This document shows positions 1-7,581 of a stretch of DNA of 7,581 nucleotides, one piece after another. The stretch lies in IMG/VR virus record IMGVR_UViG_2541047885_000010; one strand, 5' to 3'. Numbering within the stretch: the stretch's first letter is position 1; each line of letters begins with the position of its first letter. The translations under genes were made by a program, and so were the position numbers. The DNA comes from a virus (taxonomy: Duplodnaviria; Heunggongvirae; Uroviricota; Caudoviricetes). Under the pieces are notes generated by a model that saw nothing but the letters and a program-made list of their open reading frames with translations, was not told the DNA's origin and did not search any database.

Positions 1-35
1 AATATTACTTCACGTTTTATTGTTTATTCCTTGCC

Positions 36-64
36 GCCCGCGTCTCCCAGCGCGGGCTTTTTTT
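36..64 (+). terminator. Rho-independent terminator (7-bp GC stem, 8-nt loop, 7-T run) ending a plus-strand transcript from upstream of the window
   Basis: gcccgcg (36-42) pairs with cgcgggc (51-57), followed directly by ttttttt (58-64). No U-run on the minus strand, so it is plus-strand specific. Confidence 0.6.
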
Positions 65-75
65 GTCCATAAGAA

Positions 76-95
76 AGCCCCTCCGGAGAGGGGCT
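76..95 (-). terminator. Possible weak terminator hairpin for the minus-strand cargo transcript
   Basis: agcccctc (76-83) / gaggggct (88-95), 8-bp stem with cgga loop. On the minus strand it is followed by a T-rich but interrupted tract (tttcttat). Confidence 0.3.
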
Positions 96-440
96 GGAGA
101 GTGGCGCTATGTGCCATTGCATGATGCCGGGTGCCTCCCGGTGAGTTCAGCCCGGTGACACTGAACCCGCGTCATTCTCGTTTTGATAATCAGAGATTAT
201 ACCATCACCAGTCGCCCCTCCGCTCAGGGGGATTCACCATGCCGTTCTCTTTTAACAAATTCGCCGCTAACAGGACAACATTCCGCTTTCTGAGTTGTGA
301 GGAATTTAACACTTCACACCTGTGTGCATTTTCTACAGGCTGATCCCAGCACCACAATACATCGCAGGCAACAGAAGCCAAATGCCCCACCACAGAAAAA
401 ACATGCAATTATGATTATTGTTTACTGCAAAGATGTAGAA

Positions 441-869
441 TCACGGTTTAAAATCCAGCACTCCATTGTGAAATACTTTATATACTTCCGGAGACGGCGG
501 AACTGGTATATCAGCATGCTTCACCGCATTCATCGCTTCACGACATAAATCGGGGTCTCCACCTTCTCTTTTAACCTGTAGCAGAAGACCATTCGGGGCC
601 ATATACATTCTCAGTGAACACTCTTTTCCTGAATACTTACTCGCATCCTTTAACTGTTCTTCTATGGCTTTCCTGACCTGAATGGCATACTGCCTGATTT
701 CTTCACTGGCATCAGGGGTACGTTCCGATGAGCTCAAATTTTGCGACTTTATTAATTTATCTGAGTGATACAGAGAAGCATCATAATTATTTGTCGATAC
801 ATCTTTTGTGCAGCCAGTTGTCAGACTGGCTAATATCAAAACAAGAACTGGTACAGCACGGCAATACAT
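441..869 (-). CDS. Lipoprotein with a C-terminal TolA domain III-like domain (prophage cargo)
   Basis: 142-aa ORF with ATG at 869 and GGAG about 10 nt upstream. N-terminus MYCRAVPVLVLILASLTTGC is a hydrophobic signal ending in a lipobox-like TTGC. The C-terminal ~85 aa (...YSGKECSLRMYMAPNGLLLQVKREGGDPDLCREAMNAVKHADIPVPPSPEVYKVFHNGVLDFKP) aligns closely with my recollection of the E. coli TolA C-terminus (...YAGKTCTLRIKLAPDGMLLDIKPEGGDPALCQAALAAAKLAKIPKPPSQAVYEVFKNAPLDFKP). Confidence 0.8.
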   Translation of the reverse strand: MYCRAVPVLVLILASLTTGCTKDVSTNNYDASLYHSDKLIKSQNLSSSERTPDASEEIRQYAIQVRKAIEEQLKDASKYSGKECSLRMYMAPNGLLLQVKREGGDPDLCREAMNAVKHADIPVPPSPEVYKVFHNGVLDFKP

Positions 870-1147
870 TTATCCATCTCCATATTAACAAGAACAATTA
901 TCTATAAAATATAGTAAATATGCGGGATCCGGGAGGACTTGTAACTATCATCTCCGGATCAGCATGTAGTTTTTATTTTTCCGGATGATATATGCCGCAA
1001 TAATACCTCTGCATACAGATGCCTGCAAATATCTGCGAAGCATCCGGCGAGAATAAACAAGGAAGTCTGAGGCTATCTTATATGATAGCCTGTTGCTCAA
1101 AAGACAATGATTCACTCATCAGAACCAACAACGCATAATGCAGATAA

Positions 1148-1224
1148 TGGACCGCCATCGAGGACTCGAACCCCGCGCAGCCAGCTTCGAAGGCTGGCGC
1201 TCTATCCCGATGAGCTAATGGCGG
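1148..1224 (-). tRNA. tRNA-Arg (anticodon UCG)
   Basis: Reverse complement folds as a cloverleaf: acceptor CCGCCAT/ATGGCGG, D-stem GCTC/GAGC, anticodon stem CCAGC/GCTGG with loop CTTCGAA (anticodon TCG), T-stem CGGGG/CCTCG with loop TTCGAGT, then encoded CCA. 77 nt. Confidence 0.8.
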
Positions 1225-1233
1225 TATGTGATA

Positions 1234-1309
1234 TGGTGGCCCTTGCTGGATTTGAACCAGCTACCTGGCGATTATGAGTCGCTCGCTCTCACCACTGAGC
1301 TAAAGGGCC
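1234..1309 (-). tRNA. tRNA-Ile2 type (anticodon CAU, lysidine-type; formally could be tRNA-Met)
   Basis: Reverse complement GGCCCTTTAGCTCAGTGGTGAGAGCGAGCGACTCATAATCGCCAGGTAGCTGGTTCAAATCCAGCAAGGGCCACCA. Anticodon loop CTCATAA, T-loop TTCAAAT, encoded CCA, 76 nt. Closely resembles E. coli ileX/ileY and the ileZ of Stx phages as I recall them. Confidence 0.85.
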
Positions 1310-1349
1310 GGGCGCAGGATAATAACGGTACGTAACTAATTCTGCAATA

Positions 1350-1688
1350 TCATCCGTTCTGACTGACTAAATCCTGAACTTCCCGAACCGTCTGCTCAAA
1401 ACGTTCAGTCTCCAGCTCAACGCCTGTAGCACGACGGCCCAGTGCCAGTGCAGCTTTAACTGTTGAACCTGACCCCATAAAAAAATCTGCAACCAGGTCA
1501 CCCGGACGACTGCTTGCGCTGATTATCTGCTGCAGCATTTCTGCCGGTTTTTCGCACGGATGTTTCCCGGGATAGAACTGCACCGGTTTATGCGTCCAGA
1601 CATCGGTATACGGCACCTGCGCCGTCACGCCAAAATACCGCCGCAGTCGGCATTCACAACCACCAGCGCATTTAACGTTCAGGCACAA
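1350..1688 (-). pseudogene. 5'-truncated remnant of a beta-class N4/N6 DNA methyltransferase (C-terminal SAM-binding part only)
   Basis: The ORF has no ATG (the ORF track starts it at a TTG). It contains ...HPCEKPAEMLQQIISASSRPGDLVADFFMGSGSTVKAALALGRRATGVELE..., which is the (Q/E)KP plus FxGSGST SAM-binding motif block of PF01555-type methylases. The DPPY catalytic region expected N-terminal to it is absent, and the upstream sequence is an AT-rich porin promoter region. Confidence 0.6.
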
Positions 1689-1712
1689 AAAAACCCGCTC
1701 GACGGCGGGTTT
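1685..1712 (-). terminator. Rho-independent terminator on the minus strand
   Basis: Minus-strand RNA reads aaacccgccgtcgagcggg followed by UUUUUUU (plus-strand A-run 1687-1693). Stem cccgc/gcggg at 1694-1698 / 1705-1709. Confidence 0.55.
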
Positions 1713-2138
1713 AAGCTGTGTGACGAAGTAACCACTCTTAACAGCATAACCAATTTTTTACGTACGTAAACTACTAAATGATATTTGTGAGAATGCCACC
1801 GAGTGTTCAAAACACCACCACAAATGCATAAGAAAACTTCAACAAATAACCAGTTAATAATTTCCGATGTTATTTTTAGTTTGTTTAAATTAAGCTAAAG
1901 AATTATAGAGCACTTATAAATAAGTGCCATTAATATAAATTAGCTAATAGATTTATTTTTGTTCAGACAAGAGCCATGAATAGGATTAGATAGAAAAGGT
2001 TCCGATAAAAATAGAGATCTACTTCACAAATTAAATGAGAAACTAAAACTTACATCTTGAAATAATCACATTGATTAGATGAATATTTATCGCGCAGTGA
2101 CATCATTTTTTAATAATAGTTCAAAAAAAGGGCGTACA

Positions 2139-3221
2139 ATGAAAAAATTAACAGTGGCAATTTCTGCTGTAGCTGCATCAGTACTGATGGCGATGTCTGC
2201 TCAGGCAGCTGAAATTTATAATAAAGACAGTAACAAGCTGGATCTATACGGGAAAGTTAATGCCAAGCACTACTTCTCCTCTAATGATGCAGATGATGGT
2301 GATACTACTTATGCTCGTCTTGGCTTCAAAGGTGAAACCCAAATCAACGATCAACTGACTGGTTTCGGTCAGTGGGAATATGACTTCAAAGGCAACCGTG
2401 CTGAATCTCAAGGTTCTTCCAAAGACAAAACCCGTCTTGCATTTGCAGGCCTGAAATTTGGTGATTACGGCTCAATCGATTACGGTCGTAACTACGGTGT
2501 AGCATACGACATCGGTGCGTGGACTGACGTTCTGCCAGAATTCGGTGGTGATACCTGGACCCAGACAGATGTGTTCATGACTGGCCGCACTACTGGTGTT
2601 GCAACTTATCGTAACAACGACTTCTTTGGTCTGGTCGATGGCCTGAACTTTGCTGCTCAGTATCAGGGTAAAAATGACCGCACTGACGTAACTGAAGCCA
2701 ATGGTGATGGTTTCGGTTTCTCCACTACTTATGAGTATGAAGGATTCGGCGTGGGTGCAACCTATGCTAAATCAGATCGCACTGACGGTCAGGTCGCCTA
2801 TGGTAAGAGCAAATTCAATGCCTCCGGCAAAAATGCGGAAGTATGGGCTGCAGGCCTGAAATATGATGCGAACAATATCTATCTGGCTACCACATATTCT
2901 GAAACTCAGAATATGACCGTTTTTGGTAATAACCATATTGCAAACAAAGCACAAAACTTTGAAGCAGTAGCACAATATCAGTTTGACTTCGGTCTGCGCC
3001 CATCTGTTGCTTACCTTCAGTCAAAAGGTAAAGACCTTGGTGTTCATGGTGACCGAGACTTAGTCAAGTATGTCGATGTCGGTGCTACTTACTACTTTAA
3101 TAAAAACATGTCCACTTTTGTTGATTACAAAATCAACTTAATTGACGATAGTAAGTTTACCAAAACAGCTGGTATTGATACCGACGACATCGTCGCTGTA
3201 GGTCTGGTTTATCAGTTCTAA
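2139..3221 (+). CDS. nmpC: Outer-membrane general porin of the OmpC/OmpF family, NmpC / phage PA-2 Lc type (prophage cargo gene)
   Basis: ATG at 2139 preceded by aaggg. Signal peptide [23 protein letters not shown] then [17 protein letters not shown]..., [18 protein letters not shown], and C-terminal ...VAVGLVYQF with terminal Phe. Opposite orientation to Q, as for nmpC relative to quuD in DLP12. The ORF-track start at 2079 adds 20 non-signal residues and is unlikely. Confidence 0.92.
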
Positions 3222-3231
3222 TCTGACTTAC

Positions 3232-3272
3232 GAAAAAGATATGTTGCGGGAGGCTTTGCCTCCCCAACATAT
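3232..3272 (-). terminator. Strong hairpin terminator on the minus strand; candidate tR' of the late operon
   Basis: 15-bp stem with one bulge (3239-3254 pairs with 3258-3272, loop ttt), followed on the minus strand by c + UUUUU (plus-strand aaaaa 3233-3237). Lies about 140-180 nt downstream of the Q stop, the position tR' occupies in lambda. Confidence 0.5.
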
Positions 3273-3359
3273 AAGTGGAGCCCTCAAGCCACTTCCTTTA
3301 GAAGCACTACCTTGCTTCTTACTATATAAACCTTCTGTTATATATTACCCTTTATTTTG

Positions 3360-3383
3360 GGGGCGTTTCCACGCCCCATTTTT
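3360..3383 (+). terminator. Rho-independent terminator on the plus strand, probably for the porin transcript
   Basis: ggggcg (3360-3365) / cgcccc (3372-3377), loop tttcca, followed by a + ttttt (3379-3383). Confidence 0.5.
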
Positions 3384-3409
3384 AATAACTTTTAGTAAAC
3401 AATTGCATA

Positions 3410-3793
3410 TCAATTAGAATTATTAGCAACGATATCCATATCTAACCGGATATCTAATGCCATTAACATCCCTTCAATTATGCCCTCAGCCTTCTGTAAC
3501 CTTTTCCCGATATAACCATCCGAGCAGCAATGCTTACTTGCCAGTGACATGAATGTCATACCACATACATAATAATCTACTAATAAATCGTGTAAATCGC
3601 TGTTGTTCTTTTTCAGACGGGCCATGCACCCGCAAATGATCATCGCGTCATCGTCACAACATTGCGGGCGAGATTTTACTTTTGAAGGAATTAATCCCTT
3701 AAAACCGGCAGCAATGGACGACCAGGTCACATCCTCATGATTATTTGCCGCCCATGCCCCCCAGCGTTCAAGAACCATCTGAATATCACGCAT
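3410..3793 (-). CDS. Late-gene antiterminator Q, phage 82 / QuuD type
   Basis: 127 aa from the ATG at 3793, with GGAG 7 nt upstream. Begins [26 protein letters not shown]... and has Cys-rich motifs (PQCCDD, CGC, HCC). Matches my recollection of the DLP12 QuuD family. The ORF-track start at 3808 is a TTG and less likely. Confidence 0.85.
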
Positions 3794-3810
3794 CAACTTT
3801 CTCCACAAAA

Positions 3811-4806
3811 TCAGGACAGCACACCAATCGCCAGTGCGCGATCGATAAAACGAAATATCAGCTCCAGTTGGGAACCATACTTCTCTTCAAATGCCACGGT
3901 ATCCACATGCAGTTCGTCATGGTGTTTTCTGCACAAAGGCAACACAAAGAGATCATGCGCTTTTGTCCCCATACCACCCTGGCCGTGACCAATCAGATGA
4001 TGCGGATCATCAGCTGGCTTTCCACAACATGCACACGGCTGCGTCTTAACCCAGCGAGTGTACTTTTCATTAACCCAGCGACGACGTTTGGGGCGTAACA
4101 TAAAAGACTCCGGCGACTCCGGATCCACTTTCAGCGCCAGCACCTTTTTCGCTTTATCCCGGATAATACTGGTGGCAGTAACCGAAGGTACAAGGTCACT
4201 CTCCCGGGTGACAGACGGCAAAACAGGCTTCGGTAATCTCAGGGCCTTACGGGCTGCACTTTCCGGCAAGGCATCCGCCAGGTCATTACGAACCAGCCAC
4301 CAGCACAGTTCCGGCATTGTCACAACGTGACTGTCATCAAAACCGAGATCCCGACGCACGACAGACAACACCCAGCGGGCACAGTTATCCGTTGCCATTG
4401 ATTCCAGCCGTTCCGTGAACTGGTCACGCAGCTGGTTATCACAGTGCCAGCACAGACGGATTGCGCCCGGAGCGTGCCGCATTGTGGTCATGTTCTCGCT
4501 GTGCCAGTCGGAATGAGGCCACTGACAGCCCTTTTCACGAAGTAACCAGCTTTCAAGACATTCCACGCCACCAGCACGACGGATCACTGCCTCATTGCGG
4601 AACACGGCCCGAACGGCAGGATCATCCGCCAGCGGTTGTGATGCCGCCGGAACGGCACCACTGGCGAAAGATGAATAACGTTCCGGCTCAGGCTCCAGCA
4701 GGACACGCCCCTGCATAAACAGGGGCATCAGCTCTGAACCGGGCCTGAACAATACGATCCCCATACGCGGGGCAATTTCAGGGGTCAGTAGTGCTCTCAC
4801 GGTCAC
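3811..4806 (-). CDS. DUF968 (YdfU-like) nin-region protein with a C-terminal HNH-type nuclease / zinc-finger motif
   Basis: 331-aa ORF with GTG start at 4806 (alternative GTG at 4800 with GAGGTG upstream). C-terminus carries [43 protein letters not shown], i.e. CxCC...D-x-HH...LC..HH..H. Stop at 3811 lies 4 nt before the Q ribosome-binding site. Confidence 0.7.
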
Positions 4807-4807
4807 C

Positions 4808-5623
4808 TCAATGAACGGTATCGAGCAGCTTTAACAGCTCAGGGAATCGGGATTCGAAGAAATGCGGCTGCGTCTCGCGCGGATTTGCAGGACTGGTGAT
4901 GTTCTTGCCGAACATGCAGCCTTTCGCTGTCAGCGACCAGAATTTTTTGATGTTGTTAATCGCGGTACGGCTGTATCGTTCGCGTTGTTCAACGATCCCC
5001 AGCTTCGCCATCTGGTGATATGCCTGATTAGCCGTCAGGCGGATACCATACTGCTTCAGCAGTGCACTCAGCGACAGCGTAGGGCGGCTTGAACCATCTG
5101 GCGCATCAGCAGGTGCATCAATGGCATAGATCGGCATAAGTTCAGGAAGACCAGCTACCTTTGATAATTTCTGGTATGCACCAAGTTTCGAGGAGTTTGA
5201 CAGATTTAGAGTCTTTGCTGCTGATTCAAGCAGAATGACCCCGGATTTAATTTTGTCGGATGTGGTTTCTTCTGGTGATGAATTATGAAGCGCATCAAAA
5301 GTACGTATCACTTTTAAGCTGAATGCCGGGCTGATCCACATTGCATATGCATAGACCAGCTCTTTACAGACATACGTCCCACCATTGCGCCCCTGAATGG
5401 TGATGACAGGAATACTACGGGAATCTCCCGTAGTTTCTTCTTCCAATAATTCCACAAGAGCCTTCGTTTCAGGACGACGCATAAACTCGTGAACTTCCAG
5501 CGAACGGGAGGAGCGATTCTCACCAGCGGCAAGAAGAGCAGCTTTCTGAAGGTCGTTAAGACAGTAGTTAGATTCGAAGTACTGGCGCACAGAAACGCCA
5601 TCAATTACAAGCAACTGATTCAT
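4808..5623 (-). CDS. KilA-N domain protein (antirepressor-like / Roi-like DNA-binding protein)
   Basis: ATG at 5623 with GGAG 8 nt upstream (the ORF-track start at 5635 is a GTG). N-terminal MNQLLVIDGVSVRQ...GGTYVCKELVYAYAMWISPAFSLKVIRTFDAL is KilA-N/APSES-like. Stop TGA is 1 nt from the DUF968 start, suggesting co-translation. Confidence 0.7.
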   Translation of the reverse strand: MNQLLVIDGVSVRQYFESNYCLNDLQKAALLAAGENRSSRSLEVHEFMRRPETKALVELLEEETTGDSRSIPVITIQGRNGGTYVCKELVYAYAMWISPAFSLKVIRTFDALHNSSPEETTSDKIKSGVILLESAAKTLNLSNSSKLGAYQKLSKVAGLPELMPIYAIDAPADAPDGSSRPTLSLSALLKQYGIRLTANQAYHQMAKLGIVEQRERYSRTAINNIKKFWSLTAKGCMFGKNITSPANPRETQPHFFESRFPELLKLLDTVH

Positions 5624-5686
5624 TGGTTTCTCCACAAATTTTTATCCACGAGCGGGACTGCACTCCCTTTTCGTTGATGCAGGATG

Positions 5687-5715
5687 AACTTACTGCGATT
5701 TTTAATAGTTATCAA
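5687..5715 (-). promoter_or_regulatory. Candidate sigma-70 promoter for the kilA-N / DUF968 / Q block
   Basis: On the minus strand: -35 TTGATA (5710-5715), 17-nt spacer, -10 TAAGTT (5687-5692). An alternative upstream pair is -35 TTGAGC (5775-5780) and -10 GTATTA (5753-5758). Sequence-only prediction. Confidence 0.3.
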
Positions 5716-5720
5716 GGATA

Positions 5721-5740
5721 CACTGTTCATAAATACAGTA
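5721..5740. promoter_or_regulatory. SOS box (LexA operator), CTGT-N8-ACAG
   Basis: cactgttcataaatacagta: CTGT at 5723-5726, 8-nt AT-rich spacer, ACAG at 5735-5738. 16 of 20 positions match the E. coli consensus TACTGTATATATATACAGTA, with all invariant positions conserved. Sits in the 161-nt gap between rusA and kilA-N. Confidence 0.6.
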
Positions 5741-5785
5741 TCTTTAACGAGGTAATACCCAAATTTAGGGTGTTGCTCAATTCCG

Positions 5786-6181
5786 TTACCGAGTTGCTAA
5801 TTTGCAACTCGCTTTTTCGTACTTACTGATAGTGATCTCGACCTTCCCTTCCGGGATAACCGGTCCCCACTCCACCAGCATTCTTTTCACCTGGCTGTCG
5901 TCTTCCCACACACCCGCGTGGGTCAGGGCGTCAAACAGCGCCTTGTTATAGTTGTCCAGATCGCGGATCCGGTTATCCGGAGGAAACAACACGATCTCCA
6001 CTGAAGCAGGTGCCGACGTTGGTTTCGGCAGACGACGTAACTGCTCAACTATTGCTGCACACGCCGCGCTCTGGAATTTTCGCCCCGCCGCGCTTATCAG
6101 GCTCTTACCAGCAAACGCCCCTTTGTTGGGGTGTCGCCAGTACGTGTTCACGCTGGGCGGAAAAGGCAGTATTAGCTTCAT
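5786..6181 (-). CDS. rusA: RusA-family Holliday junction resolvase
   Basis: N-terminal ...LPFPPSVNTYWRH... and DNRIRDLDNYNKALFDALTHAGVWEDDSQV match the RusA family (LPWPPSNNRYYRH..., [28 protein letters not shown]). ATG overlaps the upstream stop as ATGA. About 10 aa longer at the C-terminus than E. coli RusA. Confidence 0.85.
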   Translation of the reverse strand: MKLILPFPPSVNTYWRHPNKGAFAGKSLISAAGRKFQSAACAAIVEQLRRLPKPTSAPASVEIVLFPPDNRIRDLDNYNKALFDALTHAGVWEDDSQVKRMLVEWGPVIPEGKVEITISKYEKASCKLATR

Positions 6182-6504
6182 ACTTTCAGGCCCCTCTCAT
6201 GTAACCAGTGGGCTGCACGCAGCCTTGCGTTTTCCTCACCGGCAAGCAGTGAGCGGATAATCCCGACCGCCTCGCTGTCGTCGTCCTTCACCGCGGTATG
6301 AAGAGTGATACCCCGGGCCACGCCACGCTTTATCGTGATGACACCTTTTTTCTCCAGTGCGCGAAGATGCTCCACCGCTGCATTCACCGAACGGTATCCC
6401 AGCATGGTTGCCACCTCCTGATTGGTTGGCGGGAAGCCACGTTCTTTCTGATAAGAAATCAGCATATCCAGCACCTGCTGCTGGCATTGAGTTAATGTCG
6501 TCAT
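6178..6504 (-). CDS. LexA-like winged-helix DNA-binding-domain protein lacking the S24 peptidase domain
   Basis: 108 aa. MTTLTQCQQQVLDMLISYQKERGFPPTNQEVATMLGYRSVNAAVEHLRALEKKGVITIKRGVARGITL aligns with LexA residues 1-70 ([68 protein letters not shown]), including the recognition helix S-x-NAA-x-EHL. The C-terminal ~35 aa are unrelated to the LexA protease domain. ATGA overlaps at both ends. Confidence 0.75.
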   Translation of the reverse strand: MTTLTQCQQQVLDMLISYQKERGFPPTNQEVATMLGYRSVNAAVEHLRALEKKGVITIKRGVARGITLHTAVKDDDSEAVGIIRSLLAGEENARLRAAHWLHERGLKV

Positions 6505-7153
6505 GCCGCCATCTCCCTGACCAGTTTTTCTGCCTGCTGGCGAACCTGCGCCAGAAAGGCCTCACCACATGCCTCAAGTTCATCGCGCCCGATGTAGCTG
6601 ATTGCCGGTCCCTTCCAGGTCTTGTCGAAAACAGCAATAGCACCAGCGAAGAAAGCGCCTGTCGGCACCTGCTTCTCATCCTTCGGGATAAACCAGGCAG
6701 GCAGTTCAAAACCAATACGCCCGCGAATAAAAGCAATATGATCTGCATCTTCCGGCCACCACACTTGCTGGTGGCAGCTTTGATCAGGAAAACATAGCGC
6801 CCGCCTTTATCACGCATGGCACTGGCATGCTTCATGATGTAACGCATGCCGGTGATGTATTGTCCCTCATGCTGACTGGCGCGGCTGTACGGGGGATTAC
6901 CAAAGGCAGCACCTTTAAGCTCCGCAAGACGTTCTGACCAGTCATGTGCCAGCGCGTTGTCTTCCGCCGTGTAATACGCGGCACATTTGGCGTTATCACC
7001 GTCAGTAAACAGATCCAGAACAAACGGGCCAAACAGGGTGTTAATTCCCCAGAAAATGTTGTCCGGCGTGCGCCACTGATCGCCCACTTCCTTCAGTTCA
7101 TGGGCTGGTTTGTTCCGTAGTTCCACCAGCGCCTGGCAATATTTATTACTCAT
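6501..7153 (-). pseudogene. Phage Dam-family DNA N6-adenine methyltransferase, interrupted by a frameshift at about 6760-6763
   Basis: N-terminal frame from ATG 7153 gives MSNKYCQALVELRNKPAHELKEVGDQWRTPDNIFWGINTLFGPFVLDLFTDGDNAKCAAYYTAEDNALAHDWSERLAELKGAAFGNPPYS...GGRYVFLIKAATSK (NPPY catalytic motif), then becomes low-complexity nonsense. A second frame resumes with WWPEDADHIAFIRGRIGFELPAWFIP... and ends at 6501 in an ATGA overlap with the next gene. Joining the two frames at K|WW reproduces the family motif as I recall it (...ARTDTRWWHD...RFIRGRLKF). Confidence 0.75.
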
Positions 7154-7503
7154 TAAGCCCCCACGTAATTCCCTGAGAGGTACCACTCTTCACCTGATGC
7201 AGCCCGCTTACTGCTTTTCCGTAAACACCGTTCACGACGCGCCAGAAAATTGTTTCGTTCTGGCTGGGAGTGGCTTTCACGGAATGCCGCCATCCACACC
7301 GTTGCAGCACGACGGTATAAGCCCCTGGACTCCAGTTCTTCCGCCTGGCGGGTCAGGCACAAAATCACCCGGGGATCGTTAGTGCCGACATAGAAATTGC
7401 GCACAGGTATGGTTTCAAGAACAGGTTGCAGTTTCTCCTCCTGCGATATCTCAGCCTGGTGTGGGAAATGTCTGCGTGTTTTCCCTTCACAACAGTGAGC
7501 CAC
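7153..7503 (-). CDS. PerC-family (Pch-like) transcriptional regulator, 5' end uncertain
   Basis: Contains ...LTRQAEELESRGLYRRAATVWMAAFRESHSQPERNNFLARRERCL..., resembling the PerC/Pch signature (LE-x-GLWRRAA-x-W ... RR-x-CL). Stop TAA overlaps the Dam ATG as TAATG. The only in-window start is a GTG at 7503 with no clear ribosome-binding site, and the frame stays open to position 7581. Confidence 0.45.
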   Translation of the reverse strand: MAHCCEGKTRRHFPHQAEISQEEKLQPVLETIPVRNFYVGTNDPRVILCLTRQAEELESRGLYRRAATVWMAAFRESHSQPERNNFLARRERCLRKSSKRAASGEEWYLSGNYVGA

Positions 7504-7581
7504 ACGGCCACTCTGACGTAACTTGCTTGCTGACTGCAGAACGCGCTGCCGTGAGTAACCTGCAAAAGCATCCGCAATGTC

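Follow-up and report, generated by a model that had tools for sequence, protein, structure and literature searches.

The window analysed here, a stretch of 7,581 nucleotides from a virus of the Caudoviricetes (IMG/VR record IMGVR_UViG_2541047885_000010), carries a coding sequence of 142 codons on its minus strand (441-869; ATG at 869, stop codon at 441-443 in the ORF list). A Shine-Dalgarno-like GGAG can be read from the sequence 8 nt 5' of the ATG (878-881, minus strand). Directly upstream, in the same transcript direction, lies a tRNA-Arg (TCG; 1148-1224, minus strand; ARAGORN and Rfam tRNA), preceded by a tRNA with a CAT anticodon (1234-1309, minus strand) that ARAGORN assigns to tRNA-Met/Ile2 and that RefSeq annotates as tRNA-Ile in the identical locus L001 (ileZ-type). 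Next come the 3' remnant of a DNA methyltransferase gene (1350-1688, minus strand), which matches Pfam N6_N4_Mtase over profile positions 135-220 of 221 only, and an antiterminator Q of the QuuD type (3410-3808, minus strand; Pfam Phage_antitermQ, E=7.7e-54; quuD in the L001 annotation). The methyltransferase gene is likewise a pseudogene in L001, while three related prophages hold an intact 1059-nt gene; the remnant marks a mosaic junction. A Pfam scan also finds an OmpC-like porin cargo gene in the window. On the 3' side, about 170 nt past the stop codon, lies an sRNA of the STnc100/PasD prophage family (65-271, minus strand; Rfam RF02076, 158 bits against a gathering score of 47, E=2e-36), which ends in a terminator at 95-76; the sRNA and its terminator bound the cargo unit on this side.

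Position of the gene and its probable expression

The 142-codon gene, which encodes a TolA-like protein, lies downstream of Q and of both tRNA genes. In the identical locus, which belongs to strain AR_0013, it is followed by a SASA/NanS-p-type esterase gene, DUF1378, DUF826 and the holin gene. The order Q, late promoter, tRNA-Ile/Arg, cargo, NanS-p-type esterase and holin places the gene in the slot that stxAB occupies in Stx phages, as the earlier note had proposed, and the gene order in the window and the annotated related loci agree on this point. The product shares only the slot with stxAB; it is an unrelated protein and no toxin. Most related phages lack the TolA-like gene and have either stx or nothing at this site.

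A probable late promoter/terminator unit (pR'/tR'-like) spans 1691-1930 on the minus strand, where a consensus scan identified ATGGCA-17-TATAAT at 1930-1902 and a strong intrinsic terminator at 1712-1691. In phage ev017 and its relatives a sequence 100% identical to this segment stands directly 5' of the holin gene, with Q and an opposite-strand porin gene just before it. A transcript carrying the TolA-like gene would probably start at this unit, and Q would drive read-through into the gene, which is probably the first intact CDS of the Q-dependent late transcript, right after tRNA-Ile and tRNA-Arg. Since the slot is that of stxAB, the same Q-dependent expression is probable. A scan for an own promoter gave a single weak 9/12 match (1029-1000), not above chance, and yielded fewer promoter-like sites than chance predicts. 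A comparison of two prophage subtypes revealed no conserved upstream promoter, the similarity spanning window positions 440-801 only and the upstream regions being unrelated, and no LexA boxes were found near the window gene.

A TolA domain III without the motor domains

The C-terminal part of the protein can be assigned to domain III of TolA at the level of both sequence and fold, which substantiates what the earlier note had read from the sequence. It matches the Pfam TolA_C family (PF06519) with E=3.8e-23 and a score of 81.9 bits (cut-off 25), the match spanning residues 52-140 and profile positions 7-96 of 96, and a phmmer search of PDB sequences returned E. coli TolA III (1s62, 3qdp, 2x9a, 1tol and 9k49) with E values of 8e-27 to 2e-25. 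Codons 54-142 (444-710, minus strand) give a gap-free alignment with residues 333-421 of E. coli TolA, with 48 of 89 residues identical (54%) and with the GGDP-x-LC and C-terminal VF-x-N-xx-LDFKP blocks in common. In the AlphaFold2 model the pLDDT is above 90 for residues 51-142 and below 50 for residues 1-50, and Foldseek superposes the model on the TolA C-terminal domain (2x9a_B) with a TM score of 0.95 and an rmsd of 0.7 A. The domain comprises helices a1 (54-70), a2 (106-118) and a3 (127-133) and strands b1 (84-90), b2 (96-104) and b3 (136-140), the last bearing the C-terminal LDFKP. The disulfide cysteines are kept, Cys84 and Cys109 aligning with TolA C363 and C388.

The earlier note had also asked how far the surface contacted by Tol ligands is conserved, and here the outcome is divided. 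The window protein has the b3 strand of TolA, L417-D418-F419-K420-P421, without any change. ColN, the g3p N1 domain and TolB dock on this strand by beta-strand addition; it includes D418 and K420, and proline substitutions there abolish binding (PMC4339652). Across 32 diverse family members the consensus over positions 413-421 equals the E. coli TolA sequence KNAPLDFKP, and the consensus identity to E. coli TolA is 57-100% per structural element, reaching 100% in b3. The linker is the least conserved part across relatives (1.65 bits per column). The colicin A site, in contrast, is partly changed: TolA K368, which pairs with the essential Tyr-58 of ColA, is replaced by Tyr89, D377 by Gln and P380 by Arg.

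As had been noticed earlier, the 142 residues contain nothing of the transmembrane anchor (domain I) or of the long helical domain II. The NCBIfam models of TolA are accordingly matched at their C-terminal ends only, TIGR02794 and NF007065 over profile positions 266-362 of 362 and 297-386 of 387, respectively. The NF007065 score (104.6) falls under the cut-off of 213, while the TIGR02794 score (74.2) exceeds its cut-off of 59.45, which explains why RefSeq labels window-type genes 'tolA'; this name can mislead pangenome and essentiality analyses. The protein differs from bona fide TolA in that it lacks domain I, with its TolQR-coupling helix, and domain II, and in that its gene lies on a prophage and outside the ybgC-tolQRA-tolB-pal-cpoB cluster. 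Thus, E. coli TolA domain III (about 325-421; 1TOL, 1S62, 2X9A, 3QDP/3QDR) and the window protein share the fold, the disulfide cysteines and LDFKP, but the ColA contacts K368, D377 and P380 are changed and the predicted lipid anchor of the window protein is at the opposite membrane.

A predicted outer membrane lipoprotein

Codons 1-20 (810-869, minus strand) encode a signal peptide, MYCRAVPVLVLILASLTTG followed by Cys20, the predicted lipidated residue. The N-terminus MYCRAVPVLVLILASLTTGC matches a PROSITE-type lipoprotein pattern, the lipobox being VLILASLTTGC, in which the Thr at position -3 is non-canonical. The lipobox Cys is invariant or nearly so in family alignments and relatives have canonical L-x-G/A-C boxes, so that the lipobox-like TTGC pointed out in the earlier note can be accepted as such. 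The residue at +2 is Thr and not Asp, the Lol avoidance signal, which predicts that the protein is sorted to the outer membrane. Among representatives of 50%-identity clusters, 52 of 75 short proteins bear a lipobox, and Asp occurs at +2 in none of these 52. The protein is therefore predicted to be a lipoprotein that is sorted to the outer membrane. Between the signal peptide and domain III, codons 21-53 (711-809, minus strand) form a linker rich in Ser, Thr, Asn and Asp that is predicted to be disordered.

A large family on prophages, plasmids and chromosomes

The window protein is not peculiar to one prophage. TolA-III-only lipoproteins of its kind form a large family, which is spread over prophages, plasmids and chromosomes and is already catalogued as PHROG 5772 (labelled 'unknown function'; matched by the window protein with E=5e-57 over residues 6-142) and, in RefSeq, as 'tolA' or 'cell envelope integrity TolA C-terminal domain-containing protein'. 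Among 5426 complete E. coli genomes, 897 (about one in six) contain a close relative, and about 1300 plasmid records contain a more distant one, 29-42% identical. The family architecture, which the window protein fits, consists of 120-160 residues with a lipobox signal peptide, a variable linker and a single TolA_C domain. A full-text literature search for a characterised prophage or plasmid TolA-like protein found none, for any family member, and PADLOC gave no match and has no model for this protein. Two leads were rejected: EDL933_2012, named 'TolA' in one paper and 32-fold induced by ciprofloxacin, is a tail-fibre protein according to the supplement, and the 'TolA AMG' of a Stutzerimonas phage (PMC10520572) is an annotation only.

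That the gene is a functionless piece of tolA, gained by illegitimate recombination and carried passively, is very improbable. Some alleles (P0021-P0028, P0037) do carry frameshifts or truncations, the gene lies in mosaic DNA with pseudogenes such as the methylase remnant, and only one sequenced phage genome carries the gene. However, dN/dS for the gene against other alleles is 0.23-0.40, and the architecture in which a dedicated lipobox signal peptide and a linker replace domains I and II is conserved in dozens of Enterobacterales clusters formed at 50% identity. Family alignments also show Cys, Gly and Asp residues that do not vary. The spread over E. coli genomes and plasmid records given above also speaks against a passive remnant. 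In particular, a recent fragment of the host tolA can be rejected, given an identity of only 54%, the dedicated lipoprotein leader and purifying selection.

A proposed decoy for Tol-dependent import

The earlier note had suggested a decoy for Tol-dependent phages or colicins, or else a perturbation of Tol-Pal, and the conserved LDFKP, the bacteriocin contexts and the pairing with TonB C-terminal domains (CTDs) described below are consistent with this. We tentatively propose, at a little short of an even chance, that the protein is an outer-membrane-tethered TolA III decoy, which diverts Tol ligands from the TolQRA motor and so confers tolerance to colicins and Ff phages. Lol sorting would put the lipoprotein on the inner face of the outer membrane, where a flexible linker of about 33 residues would bear the folded, disulfide-bonded domain III. 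The free b3 edge strand and the adjacent groove could then act as a decoy, or dominant negative, by binding ligands through beta-strand addition. These ligands would be those that native TolA III meets just below the outer membrane, namely the translocation domains of group A colicins on their way through porins and, in addition, the N1 domain of filamentous-phage g3p and, more weakly, the N-terminus of TolB. Without TolA domains I and II there would be no coupling to the TolQR motor, and decoy-bound ligands would never be drawn inward, so that Tol-dependent import would be blocked. Reported affinities are about 1 uM for ColN and g3p versus about 40 uM for TolB (PMC4339652 for TolB), and given this gap moderate amounts of decoy should intercept invaders more than they disturb Tol-Pal. 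The element would benefit through survival of the host, or of the induced cell until burst, under attack by colicins or Ff phages. The domain identity and fold, the conserved docking strand and cysteines, the lipoprotein signature, the genomic position and the distribution of the family are observations; for the decoy we infer outer membrane location, ligand binding, protective outcome and expression timing alike.

Exported TolAIII reportedly gives colicin tolerance. Engineered constructs that join a signal sequence to TolA III (Levengood-Freyermuth 1993; Wan & Baneyx 1998, as cited in PMC6195910) resemble the window protein in being exported domains without connection to the motor, and provide a precedent for a dominant-negative effect; periplasm-exported TolAIII has strong effects in vivo, including leakage (PMC6195910). 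The constructs are overexpressed and soluble, whereas the window protein is a natural, linker-tethered predicted lipoprotein that is 46% diverged. A second precedent is exclusion mediated by g3p, in which periplasmic g3p-N1 sequesters TolA, giving colicin A resistance and reducing phage uptake by 4 logs (PMC10424213). This targets the same interaction between g3p-N1 and TolA III, but as a mirror image: there the ligand of an invader saturates the host TolA, and here the decoy would saturate the ligand of the invader.

Several observations weigh against the decoy. The colicin A site is altered at the K368, D377 and P380 positions, and colicin E1 is reported to use TolA differently (Schendel 1997). 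Competition for TolB could impose a cost on the host, and Klebsiella chromosomal copies and the leading-region copies of pO157-type plasmids have no evident link to bacteriocins. A protective decoy would require expression in the lysogen; the position in the late transcript means that such expression may be absent, which weakens a role in lysogen protection. Also, lambdoid phages are, to our knowledge, not users of TolA themselves, so the decoy would not be a case of classical self-exclusion.

Neighbourhoods and rival functions

The same late position leads to the main rival, namely that an outer-membrane-tethered TolA III, made late, titrates the TolB N-terminus off TolA, so that Pal mobilisation stops and the outer membrane becomes leaky and vesiculating as in tol mutants. 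The selected effect would then be facilitated lysis or release, of phage or, on Col plasmids, of bacteriocin, or else the production of vesicles, rather than protection. The gene is the first intact CDS past the pR'/tR'-like unit, 5' of the holin, lysozyme and spanin genes, and a commoner prophage type has two tandem genes for TolA-C lipoproteins immediately 5' of the holin gene essD. In addition, a TonB_C lipoprotein, encoded in three of the four prophages of this type that were sampled (the type of the window), falls in PHROG 1267, which is labelled 'Rz-like spanin'. Exported TolAIII is used in biotechnology to render the outer membrane leaky (PMC6195910), and the TolA variants D418P and K420P lose TolB binding and show a full tol phenotype (PMC4339652). 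Against these points, the prophages already possess a full set of holin, endolysin and spanin, the affinity of TolA for TolB is low (about 40 uM; PMC4339652), and copies on chromosomes and conjugative plasmids lie outside lysis contexts, where a constitutive tol phenotype would be costly. We consider such a Tol-Pal antagonist rather unlikely.

Bacteriocin loci bear on both possibilities. On 10-kb ColRNAI bacteriocin plasmids of Klebsiella, a TolA-CTD lipoprotein and a periplasmic TonB-CTD protein are encoded in one operon, divergent from the bacteriocin-immunity-lysis cluster. One family member directly adjoins a pore-forming, ColA-like colicin gene with a ColA_N TolA-binding domain and a LexA box, and a Salmonella member adjoins microcin V-type genes. 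Proximity to SOS-controlled bacteriocin genes would suit an antagonist that promotes release; however, the Klebsiella plasmid has a lysis gene of its own. In the colicin loci the LexA boxes lie at the promoters of the colicin genes themselves, from which co-regulation of the TolA-like genes does not follow. TolA and TonB have in common that they energise the import of colicins and phages; envelope integrity is not shared, since TonB plays no part in it, and loosening of the envelope therefore explains the pairing with TonB-CTD proteins poorly. The Col plasmids, the neighbouring ColA_N colicin, the microcin V neighbours, the TonB_C partners and the porin cargo all point to import blockade.

Other members occupy different contexts and raise the question of whether the TolA III scaffold has been reused for another partner (a TonB-dependent receptor, an OmpC-like porin, peptidoglycan/Pal or a toxin), in a role that has nothing to do with rivalling native TolA, for instance that of an adaptor, a stabiliser or an immunity protein against a specific toxin. 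Chromosomal copies in Klebsiella and Raoultella are fixed beside a TonB-dependent receptor and a two-component system, and IncR and IncF plasmid copies in Klebsiella come after a thioredoxin-fold gene. A second paralogue on prophages and pO157 has lost LDFKP (it ends in GFDMRG) and gained extra cysteines, and TolA III has been called a promiscuous hub for beta-addition (PMC4339652, PMC3365938). The window subtype, however, has retained the native docking strand and the greater part of the surface of TolA III, as competition for native ligands predicts, and no alternative partner is indicated by our data. Reuse of this kind is, in our judgement, unlikely for the window protein.

Relation to known systems and implications

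Small lipoproteins of mobile elements that alter susceptibility to phages, colicins or serum at the outer membrane include Cor (phi80/N15/HK022), Llp (T5), TraT (F) and the lambda morons Bor/Iss, which resemble the window gene in their moron-type positions near lysis genes. The window protein has no homology to Cor or Llp, the Pfam scan giving TolA and TonB_2 only and PHROG giving 5772. Its mode of action would also differ, since Cor and Llp inactivate the receptor FhuA, whereas the decoy would mimic the tip of a periplasmic transducer and capture the incoming ligand. Colicins and phages that enter by way of Tol and Ton follow a textbook route, against which the known natural protections consist of loss of the receptor, immunity proteins and lipoproteins that block the receptor, Cor and Llp among them. 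If confirmed, a natural decoy of the TolA tip that spreads by horizontal transfer would represent a different principle, the mimicry of an energy transducer tip.

If the decoy exists, it would change the reading of the cargo that Stx-like prophages carry at the stx position, and it would offer Tol-Pal research a natural inhibitor tuned by evolution. It would also affect the genome-based prediction of sensitivity to colicins and to filamentous phages, including phage-display helpers, and would bear on the possible failure of bacteriocin-based therapeutics.

A wider reading, which we regard as possible and advance with clear reserve, is that mobile elements of Enterobacterales commonly carry exported TolA and TonB C-terminal domains without a motor, which together form an unrecognised class of broad-spectrum 'import decoys'. 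The TolA copies would be anchored in the outer membrane, and the elements would include lambdoid prophages, Col-type bacteriocin plasmids and F-like and IncR plasmids. The TolA copy would give tolerance to group A colicins and the TonB copy to group B colicins, and both would extend to Tol- or Ton-dependent phages. Such a class would constitute a layer of immunity to bacteriocins and phages that acts at translocation, and not at the receptor or the toxin.

Sequence and fold of the TolA-like lipoprotein

The minus-strand open reading frame at 441-869, which has a GGAG (881-878, read from the sequence) 8 nt 5' of its ATG, encodes a 142-aa member of the TolA_C domain family. The Pfam TolA C-terminal family (PF06519) covers residues 52-140 (E = 3.8e-23; 81.9 bits against a cut-off of 25), and residues 54-142 align without gaps to TolA 333-421, with 48 of 89 positions identical. 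The top PDB sequence matches are all E. coli TolA III (1s62, 3qdp, 2x9a, 1tol and 9k49; E values of 8e-27 to 2e-25). An AlphaFold2 model built from 33 family sequences has pLDDT >90 at residues 51-142 and <50 at residues 1-50. It has the TolA III order of elements (a1 54-70, b1 84-90, b2 96-104, a2 106-118, a3 127-133 and b3 136-140) and superposes in Foldseek on the TolA C-terminal domain 2x9a_B with a TM score of 0.95 and an rmsd of 0.7 A. The N-terminus, MYCRAVPVLVLILASLTTGC, matches the PROSITE-type lipoprotein pattern; Thr at -3 of the lipobox is unusual, but the lipobox Cys is invariant or nearly so across the family, and relatives have canonical L-x-G/A-C boxes. Since the +2 residue is Thr, the Lol rule predicts sorting to the outer membrane. 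At 142 aa the protein is too short for TolA domain I or II, and the NCBIfam TolA models match it only in their final 90-97 positions. These results confirm in every structural detail what the earlier note had seen: a TolA III-like C-terminus behind a signal peptide with a lipobox-like end, and no TolA anchor or domain II.

Position in the prophage

In order of transcription, the minus strand of the window starts with PerC-like, Dam, LexA DNA-binding domain, RusA, KilA-N, DUF968 and Q (QuuD type) genes. The PerC-family activator homologue (7153-7503, minus; Pfam PerC E = 4.2e-9) occupies the upstream end. The Dam-type methyltransferase frame (6236-7186, minus) matches only the first ~100 positions of the Pfam Dam profile and then continues in another frame, and an 87-aa open reading frame (6501-6764, minus) may be the C-terminal part that was displaced; a frameshifted gene is probable, the alternative being a sequencing error. 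The LexA-domain protein (6178-6504, minus; 108 aa; Pfam LexA_DNA_bind E = 2.9e-19) lacks the S24 peptidase domain and would be a non-cleavable LexA-like protein of the prophage.

Q is followed by a porin gene, a promoter-like site, a terminator, a methyltransferase remnant, tRNA(CAT) of the Ile2 type, tRNA-Arg, the tolA-like gene and an STnc100-family sRNA. The OmpC/Lc/NmpC-type porin (2139-3221, open reading frame from 2079, plus; Pfam Porin_1 E = 2.6e-151) adjoins Q, runs opposite to the late genes and is a second envelope-modifying cargo gene of the window.

The promoter-like site (1930-1902, minus) and the strong intrinsic terminator ~190 nt after it (1712-1691, minus) bound a segment that is 100% identical to DNA directly upstream of the holin gene in phage ev017 and its relatives, where it comes just after Q and a porin gene. 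This match places the window's porin gene between Q and the probable late promoter. By its sequence, the segment 1691-1930 looks like a pR'/tR' (6S-like) unit, in which case the late, Q-dependent transcript would have the TolA-like gene as its first intact coding sequence; we infer late expression of the gene from this position. The region upstream of the gene contains a single 9/12 promoter match (1029-1000), and the scan as a whole returned fewer promoter-like sites than expected by chance.

The methyltransferase remnant (1350-1688, minus) is roughly the last third of the gene (profile positions 135-220 of 221), which is intact (1059 nt) at the same place in related prophages. It marks the place where recombination joined a Q-porin-pR' module to a Stx-phage-like tRNA/cargo module. 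On the other side of the tolA-like gene, ~170 nt 3' of its stop codon and 5' of the position held by an esterase gene in related prophages, lies a full-length Rfam STnc100 match (65-271, minus; 158 bits against a gathering score of 47) with its own terminator (95-76, minus). STnc100 has been tied to PasD prophage sRNAs (2026 preprint), and the source of the window sRNA could be either a promoter of its own or the tolA-like transcript, at its 3' end. At the identical AR_0013 chromosomal locus, the tolA-like gene is followed by genes for a SASA/NanS-p-type esterase, DUF1378, DUF826, holin, lysozyme and spanin. Three more prophages share the core order Q, methyltransferase, tRNA-Ile, tRNA-Arg, tolA-like gene, esterase-position gene and holin. 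The gene occupies the stxAB slot of Stx phages, the cargo position that had been claimed for it.

Prophage alleles and naming

By megablast, the gene is present in 897 of 5426 complete E. coli genomes: 122 matches are at least 95% identical and belong to the window's subtype, and 773 are 80-90% identical over the 3' two-thirds and form a second subtype with a different leader. mEp460_ev081 is the only sequenced phage genome with the gene, and a Salmonella lambdoid prophage has, between Q and holin, a homologous gene whose 146-aa product shares 52% identity over the domain. The window allele and that of a related prophage (L018, 11996-12424) differ by one synonymous change in codons 1-53 and at ~22 sites in codons 54-142 (dS 0.23), a mosaicism that suggests recombination inside the gene. 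Several second-subtype alleles (P0021-P0028, P0036 and P0037) have a frameshift after the IPAP motif or are cut short, and so lose a3 and b3; part of the population therefore has inactivated copies. Between alleles, dN/dS is 0.23-0.40, and we consider it very improbable that the gene is a functionless remnant.

All E. coli megablast matches are annotated 'tolA', and PGAP labels the 142-aa lipoproteins (L001, L018-L022 and many plasmids) 'tolA: cell envelope integrity protein TolA'. The name arises because the domain alone exceeds the TIGR02794 equivalog cut-off (74.2 against 59.45 bits), and as a result genomes seem to hold two or three tolA genes. Orthology to TolA was rejected, as domain I, domain II and location in the tol-pal cluster were each looked for and none was found. 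The PHROGs entry for the family, phrog_5772, reads 'unknown function', and PADLOC returned no match for it.

In the second subtype, the gene is followed by another that encodes a more divergent TolA-C lipoprotein and directly precedes the holin gene essD (11456-11830, minus, in both L019 and L020; 4359-4754, minus, in L002). Its product is 28% identical to the first, ends in GFDMRG rather than LDFKP and has additional cysteines; over the TolA III domain it is 92% identical to a leading-region protein of pO157-type plasmids (L017, 6947-7378, plus). Of the four prophages sampled from the window's subtype, three have in addition a gene for a 108-aa TonB_C lipoprotein with an LVMGC leader (L001 2651-2977, minus; L018 1877-2203; L022 5390-5716; Pfam TonB_C E = 1.3e-14), which is absent from the fourth. 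Its gene takes the bor position, with the lysis genes on one side and the terminase genes on the other, and PHROGs labels the protein's family (phrog_1267) 'Rz-like spanin'. This label, the tandem TolA-C genes immediately 5' of holin and the late-operon position would all suit an antagonist of Tol-Pal acting to loosen the envelope, either at lysis or to aid release. We regard this main rival as unlikely, though worth weighing, given that complete lysis cassettes are already there and that family members also occur in non-lytic contexts.

Bacteriocin, plasmid and chromosomal contexts

HMMER, run exhaustively against 1.84 billion cluster representatives, gave 330 matches at E <=1e-3. The best 149 include 75 of 105-170 aa; a signal peptide and lipobox occur in 52 of these 75, none of which has Asp at +2. 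In PLSDB, tblastn matched 1300 plasmid records (659 Klebsiella, 548 Escherichia), all except one at <60% amino-acid identity and the inspected ones at 29-42%.

Klebsiella ColRNAI plasmids of 10-12 kb carry genes for an rRNase/tRNase-type bacteriocin, immunity and lysis, and a divergent operon whose products are a protein of 81 aa, a TolA-CTD lipoprotein of 123 aa and a TonB-CTD protein of 121 aa with a signal peptide. In NZ_CP023944.1, for instance, the TolA-CTD/TonB-CTD operon is at 5165-5898 (minus) and the bacteriocin-immunity-lysis cluster at 6744-8930 (plus). Such 10-kb bacteriocin plasmids make up about a quarter of the rows when the 1300 plasmid matches are sampled at even intervals, and a survey of Klebsiella bacteriocins lists 'TolA' and 'TolB family' genes on one without comment (PMC10269471). 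On a metagenomic contig (L008, 4835-7414; also L009), a gene for a 137-aa TolA-CTD lipoprotein adjoins, and diverges from, that of a 438-aa pore-forming colicin with a ColA_N (TolA-binding) domain; a LexA box lies 36 nt upstream of the colicin start, and a convergent gene encodes a 113-aa membrane protein resembling E1-type immunity protein. In addition, a Salmonella member adjoins microcin V-type genes and their exporter.

Other members include: the divergent paralogue of pO157-type IncF plasmids, which follows psiB-psiA-hok in the leading region; a 144-aa protein of Klebsiella and Enterobacter IncR/IncF plasmids, encoded directly after a signal-peptide-bearing thioredoxin-fold protein (DsbA-like, CxxC; L014, 5406-6435, plus), a pairing that may serve TolA III disulfide formation; 135-142-aa proteins on Klebsiella and Raoultella chromosomes, whose genes are convergent with that of a TonB-dependent receptor; and one in a phage-like element with a VapE-type primase.

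Docking surfaces and proposed function

The N1 domain of g3p, colicin N and the TolB N-terminus dock on the beta3 edge strand of TolA III, A415-K420; either substitution, D418P or K420P, eliminates binding and leaves cells with a full tol phenotype (PMC4339652; PMC7391070). Colicin A uses the opposite edge, L375-P380, with cation-pi contacts at K368, K379 and K396, of which K368 is the partner of its essential Tyr-58 (PMC3365938). In the window protein, L417-D418-F419-K420-P421 are all identical to TolA and both disulfide cysteines are present, whereas K368 is replaced by Tyr, D377 by Gln and P380 by Arg. Conservation of the contact surface, which the earlier note proposed to check, holds for the strand bound by g3p, colicin N and TolB and is partial on the colicin A side. 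Across 32 diverse members the consensus at 413-421 is KNAPLDFKP, as in E. coli TolA, and the b2/ColA edge is far more variable. That the domain serves a different binding partner seems rather improbable.

The lipid anchor and flexible linker would hold an exported, folded TolA III under the outer membrane, where, without energisation by TolQR, it could act only by binding TolA III ligands. Two outputs are conceivable, a leaky envelope and colicin or phage tolerance, each with laboratory precedent. Levengood-Freyermuth reportedly found in 1993 that exported TolAIII makes cells colicin-tolerant. Exported TolAIII also yields leaky cells (PMC6195910), and periplasmic g3p-N1, which blocks the same interface from the other side, makes cells resistant to colicin A and cuts phage uptake by 4 logs (PMC10424213).

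We tentatively favour, at somewhat short of even chances, the interception of invading colicins or phages by a TolA III decoy. Energising import is the property common to TolA and TonB, and the repeated pairing with TonB-CTD proteins on two unrelated element types argues for this role, as do the association of the family with bacteriocin loci, including a colicin with a TolA-binding domain, and the porin cargo gene in the window. Moreover, parasitic ligands bind TolA III ~40-fold more tightly than TolB does (1 uM against 40 uM; PMC4339652), so that a decoy can be selective.

By function, the closest natural counterparts of the window protein are Cor, Llp and TraT, lipoproteins that block entry and have no sequence relationship with it; by mechanism, the closest precedent is engineered periplasmic TolAIII. 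The domain identity is already visible in databases, and the literature searched yielded no characterisation of any family member. What we propose as new is that mobile elements may achieve exclusion or tolerance through mimicry of the tip of an energy transducer, in a very common and easily tested family found at the stx slot.

Follow-up and report, generated by a model that had tools for sequence, protein, structure and literature searches.

A stretch of viral DNA of 7,581 nucleotides (the window, meaning the whole stretch that was analysed) had been read from its letters as carrying a pair of phage-borne tRNA genes, for Ile with a CAU anticodon and for Arg with a UCG anticodon, between the antiterminator gene Q and a cargo lipoprotein gene, in an arrangement that recalls the ileZ-argN-argO cluster of Stx phages. 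The locus raises the question of which tRNAs these genes encode, whether they are a native pair, and which codons of the phage and its cargo they could serve.

The two tRNA genes and their neighbourhood

Over the whole 7,581-nt window ARAGORN called exactly two tRNA genes, at precisely the 1148-1309 interval proposed in the initial annotation, which had overlooked that both lie on the minus strand. Both also gave full-length matches to Rfam family RF00005 (gathering score, 29 bits), argN with 55.1 bits (E=4.8e-10) and ileZ with 70.1 bits (E=3.6e-14), and these scores against the gathering score exclude chance for either call. The RNA-strand sequences are GGCCCUUUAGCUCAGUGGUGAGAGCGAGCGACUCAUAAUCGCCAGGUAGCUGGUUCAAAUCCAGCAAGGGCCACCA (ileZ) and CCGCCAUUAGCUCAUCGGGAUAGAGCGCCAGCCUUCGAAGCUGGCUGCGCGGGGUUCGAGUCCUCGAUGGCGGUCCA (argN). 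Read along the RNA strand, the genes for RusA, a KilA-N protein and a DUF968 protein come first and are followed by these features:

3410..3808, minus strand: antiterminator Q, QuuD type (PF06530, E=8e-54; quuD in PGAP; 76% nucleotide identity to 933W Q)
2079-3221, plus strand: OmpC/NmpC-like porin (Porin_1, E=3e-151)
1770..1743, minus strand: pR'-like late promoter, TTTACG-16-TATGCT, in a block (1685..1770) with 78% identity to the pR'/qut/terminator block of 933W
1712..1691, minus strand: conserved intrinsic terminator with a T-run (terminator prediction; its 933W counterpart is found by the same scan)
1350..1688, minus strand: remnant of an N6/N4 DNA methyltransferase, C-terminal part only (PF01555 positions 135-220 of 221, E=2e-23)
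1319..1347, minus strand: pT, putative tRNA promoter, TTGCAG-17-TATTAT (both hexamers as in the annotated pT of 933W; one spacer difference)
1234..1309, minus strand: ileZ, tRNA-Ile2, anticodon CAU, 76 nt with encoded CCA (ARAGORN; Rfam)
1225..1233, minus strand: 9-nt spacer TATCACATA between ileZ and argN, read from the sequence (one of the two common spacer alleles, 44 of 114)
1148..1224, minus strand: argN, tRNA-Arg, anticodon UCG, 77 nt with encoded CCA (ARAGORN; Rfam)
1092..1134, minus strand: argO remnant, 43 nt, equal to argO positions 1-43 (alignment to 933W argO)
1070..1091, minus strand: hairpin AGGCTATC-ATATAA-GATAGCCT, where argO homology ends (sequence and fold)
441..869, minus strand: lipoprotein with a TolA C-terminal domain, the cargo (PF06519, E=4e-23)
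65-271, minus strand: STnc100 sRNA (RF02076, 158 bits) with its own terminator at 95..76

Beyond the window follow a SASA esterase (homologue of 933W L0105) and then holin, lysozyme and Rz. The placement of the tRNA genes between Q and the cargo lipoprotein thus holds as a position, but the porin, the pR'-like promoter with its terminator and the methylase remnant all lie between Q and the tRNAs. With the porin, encoded on the opposite strand, inserted there, the late promoter is found about 1.6 kb from Q and not directly after it.

The methylase remnant is marked by PGAP as a pseudogene missing its N-terminus. In 933W a second terminator corresponds to the tR' end of the StxS RNA at +258 (PMC7547250). 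It (L001 3361-3389) aligns with about 1470-1500 (minus strand) of the window, which is still methylase coding sequence there (DFFMGSG motif); its T-run corresponds to Phe-Phe codons of the methylase, and that hairpin is absent from the window. The second terminator of 933W seems to have evolved from a decaying methylase gene.

Comparison with 933W by blastn gave four blocks of homology: Q (76%), the pR'/qut/terminator block (78%), a tRNA block (91%, 1460..1093) and STnc100 (75%). At 98.7% identity, a region of about 234-261 nt matches 933W, VT2-Sakai and upwards of 230 further records of Stx phages. STnc100 follows stxB in 933W, next to AsxR, and so marks the downstream border of the cargo slot; because the flanking homology resumes at STnc100, the TolA-like gene sits precisely in the slot of stxAB. 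The proposed likeness to the Stx-phage cluster was correct and even understated, given the same genes in the same slot and orientation, and the PF06519 match in that slot bears out the TolA-like lipoprotein as the downstream cargo. This protein has 142 aa, a lipobox (LTTGC) and a gene of 42% GC. Speculatively, the protein could serve as a TolA decoy that counters colicins or filamentous phages.

Three complete E. coli chromosomes contain lambdoid prophages that match the entire window at 99.6% identity. One of these prophages, that of strain AR_0017, spans about 50 kb between btsS and mlrA (yehV), the site used by the O157 Stx1 phage. Outside the window, its portal gene (L003 32686-35270) is annotated as frameshifted, and the prophage may thus be defective. 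Also outside the window, in the early region, matches to the isrK and C4 antisense RNA families (L002 4653-4841) overlap a Rha-family regulator gene.

As judged from its sequence, pT provides a putative promoter of their own for the tRNA genes, directly upstream of ileZ. From its -10 hexamer the GC-rich CCTGCGCCC runs to the tRNA 5' end (pT and CCTGCGCCC together, 1347..1310); the -35 hexamer is weak (3/6) and a consensus promoter scan accordingly does not list it. Activity has been shown in O157 Sakai, where mapping placed a primary start site of tRNA transcription between tR' and stx2AB (PMC7547250). No terminator was predicted between argN and the TolA-like gene by the scan that finds one right after argO in 933W; with the loss of that terminator, pT transcripts probably continue into the TolA-like gene. 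Expression of the tRNAs is probably low in the lysogen and high once Q antiterminates.

Isotypes and family traits

ARAGORN reports the CAU gene as 'tRNA-Met (cat)', and a tRNA-Met label is also found on some phage records, so an elongator methionine tRNA has to be weighed against the proposed AUA-reading tRNA-Ile. The ARAGORN isotype derives from the anticodon only. In alignments, ileZ matches K-12 tRNA-Ile2 at 69 of 76 positions (90.8%) and metT/metU at 51 of 77 (66.2%). Its acceptor stem, GGCCCUU/AAGGGCC, is that of K-12 Ile2 and includes C4:G69 and C5:G68, where metT/metU carry U4:A69 and A5:U68; these two pairs are major identity elements by which E. coli TilS tells Ile2 from Met (PMC11947777). 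PGAP annotates the same gene as tRNA-Ile in the 99.6%-identical prophage, and all ileZ relatives among 5426 complete genomes bear that label. The methionine reading is effectively refuted by this evidence, and the CAU tRNA is a well-supported Ile2-type tRNA by its sequence, as first proposed, with a predicted lysidine in the anticodon.

The reported A:C mismatch in ileZ is real. It is pair 27:43, at the top of the anticodon stem, and is marked as non-canonical by cmscan. It was, however, wrongly taken as unusual: A27·C43 is found in the window and in all ileZ alleles, whereas in chromosomal K-12 Ile2 these positions form a G27·U43 wobble. Substitutions in the anticodon stem can compromise the action of E. 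coli TilS (PMC11947777), and the maintenance of the A·C pair across more than 100 loci suggests that it is tolerated with respect to this enzyme.

A single difference, C48A, separates ileZ from its 933W counterpart (75/76). With this change G15 loses its partner in the conserved 15:48 tertiary pair, and the Rfam score drops from 72.5 to 70.1 bits. The exact A48 allele is essentially private, with one occurrence in 5426 complete genomes and none among 114 IMG/VR loci, where 105 of 114 copies are identical to the canonical allele. Even the 99.6%-identical AR_0017 prophage appears to have the canonical C48 (its ileZ scores 72.5 bits, the same as 933W). The window copy of ileZ may be slightly impaired, or A48 could be a sequencing error.

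ARAGORN supports the second assignment, a tRNA-Arg with a UCG anticodon, and PGAP lists a tRNA-Arg at this place in the near-identical E. coli prophages. E. coli ArgRS recognises its tRNAs by C35 and G36 of the anticodon plus A20 of the D-loop, and argN carries all of these: the UCG anticodon supplies C35 and G36, and its D-loop AUCGGGAUA has an A at position 20 (our numbering of the Rfam alignment). The acceptor end, from the sequence and the Rfam alignment, consists of C1 paired with G72, then U73 and the encoded CCA. The C1:G72 pair had also been noted as unusual; it is real, but it occurs in 933W and in nearly all sampled alleles. Since A27·C43 and C1:G72 are common to 933W and essentially all sampled alleles, both characterise the family and do not reflect errors. 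At position 73, a minor identity element, the chromosomal Arg tRNAs of E. coli carry A or G. U73 leaves argN without a purine discriminator, as is also the case in 933W argN and nearly all listed alleles. Overall argN differs from 933W argN by a single D-loop base (76/77) and represents the commonest of 21 alleles (25 of 118). We know of no tRNA with a UCG anticodon encoded on the E. coli K-12 chromosome.

The argO remnant and the distribution of the array

After a 13-nt spacer 3' of argN begins the argO remnant (GCGTTGTTGGTTCTGATGAGTGAATCATTGTCTTTTGAGCAAC), which the initial annotation overlooked. It retains the acceptor 5' strand, a diverged D-arm and the anticodon arm with loop CUUUUGA, and its 3' half is gone; the blastn homology block likewise stops at nucleotide 43 of 933W argO. 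Counted by hand, about 27 of the 44 aligned positions agree with argO, and the D-arm part is heavily diverged. A third functional tRNA after argN was rejected: Rfam gave no tRNA match to the remnant even at E<=10, and folding yielded no cloverleaf. From its sequence we therefore interpret the supposed pair as a truncated trio and not a native pair. Comparison with the three 933W genes thus leaves two near-identical tRNAs and a fragment of the third. The hairpin at 1070..1091 lacks a following U-tract and is not a canonical terminator.

Decay of argO in place was also rejected, given that the 13-nt upstream spacer is identical to a trio-type allele while the D-arm is heavily diverged. A trio-type spacer beside a diverged remnant is better accounted for by a recombination joint to an older, diverged donor than by mutations arising locally.

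Of 5426 complete genomes, 1245 (23%) contain an argN-like sequence and 122 the exact junction of argN, remnant and cargo; ileZ-like genes occur in more than half of the complete E. coli genomes. The 118 argN-bearing IMG/VR contigs comprise about 84 Ile-Arg(UCG)-Arg(UCU) trios and about 30 loci with Ile and Arg(UCG) only (about 25%); rare variants lack ileZ, have Thr(CGU) in its place or carry an additional Gly(UCC). Behind the trios we found Stx2A in 22 loci, no cargo (the esterase follows directly) in 10, and several other ORF families. Thus the tRNA array is modular, the slot behind it is a hot spot for morons, and the window represents one recombinant haplotype.

The two-tRNA loci of IMG/VR fall into two independent classes. 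Class A, to which the window belongs, has the diverged argO remnant followed by the TolA-like gene in 16 of 16 loci; 15 IMG/VR loci share this very remnant and one more has a variant of it, and we found the class A arrangement in no deposited phage genome. In class B (L020, L026, L040 and others) the 5' half of argO is intact and cut after about nucleotide 41, and the junction leads without cargo through about 270 nt of short sequence to STnc100 and then the esterase. A mobile-element end was looked for at the class B breakpoint and not found; only a short stretch of unique sequence connects the breakpoint with STnc100 and the esterase. The two independent truncations thus break within about 2 nt of each other, in the 3' strand of the anticodon stem, and their downstream sequences are unrelated. 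Site-specific integrases classically target the 3' anticodon-stem part of tRNA genes. That the third array position serves as a preferred recombination joint for cargo exchange in the stx slot is a suggestion that rests on two events, and we regard it as unlikely; if true, the tRNA genes would gain, besides decoding, a structural role in moron shuffling, including the gain and loss of stx.

Allele counts were taken from ARAGORN coordinates; an ungapped comparison of per-site variability with the flanks had 45 of 110 loci in register, owing to indels. Among the IMG/VR alleles, argN varies only in loops or by exchanges between G·U and G-C pairs in the T-stem. Together with the near-invariance of ileZ, we count these confined changes as purifying selection.

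Codon usage, function and comparison with known systems

Both tRNAs had been proposed to support the expression of AT-rich or foreign cargo, with a count of AUA and CGA codons as the check. Codon frequencies in the 62 CDS annotated in the AR_0017 prophage were set against those of 60 host genes only (20,501 codons), as follows (per 1000 codons):

AUA: host 3.8, prophage 7.7 (2x; p=3e-6)
CGA: host 4.1, prophage 6.0 (1.5x; p=0.01); late operon 5.2, not significant
CGG: host 5.4, prophage 11.0 (2x); late operon 13.7 (2.5x; p=4e-12)
AGA, read by argO: host 1.0, prophage 5.9
AGG, read by argO: host 0.7, prophage 4.9

AUA and CGA are thus both enriched in the prophage relative to this host sample. 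Of the 141 codons of the TolA-like gene, 4 are AUA (28 per 1000, compared with 3.8 in the host sample), 2 are AGA and 2 AGG, and none is CGA or CGG; the porin has host-like codon usage with no AUA and one CGA. For comparison, stxA2 of 933W contains 15 AUA in 318 codons. The idea that the tRNAs serve the cargo consequently stands for AUA in the TolA-like gene, but not for the codons of argN, which that gene lacks, nor for the porin, which uses almost none of the codons concerned. ileZ suits both the cargo and the phage at large; argN suits the late genes, through CGG rather than CGA, and does not suit the cargo. The strongest rare-codon enrichment in the prophage, 6-7x, concerns AGA and AGG, the codons of the lost argO. 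Since the tRNA for the most enriched codons has been lost, selection for codon matching cannot be very strong.

As a whole the locus is best explained, with good probability, as ileZ and argN carried by a non-Stx lambdoid prophage in which they supplement tRNAs for rare codons. Identity, position, conservation and codon statistics are direct results; from them we infer the following mechanism. A single event would have put the TolA-like lipoprotein cassette in place of the original cargo and the 3' half of argO. In the lysogen, pT would drive low constitutive transcription of ileZ-argN, and after induction Q-antiterminated read-through from pR' would pass at a high level into the tRNAs and the cargo. 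Host RNase P and 3' processing enzymes would excise the precursor tRNAs, whose CCA ends are encoded. Host TilS would then turn C34 of ileZ into lysidine (LAU), allowing charging by IleRS and reading of AUA, so that ileZ would act as a third Ile2 gene beside the two of the host. ArgRS would charge argN, the U34 of which could read CGA by Watson-Crick pairing and CGG by wobble. The net effect would be more tRNA for host-rare codons that are about 2-fold enriched in the prophage (AUA, and CGG in the late operon), and the extra tRNAs would aid expression of late genes and morons, including the AUA-rich TolA-like gene. Several features speak against supplementation: A48 and A27·C43 in ileZ, U73 in argN, the cargo without CGA or CGG, a CGA enrichment that is weak and absent from the late operon, and the portal frameshift in the closest annotated genome.

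Some of these features would also be expected if ileZ and argN were passengers in a decaying cluster of Stx-like ancestry, under no selection and with no measurable contribution. argO is already destroyed, and it was the tRNA for the most enriched rare codons, AGA and AGG. The change in ileZ is private and hits a tertiary-pair position, a methylase pseudogene lies nearby, the closest genome has a frameshift in its portal gene, and the adjacent cargo lacks the codons read by argN. However, ileZ is near-invariant (105 of 114 identical) while argO and the spacers vary, argN has the most frequent intact allele, both pT hexamers are preserved, and the two-tRNA form persists without further decay in 122 complete genomes and 15-16 IMG/VR contigs. 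We therefore consider passengers an improbable explanation, although it is the strongest competitor of rare-codon supplementation.

Some phage tRNAs can act as anti-defence spares, and some toxins target tRNA-Arg species. In line with this general knowledge, ileZ and argN could replace host tRNAs cleaved by anticodon nucleases or colicins, and both the UCG anticodon, which as far as we know is not encoded on the K-12 chromosome, and the poor fit of the Arg codons to the adjacent cargo would suit such a role. On the other hand, neither the window nor its flanks showed any nuclease or defence context, the anticodon loop of ileZ equals the host Ile2 loop and would offer no escape from a loop-specific nuclease, and the enrichment of AUA and CGG in the prophage is significant; we regard this role as very unlikely.

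Rare-codon supplementation thus remains the best-supported and most likely function, an ordinary one that is already known. Both genes are known as well, being named in 933W, annotated in hundreds of Stx phage records and called by PGAP, and the locus has little significance beyond correct annotation. Its corrective value lies in establishing the CAU tRNA as Ile2-type, the cluster as a truncated trio and the service to the cargo as valid for AUA only. The argO remnant, the private C48A, the linkage to the TolA haplotype and the recurrent break in argO are minor additional findings; of these, the linkage between remnant and TolA-like gene marks one haplotype of the stx slot and may help to track non-toxin cargo that replaces stx.

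Among the papers searched, nothing relevant to ileZ, argN and argO was found, and the history of these genes given here is drawn from GenBank annotations and general background. The annotation of 933W lists ileZ (tRNA-Ile, AUA), argN (tRNA-Arg) and argO (tRNA-Arg). According to the legend of Fig. 5 in PMC3491183, stx phages have the order rusA, Q, methylase, tRNAs, stxAB, yjhS and lysis genes. The window shares with the Stx phages 933W and VT2-Sakai/Sp5 the genes ileZ and argN, their orientation and position after Q, the pR'/terminator region, the methylase remnant, the pT hexamers, the downstream STnc100 and the esterase (933W L0105/yjhS). It differs from them in that three intact tRNAs are present there, whereas argO of the window is a diverged 43-nt 5' fragment with the terminator behind it gone; in having the TolA-like lipoprotein where they have stxAB; in the opposite-strand OmpC/NmpC-like porin between Q and pR'; and in C48A of ileZ.

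K-12 tRNA-Ile2 (CAU), whose genes are named ileX and ileY, has the same acceptor stem, D-stem, anticodon loop and T-stem as ileZ, including the TilS pairs. Differences are G27·U43 in place of A27·C43, C48 in place of A48, and positions 20, 26, 44 and 59 (our numbering). The K-12 genes are chromosomal, and ileZ is a prophage-borne extra gene copy.

In the lambdoid phage mEp460, tRNA genes likewise lie downstream of Q and upstream of a moron with a TolA C-terminal domain and the lysis genes. There, however, Ile(CAU) is combined with Arg(UCU), so that the argO type is kept and argN is absent; the TolA gene shows 83% nucleotide identity, and an STnc100-like element stands before it and not after it. 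The sequences upstream of the two TolA genes do not align, and mEp460 was rejected as the direct donor of the cassette. It nevertheless demonstrates the modularity of the tRNA array and the existence of an isolated phage with TolA-like cargo.

Follow-up and report, generated by a model that had tools for sequence, protein, structure and literature searches.

The window analyzed here, a stretch of 7,581 nt (7.6 kb), is part of an E. coli lambdoid prophage. Three complete chromosomes match it at 99.6% identity over its full length, and the AR_0017 prophage, which adjoins mlrA, extends from the integrase to the tail genes. The 601 nt surrounding the LexA-like box described below are 100% identical in many E. 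coli chromosomes. At least 80% of this stretch is present in 186 of 5,426 complete E. coli genomes (~3%), and the inducible, serotype-converting Shigella phage SfIV carries it at 99.6% identity.

Genes of the minus-strand train

The minus strand encodes a train of genes in the order PerC, Dam methylase, a truncated LexA homologue, RusA, KilA-N, DUF968 and the late-gene antiterminator Q (Table 1). Neighboring genes overlap or lie 7–17 nt apart, except for RusA and KilA-N, which are separated by 162 nt (5624–5785). As a sequence-only reading of this DNA had stated, this is the only sizeable intergenic gap of the train. The gene order RusA, KilA-N, DUF968, (Q) is repeated across Enterobacterales.

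Table 1. Coordinates of the genes and of the predicted control elements in the window.
Feature	Position	Strand	Remarks
Truncated LexA homologue, 108 aa	6178–6504	−	Pfam LexA_DNA_bind, E = 3e-19; no S24 cleavage domain
RusA Holliday-junction resolvase	5786–6181	−	Pfam RusA, E = 6e-15; last upstream early-operon gene before the gap
LexA operator (SOS box), candidate	5721–5740		16/20 to consensus; 21.6 bits; heterology index ~4.8
−35 hexamer TTGATA of P_kilA	5710–5715	−	Top sigma-70 matrix match in the gap, 11.6 bits
−10 hexamer TAAGTT of P_kilA	5687–5692	−	Position conserved in relatives; predicted start near G5680
Leader (5' UTR) hairpin	5644–5678	−	Stem GGGA/TCCC, 5664–5667 and 5654–5657; loop GTGCAG, 5658–5663
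Shine-Dalgarno GGAG of kilA-N	5630–5633	−	Inside the conserved GTGGAGA
KilA-N domain protein, 271 aa	4808–5623	−	Pfam KilA-N, E = 1e-15, residues 14–118; start as in RefSeq
DUF968 protein (Orf/NinB-like N-terminal part and HNH/His-Me finger)	3811–4800	−	Pfam DUF968, E = 2.5e-80
Late-gene antiterminator Q (annotated QuuD)	3410–3793	−	Pfam Phage_antitermQ, E = 8e-54

The KilA-N protein has a strongly conserved C-terminal half that belongs to no family. No NCBIfam family was found for the protein, and its AlphaFold model (pLDDT 73) gave no PDB fold match at E ≤ 0.001, only weak APSES/winged-helix resemblances. The DUF968 protein shows a sub-threshold HNHc_6 match (26.2 bits against a cut-off of 26.6 bits) and falls into PHROG 96, 'HNH endonuclease'. 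PMC4118853 portrays DUF968 proteins as fusions of an Orf/NinB-like domain with an HNH nuclease motif, and the papers found on DUF968/ydfU give family-level descriptions only. Judged by its domains, the DUF968 protein, together with RusA, points to a DNA-metabolism flavor of the block. A reading of the block as a defense system was rejected: PADLOC/NCBIfam returned only a partial match of the KilA-N domain to the candidate defense protein PDC-S22 and none for DUF968.

The kilA-N and DUF968 genes are 7 nt apart and DUF968 and Q 17 nt apart, and no convincing minus-strand terminator was found between 5620 and 3410. Because the genes are so tightly packed and no credible terminator intervenes, a transcript started in the gap upstream of kilA-N should reach Q, which agrees with the earlier proposal that the promoter of this block feeds into Q.

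Beyond Q, cargo genes occupy the region before the lysis genes (441–869, 1148–1309 and 2079–3221). They comprise an OmpC-like porin gene that is convergent with Q and has its terminator at 3360–3377, a lipoprotein with a TolA C-terminal domain, a tRNA-Arg(TCG) and a tRNA with a CAT anticodon, called Met by ARAGORN and Ile in RefSeq.

Two genes upstream of kilA-N, the 108-aa protein consists of a LexA winged-helix DNA-binding domain and a short helical tail. It aligns without gaps to residues 2–69 of E. coli LexA (E = 7e-16), and most residues of the recognition helix are kept (RSVNAAVEHL versus RSPNAAEEHL in LexA). The Dam methylase gene farther upstream carries a 1-nt deletion at about 6766 relative to the 99.6% identical AR_0017 copy, which splits its 217-aa frame and is either a pseudogene mutation or a sequencing error. 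This deletion accounts for an odd 316-aa ORF overlapping the gene of the LexA homologue.

LexA box, promoter and leader in the intergenic gap

LexA operators have been described as 20-bp palindromes, TACTG(TA)5CAGTA, with CTG and CAG 10 bp apart, and scanning prophage promoter regions for boxes of low heterology index (HI) is an established approach (PMC12527982). In the gap, the 20-mer at 5721–5740 reads CACTGTTCATAAATACAGTA on the plus strand and TACTGTATTTATGAACAGTG on the strand of the genes. The latter matches the LexA consensus TACTGTATATATATACAGTA at 16 of 20 positions, with both the CTGT and ACAG arms intact. The SOS box of the sequence-only reading (CTGT-N8-ACAG, 16/20) is thus borne out, as is its placement about 100 nt upstream of the KilA-N gene, the box centre lying 107 nt upstream of the annotated kilA-N ATG (5623). 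CTGT-N8-ACAG occurs only once in the window, at 5723–5738. With 0.16 occurrences expected per window and at least one in 15% of shuffles, this bare eight-base motif carries little weight by itself, in contrast to the full 20-mer.

The 20-mer was scored with a symmetrised LexA matrix made from an uncurated list of 32 E. coli boxes and not from a downloaded table. It reached 21.6 bits with an HI of ~4.8, ranking between uvrA and recA in this list. With the same matrix, recA scored 22.9 bits (HI 4.6), uvrA 21.5 bits (HI 5.6) and polB 11.9 bits (HI 9.2); the HI of the box is like those of recA and sulA, and both its score and its HI fall in the upper half of the listed E. coli sites. The second-best site in the window scored 8.7 bits. 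From the exact score distribution, 3e-4 sites of this quality are expected per window and 2e-5 in the intergenic gap. By its sequence, 5721–5740 is a genuine LexA box of the E. coli type, far beyond chance expectation.

A scan of two prophage loci for further boxes, a step also suggested by the sequence-only reading, returned this box as the only strong LexA site in the 24.6 kb examined of the 2012EL-2448 prophage (L001) and as one of two in the 39.6-kb AR_0017 locus (L052). The other site in AR_0017 (L052:27404–27423, outside the window) belongs to a group of boxes of 23–27 bits, e.g., TACTGTATGTAAAAACAGTA, lying inside the S24-type cI gene, ~210 nt from its start. Such cI-internal boxes were also found at L011:270 and L014:371 and are conserved in E. 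coli, Shigella and Citrobacter prophages of this immunity type. Another strong box (18–22 bits) lies downstream of Q in four loci (L006:7156, L021:6951, L042:6460 and L050:7890). In the first three, the box extends over the opening codons of a DNA methyltransferase gene (MKNTVKINS...); beside the L050 box, no ORF of at least 60 aa was found. Of this methyltransferase family, a truncated C-terminal (3') fragment is all that is left in the window, at 1350–1688. LexA boxes are thus recurrent in these prophages.

The −35 and −10 candidates noticed earlier beside the box correspond to TTGATA (5715–5710) and TAAGTT (5692–5687) with a 17-nt spacer, a predicted promoter referred to here as P_kilA, from which we infer a transcription start near G5680. 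Relative to this start, the box spans about −41 to −60 with its centre at about −50.5, and 5 nt separate it from the predicted −35 downstream. It shares the CTGT-N8-ACAG palindrome and the AT-rich centre with the chromosomal SOS boxes of recA, sulA, umuDC and uvrA, but those boxes usually overlap the −35, the −10 or the start. The promoter score is modest, 11.6 bits being about the 95th percentile of shuffles, and a generic 9/12 consensus scan, which returned no promoter in the gap, missed P_kilA.

Comparison with relatives adds to this picture. Fifty Enterobacterales loci were fetched, with KilA-N homologues at 45–69% identity. In at least eight diverged loci (Atlantibacter, Leclercia, Enterobacter, Superficieibacter, Raoultella, Kluyvera, Phytobacter and Citrobacter), the top promoter match falls at the P_kilA position, with the −10 ending 58–64 nt before the ATG. 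In six of these promoters, a clear −35 (TTGAAx) is followed after 17 nt by a −10 of the form TAAnGT or TAATnT; those of Phytobacter (TTGCAG/TAGTGT) and Citrobacter (ATGCAA/TAAAAT) are weaker. The −35 reads TTGAAA, TTGAAG, TTGAAT or TTGCAG in all of these genera except Citrobacter, and the −10 variants in relatives are TAAGGT, TAATGT, TAATCT or TAGTGT. The sequence flanking the conserved promoter is otherwise scrambled. The alignments show GTGGAGA to be nearly invariant 6–7 nt before the kilA-N ATG. Sequence conservation thus supports the view that the box belongs to a conserved predicted promoter, although the promoter score alone would be unconvincing.

Two other arrangements were considered and rejected. 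The box might have served a promoter, or an antisense sRNA, on the plus strand, but the highest sigma-70 score there (8.0) was below the shuffle median of 8.3. An upstream minus-strand candidate, TTGAGC-17-TATTAC, would place the box at +4 to +24; it scored 7.0, lacks the final T and sits in a 45-nt stretch unique to this allele. On the plus strand, antisense to the gene train, a terminator-like hairpin followed by CTTTTTCG lies at 5790–5811 within the 3' end of rusA. As the search for a promoter on this strand found none nearby, the hairpin is left uninterpreted; the surrounding 45 nt are, again, unique to this allele.

The predicted leader of kilA-N contains a hairpin that ends ~20–29 nt before the ATG and recurs in genera from E. 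coli to Gilliamella. In 26 diverged sequences, the TGCAG of its loop, (G/T)TGCAG, is invariant and all five stem pairs show compensatory changes. Its covariation score of 0.652 compares with 0.229 in shuffles, none of 500 of which reached 0.652, and slid registers scored lower. Such hairpins cluster 35–110 nt upstream of kilA-N, with 14 there and 4 elsewhere in 347 kb. Since the window's own leader hairpin is not unusually stable (z = −0.87), it is covariation, and not stability, that argues for the structure. A permissive Rfam scan of 5400–6000 on both strands gave no match.

Loci lacking promoter or box still have the hairpin, which there overlaps the stop codon of rusA; in Pantoea-type leaders, it occurs as a tandem pair. 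In Proteus, Morganella and Providencia, a hairpin at the same place carries the loops UGUACGG, UAUACGG or AUGCGG. A nut-like reading of the element, which would call for copies behind both the early-left and the early-right promoter, was discarded, as extra copies occurred only at chance level in the 24.6- and 39.6-kb prophage loci and in 347 kb from related loci.

Some 17–19 nt upstream of the loop motif, around the predicted start (5675–5682 in the window), a second (G)TGCA(A/G) motif was noticed. It is present in most loci of the gap type, and Serratia and Rahnella have three copies. The repeat could serve to bind a protein, or it could pair with the UGCA core of the loop, which is self-complementary. 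In L054 and seven other IMG/VR loci, the leader has an 11-nt deletion (CTCGTGGATAA) directly downstream of the core hairpin, equivalent to about 5642–5652 of the window. The outer stem is lost in this allele, but box, promoter, core hairpin and Shine-Dalgarno sequence are all retained.

Conservation and placement of the box in Enterobacterales

A LexA-like box of at least 10 bits was found in 17 of ~22 distinct homologous upstream regions from other Enterobacterales (0.2 expected), and one of at least 13 bits in 12 of them (0.05 expected). Its position within the promoter differs among these genera. In promoters of the window type, the box stays just upstream of the −35, and its left arm is often degraded (GTGGAT), with scores of 11–15 bits. 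In Serratia, Erwinia and Edwardsiella, it overlaps the −10 and the start; in Buttiauxella, it covers the −35 and the spacer, and in Pantoea and Rosenbergiella the −35. LexA boxes that repress are usually placed over the −10 or the −35. Without selection, it would be difficult to account for a box that recurs at differing places of one promoter; on this sequence comparison, LexA control of the kilA-N operon looks selected.

Some features of the window allele count against LexA repression. Its box lies upstream of the −35, not over the core promoter or the start, and in Salmonella, boxes farther from the start have shown weaker LexA dependence (PMC8072944). Several relatives with the same geometry have the degraded left half-sites of only 11–15 bits mentioned above. 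These features suit a site to which LexA binds without regulatory consequence, a neutral or decaying relic or a weak roadblock, with the block expressed essentially by early-right readthrough only. Within E. coli, all 47 viral contigs with a 99–100% identical kilA-N share the upstream region; one of them has a disrupted box, in which a change from ACAG to AGAG lowers the score to 13.6 bits. The remaining 46 copies, however, keep the box intact. SfIV, which differs from the window in a single position of 241 nt (5721, C to T), has a box even closer to consensus, at 23.7 bits. With the recurrence of boxes at different promoter positions across genera, this makes an inert site quite improbable.

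Proposed LexA control of the kilA-N, DUF968 and Q genes

We propose that kilA-N, DUF968 and Q are probably under direct host LexA control through the internal promoter P_kilA. LexA binding, repression from this position and an effect on Q and the late genes are what we infer from the arrangement of these elements. P_kilA would lie inside the delayed-early (nin-type) region of a lambdoid prophage and carry a host LexA operator. As long as the lysogen suffers no damage, LexA would occupy about −41 to −60, next to the −35, and keep P_kilA low. DNA damage would then lead to RecA-stimulated LexA cleavage and free the promoter, and the transcript from near 5680 would comprise the structured leader, kilA-N, DUF968 and Q. 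This would provide a damage-triggered, CI-independent route to three genes including the late-gene switch, parallel to the early-right (pR-type) readthrough that would follow once the self-cleaving CI is gone.

In lambda, the nin region and Q are expressed by N-antiterminated readthrough from pR, and that phage is not known to have a LexA-controlled internal promoter feeding Q. The present locus resembles the nin region in that recombination genes (Orf-like and resolvase) are followed by Q, all running in one direction from the early-right operon (PMC4118853). It differs in the conserved SOS-box promoter predicted between rusA and kilA-N.

The closest analogy for such a promoter comes from the Gifsy prophages, in which LexA boxes downstream of the replication genes control operons of dinI and an antirepressor (Lemire, Figueroa-Bossi and Bossi 2011, PMC3121763). 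As in the lambdoid prophages Gifsy-1, -2 and -3, a box for host LexA here accompanies an internal promoter that lies past the replication genes and does not belong to the immunity region, a position from which prophage genes in Gifsy respond directly to LexA cleavage. The operons themselves differ, comprising a DinI homologue and a small antirepressor in Gifsy but kilA-N, DUF968 and Q here. Terminator-like palindromes precede the Gifsy boxes, whereas no sense-strand terminator was found before this one. The Gifsy repressors are not cleaved, whereas the repressor here has an S24 domain.

The sequence-only reading had envisaged a LexA-gated antirepressor circuit feeding into Q, in which the KilA-N protein would inactivate the prophage repressor and provide the route of SOS induction, as in Gifsy or coliphage 186. 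The predicted LexA-type operator, its promoter and a transcript reaching Q are supported by the sequence and by comparison with relatives; the antirepressor is not. What speaks for it is that promoter and LexA box occupy roughly the place of the LexA-controlled locus in Gifsy (PMC3121763) and that KilA-N is a DNA-binding and regulatory domain, the protein falling into PHROG 129, 'transcriptional regulator'. However, in two prophages with this module (loci L052 and L001), the CI-type repressor contains a Peptidase_S24 autocleavage domain (E = 6e-19 and 4e-25, respectively). This evidence comes from relatives that are 99.6–100% identical, the immunity region being outside the window. Since a CI of the S24 type can be inactivated directly by RecA, SOS induction needs no antirepressor.

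The protein and its genomic neighborhood likewise argue against such a function. Pfam assigns KilA-N only (E ≤ 0.01), and searches for ANT, Bro-N and AntA domains, an NCBIfam family or a related fold gave no match. At least 12 of the 50 genomic loci have kilA-N ~25–45 nt behind rusA and lack a box within 400 nt, and most alleles of 68–70% identity among the IMG/VR contigs are likewise closely spaced and boxless. Such loci leave no intergenic room for a promoter. There, kilA-N would be transcribed with the early operon that the repressor controls, and an antirepressor made in this way would serve no purpose. The gene is also always paired with the Orf-like/HNH gene of the DUF968 family next to RusA, which points to DNA metabolism. 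An antirepressor role of the KilA-N protein is therefore highly improbable, and the analogy with Gifsy holds well for the control element but does not extend to the protein.

A further candidate for binding at the box is the phage-encoded LexA homologue, whose gene adjoins rusA in 12 of the 50 genomic loci with a variable recognition helix. The box could mainly, or also, be its operator, with host LexA competing for the site; the homologue would then activate P_kilA or, as a non-cleavable repressor, shut P_kilA and host SOS genes again after the onset of early gene expression. The centre of the box at about −50.5, upstream of the −35, would suit an activator better than a classical repressor, and the gene was detected next to rusA in 8 of 10 aligned loci of the window type. 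A precedent is found in GIL01, a tectivirus of Bacillus thuringiensis, in which host LexA together with gp7 represses the late promoter P3 and gp6, a truncated LexA homologue, activates it from a site at −43.5 (Fornelos et al. 2018, PMC6182141). Besides gp6, no functional study of truncated LexA homologues was found in the literature.

The likeness to GIL01 extends to host LexA boxes at a promoter that leads, here by prediction, to late genes, to a site at or upstream of the −35, from which the GIL01 activator acts, and to the truncated phage LexA homologue, here 108 aa without a cleavage domain. Yet GIL01 is another type of phage in another host, its P3 drives the late genes directly whereas the promoter here would drive the antiterminator Q, and no analogue of gp7 was identified at this locus. 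Moreover, gp6 binds a palindrome of its own, distinct from the LexA box.

The compared loci give little encouragement to a role of the homologue at the box. Recognition helix and box did not co-vary across them; Atlantibacter and Leclercia have an identical box and different helices (RSPNAANDQL versus RSHNSARDTL). The gene was found in L010, L011 and L014, whose kilA-N has no box or promoter, and it was not detected within 4 kb upstream in the box-bearing loci of Serratia, Rahnella, Pantoea and Erwinia. We therefore consider it rather unlikely that the box serves mainly or additionally as an operator of the phage protein.

The two proteins might also act on one box in succession, a combination that we regard as unlikely. 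Cleavable host LexA would hold P_kilA off, and the early, non-cleavable phage protein would boost or re-close P_kilA, possibly along with host SOS genes, so that two LexA-family proteins would time the late switch while the leader hairpin adds an RNA-level checkpoint. If true, this scheme would be a Gram-negative counterpart of the LexA/gp6 system of GIL01, connected to the late genes that depend on Q, among them the toxin genes in related Stx phages.

A search of the literature found no description of this site and no binding, expression or start-site data for it, and the box adds to the known LexA-regulated prophage promoters. The module also offers a simple system for asking what role phage-encoded, non-cleavable LexA homologues play in enterobacteria. 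Under the preferred reading of direct control by host LexA, a gated promoter feeding Q would give the late genes, here the lysis and virion genes and the cargo downstream of Q, a damage-triggered input that bypasses CI and the early cascade. If so, it would affect the speed and the SOS level at which such prophages kill their host, as well as the response of defective prophages without an early region to DNA-damaging antibiotics.

What the first reader, a model, noticed from the sequence alone, without database searches (positions are those of the whole stretch)
6178..7155. Translationally coupled chain PerC-like, Dam, LexA-domain protein, RusA
Successive genes overlap by TAATG (7151-7155), ATGA (6501-6504) and ATGA (6178-6181), indicating a tightly co-expressed unit that combines a virulence-type regulator family, a DNA methyltransferase, an SOS-type DNA-binding domain and a junction resolvase. 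The combination is unusual compared with the classical lambda nin region (ninB-ninI) and may be a functional module rather than a chance neighbourhood.
Basis: seen in the sequence. Interest (0 to 1): 0.45.

Follow-up and report, generated by a model that had tools for sequence, protein, structure and literature searches.

The report
Common SfV-type prophage early-operon genes
This is the ordinary, already annotated tail end of the early operon of an SfV-like lambdoid prophage of E. coli, present in roughly 30-40% of complete E. coli genomes. Its PerC-like, Dam and LexA-domain genes are interchangeable cassettes in front of rusA, not a dedicated four-gene machine.

Summary
The three overlaps (TAATG 7151-7155, ATGA 6501-6504, ATGA 6178-6181) are real, on the minus strand. 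Two caveats apply. The PerC-family gene runs off the window. The Dam gene carries a 1-nt deletion near 6766-6777, so it is a frameshifted pseudogene and its link to the LexA-like gene is broken here.

The order PerC-Dam-LexA-domain-RusA is the known orf40-dam-orf42-orf43 block of phage SfV. At least 80% of it is present in 1608 of 5426 complete E. coli genomes. In the nearest relative, 1-4-nt overlaps continue through four further upstream genes, so tight packing belongs to the whole operon.

The genes assort independently. Found here: PerC-LexA-RusA, PerC-Dam-RusA, replication gene-LexA-RusA, and four different methyltransferase families in the Dam slot.

Only LexA-like followed directly by rusA is near-constant, and the two co-diverge (r = 0.92). 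But about 76% of sampled unique rusA loci lack the LexA-like gene, and it is precisely absent in near-identical backbones.

The 108-aa protein is a LexA DNA-binding domain without a cleavage domain. Its function is untested. Its closest studied analogue is GIL01 gp6.

A good LexA box lies upstream of the neighbouring KilA-N gene and travels with that gene's allele.

Verdict: already known, low interest.

The parts
7153..7581 (-). 3' 143 codons of a PerC-family (YfdN-like) gene. The start lies outside the window.
   Evidence: Pfam PF06069, 36.6 bits. PHROG 1324. Translation has no in-frame stop up to the window end. Homologue in L001 is 164 aa.
7151..7155 (-). TAATG junction: PerC stop and Dam start share one base.
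   Evidence: Sequence. The same TAATG joins PerC directly to the LexA-like gene in Dam-less phages SfIV and 2H10.
6501..7153 (-). Phage Dam (N6-adenine methyltransferase) gene, frameshifted here. The N-terminal part is in frame from 7153 to about 6777. The C-terminal 87 codons are in the frame of ORF 6501-6764.
   Evidence: Intact homologue: PF05869 153 bits, TIGR01712 254 bits. 1-nt deletion relative to L001. Same allele annotated 'frameshifted' in strains YJ6 and ETEC6.
6766..6777 (-). Site of the 1-nt deletion, with one adjacent substitution, that breaks the Dam frame.
   Evidence: Alignment window vs L001. The window reads AGCAAGTGTGGTGG where relatives encode S-E-V-W-W.
6178..6504 (-). 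108-aa protein with a LexA DNA-binding domain only: winged helix-turn-helix at residues 1-68, a linker, then two short helices. No cleavage site and no S24 peptidase domain.
   Evidence: PF01726 69 bits over 1-65. TIGR00498 scores 70.8, below its 110.95 cut-off. PHROG 362 matches full length. About 50% identical to E. coli LexA residues 2-69, gap-free. AF2 pLDDT 78; Foldseek 3JSO rmsd 1.4 A over 68 residues.
6501..6504 (-). ATGA junction: Dam C-terminal frame stop and LexA-like start.
   Evidence: Sequence.
6178..6181 (-). ATGA junction: LexA-like stop and rusA start.
   Evidence: Sequence. The same 4-nt overlap occurs in mEp390 and Kp4866-6.
5786..6181 (-). RusA-family Holliday-junction resolvase, 131 aa.
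   Evidence: PF05866 56 bits. Aligns to E. coli RusA 1Q8R with the RDLDN...DD acidic motif conserved.
5636..5785 (-). Intergenic gap that ends the overlap chain. It contains a LexA (SOS) box, TACTGTATTTATGAACAGTG on the minus strand at 5721-5740 (core 5723-5738). A weak TTGAGC-17-TATTAC promoter-like pair lies just upstream of the box.
   Evidence: Pattern search: 1 hit against 0.16 expected. Sequence. The promoter scan did not reach its threshold.
4808..5635 (-). KilA-N domain gene, next gene downstream. The probable start is the ATG at 5623.
   Evidence: PF04383. Annotation in L001.
3811..4806 (-). DUF968/HNH-like gene.
   Evidence: PF06147 269 bits.
3410..3808 (-). Q-type antiterminator (quuD-like), the end of the early-right operon.
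   Evidence: PF06530 181 bits. Annotation in L001.

Best explanation
The finding is the distal part of the early-right operon of an SfV-like lambdoid prophage of E. coli. It sits between the replication genes and Q, which is the position of lambda's nin region.

Inferred: the genes are transcribed together after induction and are translated with stop/start overlaps, like the rest of the operon.

Shown: the backbone order is replication gene - [PerC/YfdN-like] - [DNA methyltransferase] - [LexA-domain protein] - rusA - [KilA-N] - DUF968/HNH - Q. The bracketed positions are optional slots that are filled or emptied independently, with exchange points exactly at the ATGA/TAATG gene boundaries.

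Inferred roles:
- Dam is an orphan GATC-type methylase. It is inactivated here by a frameshift.
- RusA resolves recombination junctions, as lambda Rap does.
- The PerC-like protein is a small regulator of unknown target.
- The 108-aa LexA-domain protein most probably binds LexA-box-like DNA but cannot be inactivated by RecA-stimulated self-cleavage, because it lacks that domain.

The four genes are neighbours by operon architecture and descent, not a dedicated functional module.
For: - Identity with known phages and prophages and their annotation.
- In L001, 1-4-nt overlaps run over seven consecutive junctions, beyond the four genes.
- No promoter-like site inside 5400-7581 on either strand.
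- Among 89 loci with a near-identical LexA-like gene, 40 were PerC-Dam-LexA-RusA and 31 were PerC-LexA-RusA, plus truncated variants.
- Dam-less junctions keep the same TAATG.
- PerC-Dam-RusA without LexA-like occurs in ST64B and in L341, where Dam is 98.6% and RusA 97.6% identical to the reference.
- RusA proteins 98-100% identical occur with and without LexA-like.
- mEp390 has replication gene-LexA-RusA without PerC or Dam.
- D12-class, C5 and MT-A70-like methylases occupy the Dam position.
- In 343 unique rusA loci: LexA+MTase+ 179, LexA+MTase- 66, LexA-MTase+ 97, neither 1.
- In the phage collection, Dam relatives occur in 589 records, RusA in 409, the LexA-like gene in 61 and this PerC type in 56.
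- No defence-system partner was found.
Against: - LexA-like directly followed by rusA is far more constant than the other junctions. About 245 of 250 loci show it across two subfamilies only 45% identical. The two proteins co-diverge with r = 0.92. This could reflect a functional tie that a pure cassette picture does not predict.
- Nearly every rusA locus of this clade has a methylase or a LexA-like gene upstream, so the slot is not filled at random.
- The samples are anchored on the query genes and on the best 80 hits per scan. The frequencies are therefore not population estimates.
- No expression data were examined.
Confidence: 0.85

Rival explanations
1. One reading: PerC-like, Dam, LexA-domain protein and RusA form one four-gene functional module selected as a unit.
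For: All four are joined by 1-4-nt overlaps. The full set is the commonest arrangement in E. coli, with at least 80% of the block in 1608 genomes.
Against: - Every subset with rusA except PerC-RusA alone was found, often in near-identical backbones.
- The Dam slot holds four different methylase families.
- The overlaps extend to unrelated upstream genes.
- Dam is a pseudogene in this window and in two other genomes, so the set is not maintained here.
Confidence: 0.04
2. Narrower module: the LexA-domain protein and RusA form a two-gene unit. The LexA-domain protein would act as an uncleavable LexA mimic, re-repressing SOS-box promoters after host LexA is cleaved. Alternatively it would activate a promoter, as GIL01 gp6 does. 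It is made in fixed proportion with the phage resolvase by translational coupling.
For: - Adjacency with a 4-nt overlap in about 98% of loci across subfamilies 45% identical.
- Co-divergence r = 0.92, while the upstream neighbour varies among at least six gene types.
- The domain is about 50% identical to the E. coli LexA N-terminal domain and superposes at 1.4 A.
- 4 of the 5 reported DNA-contact residues are kept: S39, N41, A42 and E45, with E44 replaced by V (PMC13416735).
- A truncated phage LexA homologue with a proven regulatory role exists (PMC6182141).
Against: - In a rusA-anchored sample about 76% of unique loci lack LexA-like.
- LexA-like is precisely missing next to 98-100% identical RusA.
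- In Kp4865-4, ST846-OXA48phi9.1, EPP-1 and L394 the LexA-like gene is not next to rusA.
- Co-divergence is equally what simple linkage predicts.
- LexA boxes are no more frequent in LexA-like-positive loci than in LexA-like-negative loci: 2.6 versus 2.8 times expectation.
- No binding or dimerisation data exist, and LexA's own dimer interface lies in the domain this protein lacks (established knowledge).
Confidence: 0.2
3. The LexA-domain protein is the dedicated regulator of the neighbouring KilA-N gene, acting through the LexA box at 5723-5738.
For: A 16/20 match to the SOS-box consensus lies in the rusA-KilA-N gap, two genes downstream of the LexA-like gene.
Against: The box occurs in only 3 of about 93 LexA-like-positive loci. 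It travels with the window-type KilA-N allele and its 154-nt upstream gap. The other 84 loci with a different KilA-N allele have no box there, and the examples inspected have a gap of about 20 nt.
Confidence: 0.07
4. The methylase is part of a restriction-modification or other anti-phage defence system with its neighbours.
For: Dam matches PADLOC 'MTase_II' models.
Against: No nuclease or defence partner was found among the neighbours. The gene sits in a phage early operon. It also matches orphan-methylase models and is a pseudogene here.
Confidence: 0.02

Closest known systems
Phage SfV orf40-dam-orf42-orf43 (also SfII, cdtI, mEp460, Stx2a/Stx2c-converting phages)
   Same: Same genes in the same order with the same overlaps. 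Dam, the LexA-like protein and RusA are 97-99% identical at protein level and the PerC-like protein 87%.
   Different: The window's Dam is frameshifted. Its KilA-N allele with the LexA box is the SfIV/GmF052 type, not the SfV type.
Lambda nin region (ren to ninI, upstream of Q)
   Same: Same position between the replication genes and Q. Small, tightly packed accessory genes with ATGA-type overlaps, including a junction resolvase (Rap/NinG in lambda, RusA in phage 82 and DLP12). This comparison rests on established knowledge.
   Different: The gene content is largely non-homologous: PerC-like, Dam, LexA-domain, KilA-N and DUF968 instead of ninA-ninI.
E. coli K-12 cryptic prophage CPS-53: yfdO-yfdN-yfdM
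   Same: A replication-gene remnant, then PerC-family YfdN, then a methyltransferase fragment YfdM, with 4-nt and 1-nt overlaps.
   Different: The block is truncated after yfdM, so no LexA-like gene or rusA remains.
GIL01 gp6, a truncated LexA homologue of a Bacillus thuringiensis tectivirus (PMC6182141)
   Same: A phage-encoded protein made essentially of the LexA winged-helix DNA-binding domain, without the cleavage domain.
   Different: - Different phage type and host, and no close sequence relationship was tested.
- gp6 activates the late promoter P3, whereas late genes here are expected to depend on Q.
- The E. coli protein has an extra C-terminal pair of helices spanning residues 75-102.
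- The function of the E. coli family is untested.
E. coli LexA (PDB 1LEA, 3JSO)
   Same: Residues 2-69 align without gaps at about 50% identity. The fold superposes at 1.4 A. S39, N41, A42 and E45 are kept.
   Different: No Ala84-Gly85 cleavage site and no Ser119/Lys156 peptidase and dimerisation domain. E44 is replaced by V. The score is below the NCBIfam LexA cut-off.

Membership tests
LexA repressor (TIGR00498 equivalog) | N-terminal winged helix-turn-helix DNA-binding domain | tested here: met
   PF01726 69 bits over residues 1-65. Foldseek 3JSO rmsd 1.4 A.
LexA repressor (TIGR00498 equivalog) | C-terminal S24 peptidase and dimerisation domain with the Ala-Gly cleavage site and Ser/Lys dyad | tested here: not met
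   The protein ends at residue 108. No S24 Pfam hit. It matches only model positions 1-91 of 203 and scores 70.8 against a cut-off of 110.95.
LexA repressor (TIGR00498 equivalog) | Binding to CTGT-N8-ACAG SOS boxes | not testable with these tools
   4 of the 5 reported contact residues are conserved. There are no binding data.
Phage N6-adenine methyltransferase (PF05869 / TIGR01712) | Full-length match to the family model | tested here: not met
   The intact homologue scores 254 bits. The window copy is split by a 1-nt deletion into a roughly 126-codon N-terminal part and an 87-codon C-terminal part. It is a pseudogene of the family.
Phage N6-adenine methyltransferase (PF05869 / TIGR01712) | Catalytic (D/N)PPY motif | tested here: met
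   The sequence FGNPPYS is present in the N-terminal in-frame part.
RusA Holliday-junction resolvase (PF05866) | Family model match and conserved catalytic aspartates (D70, D72, D91 in E. coli RusA, from established knowledge) | tested here: met
   56 bits against a cut-off of 22.8. RDLDN and DD align with 1Q8R. The score is below the NCBIfam PRK09786 'exception' cut-off, so it is a family member and not the K-12 orthologue.
PerC / Pch transcriptional activators (PF06069) | Match to the PerC domain | tested here: met
   36.6 bits against a cut-off of 22.6, covering residues 78-129 of the 142 residues visible in the window.
PerC / Pch transcriptional activators (PF06069) | Activation of ler/LEE virulence genes | not testable with these tools
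   Only group 1 Pch proteins (PchA-C) activate ler. PchD and PchE have little effect (PMC5931665, PMC6265319). The window protein is the YfdN type and its target is unknown.
Translationally coupled operon | Stop/start overlap with a ribosome-binding site inside the upstream gene | tested here: met
   All three junctions show it. For Dam to LexA-like, the upstream reading frame no longer reaches the overlap in this window.
Translationally coupled operon | Downstream translation depends on upstream translation | not testable with these tools
   This needs reporter fusions with upstream nonsense mutations.
Conserved functional gene module | Members co-occur across divergent genomes more than independently | tested here: not met
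   Independent presence and absence of Dam, PerC and LexA-like.

The most novel reading that the evidence does not exclude
The 108-aa LexA-domain protein (PHROG 362) is carried by about 41% of complete E. coli genomes and is almost always translationally coupled to rusA. It could be an uncleavable LexA mimic made only after prophage induction. It would rebind SOS boxes once host LexA has been destroyed. That would shut off host SOS functions, including host ruvAB, or LexA-controlled genes of rival prophages, while the phage supplies its own resolvase.
Probability: 0.2. Interest if true: 0.55.

Novelty: already known. Interest (0 to 1): 0.2.

Why it matters
As found, it matters little. It is a textbook example of lambdoid mosaicism, with cassette exchange exactly at overlapping stop/start codons, in one of the commonest prophage types of E. 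coli and Shigella.

Two by-products could be useful.

1. A very widespread phage protein consists of a LexA DNA-binding domain without the cleavage domain and has no assigned function. If it binds SOS boxes it would be a phage tool for manipulating the host DNA-damage response. That bears on Stx-phage induction and on competition between prophages.

2. The position directly upstream of rusA is filled by a DNA methyltransferase from any of four families in about 80% of the sampled loci. That makes it a predictable place to look for phage anti-restriction methylases.

Tried and rejected
- **SOS box and the LexA-like gene.** I tested whether the LexA box at 5723-5738 is tied to the LexA-like gene. 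It is not. It follows the KilA-N allele (3 of about 93 loci).
- **SOS-box enrichment.** LexA-like-carrying phages are not richer in SOS boxes than LexA-like-free relatives: 2.6 versus 2.8 times expectation. A strong box inside the cI-like gene also occurs in LexA-free ST64B.
- **Overlapping gene.** The long open alternative frame across the Dam 3' end and the LexA-like gene is the frame the shifted Dam reads into. It is not open in the mEp390-type subfamily, so it is chance or composition, not an overlapping gene.
- **Internal dam promoter.** The SfV record annotates -35/-10 signals for dam inside orf40. The consensus scan found no promoter-like site in 5400-7581.
- **Defence-system reading.** Rejected.
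- **Non-coding RNA.** Rfam found nothing within the finding.
- **Literature.** Searches for a functional study of SfV orf42 or this LexA-like family found none. The SfV genome paper and the LexA-DNA structure paper are not held.
- **Genome-contig scan.** It returned only 4 loci because the back-translated patterns were too specific.
- **SfIV annotation.** SfIV at first seemed to lack rusA, but tblastn shows an unannotated 99% identical copy.
Full report
**1. What is in the sequence**

All genes of the finding are on the minus strand. Reading in the direction of transcription:

| Coordinates | Feature |
|---|---|
| 7581-7153 | PerC-family gene |
| 7153-6501 | Phage Dam gene |
| 6504-6178 | 108-aa LexA-domain gene |
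| 6181-5786 | rusA |
| 5785-5636 | 150-nt gap |
| 5635/5623-4808 | KilA-N gene |
| 4806-3811 | DUF968/HNH gene |
| 3808-3410 | Q antiterminator |

The Pfam assignments are clear: PerC PF06069, Dam PF05869, LexA_DNA_bind PF01726 only, RusA PF05866, KilA-N, DUF968 and Phage_antitermQ.

- TAATG at 7151-7155
- ATGA at 6501-6504
- ATGA at 6178-6181

Each start codon is preceded by a purine-rich stretch inside the upstream gene.

**2. Two corrections to the observation**

First, the PerC-family gene is cut by the window end. There is no in-frame stop up to base 7581, and the homologue is 164 aa.

Second, the Dam gene is broken.
- Against the nearest relative, E. coli GmF052 (99.6% identical over the whole window), the window lacks one base at about 6766-6777 and has a substitution beside it.
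- Translation from the Dam ATG therefore leaves the Dam frame after about 126 codons. It runs across the LexA-like start codon and stops only at 6236 (the 316-aa ORF).
- The ATGA at 6501-6504 terminates only the orphan C-terminal frame (ORF 6501-6764).
- A 101-nt probe across the site is 100% identical in only 2 of 1726 genomes that carry this Dam segment: strains YJ6 from Myanmar and ETEC6 from Bangladesh. In both, PGAP marks the gene 'frameshifted'.
- So this is probably a real, rare pseudogene allele. Elongating ribosomes would in fact run over the LexA-like start (inference).

**3. The arrangement is known and very common**

- The 1.9-kb block 5700-7581 matches 2690 of 5426 complete E. coli genomes. 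In 1608 of them at least 80% is covered, and the four genes are annotated as such.
- The LexA-like gene alone is in 2233 genomes, at 2855 places.
- In the phage collection the same four genes in the same order are orf40-dam-orf42-orf43 of SfV. They also occur in SfII, cdtI, mEp460 and the Stx2a and Stx2c phages.
- E. coli K-12 keeps a remnant in cryptic prophage CPS-53: yfdO-yfdN-yfdM, with 4-nt and 1-nt overlaps.
- The block sits between the replication genes and Q, which is the position of lambda's nin region.

**4. The overlaps are a property of the whole operon**

In GmF052, seven consecutive junctions overlap by 1-4 nt. They run from the Rha-family gene, through two small hypothetical genes and the replication gene, to PerC, Dam, LexA-like and rusA. 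The four-gene 'chain' ends where it does only because the window ends. No sigma-70-like promoter was found on either strand in 5400-7581.

**5. Neighbourhood test: do the genes travel together?**

I gathered 416 loci from phage records, E. coli genomes and IMG/VR contigs. They were anchored on the LexA-like protein (two subfamilies) and on RusA.

*Dam is optional.*
- Among 89 loci with a 99-100% identical LexA-like gene, 40 were PerC-Dam-LexA-RusA and 31 were PerC-LexA-RusA, plus truncated forms.
- Over the larger set the gene directly upstream of LexA-like was Dam in 105 loci and PerC in 54.
- In Dam-less phages (SfIV, 2H10) the PerC stop overlaps the LexA-like ATG in the same TAATG used for Dam. 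Dam is therefore a cassette bounded by the two ATGA sites.

*LexA-like is optional.*
- ST64B has PerC-Dam-RusA.
- YeP1 has Dam-RusA, and F1055 has PerC, then a D12-class methylase, then RusA.
- IMG/VR locus L341 has PerC-Dam-RusA with the Dam stop abutting the rusA start. Its Dam is 98.6% and its RusA 97.6% identical to the reference proteins.
- Several RusA proteins in LexA-free loci are 98-100% identical to RusA in LexA-positive loci.

*PerC is optional.*
- mEp390-type loci have a replication gene, a 75-aa protein, or an MT-A70-like or C5 methylase upstream of LexA-like.

*The Dam slot is a methylase slot.*
- In 124 unique rusA-anchored loci the gene directly upstream of rusA was as follows (the five '?' loci carrying a near-identical RusA are counted with LexA-like):

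| Gene directly upstream of rusA | Loci |
|---|---|
| D12 methylase | 46 |
| PF05869 Dam | 27 |
| C5 methylase | 19 |
| MT-A70-like methylase | 3 |
| LexA-like gene | about 27 |
| Unclassified | 2 |

- Over 343 unique rusA loci:

| LexA-like | Methylase | Loci |
|---|---|---|
| present | present | 179 |
| present | absent | 66 |
| absent | present | 97 |
| absent | absent | 1 |

- In the phage collection as a whole, Dam relatives occur in 589 records and RusA in 409. The LexA-like gene occurs in only 61 and this PerC type in 56.

**6. What does hold: LexA-like is nearly always followed directly by rusA**

Evidence for a tie:
- About 245 of 250 loci have the two genes adjacent, usually with the ATGA overlap. 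This spans two subfamilies that share only about 45% identity.
- Pairwise identities of the two proteins are strongly correlated (r = 0.92). No locus pairs a near-identical RusA with the other LexA-like type.
- The two genes have therefore been inherited as a linked pair while the upstream junction recombined freely.

Limits on that conclusion:
- Linkage is also what simple descent predicts.
- The dependence runs one way only, because most rusA genes of the clade lack LexA-like.
- Exceptions exist. In Kp4865-4 and ST846-OXA48phi9.1 the order is LexA-like, then a 67-aa gene, then DUF968. In EPP-1 the LexA-like gene lies downstream of rusA. In L394 another gene is inserted between them.

**7. 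The LexA-domain protein**

- Residues 2-69 align without gaps to the E. coli LexA N-terminal domain at about 50% identity.
- An AlphaFold model (mean pLDDT 78) gives three helices and a beta-hairpin wing, a disordered linker at 69-75, and two short helices at 75-87 and 93-102.
- Its best structural matches are LexA-DNA complexes, at 1.4 A over 68 residues.
- Of the five residues reported to contact DNA in E. coli LexA (Ser39, Asn41, Ala42, Glu44, Glu45; PMC13416735), four are kept and Glu44 is replaced by Val.
- There is no cleavage site and no peptidase domain, and the protein fails the NCBIfam LexA cut-off.
- It is therefore not a LexA orthologue. It belongs to PHROG 362, labelled 'transcriptional repressor'.
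- The family is narrow: E. coli/Shigella, Citrobacter, Salmonella, Hafnia and Klebsiella.
- I found no functional study of it.
- The closest characterised analogue is GIL01 gp6, a truncated LexA homologue that activates that phage's late promoter (PMC6182141).

My best guess (inference): it binds LexA-box-like sites after induction and cannot be removed by RecA-stimulated cleavage. Whether it represses or activates, and where, is open.

**8. Tests of that idea that came out negative**

- A good SOS box lies in the rusA-KilA-N gap: TACTGTATTTATGAACAGTG, 16/20 to consensus, core at 5723-5738.
- It is present in only 3 of about 93 LexA-like-positive loci. It travels with the window-type KilA-N allele and its 154-nt leader.
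- SOS-box density is the same in LexA-like-positive and LexA-like-negative relatives.
- So comparative data do not link the phage protein to these boxes.
- The box itself suggests that this KilA-N gene is host-LexA controlled, in the manner of SOS-controlled antirepressors. That is an analogy from established knowledge and was not tested here.

**9. Other families**

- RusA keeps the RDLDN...DD acidic motif of E. coli RusA.
- The PerC-like protein is the YfdN type. Published work shows that only group 1 Pch proteins activate ler, whereas PchD and PchE do not (PMC5931665, PMC6265319). Calling it a 'virulence-type regulator' therefore over-reads the family name.
- The methylase has no nuclease partner and there is no defence-system signature.
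- Rfam finds nothing inside the finding.

**10. Verdict**

The interpretation as an unusual functional module is not supported. The locus is an already annotated, extremely common stretch of an SfV-type prophage early operon. It is built from independently exchangeable cassettes, and one of them, Dam, is dead in this copy.

The only open question of some interest is the function of the LexA-domain protein and its persistent coupling to rusA.

Noticed in passing
window 5721-5740 (core 5723-5738), in the rusA-KilA-N gap 5636-5785: Strong LexA/SOS box, TACTGTATTTATGAACAGTG on the minus strand, just downstream of a weak TTGAGC-17-TATTAC pair and about 100 nt upstream of the KilA-N start. It suggests an SOS-controlled, antirepressor-like KilA-N cassette. 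It is found only with this KilA-N allele (L001, SfIV, L084).
   Followed up: partly
window 6766-6777: A 1-nt deletion makes Dam a pseudogene. The identical allele occurs in E. coli YJ6 and ETEC6, which have a different replication and KilA-N backbone. The window's Dam 3' part (6531-6776) also carries a cluster of differences from its otherwise 99.6% identical relative. Together these suggest a recombinant patch.
   Followed up: partly
window 6236-6750 minus strand, alternative frame: A roughly 170-codon open frame overlaps the Dam 3' end and most of the LexA-like gene out of frame. It is the frame the shifted Dam reads into. It is open in window-type loci but holds 4-11 stops in the mEp390-type subfamily, so it is probably not a gene.
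   Followed up: yes
related loci, the position directly upstream of rusA (e.g. L090 2620-3489, L097 1034-3004, L122, L128): Four different DNA methyltransferase families (PF05869 Dam, D12-class PF02086, C5 and MT-A70-like) occupy the same slot. 276 of 343 unique rusA loci have one within 2.3 kb upstream.
   Followed up: partly
L011 about 1506, L001 12707-12722, L094 178 (inside the cI-like repressor gene): A near-perfect SOS box, TACTGTTTTTACATACAGTA, lies inside the coding region of the cI-like repressor in many SfV-like prophages, including LexA-like-free ST64B. Another box overlaps the first codons of a 350-aa gene downstream of Q (L017 5455).
   Followed up: no
L002 (SfIV, NC_022749) 3324-3716: A 99% identical rusA is present but not annotated in the RefSeq record, which leaves a 550-nt 'gap' after gp43.
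   Followed up: yes
window 5790-5811: A perfect 8-bp hairpin overlaps the rusA stop region. It is followed by a T-run only on the plus strand, which suggests a terminator for transcription coming from the opposite direction.
   Followed up: no
window 65-271 (-), 1148-1224 (-), 1234-1309 (-), 1350-1688 (-), 2079-3221 (+): Downstream of Q the window holds an STnc100 sRNA match (158 bits), tRNA-Arg(TCG), a CAT-anticodon tRNA (annotated tRNA-Ile in the relative), a truncated DNA methyltransferase gene and an OmpC-like porin on the opposite strand.
   Followed up: no
proteins P0021, P0092, P0098, P0120: Database proteins that fuse Dam C-terminal and LexA-domain sequence. They are most likely products of frameshifts or miscalled starts at the ATGA junction, not real fusions.
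   Followed up: no

What the first reader, a model, noticed from the sequence alone, without database searches (positions are those of the whole stretch)
6501..7153. Dam-family methyltransferase split by a frameshift in a CA/TG repeat
Both halves of the gene are recognisable and are joined to their neighbours by conserved start/stop overlaps, but the frame changes at plus-strand 6760-6763 (CCACCACAC; coding strand aag-TG-tggtgg). Removing one TG dinucleotide restores ...AATSK-WWPEDADH... in a single frame. This could be a sequencing or assembly error, a recent inactivating slippage mutation, or a slippage-prone switch controlling methyltransferase expression. The site also sits inside a small inverted repeat (ccacca...tggtgg).
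Basis: seen in the sequence. Interest (0 to 1): 0.5.

Follow-up and report, generated by a model that had tools for sequence, protein, structure and literature searches.

The report
One-base deletion breaks prophage Dam methylase
A DNA-methylase gene carried by a dormant virus in the E. coli chromosome has been knocked out by the loss of a single G; this is ordinary gene decay, it is seen in hundreds of other assemblies, and it is not a repeat-driven on/off switch.

Summary
The split gene is real, but the proposed lesion is wrong. Window 7153-6501 (minus strand) is a phage N-6-adenine methyltransferase (PF05869/TIGR01712) of 653 nt. Intact orthologues are 654 nt and 217 aa. Alignment shows the window lacks one G, nt 388, the first base of the Glu130 codon: AGC GAA GTG TGG TGG becomes AGC-AAGTGTGGTGG. 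The gap lies between window 6767 and 6766.

It is only (TG)x2, and no tandem repeat or slippery site is present.

The deleted allele is not a one-off error. The orphaned 87-aa C-terminal ORF is recorded on 325 contigs. In 10 of the 11 other loci I read that carry the fragment or its DNA, the junction is identical, always on CPS-53-like prophages.

Adding the G back recreates, residue for residue, a very common intact protein, so the inactivation is recent. The gene is the full-length counterpart of K-12 yfdM. It is also lost by other routes in relatives. Verdict: an ordinary, already-annotated prophage pseudogene allele of low interest.

The parts
6501..7153 (-). Frameshifted phage N-6-adenine methyltransferase gene (653 nt; intact orthologues 654 nt / 217 aa). 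It is the orthologue of K-12 yfdM.
   Evidence: Pfam PF05869 hits on both halves. The +G repair gives a full-length PF05869 match (3-167/169, 156 bits) and a TIGR01712 match (1-165/165, 255.6 bits). K-12 YfdM is 89/89 identical to the N-terminus.
6767..7153 (-). Codons 1-129 in the original frame (MSNKYC...LIKAATS). They hold the putative AdoMet-binding region and the NPPY catalytic motif.
6887..6898 (-). AAT CCC CCG TAC = NPPY, residues 86-89 (motif IV of N6-adenine methyltransferases). It lies upstream of the lesion and is retained.
   Evidence: Read from the sequence and the translation.
6766..6767 (-). Site of the lesion. One G (gene nt 388, first base of the Glu130 codon GAA) is missing between these two bases: intact AGC GAA GTG TGG TGG, window AGC AAG TGT GGT GG.
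   Evidence: Alignment A1, indel listing, junction counts.
6501..6764 (-). Orphaned C-terminal 87 codons plus stop (V/MWWPEDADH...REMAA*) in the original downstream frame. It begins at the native Val131 GTG. No AGGAG-like Shine-Dalgarno motif is visible in the ~20 nt upstream.
   Evidence: The same fragment is called as a separate gene on 325 contigs and appears in 649 index blocks.
6236..6766 (-). Out-of-frame read-through after the deletion: 176 junk codons (KCGGRKMQ...LTACR), giving a predicted 305-aa product. It runs across the LexA-like start codon and stops at 6238-6236.
   Evidence: ORF 6236..7186 and the frame analysis. This degree of openness occurs in about 3% of synonymous shuffles.
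6755..6775 (.). 7-bp inverted repeat GCCACCA/TGGTGGC with the lesion in its 7-nt loop. It is present unchanged in intact genes and is unremarkable.
   Evidence: I3, one of 12 in the gene.
7153..7581 (-). Upstream neighbour: PerC-family yfdN gene, cut by the window end (first 22 codons missing). Its TAA overlaps the Dam ATG (TAATG).
   Evidence: annotation of relatives.
6178..6504 (-). Downstream neighbour: LexA DNA-binding-domain protein (108 aa). Its ATG overlaps the Dam TGA (ATGA).

Best explanation
This is a genuine pseudogene allele of the accessory phage Dam-type N6-adenine methyltransferase in the early-right (nin-like) region of a lambdoid CPS-53/KpLE1-family prophage of E. coli. It arose by spontaneous loss of a single non-repeated G (nt 388, Glu130 codon).

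Shown:
- the deletion and its exact position;
- the allele recurs in many independent assemblies;
- the rest of the coding sequence is unchanged relative to a very common intact protein;
- no repeat tract or recoding signal is present.

Inferred:
- Translation yields a 305-aa product, made of 129 native residues (putative AdoMet-binding region plus NPPY) and 176 junk residues. It lacks profile positions ~100-169 and is therefore catalytically dead.
- The 87-aa C-terminal ORF has no visible ribosome-binding site and is probably not made.
- Ribosomes in the wrong frame run over the LexA-like start and abolish the ATGA translational coupling.
- The deletion arose once in a CPS-53-type prophage. 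It reached this window's hybrid gene by homologous recombination between lambdoid prophages: the 5' half resembles GmF052 and the 3' half resembles the CPS-53-type carriers.
- The loss is neutral decay of a dispensable gene, because the host has its own Dam and some relatives lack the gene altogether.
For: - Lesion. A one-G gap versus three intact orthologues, with otherwise identical flanks, and shared with the YJ6 pseudogene. The gene is 653 nt versus 654 nt.
- Repair. Adding the G gives a 217-aa protein identical to one seen on 1,000 or more contigs. It matches PF05869 and TIGR01712 over their full length.
- Junction counts in 5,426 complete E. coli genomes: deleted 2 genomes, both PGAP-annotated "frameshifted"; intact 1,608 genomes; TG-less 0.
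- Spread. The 87-aa orphan ORF is on 325 contigs from NCBI, ENA and Logan. L007-L014 and L019 carry the identical junction, as does the source scaffold L016.
- Backbone. L007-L014 and L016 have the yfdP/yfdQ left arm.
- Hybrid structure. The 5' half has 1 mismatch to GmF052 and 9 to the CPS-53-type carriers. The 3' half has 0 mismatches to the carriers and 9 to GmF052.
- Dispensability. A different 1-nt deletion (C351) in L015, an IS insertion in L009, truncation after codon 89 in K-12 yfdM, and complete absence in L017, L018 and L026.
- No repeat or recoding signal.
Against: - No reads are available for the source assembly. The window is a 7.6-kb draft contig bounded by N runs. Its patchwork of SNPs could in principle reflect collapse of two co-resident prophages rather than true recombination.
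- Loss of activity is inferred from the truncation, not measured.
- Single origin is the parsimonious reading but is not proven. The 3' half is also identical to some intact alleles (L001, L022, L023), so a second independent loss of the same G cannot be excluded.
- The K-12 89-residue remnant YfdM has been reported to have a phenotype (bioRxiv 10.1101/413146). "Dead" may therefore be too strong for the N-terminal fragment.
Confidence: 0.88

Rival explanations
1. Sequencing or assembly artefact in this particular draft contig. This could be a miscalled base, or a chimeric consensus of two co-resident prophages, one carrying the delta-G allele and one intact.
For: The window equals a 7,581-bp contig bounded by 4,368 N and 10 N in scaffold KE701653.1. 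SNPs alternate between GmF052-type and CPS-53-type patches. The closest whole-window relatives (99.6%) are one base longer and intact.
Against: The same junction in identical 3'-half sequence is in two finished genomes and many independent assemblies, so the allele itself is real. The scaffold's left arm (yfdQ, yfdP, repressor) is the CPS-53-type backbone on which the allele normally sits. Lambdoid prophages are known to be mosaic (established knowledge).
Confidence: 0.06
2. Phase-variable (contingency) switch. Slippage in a TG/CA repeat would toggle methyltransferase expression ON and OFF, as in phasevarions.
For: Only the superficial GTGTGGTGG string next to the frame change.
Against: No tandem repeat at score 30 or above, and no dinucleotide run of 3 or more units or homopolymer at the site. 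The TG count is invariant. The only polymorphism is a non-repeated G. A TG-less junction occurs in 0 of 5,426 genomes. The OFF state is rare (2 genomes versus 1,608) and linked to one prophage lineage, which points to inheritance rather than switching.
Confidence: 0.01
3. Programmed recoding, or a functional split enzyme. Either a -1 ribosomal frameshift restores the full-length protein, or the two fragments are made separately and assemble.
For: The two frames overlap for 15 codons (from the frame-B stop at 6809-6807 to the GTG at 6764). A 7-bp hairpin spans the site.
Against: No X XXY YYZ heptamer lies anywhere in the gene. Orthologues are overwhelmingly single-frame. The hairpin encloses the site rather than following it, and it is present in intact genes too. 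No AGGAG-like Shine-Dalgarno motif is visible before the GTG of the C-terminal ORF (sequence). PGAP calls the same allele a pseudogene.
Confidence: 0.01
4. Retained truncated product with a residual or new function. The N-terminal fragment (putative AdoMet-binding region plus NPPY), like K-12 YfdM, is kept because it does something, such as influencing other phages.
For: K-12 YfdM is exactly the first 89 residues of this protein. It was reported to be needed for propagation of the T1-like phage SW1 (bioRxiv 10.1101/413146). The gene has been truncated independently after NPPY at least three times (K-12, L015, this allele).
Against: There is no sign of selection. The allele is young, with zero further amino-acid changes. 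Some relatives lack the gene entirely. Here the fragment is fused to 176 junk residues. The YfdM report concerns a different truncation and gives no biochemical mechanism.
Confidence: 0.04

Closest known systems
Intact phage N-6-adenine methyltransferase of lambdoid and Stx prophages (TIGR01712 / PF05869), e.g. WP_000066917.1 in E. coli EC96, BAT32394.1 in Stx2a_1447, and the identical protein in inducible phage PhiR40_1
   Same: Same gene, same position between the PerC/yfdN gene and the LexA-like gene, with the same TAATG and ATGA overlaps. It is 100% identical in amino acids once one G is restored.
   Different: The window copy lacks G388 and is split into 129 native codons plus junk and an orphan 87-codon ORF.
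Frameshifted pseudogenes HXS64_RS17475 (E. coli YJ6) and FNW97_RS02675 (E. coli ETEC6)
   Same: Identical deletion junction and identical 3' half. RefSeq already annotates both as "phage N-6-adenine-methyltransferase, frameshifted".
   Different: Their 5' half differs at 9 positions. Their prophage has a DLP12-like lysis cassette directly after the porin, whereas the window has tRNAs, a partial methylase and a TolA-like gene there.
YfdM (b2356) of cryptic prophage CPS-53/KpLE1 in E. coli K-12
   Same: Same gene in the same prophage family, next to yfdN. 89 of 89 residues are identical, ending at NPPY.
   Different: K-12 lost everything after codon 89 by a large deletion that joined it to tail-fibre remnants. 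Here the whole gene is present and only one base is missing.
Phase-variable DNA methyltransferases (phasevarions: Mod and Type I hsdS/hsdM with simple-sequence repeats)
   Same: A methyltransferase ORF whose reading frame differs between strains.
   Different: No simple-sequence repeat, no repeat-number variation, and the OFF state is a rare inherited allele.

Membership tests
Phage N-6-adenine methyltransferase (Pfam PF05869 Dam; NCBIfam TIGR01712 phage_N6A_met) | Profile match above the curated cut-off | tested here: met
   N-terminal half 103.1 bits and C-terminal half 34.1 bits against a cut-off of 28.1. Repaired protein: 156 bits, positions 3-167/169, and TIGR01712 255.6 bits against 97.05, positions 1-165/165.
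Phage N-6-adenine methyltransferase (Pfam PF05869 Dam; NCBIfam TIGR01712 phage_N6A_met) | Catalytic motif IV (D/N)PP(Y/F/W) | tested here: met
   NPPY at residues 86-89, window 6898-6887.
Phage N-6-adenine methyltransferase (Pfam PF05869 Dam; NCBIfam TIGR01712 phage_N6A_met) | Single uninterrupted ORF covering the whole domain (a functional member) | tested here: not met
   One-base deletion after codon 129. The in-frame product covers only profile positions 3-100 of 169. It is therefore a pseudogene member, not a functional one.
Phage N-6-adenine methyltransferase (Pfam PF05869 Dam; NCBIfam TIGR01712 phage_N6A_met) | m6A methylation of DNA (GATC for characterised relatives) | not testable with these tools
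   Needs a methylome or restriction assay. GATC specificity is cited for the Stx-phage enzyme M.EcoVT2Dam in PMC6602927, but I did not verify that enzyme's sequence identity to this gene.
Phase-variable methyltransferase / contingency locus | Simple-sequence repeat tract in the ORF or promoter | tested here: not met
   TRF finds nothing at score 30 or above in 6400-7250. No dinucleotide repeat of 3 or more units. The only homopolymers of 5 or more are CCCCC at 6895 and AAAAA at 6529, both far from the lesion.
Phase-variable methyltransferase / contingency locus | Repeat-number variation between strains at the frame-change site | tested here: not met
   Only +G (1,608 genomes) or -G (2 genomes) is seen. 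The TG-less form is in 0 genomes. The variable base is not part of a repeat.
Programmed -1 ribosomal frameshift gene | Slippery heptamer X XXY YYZ in the frame-overlap zone | tested here: not met
   None in the gene. The only one in the scanned stretch (CCCGGGG at 6317) lies in the downstream gene.
Programmed -1 ribosomal frameshift gene | Two-frame arrangement conserved among orthologues | tested here: not met
   Orthologues are single-frame in 1,895 places in 1,608 genomes and in phage genomes.
yfdM orthologue of CPS-53/KpLE1-type prophages | Sequence identity to K-12 YfdM, and position immediately downstream of yfdN | tested here: met
   89/89 identical residues. The yfdN-type PerC gene lies directly upstream. 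yfdP and yfdQ are on the same scaffold, across an N gap.

The most novel reading that the evidence does not exclude
The N-terminal fragment of this methylase may be repeatedly retained in CPS-53-type prophages because it keeps or gains a function independent of methylation. Candidate functions are helping or hindering superinfecting phages, as was reported for K-12 YfdM. The fragment holds the putative AdoMet-binding region and NPPY, and it has been truncated independently at codons 89, ~118 and 129 in different strains. Alternatively, the wrong-frame read-through across the LexA-like start could re-tune expression of the downstream LexA-like/RusA genes. Under either reading the frameshift allele would be adaptive rather than decay.
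Probability: 0.04. Interest if true: 0.4.

Novelty: already known. Interest (0 to 1): 0.08.

Why it matters
It matters little biologically. It is a clean example of early prophage decay: one accessory gene has been knocked out while all its neighbours remain intact. It also shows an inactivating allele apparently being carried into another lambdoid prophage background.

It matters more as a methodological lesson. A frame change can be "repaired" in several arithmetically valid ways from sequence alone. Only comparison with orthologues shows which base is actually missing, and here that removes the basis for the phase-variation hypothesis. For annotation, the two fragments should be merged into one pseudogene. 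The 87-aa ORF is currently deposited as a separate "phage N-6-adenine-methyltransferase" or "hypothetical protein" and is recorded on 325 contigs.

Tried and rejected
- Exact look-up of the predicted 305-aa (ATG) and 316-aa (GTG) read-through products found nothing on record. Gene callers evidently do not call that ORF.
- I looked up the LexA-like protein hoping to find independent copies of the window's hybrid arrangement. The protein is too common (21,576 index blocks) to discriminate, but the search showed relatives that lack the Dam gene.
- A PDB sequence search with the repaired protein gave only chance hits (E 0.75 or higher).
- The promoter and terminator scan of 6100-7581 found nothing relevant.
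- I considered a quasi-palindrome (template-switch) origin of the deletion. Loss of the G does not extend the 7-bp stem (by inspection), so I rejected it.
- I considered that the long off-frame ORF might hide an overlapping gene. The Dam part is open in 84% of synonymous shuffles and the whole stretch in about 3%, which is not compelling.
- Two literature searches found no paper on this allele.

Full report
**What is in the window**

Read on the minus strand, the right-hand part of the window is the early-right/nin-like region of a lambdoid prophage. In order it holds:
- a PerC-family yfdN gene (7581-7153, cut by the window end);
- the Dam-type methyltransferase (7153-6501);
- a LexA DNA-binding-domain protein (6504-6178);
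- RusA (6181-5786);
- a KilA-N protein (5635-4808);
- a DUF968 protein (4806-3811);
- the antiterminator QuuD (3808-3410);
- a plus-strand OmpC-like porin (to 3221);
- a truncated N6/N4 methylase (1688-1350);
- two tRNAs (1309-1148);
- a TolA-like ORF (869-441).

The window is 100% identical to positions 7184-14764 of locus L016, which is scaffold KE701653.1 of draft assembly GCA_000460275.1. There it forms a contig bounded by runs of 4,368 and 10 Ns. On the far side of the large gap lie yfdQ, yfdP and a repressor, which make up the left arm of CPS-53/KpLE1-type prophages.

**Checking the observation**

The gene really is split. Codons 1-129 match PF05869 (Dam) profile positions 3-98 of 169 at 103 bits. 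The ORF 6764-6504 in another frame matches positions 102-167 at 34 bits. Both exceed the 28.1-bit cut-off.

Intact orthologues are 654 nt (217 aa) and the window gene is 653 nt. Alignment of the window with intact genes from E. coli EC96 and phage Stx2a_1447 shows one gap. Intact genes read AGC GAA GTG TGG TGG (Ser-Glu-Val-Trp-Trp). The window reads AGC-AAGTGTGGTGG. The missing base is G388, the first base of the Glu130 codon, and it falls between window positions 6767 and 6766.

The GTGTGGTGG string that looked like a TG repeat is native coding sequence. Tandem Repeats Finder reports nothing. A regex scan finds no dinucleotide run of 3 or more units, no homopolymer near the site and no slippery heptamer in the gene. 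The inverted repeat GCCACCA/TGGTGGC (6755-6761 and 6769-6775) exists and has the lesion in its loop. It is one of 12 comparable short inverted repeats in the 656-nt gene, and it is unchanged in intact genes.

**Which repair is right**

I searched 40-41-nt junction probes, in which every 28-nt seed must span the junction, against 5,426 complete E. coli genomes.

| Junction | Result |
|---|---|
| Intact (+G) | 1,895 places in 1,608 genomes |
| Window (-G) | 2 genomes, YJ6 and ETEC6 |

Adding the G gives a 217-aa protein identical to EC96 WP_000066917.1. That exact protein is recorded on at least 1,000 contigs. It is also encoded by the inducible phage PhiR40_1. It covers PF05869 positions 3-167/169 (156 bits) and TIGR01712 "phage_N6A_met" positions 1-165/165 (255.6 bits against a cut-off of 97).

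**Error or real allele**

The allele is real in the population.
- RefSeq annotates the same lesion in YJ6 and ETEC6 as "phage N-6-adenine-methyltransferase, frameshifted".
- The orphan 87-aa C-terminal ORF, called as a separate gene, is on record on 325 contigs from NCBI, ENA and Logan and in 649 index blocks.
- Of the ten places shown for that ORF, one is the source scaffold itself (L016). Eight of the other nine (L007-L014) carry exactly the window's junction, and so does L019.
- The exception, L015, has an independent 1-nt deletion (C351) that leaves the same downstream ORF.

I cannot inspect reads for the source assembly, so an error in this particular contig is not formally excluded. It would have to reproduce by chance an allele that exists elsewhere in identical sequence context.

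**History of the allele**

L007-L014 and L016 sit on CPS-53-type prophages with the yfdP/yfdQ left arm.

The window's own gene is a hybrid. Its 5' half (7153-6768) differs by 1 base from GmF052 and by 9 from the CPS-53-type carriers. GmF052 is one of the three closest whole-window relatives (99.6%), and its gene is intact. The 3' half (6767-6501, including the deletion) is identical to the carriers and differs from GmF052 at 9 positions.

The simplest reading is one ancestral deletion in a CPS-53-type prophage, later carried into this mosaic by homologous exchange between lambdoid prophages. Two alternatives remain open:
- The same G may have been lost a second time, because intact alleles with the same 3' half exist (L001, L022, L023).
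- The draft contig may be a collapsed consensus of two prophages.

No further amino-acid change has accumulated on either side of the lesion, so the inactivation is recent.

**Consequences (inferred)**

The in-frame product keeps the N-terminal 129 residues, including NPPY (6898-6887). It loses profile positions ~100-169 and acquires 176 out-of-frame residues before stopping at 6238-6236. I infer loss of methyltransferase activity.

The C-terminal ORF starts at the native Val131 GTG, and no AGGAG-like ribosome-binding site is visible upstream of it. Wrong-frame ribosomes now pass over the ATGA junction with the LexA-like gene, so translational coupling is lost. That gene has its own GGGAG about 8 nt upstream of its ATG, so the effect may be small.

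The long open off-frame stretch is not remarkable. The Dam part is open in 84% of synonymous shuffles and the whole stretch in about 3%.

**The gene is dispensable**

The gene is lost in several ways in relatives:
- a different 1-nt deletion in L015;
- an IS insertion on top of delta-G388 in L009;
- truncation after codon 89 in K-12, where the remnant is annotated yfdM and is 89/89 identical to this protein;
- complete absence, with the PerC gene abutting the LexA-like gene, in L017, L018 and L026.

This pattern fits neutral decay of an accessory gene in lysogens whose host already has Dam. That last point is established knowledge about E. coli, not tested here.

One caveat applies. A preprint reports that K-12 YfdM is required for propagation of a T1-like phage (10.1101/413146). 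A residual role for N-terminal fragments therefore cannot be dismissed outright, and I give it about 4%.

**Comparison with known systems**

This is a pseudogene member of the phage N-6-adenine methyltransferase family, which is present in 587 phage records. It fails every tested defining feature of a phase-variable methyltransferase: no repeat tract and no repeat-number variation. It also fails those of a programmed frameshift gene: no slippery site, and orthologues are single-frame.

The same allele is already annotated as frameshifted in RefSeq. I rate the novelty "already known" and the interest 0.08.

Noticed in passing
window 1-7581 (= L016 7184-14764): The window is exactly one contig of a draft scaffold (GCA_000460275.1, KE701653.1), bounded by runs of 4,368 and 10 Ns. 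Within 7581-6170, SNPs alternate in patches of about 50-300 bp between a GmF052-like and a CPS-53-like haplotype. This is either real prophage mosaicism or a collapsed two-copy consensus.
   Followed up: partly
window 1350-1688 (-): There is a second broken methyltransferase in the same prophage: a C-terminal fragment of an N6/N4 DNA methylase (PF01555). RefSeq annotates it in the near-identical GmF052 locus as "incomplete; missing N-terminus". In relatives such as L015 and L022 a 350-aa intact version occupies this position downstream of the antiterminator gene.
   Followed up: partly
window 65-271 (-): Full-length match to the Rfam sRNA family STnc100 (RF02076, 158 bits against a gathering score of 47) at the far left of the window, downstream of the TolA-like ORF.
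   Followed up: no
window 1148-1309 (-): Two phage-borne tRNAs: tRNA-Arg (anticodon TCG) and a CAT-anticodon tRNA. ARAGORN calls the second one Met, whereas RefSeq annotates it as tRNA-Ile in GmF052 (probably lysidine-modified). This is the usual Stx-phage-type tRNA cluster downstream of Q.
   Followed up: partly
window 2079-3221 (+) and 441-869 (-): Cargo genes in the late-promoter region: an OmpC/NmpC-like porin on the opposite strand to the phage genes, and a 142-aa TolA-like ORF. In ETEC6 and YJ6 the porin is followed directly by the essD lysis cassette, so the tRNA/methylase/TolA block is a module swap.
   Followed up: no
L017, L018, L026 (positions 3507-4327 in each): In some related prophages the Dam gene is absent altogether and the PerC gene directly abuts the LexA-like gene. 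The methylase therefore behaves as an optional cassette inserted between two overlapping-stop/start junctions.
   Followed up: partly
window 6236-6766 (-): After the deletion the wrong frame stays open for 176 codons, across the rest of the Dam gene and 88 codons of the LexA-like gene. In synonymous-codon shuffles this happens in about 3% of cases. It is mildly unusual, but I take it to be chance.
   Followed up: yes
L027 6113-6388 (K-12 yfdM) versus window 6887-7153: K-12 YfdM (91 aa) is exactly the first 89 residues of this methylase, ending at NPPY. A preprint attributes a phage-propagation phenotype to it and calls it a "putative Dam methylase", although it lacks more than half of the domain.
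   Followed up: partly
L010, L011, L014 (whole loci): Three assemblies from one series (GCA_0205565xx) show many split genes across the prophage (repressor, LexA-like, KilA-N, porin). This looks like indel-rich long-read assemblies rather than biology, so they should be discounted as independent evidence for any frameshift.
   Followed up: no

Follow-up and report, generated by a model that had tools for sequence, protein, structure and literature searches.

Towards the end of a 7,581-nucleotide stretch of DNA from a virus of the class Caudoviricetes (hereafter, the window), a reading frame on the minus strand runs off the edge of the sequence, and its translation contains the motif AEELESRGLYRRAATVW...RRERCL. 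The first-pass annotation took this frame for a PerC/Pch-like regulator, with which the prophage might influence virulence genes or other genes of its host. The locus raises the question of whether the gene is indeed a Pch and, if it is not, what kind of protein carries a PerC-like signature at this position. The basic description was confirmed: the frame contains 142 uninterrupted codons between the window edge at 7581 and a TAA at 7155-7153, and the LE-x-GLYRRAA-x-W...RR-x-CL signature that had suggested PerC is present in its translation. The gene to which the frame belongs can be summarized as follows.

7153 to 7581, minus strand: yfdN-type gene, the 3′ 87% (codons 21-162 of 162, plus the TAA at 7155-7153), recognized from its translation and its identity with YfdN and the protein P0001.

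The start of the gene was at first placed either beyond the window or at a GTG at 7503, on the understanding that the frame has no ATG within the window. There is, in fact, an in-frame ATG at 7293-7291. It encodes the methionine of TVWMAAF, and because it lies deep within the conserved PerC-core module described below, it cannot be the start codon. The GTG at 7503-7501 is likewise ruled out, as it encodes Val47 in the wing of the winged-helix domain and the ATG of the homologues' MS[LI] start is found further upstream. What stood of the original proposal is that the gene begins outside the window. Three genomes that match the entire 7.6-kb window at 99.6% identity contain the complete gene, and in one of them (locus L001) an ATG is located 60 nt past the window edge, behind a Shine-Dalgarno-like AGGGGG run. 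The RefSeq start for this copy is a GTG located 66 nt past the edge, two codons before the ATG, which gives an annotated length of 495 nt. However, because homologues down to 25% identity all start with MS[LI], we concluded that the true start is the ATG 60 nt past the edge and that the protein has 162 residues, with codons 1-20 falling beyond position 7581. The sequence past the edge is expected to read ...CAGGGGGTGA(G/T)CATGAGT.., contributing 20 further codons, MS[LI][LM]NDVQKFIEAHPGCTSG.

The 142-residue fragment is 99% identical to the 162-amino acid protein P0001, and the 162-codon reading frame is intact in 84 of 85 close loci. We rejected the idea that the frame is a fragment of a larger fused protein, since 162 amino acids is the standard form in those 84 loci. 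Rare fusions do occur (P0008, P0077, and P0039, with HTH_36 or XRE N-termini, together with fusions to Dam or RusA), but these are singletons or small clusters and look like deletions in decaying prophages.

All residues of the protein that are present in the window are covered by an alignment with YfdN of E. coli K-12 (b2357, encoded by the cryptic prophage CPS-53), in which 128 of 142 positions are identical (90%; E 2e-95). The two proteins differ solely in their middle part (residues about 50-80), in the linker or just before it, so that the K-12 protein differs from the window copy by its linker allele only, apart from the fact that the window copy is cut by the edge. In contrast, the fragment shares 19 of 50 residues with PchA and 17 of 46 with EPEC PerC (37-38% over 46-50 residues). 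Because a 90% match over 142 residues has to be set against such short matches, we conclude that the gene is an orthologue of yfdN and not of a pch gene, and the Pch relationship suggested by the first-pass annotation was abandoned. It is a known and annotated entity, namely, yfdN in K-12, “PerC family transcriptional regulator” in RefSeq, phrog_1324 in PHROGs, orf40 in SfV, and Sb43 in ST64B. YfdN of K-12, SfV orf40, and ST64B Sb43 are of the same length class (162-164 amino acids). The neighbors of yfdN in K-12 are also alike, with the truncated initiator gene yfdO upstream and the methyltransferase gene yfdM downstream, whilst SfV orf40 and ST64B Sb43 occupy the same operon position as the gene in the window.

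The gene is widespread. Of 5,426 complete E. coli genomes searched by megablast with positions 6900-7581, 2,668 (K-12 included) had a match, and in 2,007 of these at least 80% of the query was covered. The matches are annotated as “PerC family transcriptional regulator” followed by “phage N-6-adenine-methyltransferase”, although some RefSeq records in near-identical genomes use the name yfdN. The gene is also found in Shigella phages SfV, SfII, and SfIV and in Salmonella phage ST64B. A scan of genome contigs with peptide patterns, which were narrow, recovered three loci only. At the level of protein families, 1.84 billion representative proteins were searched exhaustively and yielded only 96 relatives, among which the two-domain layout persists down to 27% identity. 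In PHROGs, P0001 matches phrog_1324 (“transcriptional activator”) over residues 1-161 (E 3e-75); PchA belongs to a separate family, phrog_994.

To describe the layout of the protein, we used an AlphaFold2 model built on full-length P0001 (99% identical to the fragment) with 20 homologues. The parts that fall within the window, all on the minus strand, are the following.

7462 to 7581, minus strand: predicted N-terminal winged helix, residues 21-60 (helix 2, recognition helix 3, and the β-hairpin wing), based on AlphaFold2, Foldseek, and PHROGs.
7375 to 7461, minus strand: disordered, variable linker, residues 61-89, based on pLDDT below 50 at residues 66-85 and on column variation.
7198 to 7374, minus strand: three-helix PerC-core module, residues 90-148, with the pattern A..LE..GLYRRAA..W...R..C.
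7156 to 7197, minus strand: C-terminal tail, residues 149-162, ending in L[AS]G[NR][YF]VG, conserved in sequence but floppy and of low model confidence.

Helix 1 of the winged helix falls beyond the window edge. In the P0001 model, the N-terminal elements are helices at residues 3-13, 19-25, and 31-44 and strands at 47-52 and 55-60, with pLDDT values of 83-92. This arrangement of three helices and a β-hairpin wing corresponds, as modeled, to the winged helix-turn-helix topology, and Foldseek superposed it on ArsR/SmtB, MarR, MecI, and Fur structures at 1.5-2.4 Å over 57-67 residues. Weak support at the sequence level came from the MarR-family phrog_1687, which matches residues 4-58 (E 6.6e-5); the region has no match in Pfam. 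Judging from the model, we infer that YfdN-type proteins probably bind DNA through this domain. The NPG turn of the winged helix is invariant in the family, whereas the recognition helix varies. An additional upstream domain, which the first-pass annotation had allowed for, is thus accounted for by the winged helix.

The helices of the PerC-core module span residues 90-105, 109-122, and 126-148 (pLDDT 90-94), and their fold resembles that of TPR repeats, a typical protein-binding scaffold. Residues A100, L103, R111, A112, R136, and C139 are invariant in the core across the relatives. In the tail, G157 is invariant, and the consensus LAGRF.G is still seen in relatives with as little as 25% identity. 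Among 84 close relatives, variable columns make up 16 of the 29 in the linker, as compared with 11 of 60 and 11 of 59 in the two folded domains; the linker allele of the window is the second commonest in this set. Taking identity and architecture together, we are close to certain that the gene is a truncated yfdN whose product consists of a winged helix, a linker, a PerC-like module, and a tail. We are aware of no discussion of this architecture, or of the position of the gene described below, in the literature that we searched.

The relationship to PerC itself is genuine. The protein scores 36.6 bits against Pfam PF06069 (gathering cutoff 22.6; E 5.6e-9), and when 18 divergent relatives with the two-domain layout were combined in a profile, hhalign aligned it with a PerC/Pch profile over 71 columns at a probability of 99.4% (E 1e-21), so the resemblance to PerC on which the first reading was built was borne out. 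The core motif A-x2-LE-x-[KR]G-[LF]-Y-RRAA-x2-W ... R-x2-C is present, and in an alignment with PerC, PchA, and PchE the invariant residues are A80, L83, E84, G87, R90, R91, A92, A93, W96, R116, and C119. The three-helix core is likewise homologous to that of PerC (encoded by EPEC plasmid pMAR2) and of PchA, PchB, and PchC (the group 1 Pch proteins of EHEC), with which it shares the pattern A..LE.KG.YRRAA..W...R..C and a Pfam family. However, the match covers only positions 5-56 of the 90-position model in the YfdN type, at 37 bits, whereas PerC, PchA, and PchE score 143-153 bits (PchE, 152.8) over positions 1-89/90. The common part is the N-terminal half of PerC, which in the alignment is preceded by ~95 extra residues in the YfdN type, and the C-terminal half of PerC/Pch is absent, so that PF06069 is not covered as a whole domain. 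The hhalign match therefore makes the homology of the core secure, whilst full-domain membership and a single-domain architecture both fail.

The length comparison likewise spoke against a Pch: PerC and the Pch proteins have 89-104 amino acids in one domain, in contrast to the 162 amino acids of YfdN with its added N-terminal winged helix and linker. A further possibility raised in the first-pass annotation, that the frame is the C-terminal part of a larger, unrelated protein, proved half right, in that the protein has two domains, of which the C-terminal one is the PerC-like module. The gene is accordingly best classified within the PerC family but outside Pch, as a two-domain branch of the YfdN type.

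A more specific version of the original idea holds that the protein is a Pch/PerC-type prophage activator of ler/LEE1, or of other host virulence genes. In its favor are the genuine PerC homology of the core module and the reports that PerC and PchA-C activate LEE1 (PMC5931665; PMC4764244). In addition, yfdN was deleted, as “the K12 unique PerC homologue”, from a K-12 ler-lacZ reporter strain (PMC5931665), a precaution which implies that others thought interference possible. Nevertheless, full-domain coverage, small single-domain size, and a stand-alone cargo position, all features of the Pch-type LEE activators, are lacking from the YfdN type: the protein has no counterpart of the C-terminal half of PerC/Pch, and its gene is placed quite differently. 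pchA stands alone on the opposite strand in the Sp4 late region, as cargo next to IS elements, and perC closes the perABC operon; yfdN, in contrast, lies inside an early operon. Its nearest relatives reside in hosts without a LEE, such as K-12, the Shigella phages SfV, SfII, and SfIV, and Salmonella phage ST64B, and about half of the complete E. coli genomes have a match.

Nor does membership of the PerC family predict LEE activation. Activation of LEE1 is reported for PerC and PchA-C only (PMC5931665; PMC4764244). PchD leaves ler unaffected, whereas PchE affects ler less than two-fold, acts as a repressor of csgD, and increases flagellar expression (PMC5931665; PMC6265319; PMC7369912). The EcCIMP1_025 protein, borne on a phage-inducible chromosomal island (PICI), represses LEE1 (PMC11773190). 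PchE (90 amino acids, encoded after primase and SSB genes on the P4/PICI-like Sp7), PchD, and the PerC-like proteins of PICIs (EcCIEDL933, EcCICFT073, and EcCIMP1_025) are ~90 amino acids long, have no winged helix, and are PerC-family members encoded in the early or replication part of mobile elements. Orthology of the window gene with pchE or pchD was rejected, pchE encoding a 90-amino acid, full-length PerC-model protein on a P4/PICI-like element. Since PchE, PchD, and the PICI proteins do not activate the LEE, “PerC family” is not synonymous with LEE activation, and since members of the family activate, do nothing, or repress, homology predicts little about their targets. With these observations in hand, we regard a role of the window gene in cross-talk with the LEE as extremely unlikely.

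The repressing member of the family brings up another candidate, the ANR proteins (Aar of EAEC, and Rnr of EPEC and C. rodentium). These are single-domain anti-activators of less than 10 kDa that act through protein-protein binding and consist of a small three-helix module with a signature similar to the YfdN-type core; the layout of the signature published for ANR proteins matches that of the PerC core (PMC4983702). If YfdN were a protein of this kind, its module would bind an AraC-family activator or an H-NS/Ler-type protein and so take it out of action by sequestration or inactivation, with a net negative effect, and the winged helix would serve to localize it. Known binding partners of ANR proteins are AggR, H-NS, and Ler (PMC4983702; PMC10148876), a TPR-like fold is suited to protein binding, and matches to ANR were also noted for the PerC-family protein EcCIMP1_025 by the authors who described it (PMC11773190). 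Furthermore, EPEC rnr is located in the early region of a Mu-like prophage and yfdN is likewise a phage early gene. The ANR model NF033650 matches the PerC-core module in register, and the same region of the profile is matched by PerC, PchA, and PchE, at 13.6-18.2 bits, and by the F1055 homologue. However, the score of the YfdN-type protein, 24.1 bits (E 2.3e-5), is below the curated cutoff of 32, and hhalign against an eight-sequence Rnr alignment, although in register over 50-56 columns, gave a probability of only 5% for the YfdN family and 21% for PerC/Pch. Given also that the YfdN type has two domains, and that co-precipitation of H-NS with PchA is not reported (PMC4764244), we consider an ANR-like function very unlikely.

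More can be learned from the genes that surround yfdN. The gene order in the window and in SfV, ST64B, mEp460, and Stx2c phages is cI, cro, ..., a replication initiator, the yfdN-type gene, and an adenine methyltransferase, followed by genes for a LexA-DNA-binding-domain protein, RusA, a KilA-N protein, a DUF968 protein, and Q. The window shows the downstream side of this arrangement; the initiator is seen upstream in the 99.6%-identical genomes and in 84 of 85 related loci. The yfdN-type gene begins 2 nt past the initiator stop and, with the RefSeq GTG start, overlaps it. The downstream features are as follows.

7151 to 7155, minus strand: TAATG, the overlap between the stop codon of yfdN and the start codon of the dam-type methyltransferase gene, seen in the sequence.
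6501 to 7153, minus strand: phage N6-adenine methyltransferase gene (PF05869) with a 1-nt deletion at about 6766/6767, recognized by alignment to an intact 654-nt homologue, which scores 153.5 bits against Pfam Dam.

The TAATG junction is common to 75 loci in which dam is next and 10 in which the LexA-like gene is next, and a scan of 6700-7581 found no promoter-like or terminator-like site. The translational coupling of yfdN to its neighbors on both sides, together with the lack of such sites of its own, led us to conclude that yfdN is an internal gene of the early-right operon. In SfV/ST64B-type lambdoid prophages it represents a conserved, accessory component of this replication/nin-like operon. 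No match to a defense system was found with PADLOC.

Could the protein control the gene that follows it? Acting as a C-protein-type regulator, it would time or tune the downstream adenine methyltransferase. The overlapping stop and start codons recur with methyltransferases of three Pfam families that occupy this slot, PF05869 (the window, SfV, and ST64B), PF02086 (F1055 and a Salmonella phage-plasmid), and PF05063 (the P0158 locus, adjoining a 32%-identical yfdN-type relative); the SfV record has a dam promoter annotated within the 3′ end of the yfdN-type gene; and a winged helix would be appropriate for such a task. On the other hand, the two genes are readily uncoupled. An intact yfdN-type gene has no methyltransferase next to it in 10 of the 85 close loci and at the P0170 locus, which encodes a 28%-identical relative, and in several loci, including the window, a broken dam sits beside an intact yfdN reading frame. 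Conversely, phage cdtI has dam without yfdN. As the 6700-7581 region contains no promoter-like site and there is no intergenic region in which an operator could lie, we find a controller of the methyltransferase highly improbable.

The upstream neighbor is invariably an initiator gene. Across all contexts seen, in which the yfdN-type proteins range from 28 to 100% identity, the yfdN-type gene comes immediately after it, adjoining or overlapping the initiator stop codon. An impression from BLASTP that these initiators are unrelated was rejected by profile comparison, which placed them in a single family (hhalign 98.7%; E 1.7e-16). The DnaD-like domain of the initiator occurs in 224 phage records, as compared with 57 that have a yfdN-type gene. 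Initiators of this family are also encoded by phages phiP27 and POCJ13. In both, the next gene specifies a DnaC-like loader, which in phiP27 is accompanied by a DnaB-like helicase, whereas yfdN-type operons encode no helicase loader. The order of initiator and loader in phiP27 and POCJ13 implies that the yfdN-type gene occupies the helicase-loader slot of its sister phages.

It is conceivable, then, that the protein is an accessory of replication that works with the DnaD/DnaT-like initiator, for example by recruiting host DnaB-DnaC or by organizing the origin complex, and that it is a functional analogue of λ P or of the DnaC-like loader of the sister phages. This reading also gains from pchE, which on Sp7 of the Sakai strain directly follows the primase and SSB genes, and from the frequency of winged helices in initiators and loaders. 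Yet λ P and the DnaC-like loaders of phiP27 and POCJ13 share with YfdN the slot but neither sequence nor fold: the YfdN type has no ATPase domain, searches of Pfam, PHROGs, and NCBIfam for similarity to a loader (AAA+ ATPase or P family) gave no match, and the only family with which homology could be detected consists of transcription regulators. The slot can equally be described as the first gene of a nin-like region. The conserved C-terminal tail of the initiator, moreover, does not track with the yfdN-type gene; a proposed pairing of this tail, IPxGFRG, with the TPR-like module was rejected, as the tail is present in POCJ13, where the next gene is DnaC-like, and absent at the P0170 locus, where the next gene is of the yfdN type. 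Finally, phage cdtI has the same backbone and keeps the initiator and dam, but has lost 132 of the 162 yfdN codons in a clean, in-frame deletion of 396 nt that leaves 30 codons, which marks the gene as dispensable there, and the prophage is termed inducible in the title of its original report (as cited in PMC4606577). On balance we think a role in replication unlikely to be the answer, but it is a serious rival.

The explanation that we favor overall, and to which we give about an even chance, is that the gene is a truncated yfdN, an accessory gene of the early operon whose product is a regulator or remodeller placed on DNA. The mechanism itself is proposed tentatively, by analogy with Pch, and may well be wrong. 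The protein would be made along with the replication genes upon induction of the prophage or infection, and its winged helix would set it on DNA. The PerC-type module would then act as in Pch, by remodeling or displacing nucleoid-silencing or regulatory proteins locally, for example, complexes of H-NS and StpA, and transcription or DNA transactions of the phage (and, incidentally, of the host) close to the binding sites might thereby be altered. Such a gene would be helpful to the phage but inessential, and would be no dedicated regulator of the LEE.

A precedent for this mechanism comes from Pch proteins: PchA associates with DNA in vivo and lowers the local occupancy of H-NS and StpA, even though an interaction between Pch and H-NS was undetected (PMC4764244). 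Selection for a function is supported by the intact state of the gene in all but one of the 85 loci and by the clustering of variation in the linker, and accessory status by the in-frame deletion in cdtI. Against the remodeller mechanism, the recognition helix varies across the family, and we identified no candidate for an operator; in addition, one family of initiators always precedes the gene, the sister phages have a DnaC-like loader in its slot, and winged helices are common among replication proteins. Given the linkage to the initiator and the occupation of the loader slot, a role in replication fits at least as naturally as remodeling does. Experiments on YfdN, or on any other two-domain member, were not found in the literature, where YfdN appears only in a glycogen screen by overexpression, on a multi-gene fragment causing filamentation, and in a computed interactome cluster.

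A speculative reading that draws on both ideas is that the YfdN type is a PerC module tethered to DNA. The winged helix would anchor the TPR-like adaptor at the replication or early region of the phage, in the slot that a DnaC-like helicase loader fills in sister phages, and the target recruited or displaced there would be a nucleoid or replication protein of the host; the PerC family would then be primarily a replication or early-phase factor of mobile elements, from which PerC and PchA-C were co-opted for virulence as stand-alone derivatives. The location of pchE after the primase and SSB genes of its island is the comparison made here. We hold this broader reading to be quite unlikely.

The yfdN-type gene is an ordinary and very common gene that is already annotated, and its significance lies elsewhere. 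First, it is a caution that the label “PerC family” on a prophage gene does not denote a regulator of the LEE. Second, the presence of a yfdN-type gene in the slot of the loader raises the question of how these phages load their helicase. Third, K-12 itself encodes a protein in which a predicted winged helix is joined to a PerC-type module, and this offers a simple system for learning what the partners of the PerC module are. If the module does turn out to be tethered to DNA in the way outlined above, YfdN would offer the most tractable route to the biochemical mechanism of PerC and the Pch proteins.

The gene directly 3′ of yfdN, the PerC-family prophage gene, overlaps it through a short stop/start junction, and three features are located in this part of the window:
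7151-7155, TAATG stop/start overlap 3′ of yfdN, also seen in the related loci L010-L089
6501-7153, minus strand, dam-type N6-adenine methyltransferase gene directly 3′ of yfdN, with a lesion at ~6766/6767
6178-6504, minus strand, LexA-DNA-binding-domain protein of 108 aa (PF01726)

The TAATG junction is retained in the 75 loci where dam comes after yfdN and in the 10 where the LexA-like gene does. Entire genes appear to be exchanged or lost at this junction precisely from start codon to start codon. The phage cdtI (L093, 3501-3600) carries a yfdN with a clean in-frame deletion of 396 nt, which leaves a mini-ORF of 30 codons that has kept both its place after the stop codon of the upstream initiator gene and the stop/start overlap with dam. 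Rare proteins in which the yfdN body is fused to the initiator's HTH_36 N-terminus, an XRE HTH, Dam or RusA (P0008, P0077, P0039, P0036/37, and P0047/48/53) look like products of deletion in decaying prophages; the two parts of P0077 meet within the wing of its winged helix.

Within one DnaD/DnaT-like initiator family, the next gene is a DnaC-like loader in phiP27 (L097), which has a DnaB-like helicase gene besides, and in POCJ13 (L098); in the near-identical genome L001 and in L006, a yfdN-type gene comes next and the loader is absent. The last 10 residues of the initiators from L001, L006, L091, L095, and L098 contain a conserved [IL]P.{1,3}GFR[GQ] motif, despite an overall identity of only ~20% among the proteins that have it, and the DNA encoding this motif also provides the Shine-Dalgarno-like run of the following gene. 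The distribution of the motif does not match that of yfdN.

In the window, the dam gene is split into two ORF pieces, as 1 nt is missing at ~6766/6767 (CCAGC-AAGTG, where an unbroken homologue of 654 nt has CCAGCGAAGTG). Either the gene is a pseudogene or the missing nucleotide reflects a sequencing error; truncated dam genes also occur in 5 of the 85 related loci. The 108-aa protein consists of the LexA DNA-binding domain alone (69 bits, scored on a homologue), without the peptidase domain, and could be a competitor of LexA at SOS boxes. It is found again 3′ of yfdN-type genes, including relatives that are only 28-32% identical.

Elsewhere, the window also holds the following genes:
3410-3808, minus strand, Q antiterminator gene
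2079-3221, plus strand, OmpC-like porin gene (380 aa), opposite in strand to Q and just past it
1350-1688, minus strand, site-specific DNA methyltransferase remnant that lacks the N-terminus and whose counterpart in the near-identical genome is labeled "partial"
1148-1224 and 1234-1309, both minus strand, two phage-borne tRNA genes
441-869, minus strand, ORF of 142 aa whose product carries a lipoprotein-type signal (…LASLTTGC)

The site just beyond Q, on the opposite strand, is a typical position for lysogenic conversion genes. The tRNA pair comprises tRNA-Arg(TCG) and a tRNA with a CAT anticodon, which is called Met by ARAGORN, but tRNA-Ile by RefSeq in the near-identical genome. The annotation of that genome names the 142-aa ORF "cell envelope integrity protein TolA", and a prophage TolA-like lipoprotein might interfere with Tol-dependent entry of phage or colicin.

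The NCBIfam model for the ANR anti-regulators (cutoff, 32 bits) gave in-register matches of 13.6-24 bits, below the cutoff, to PerC (L005, 18487-18756), PchA (L004, 33365-33679), PchE (L003, 31772-32044), and the full-length YfdN-type protein P0001, and in all PerC-type proteins tested the matches cover the same region. Similar ANR matches have been remarked upon (PMC11773190). Such in-register, sub-threshold matches suggest, but do not prove, that PerC and ANR have a three-helix module in common. The ANR gene of EPEC, rnr (L094, E. coli E2348/69, 2501-2734), is one of the early-region genes of a Mu-like prophage, which run in the order Mu transposase, AAA ATPase, DUF3164, and rnr; this small regulator is therefore phage early-region cargo as well.
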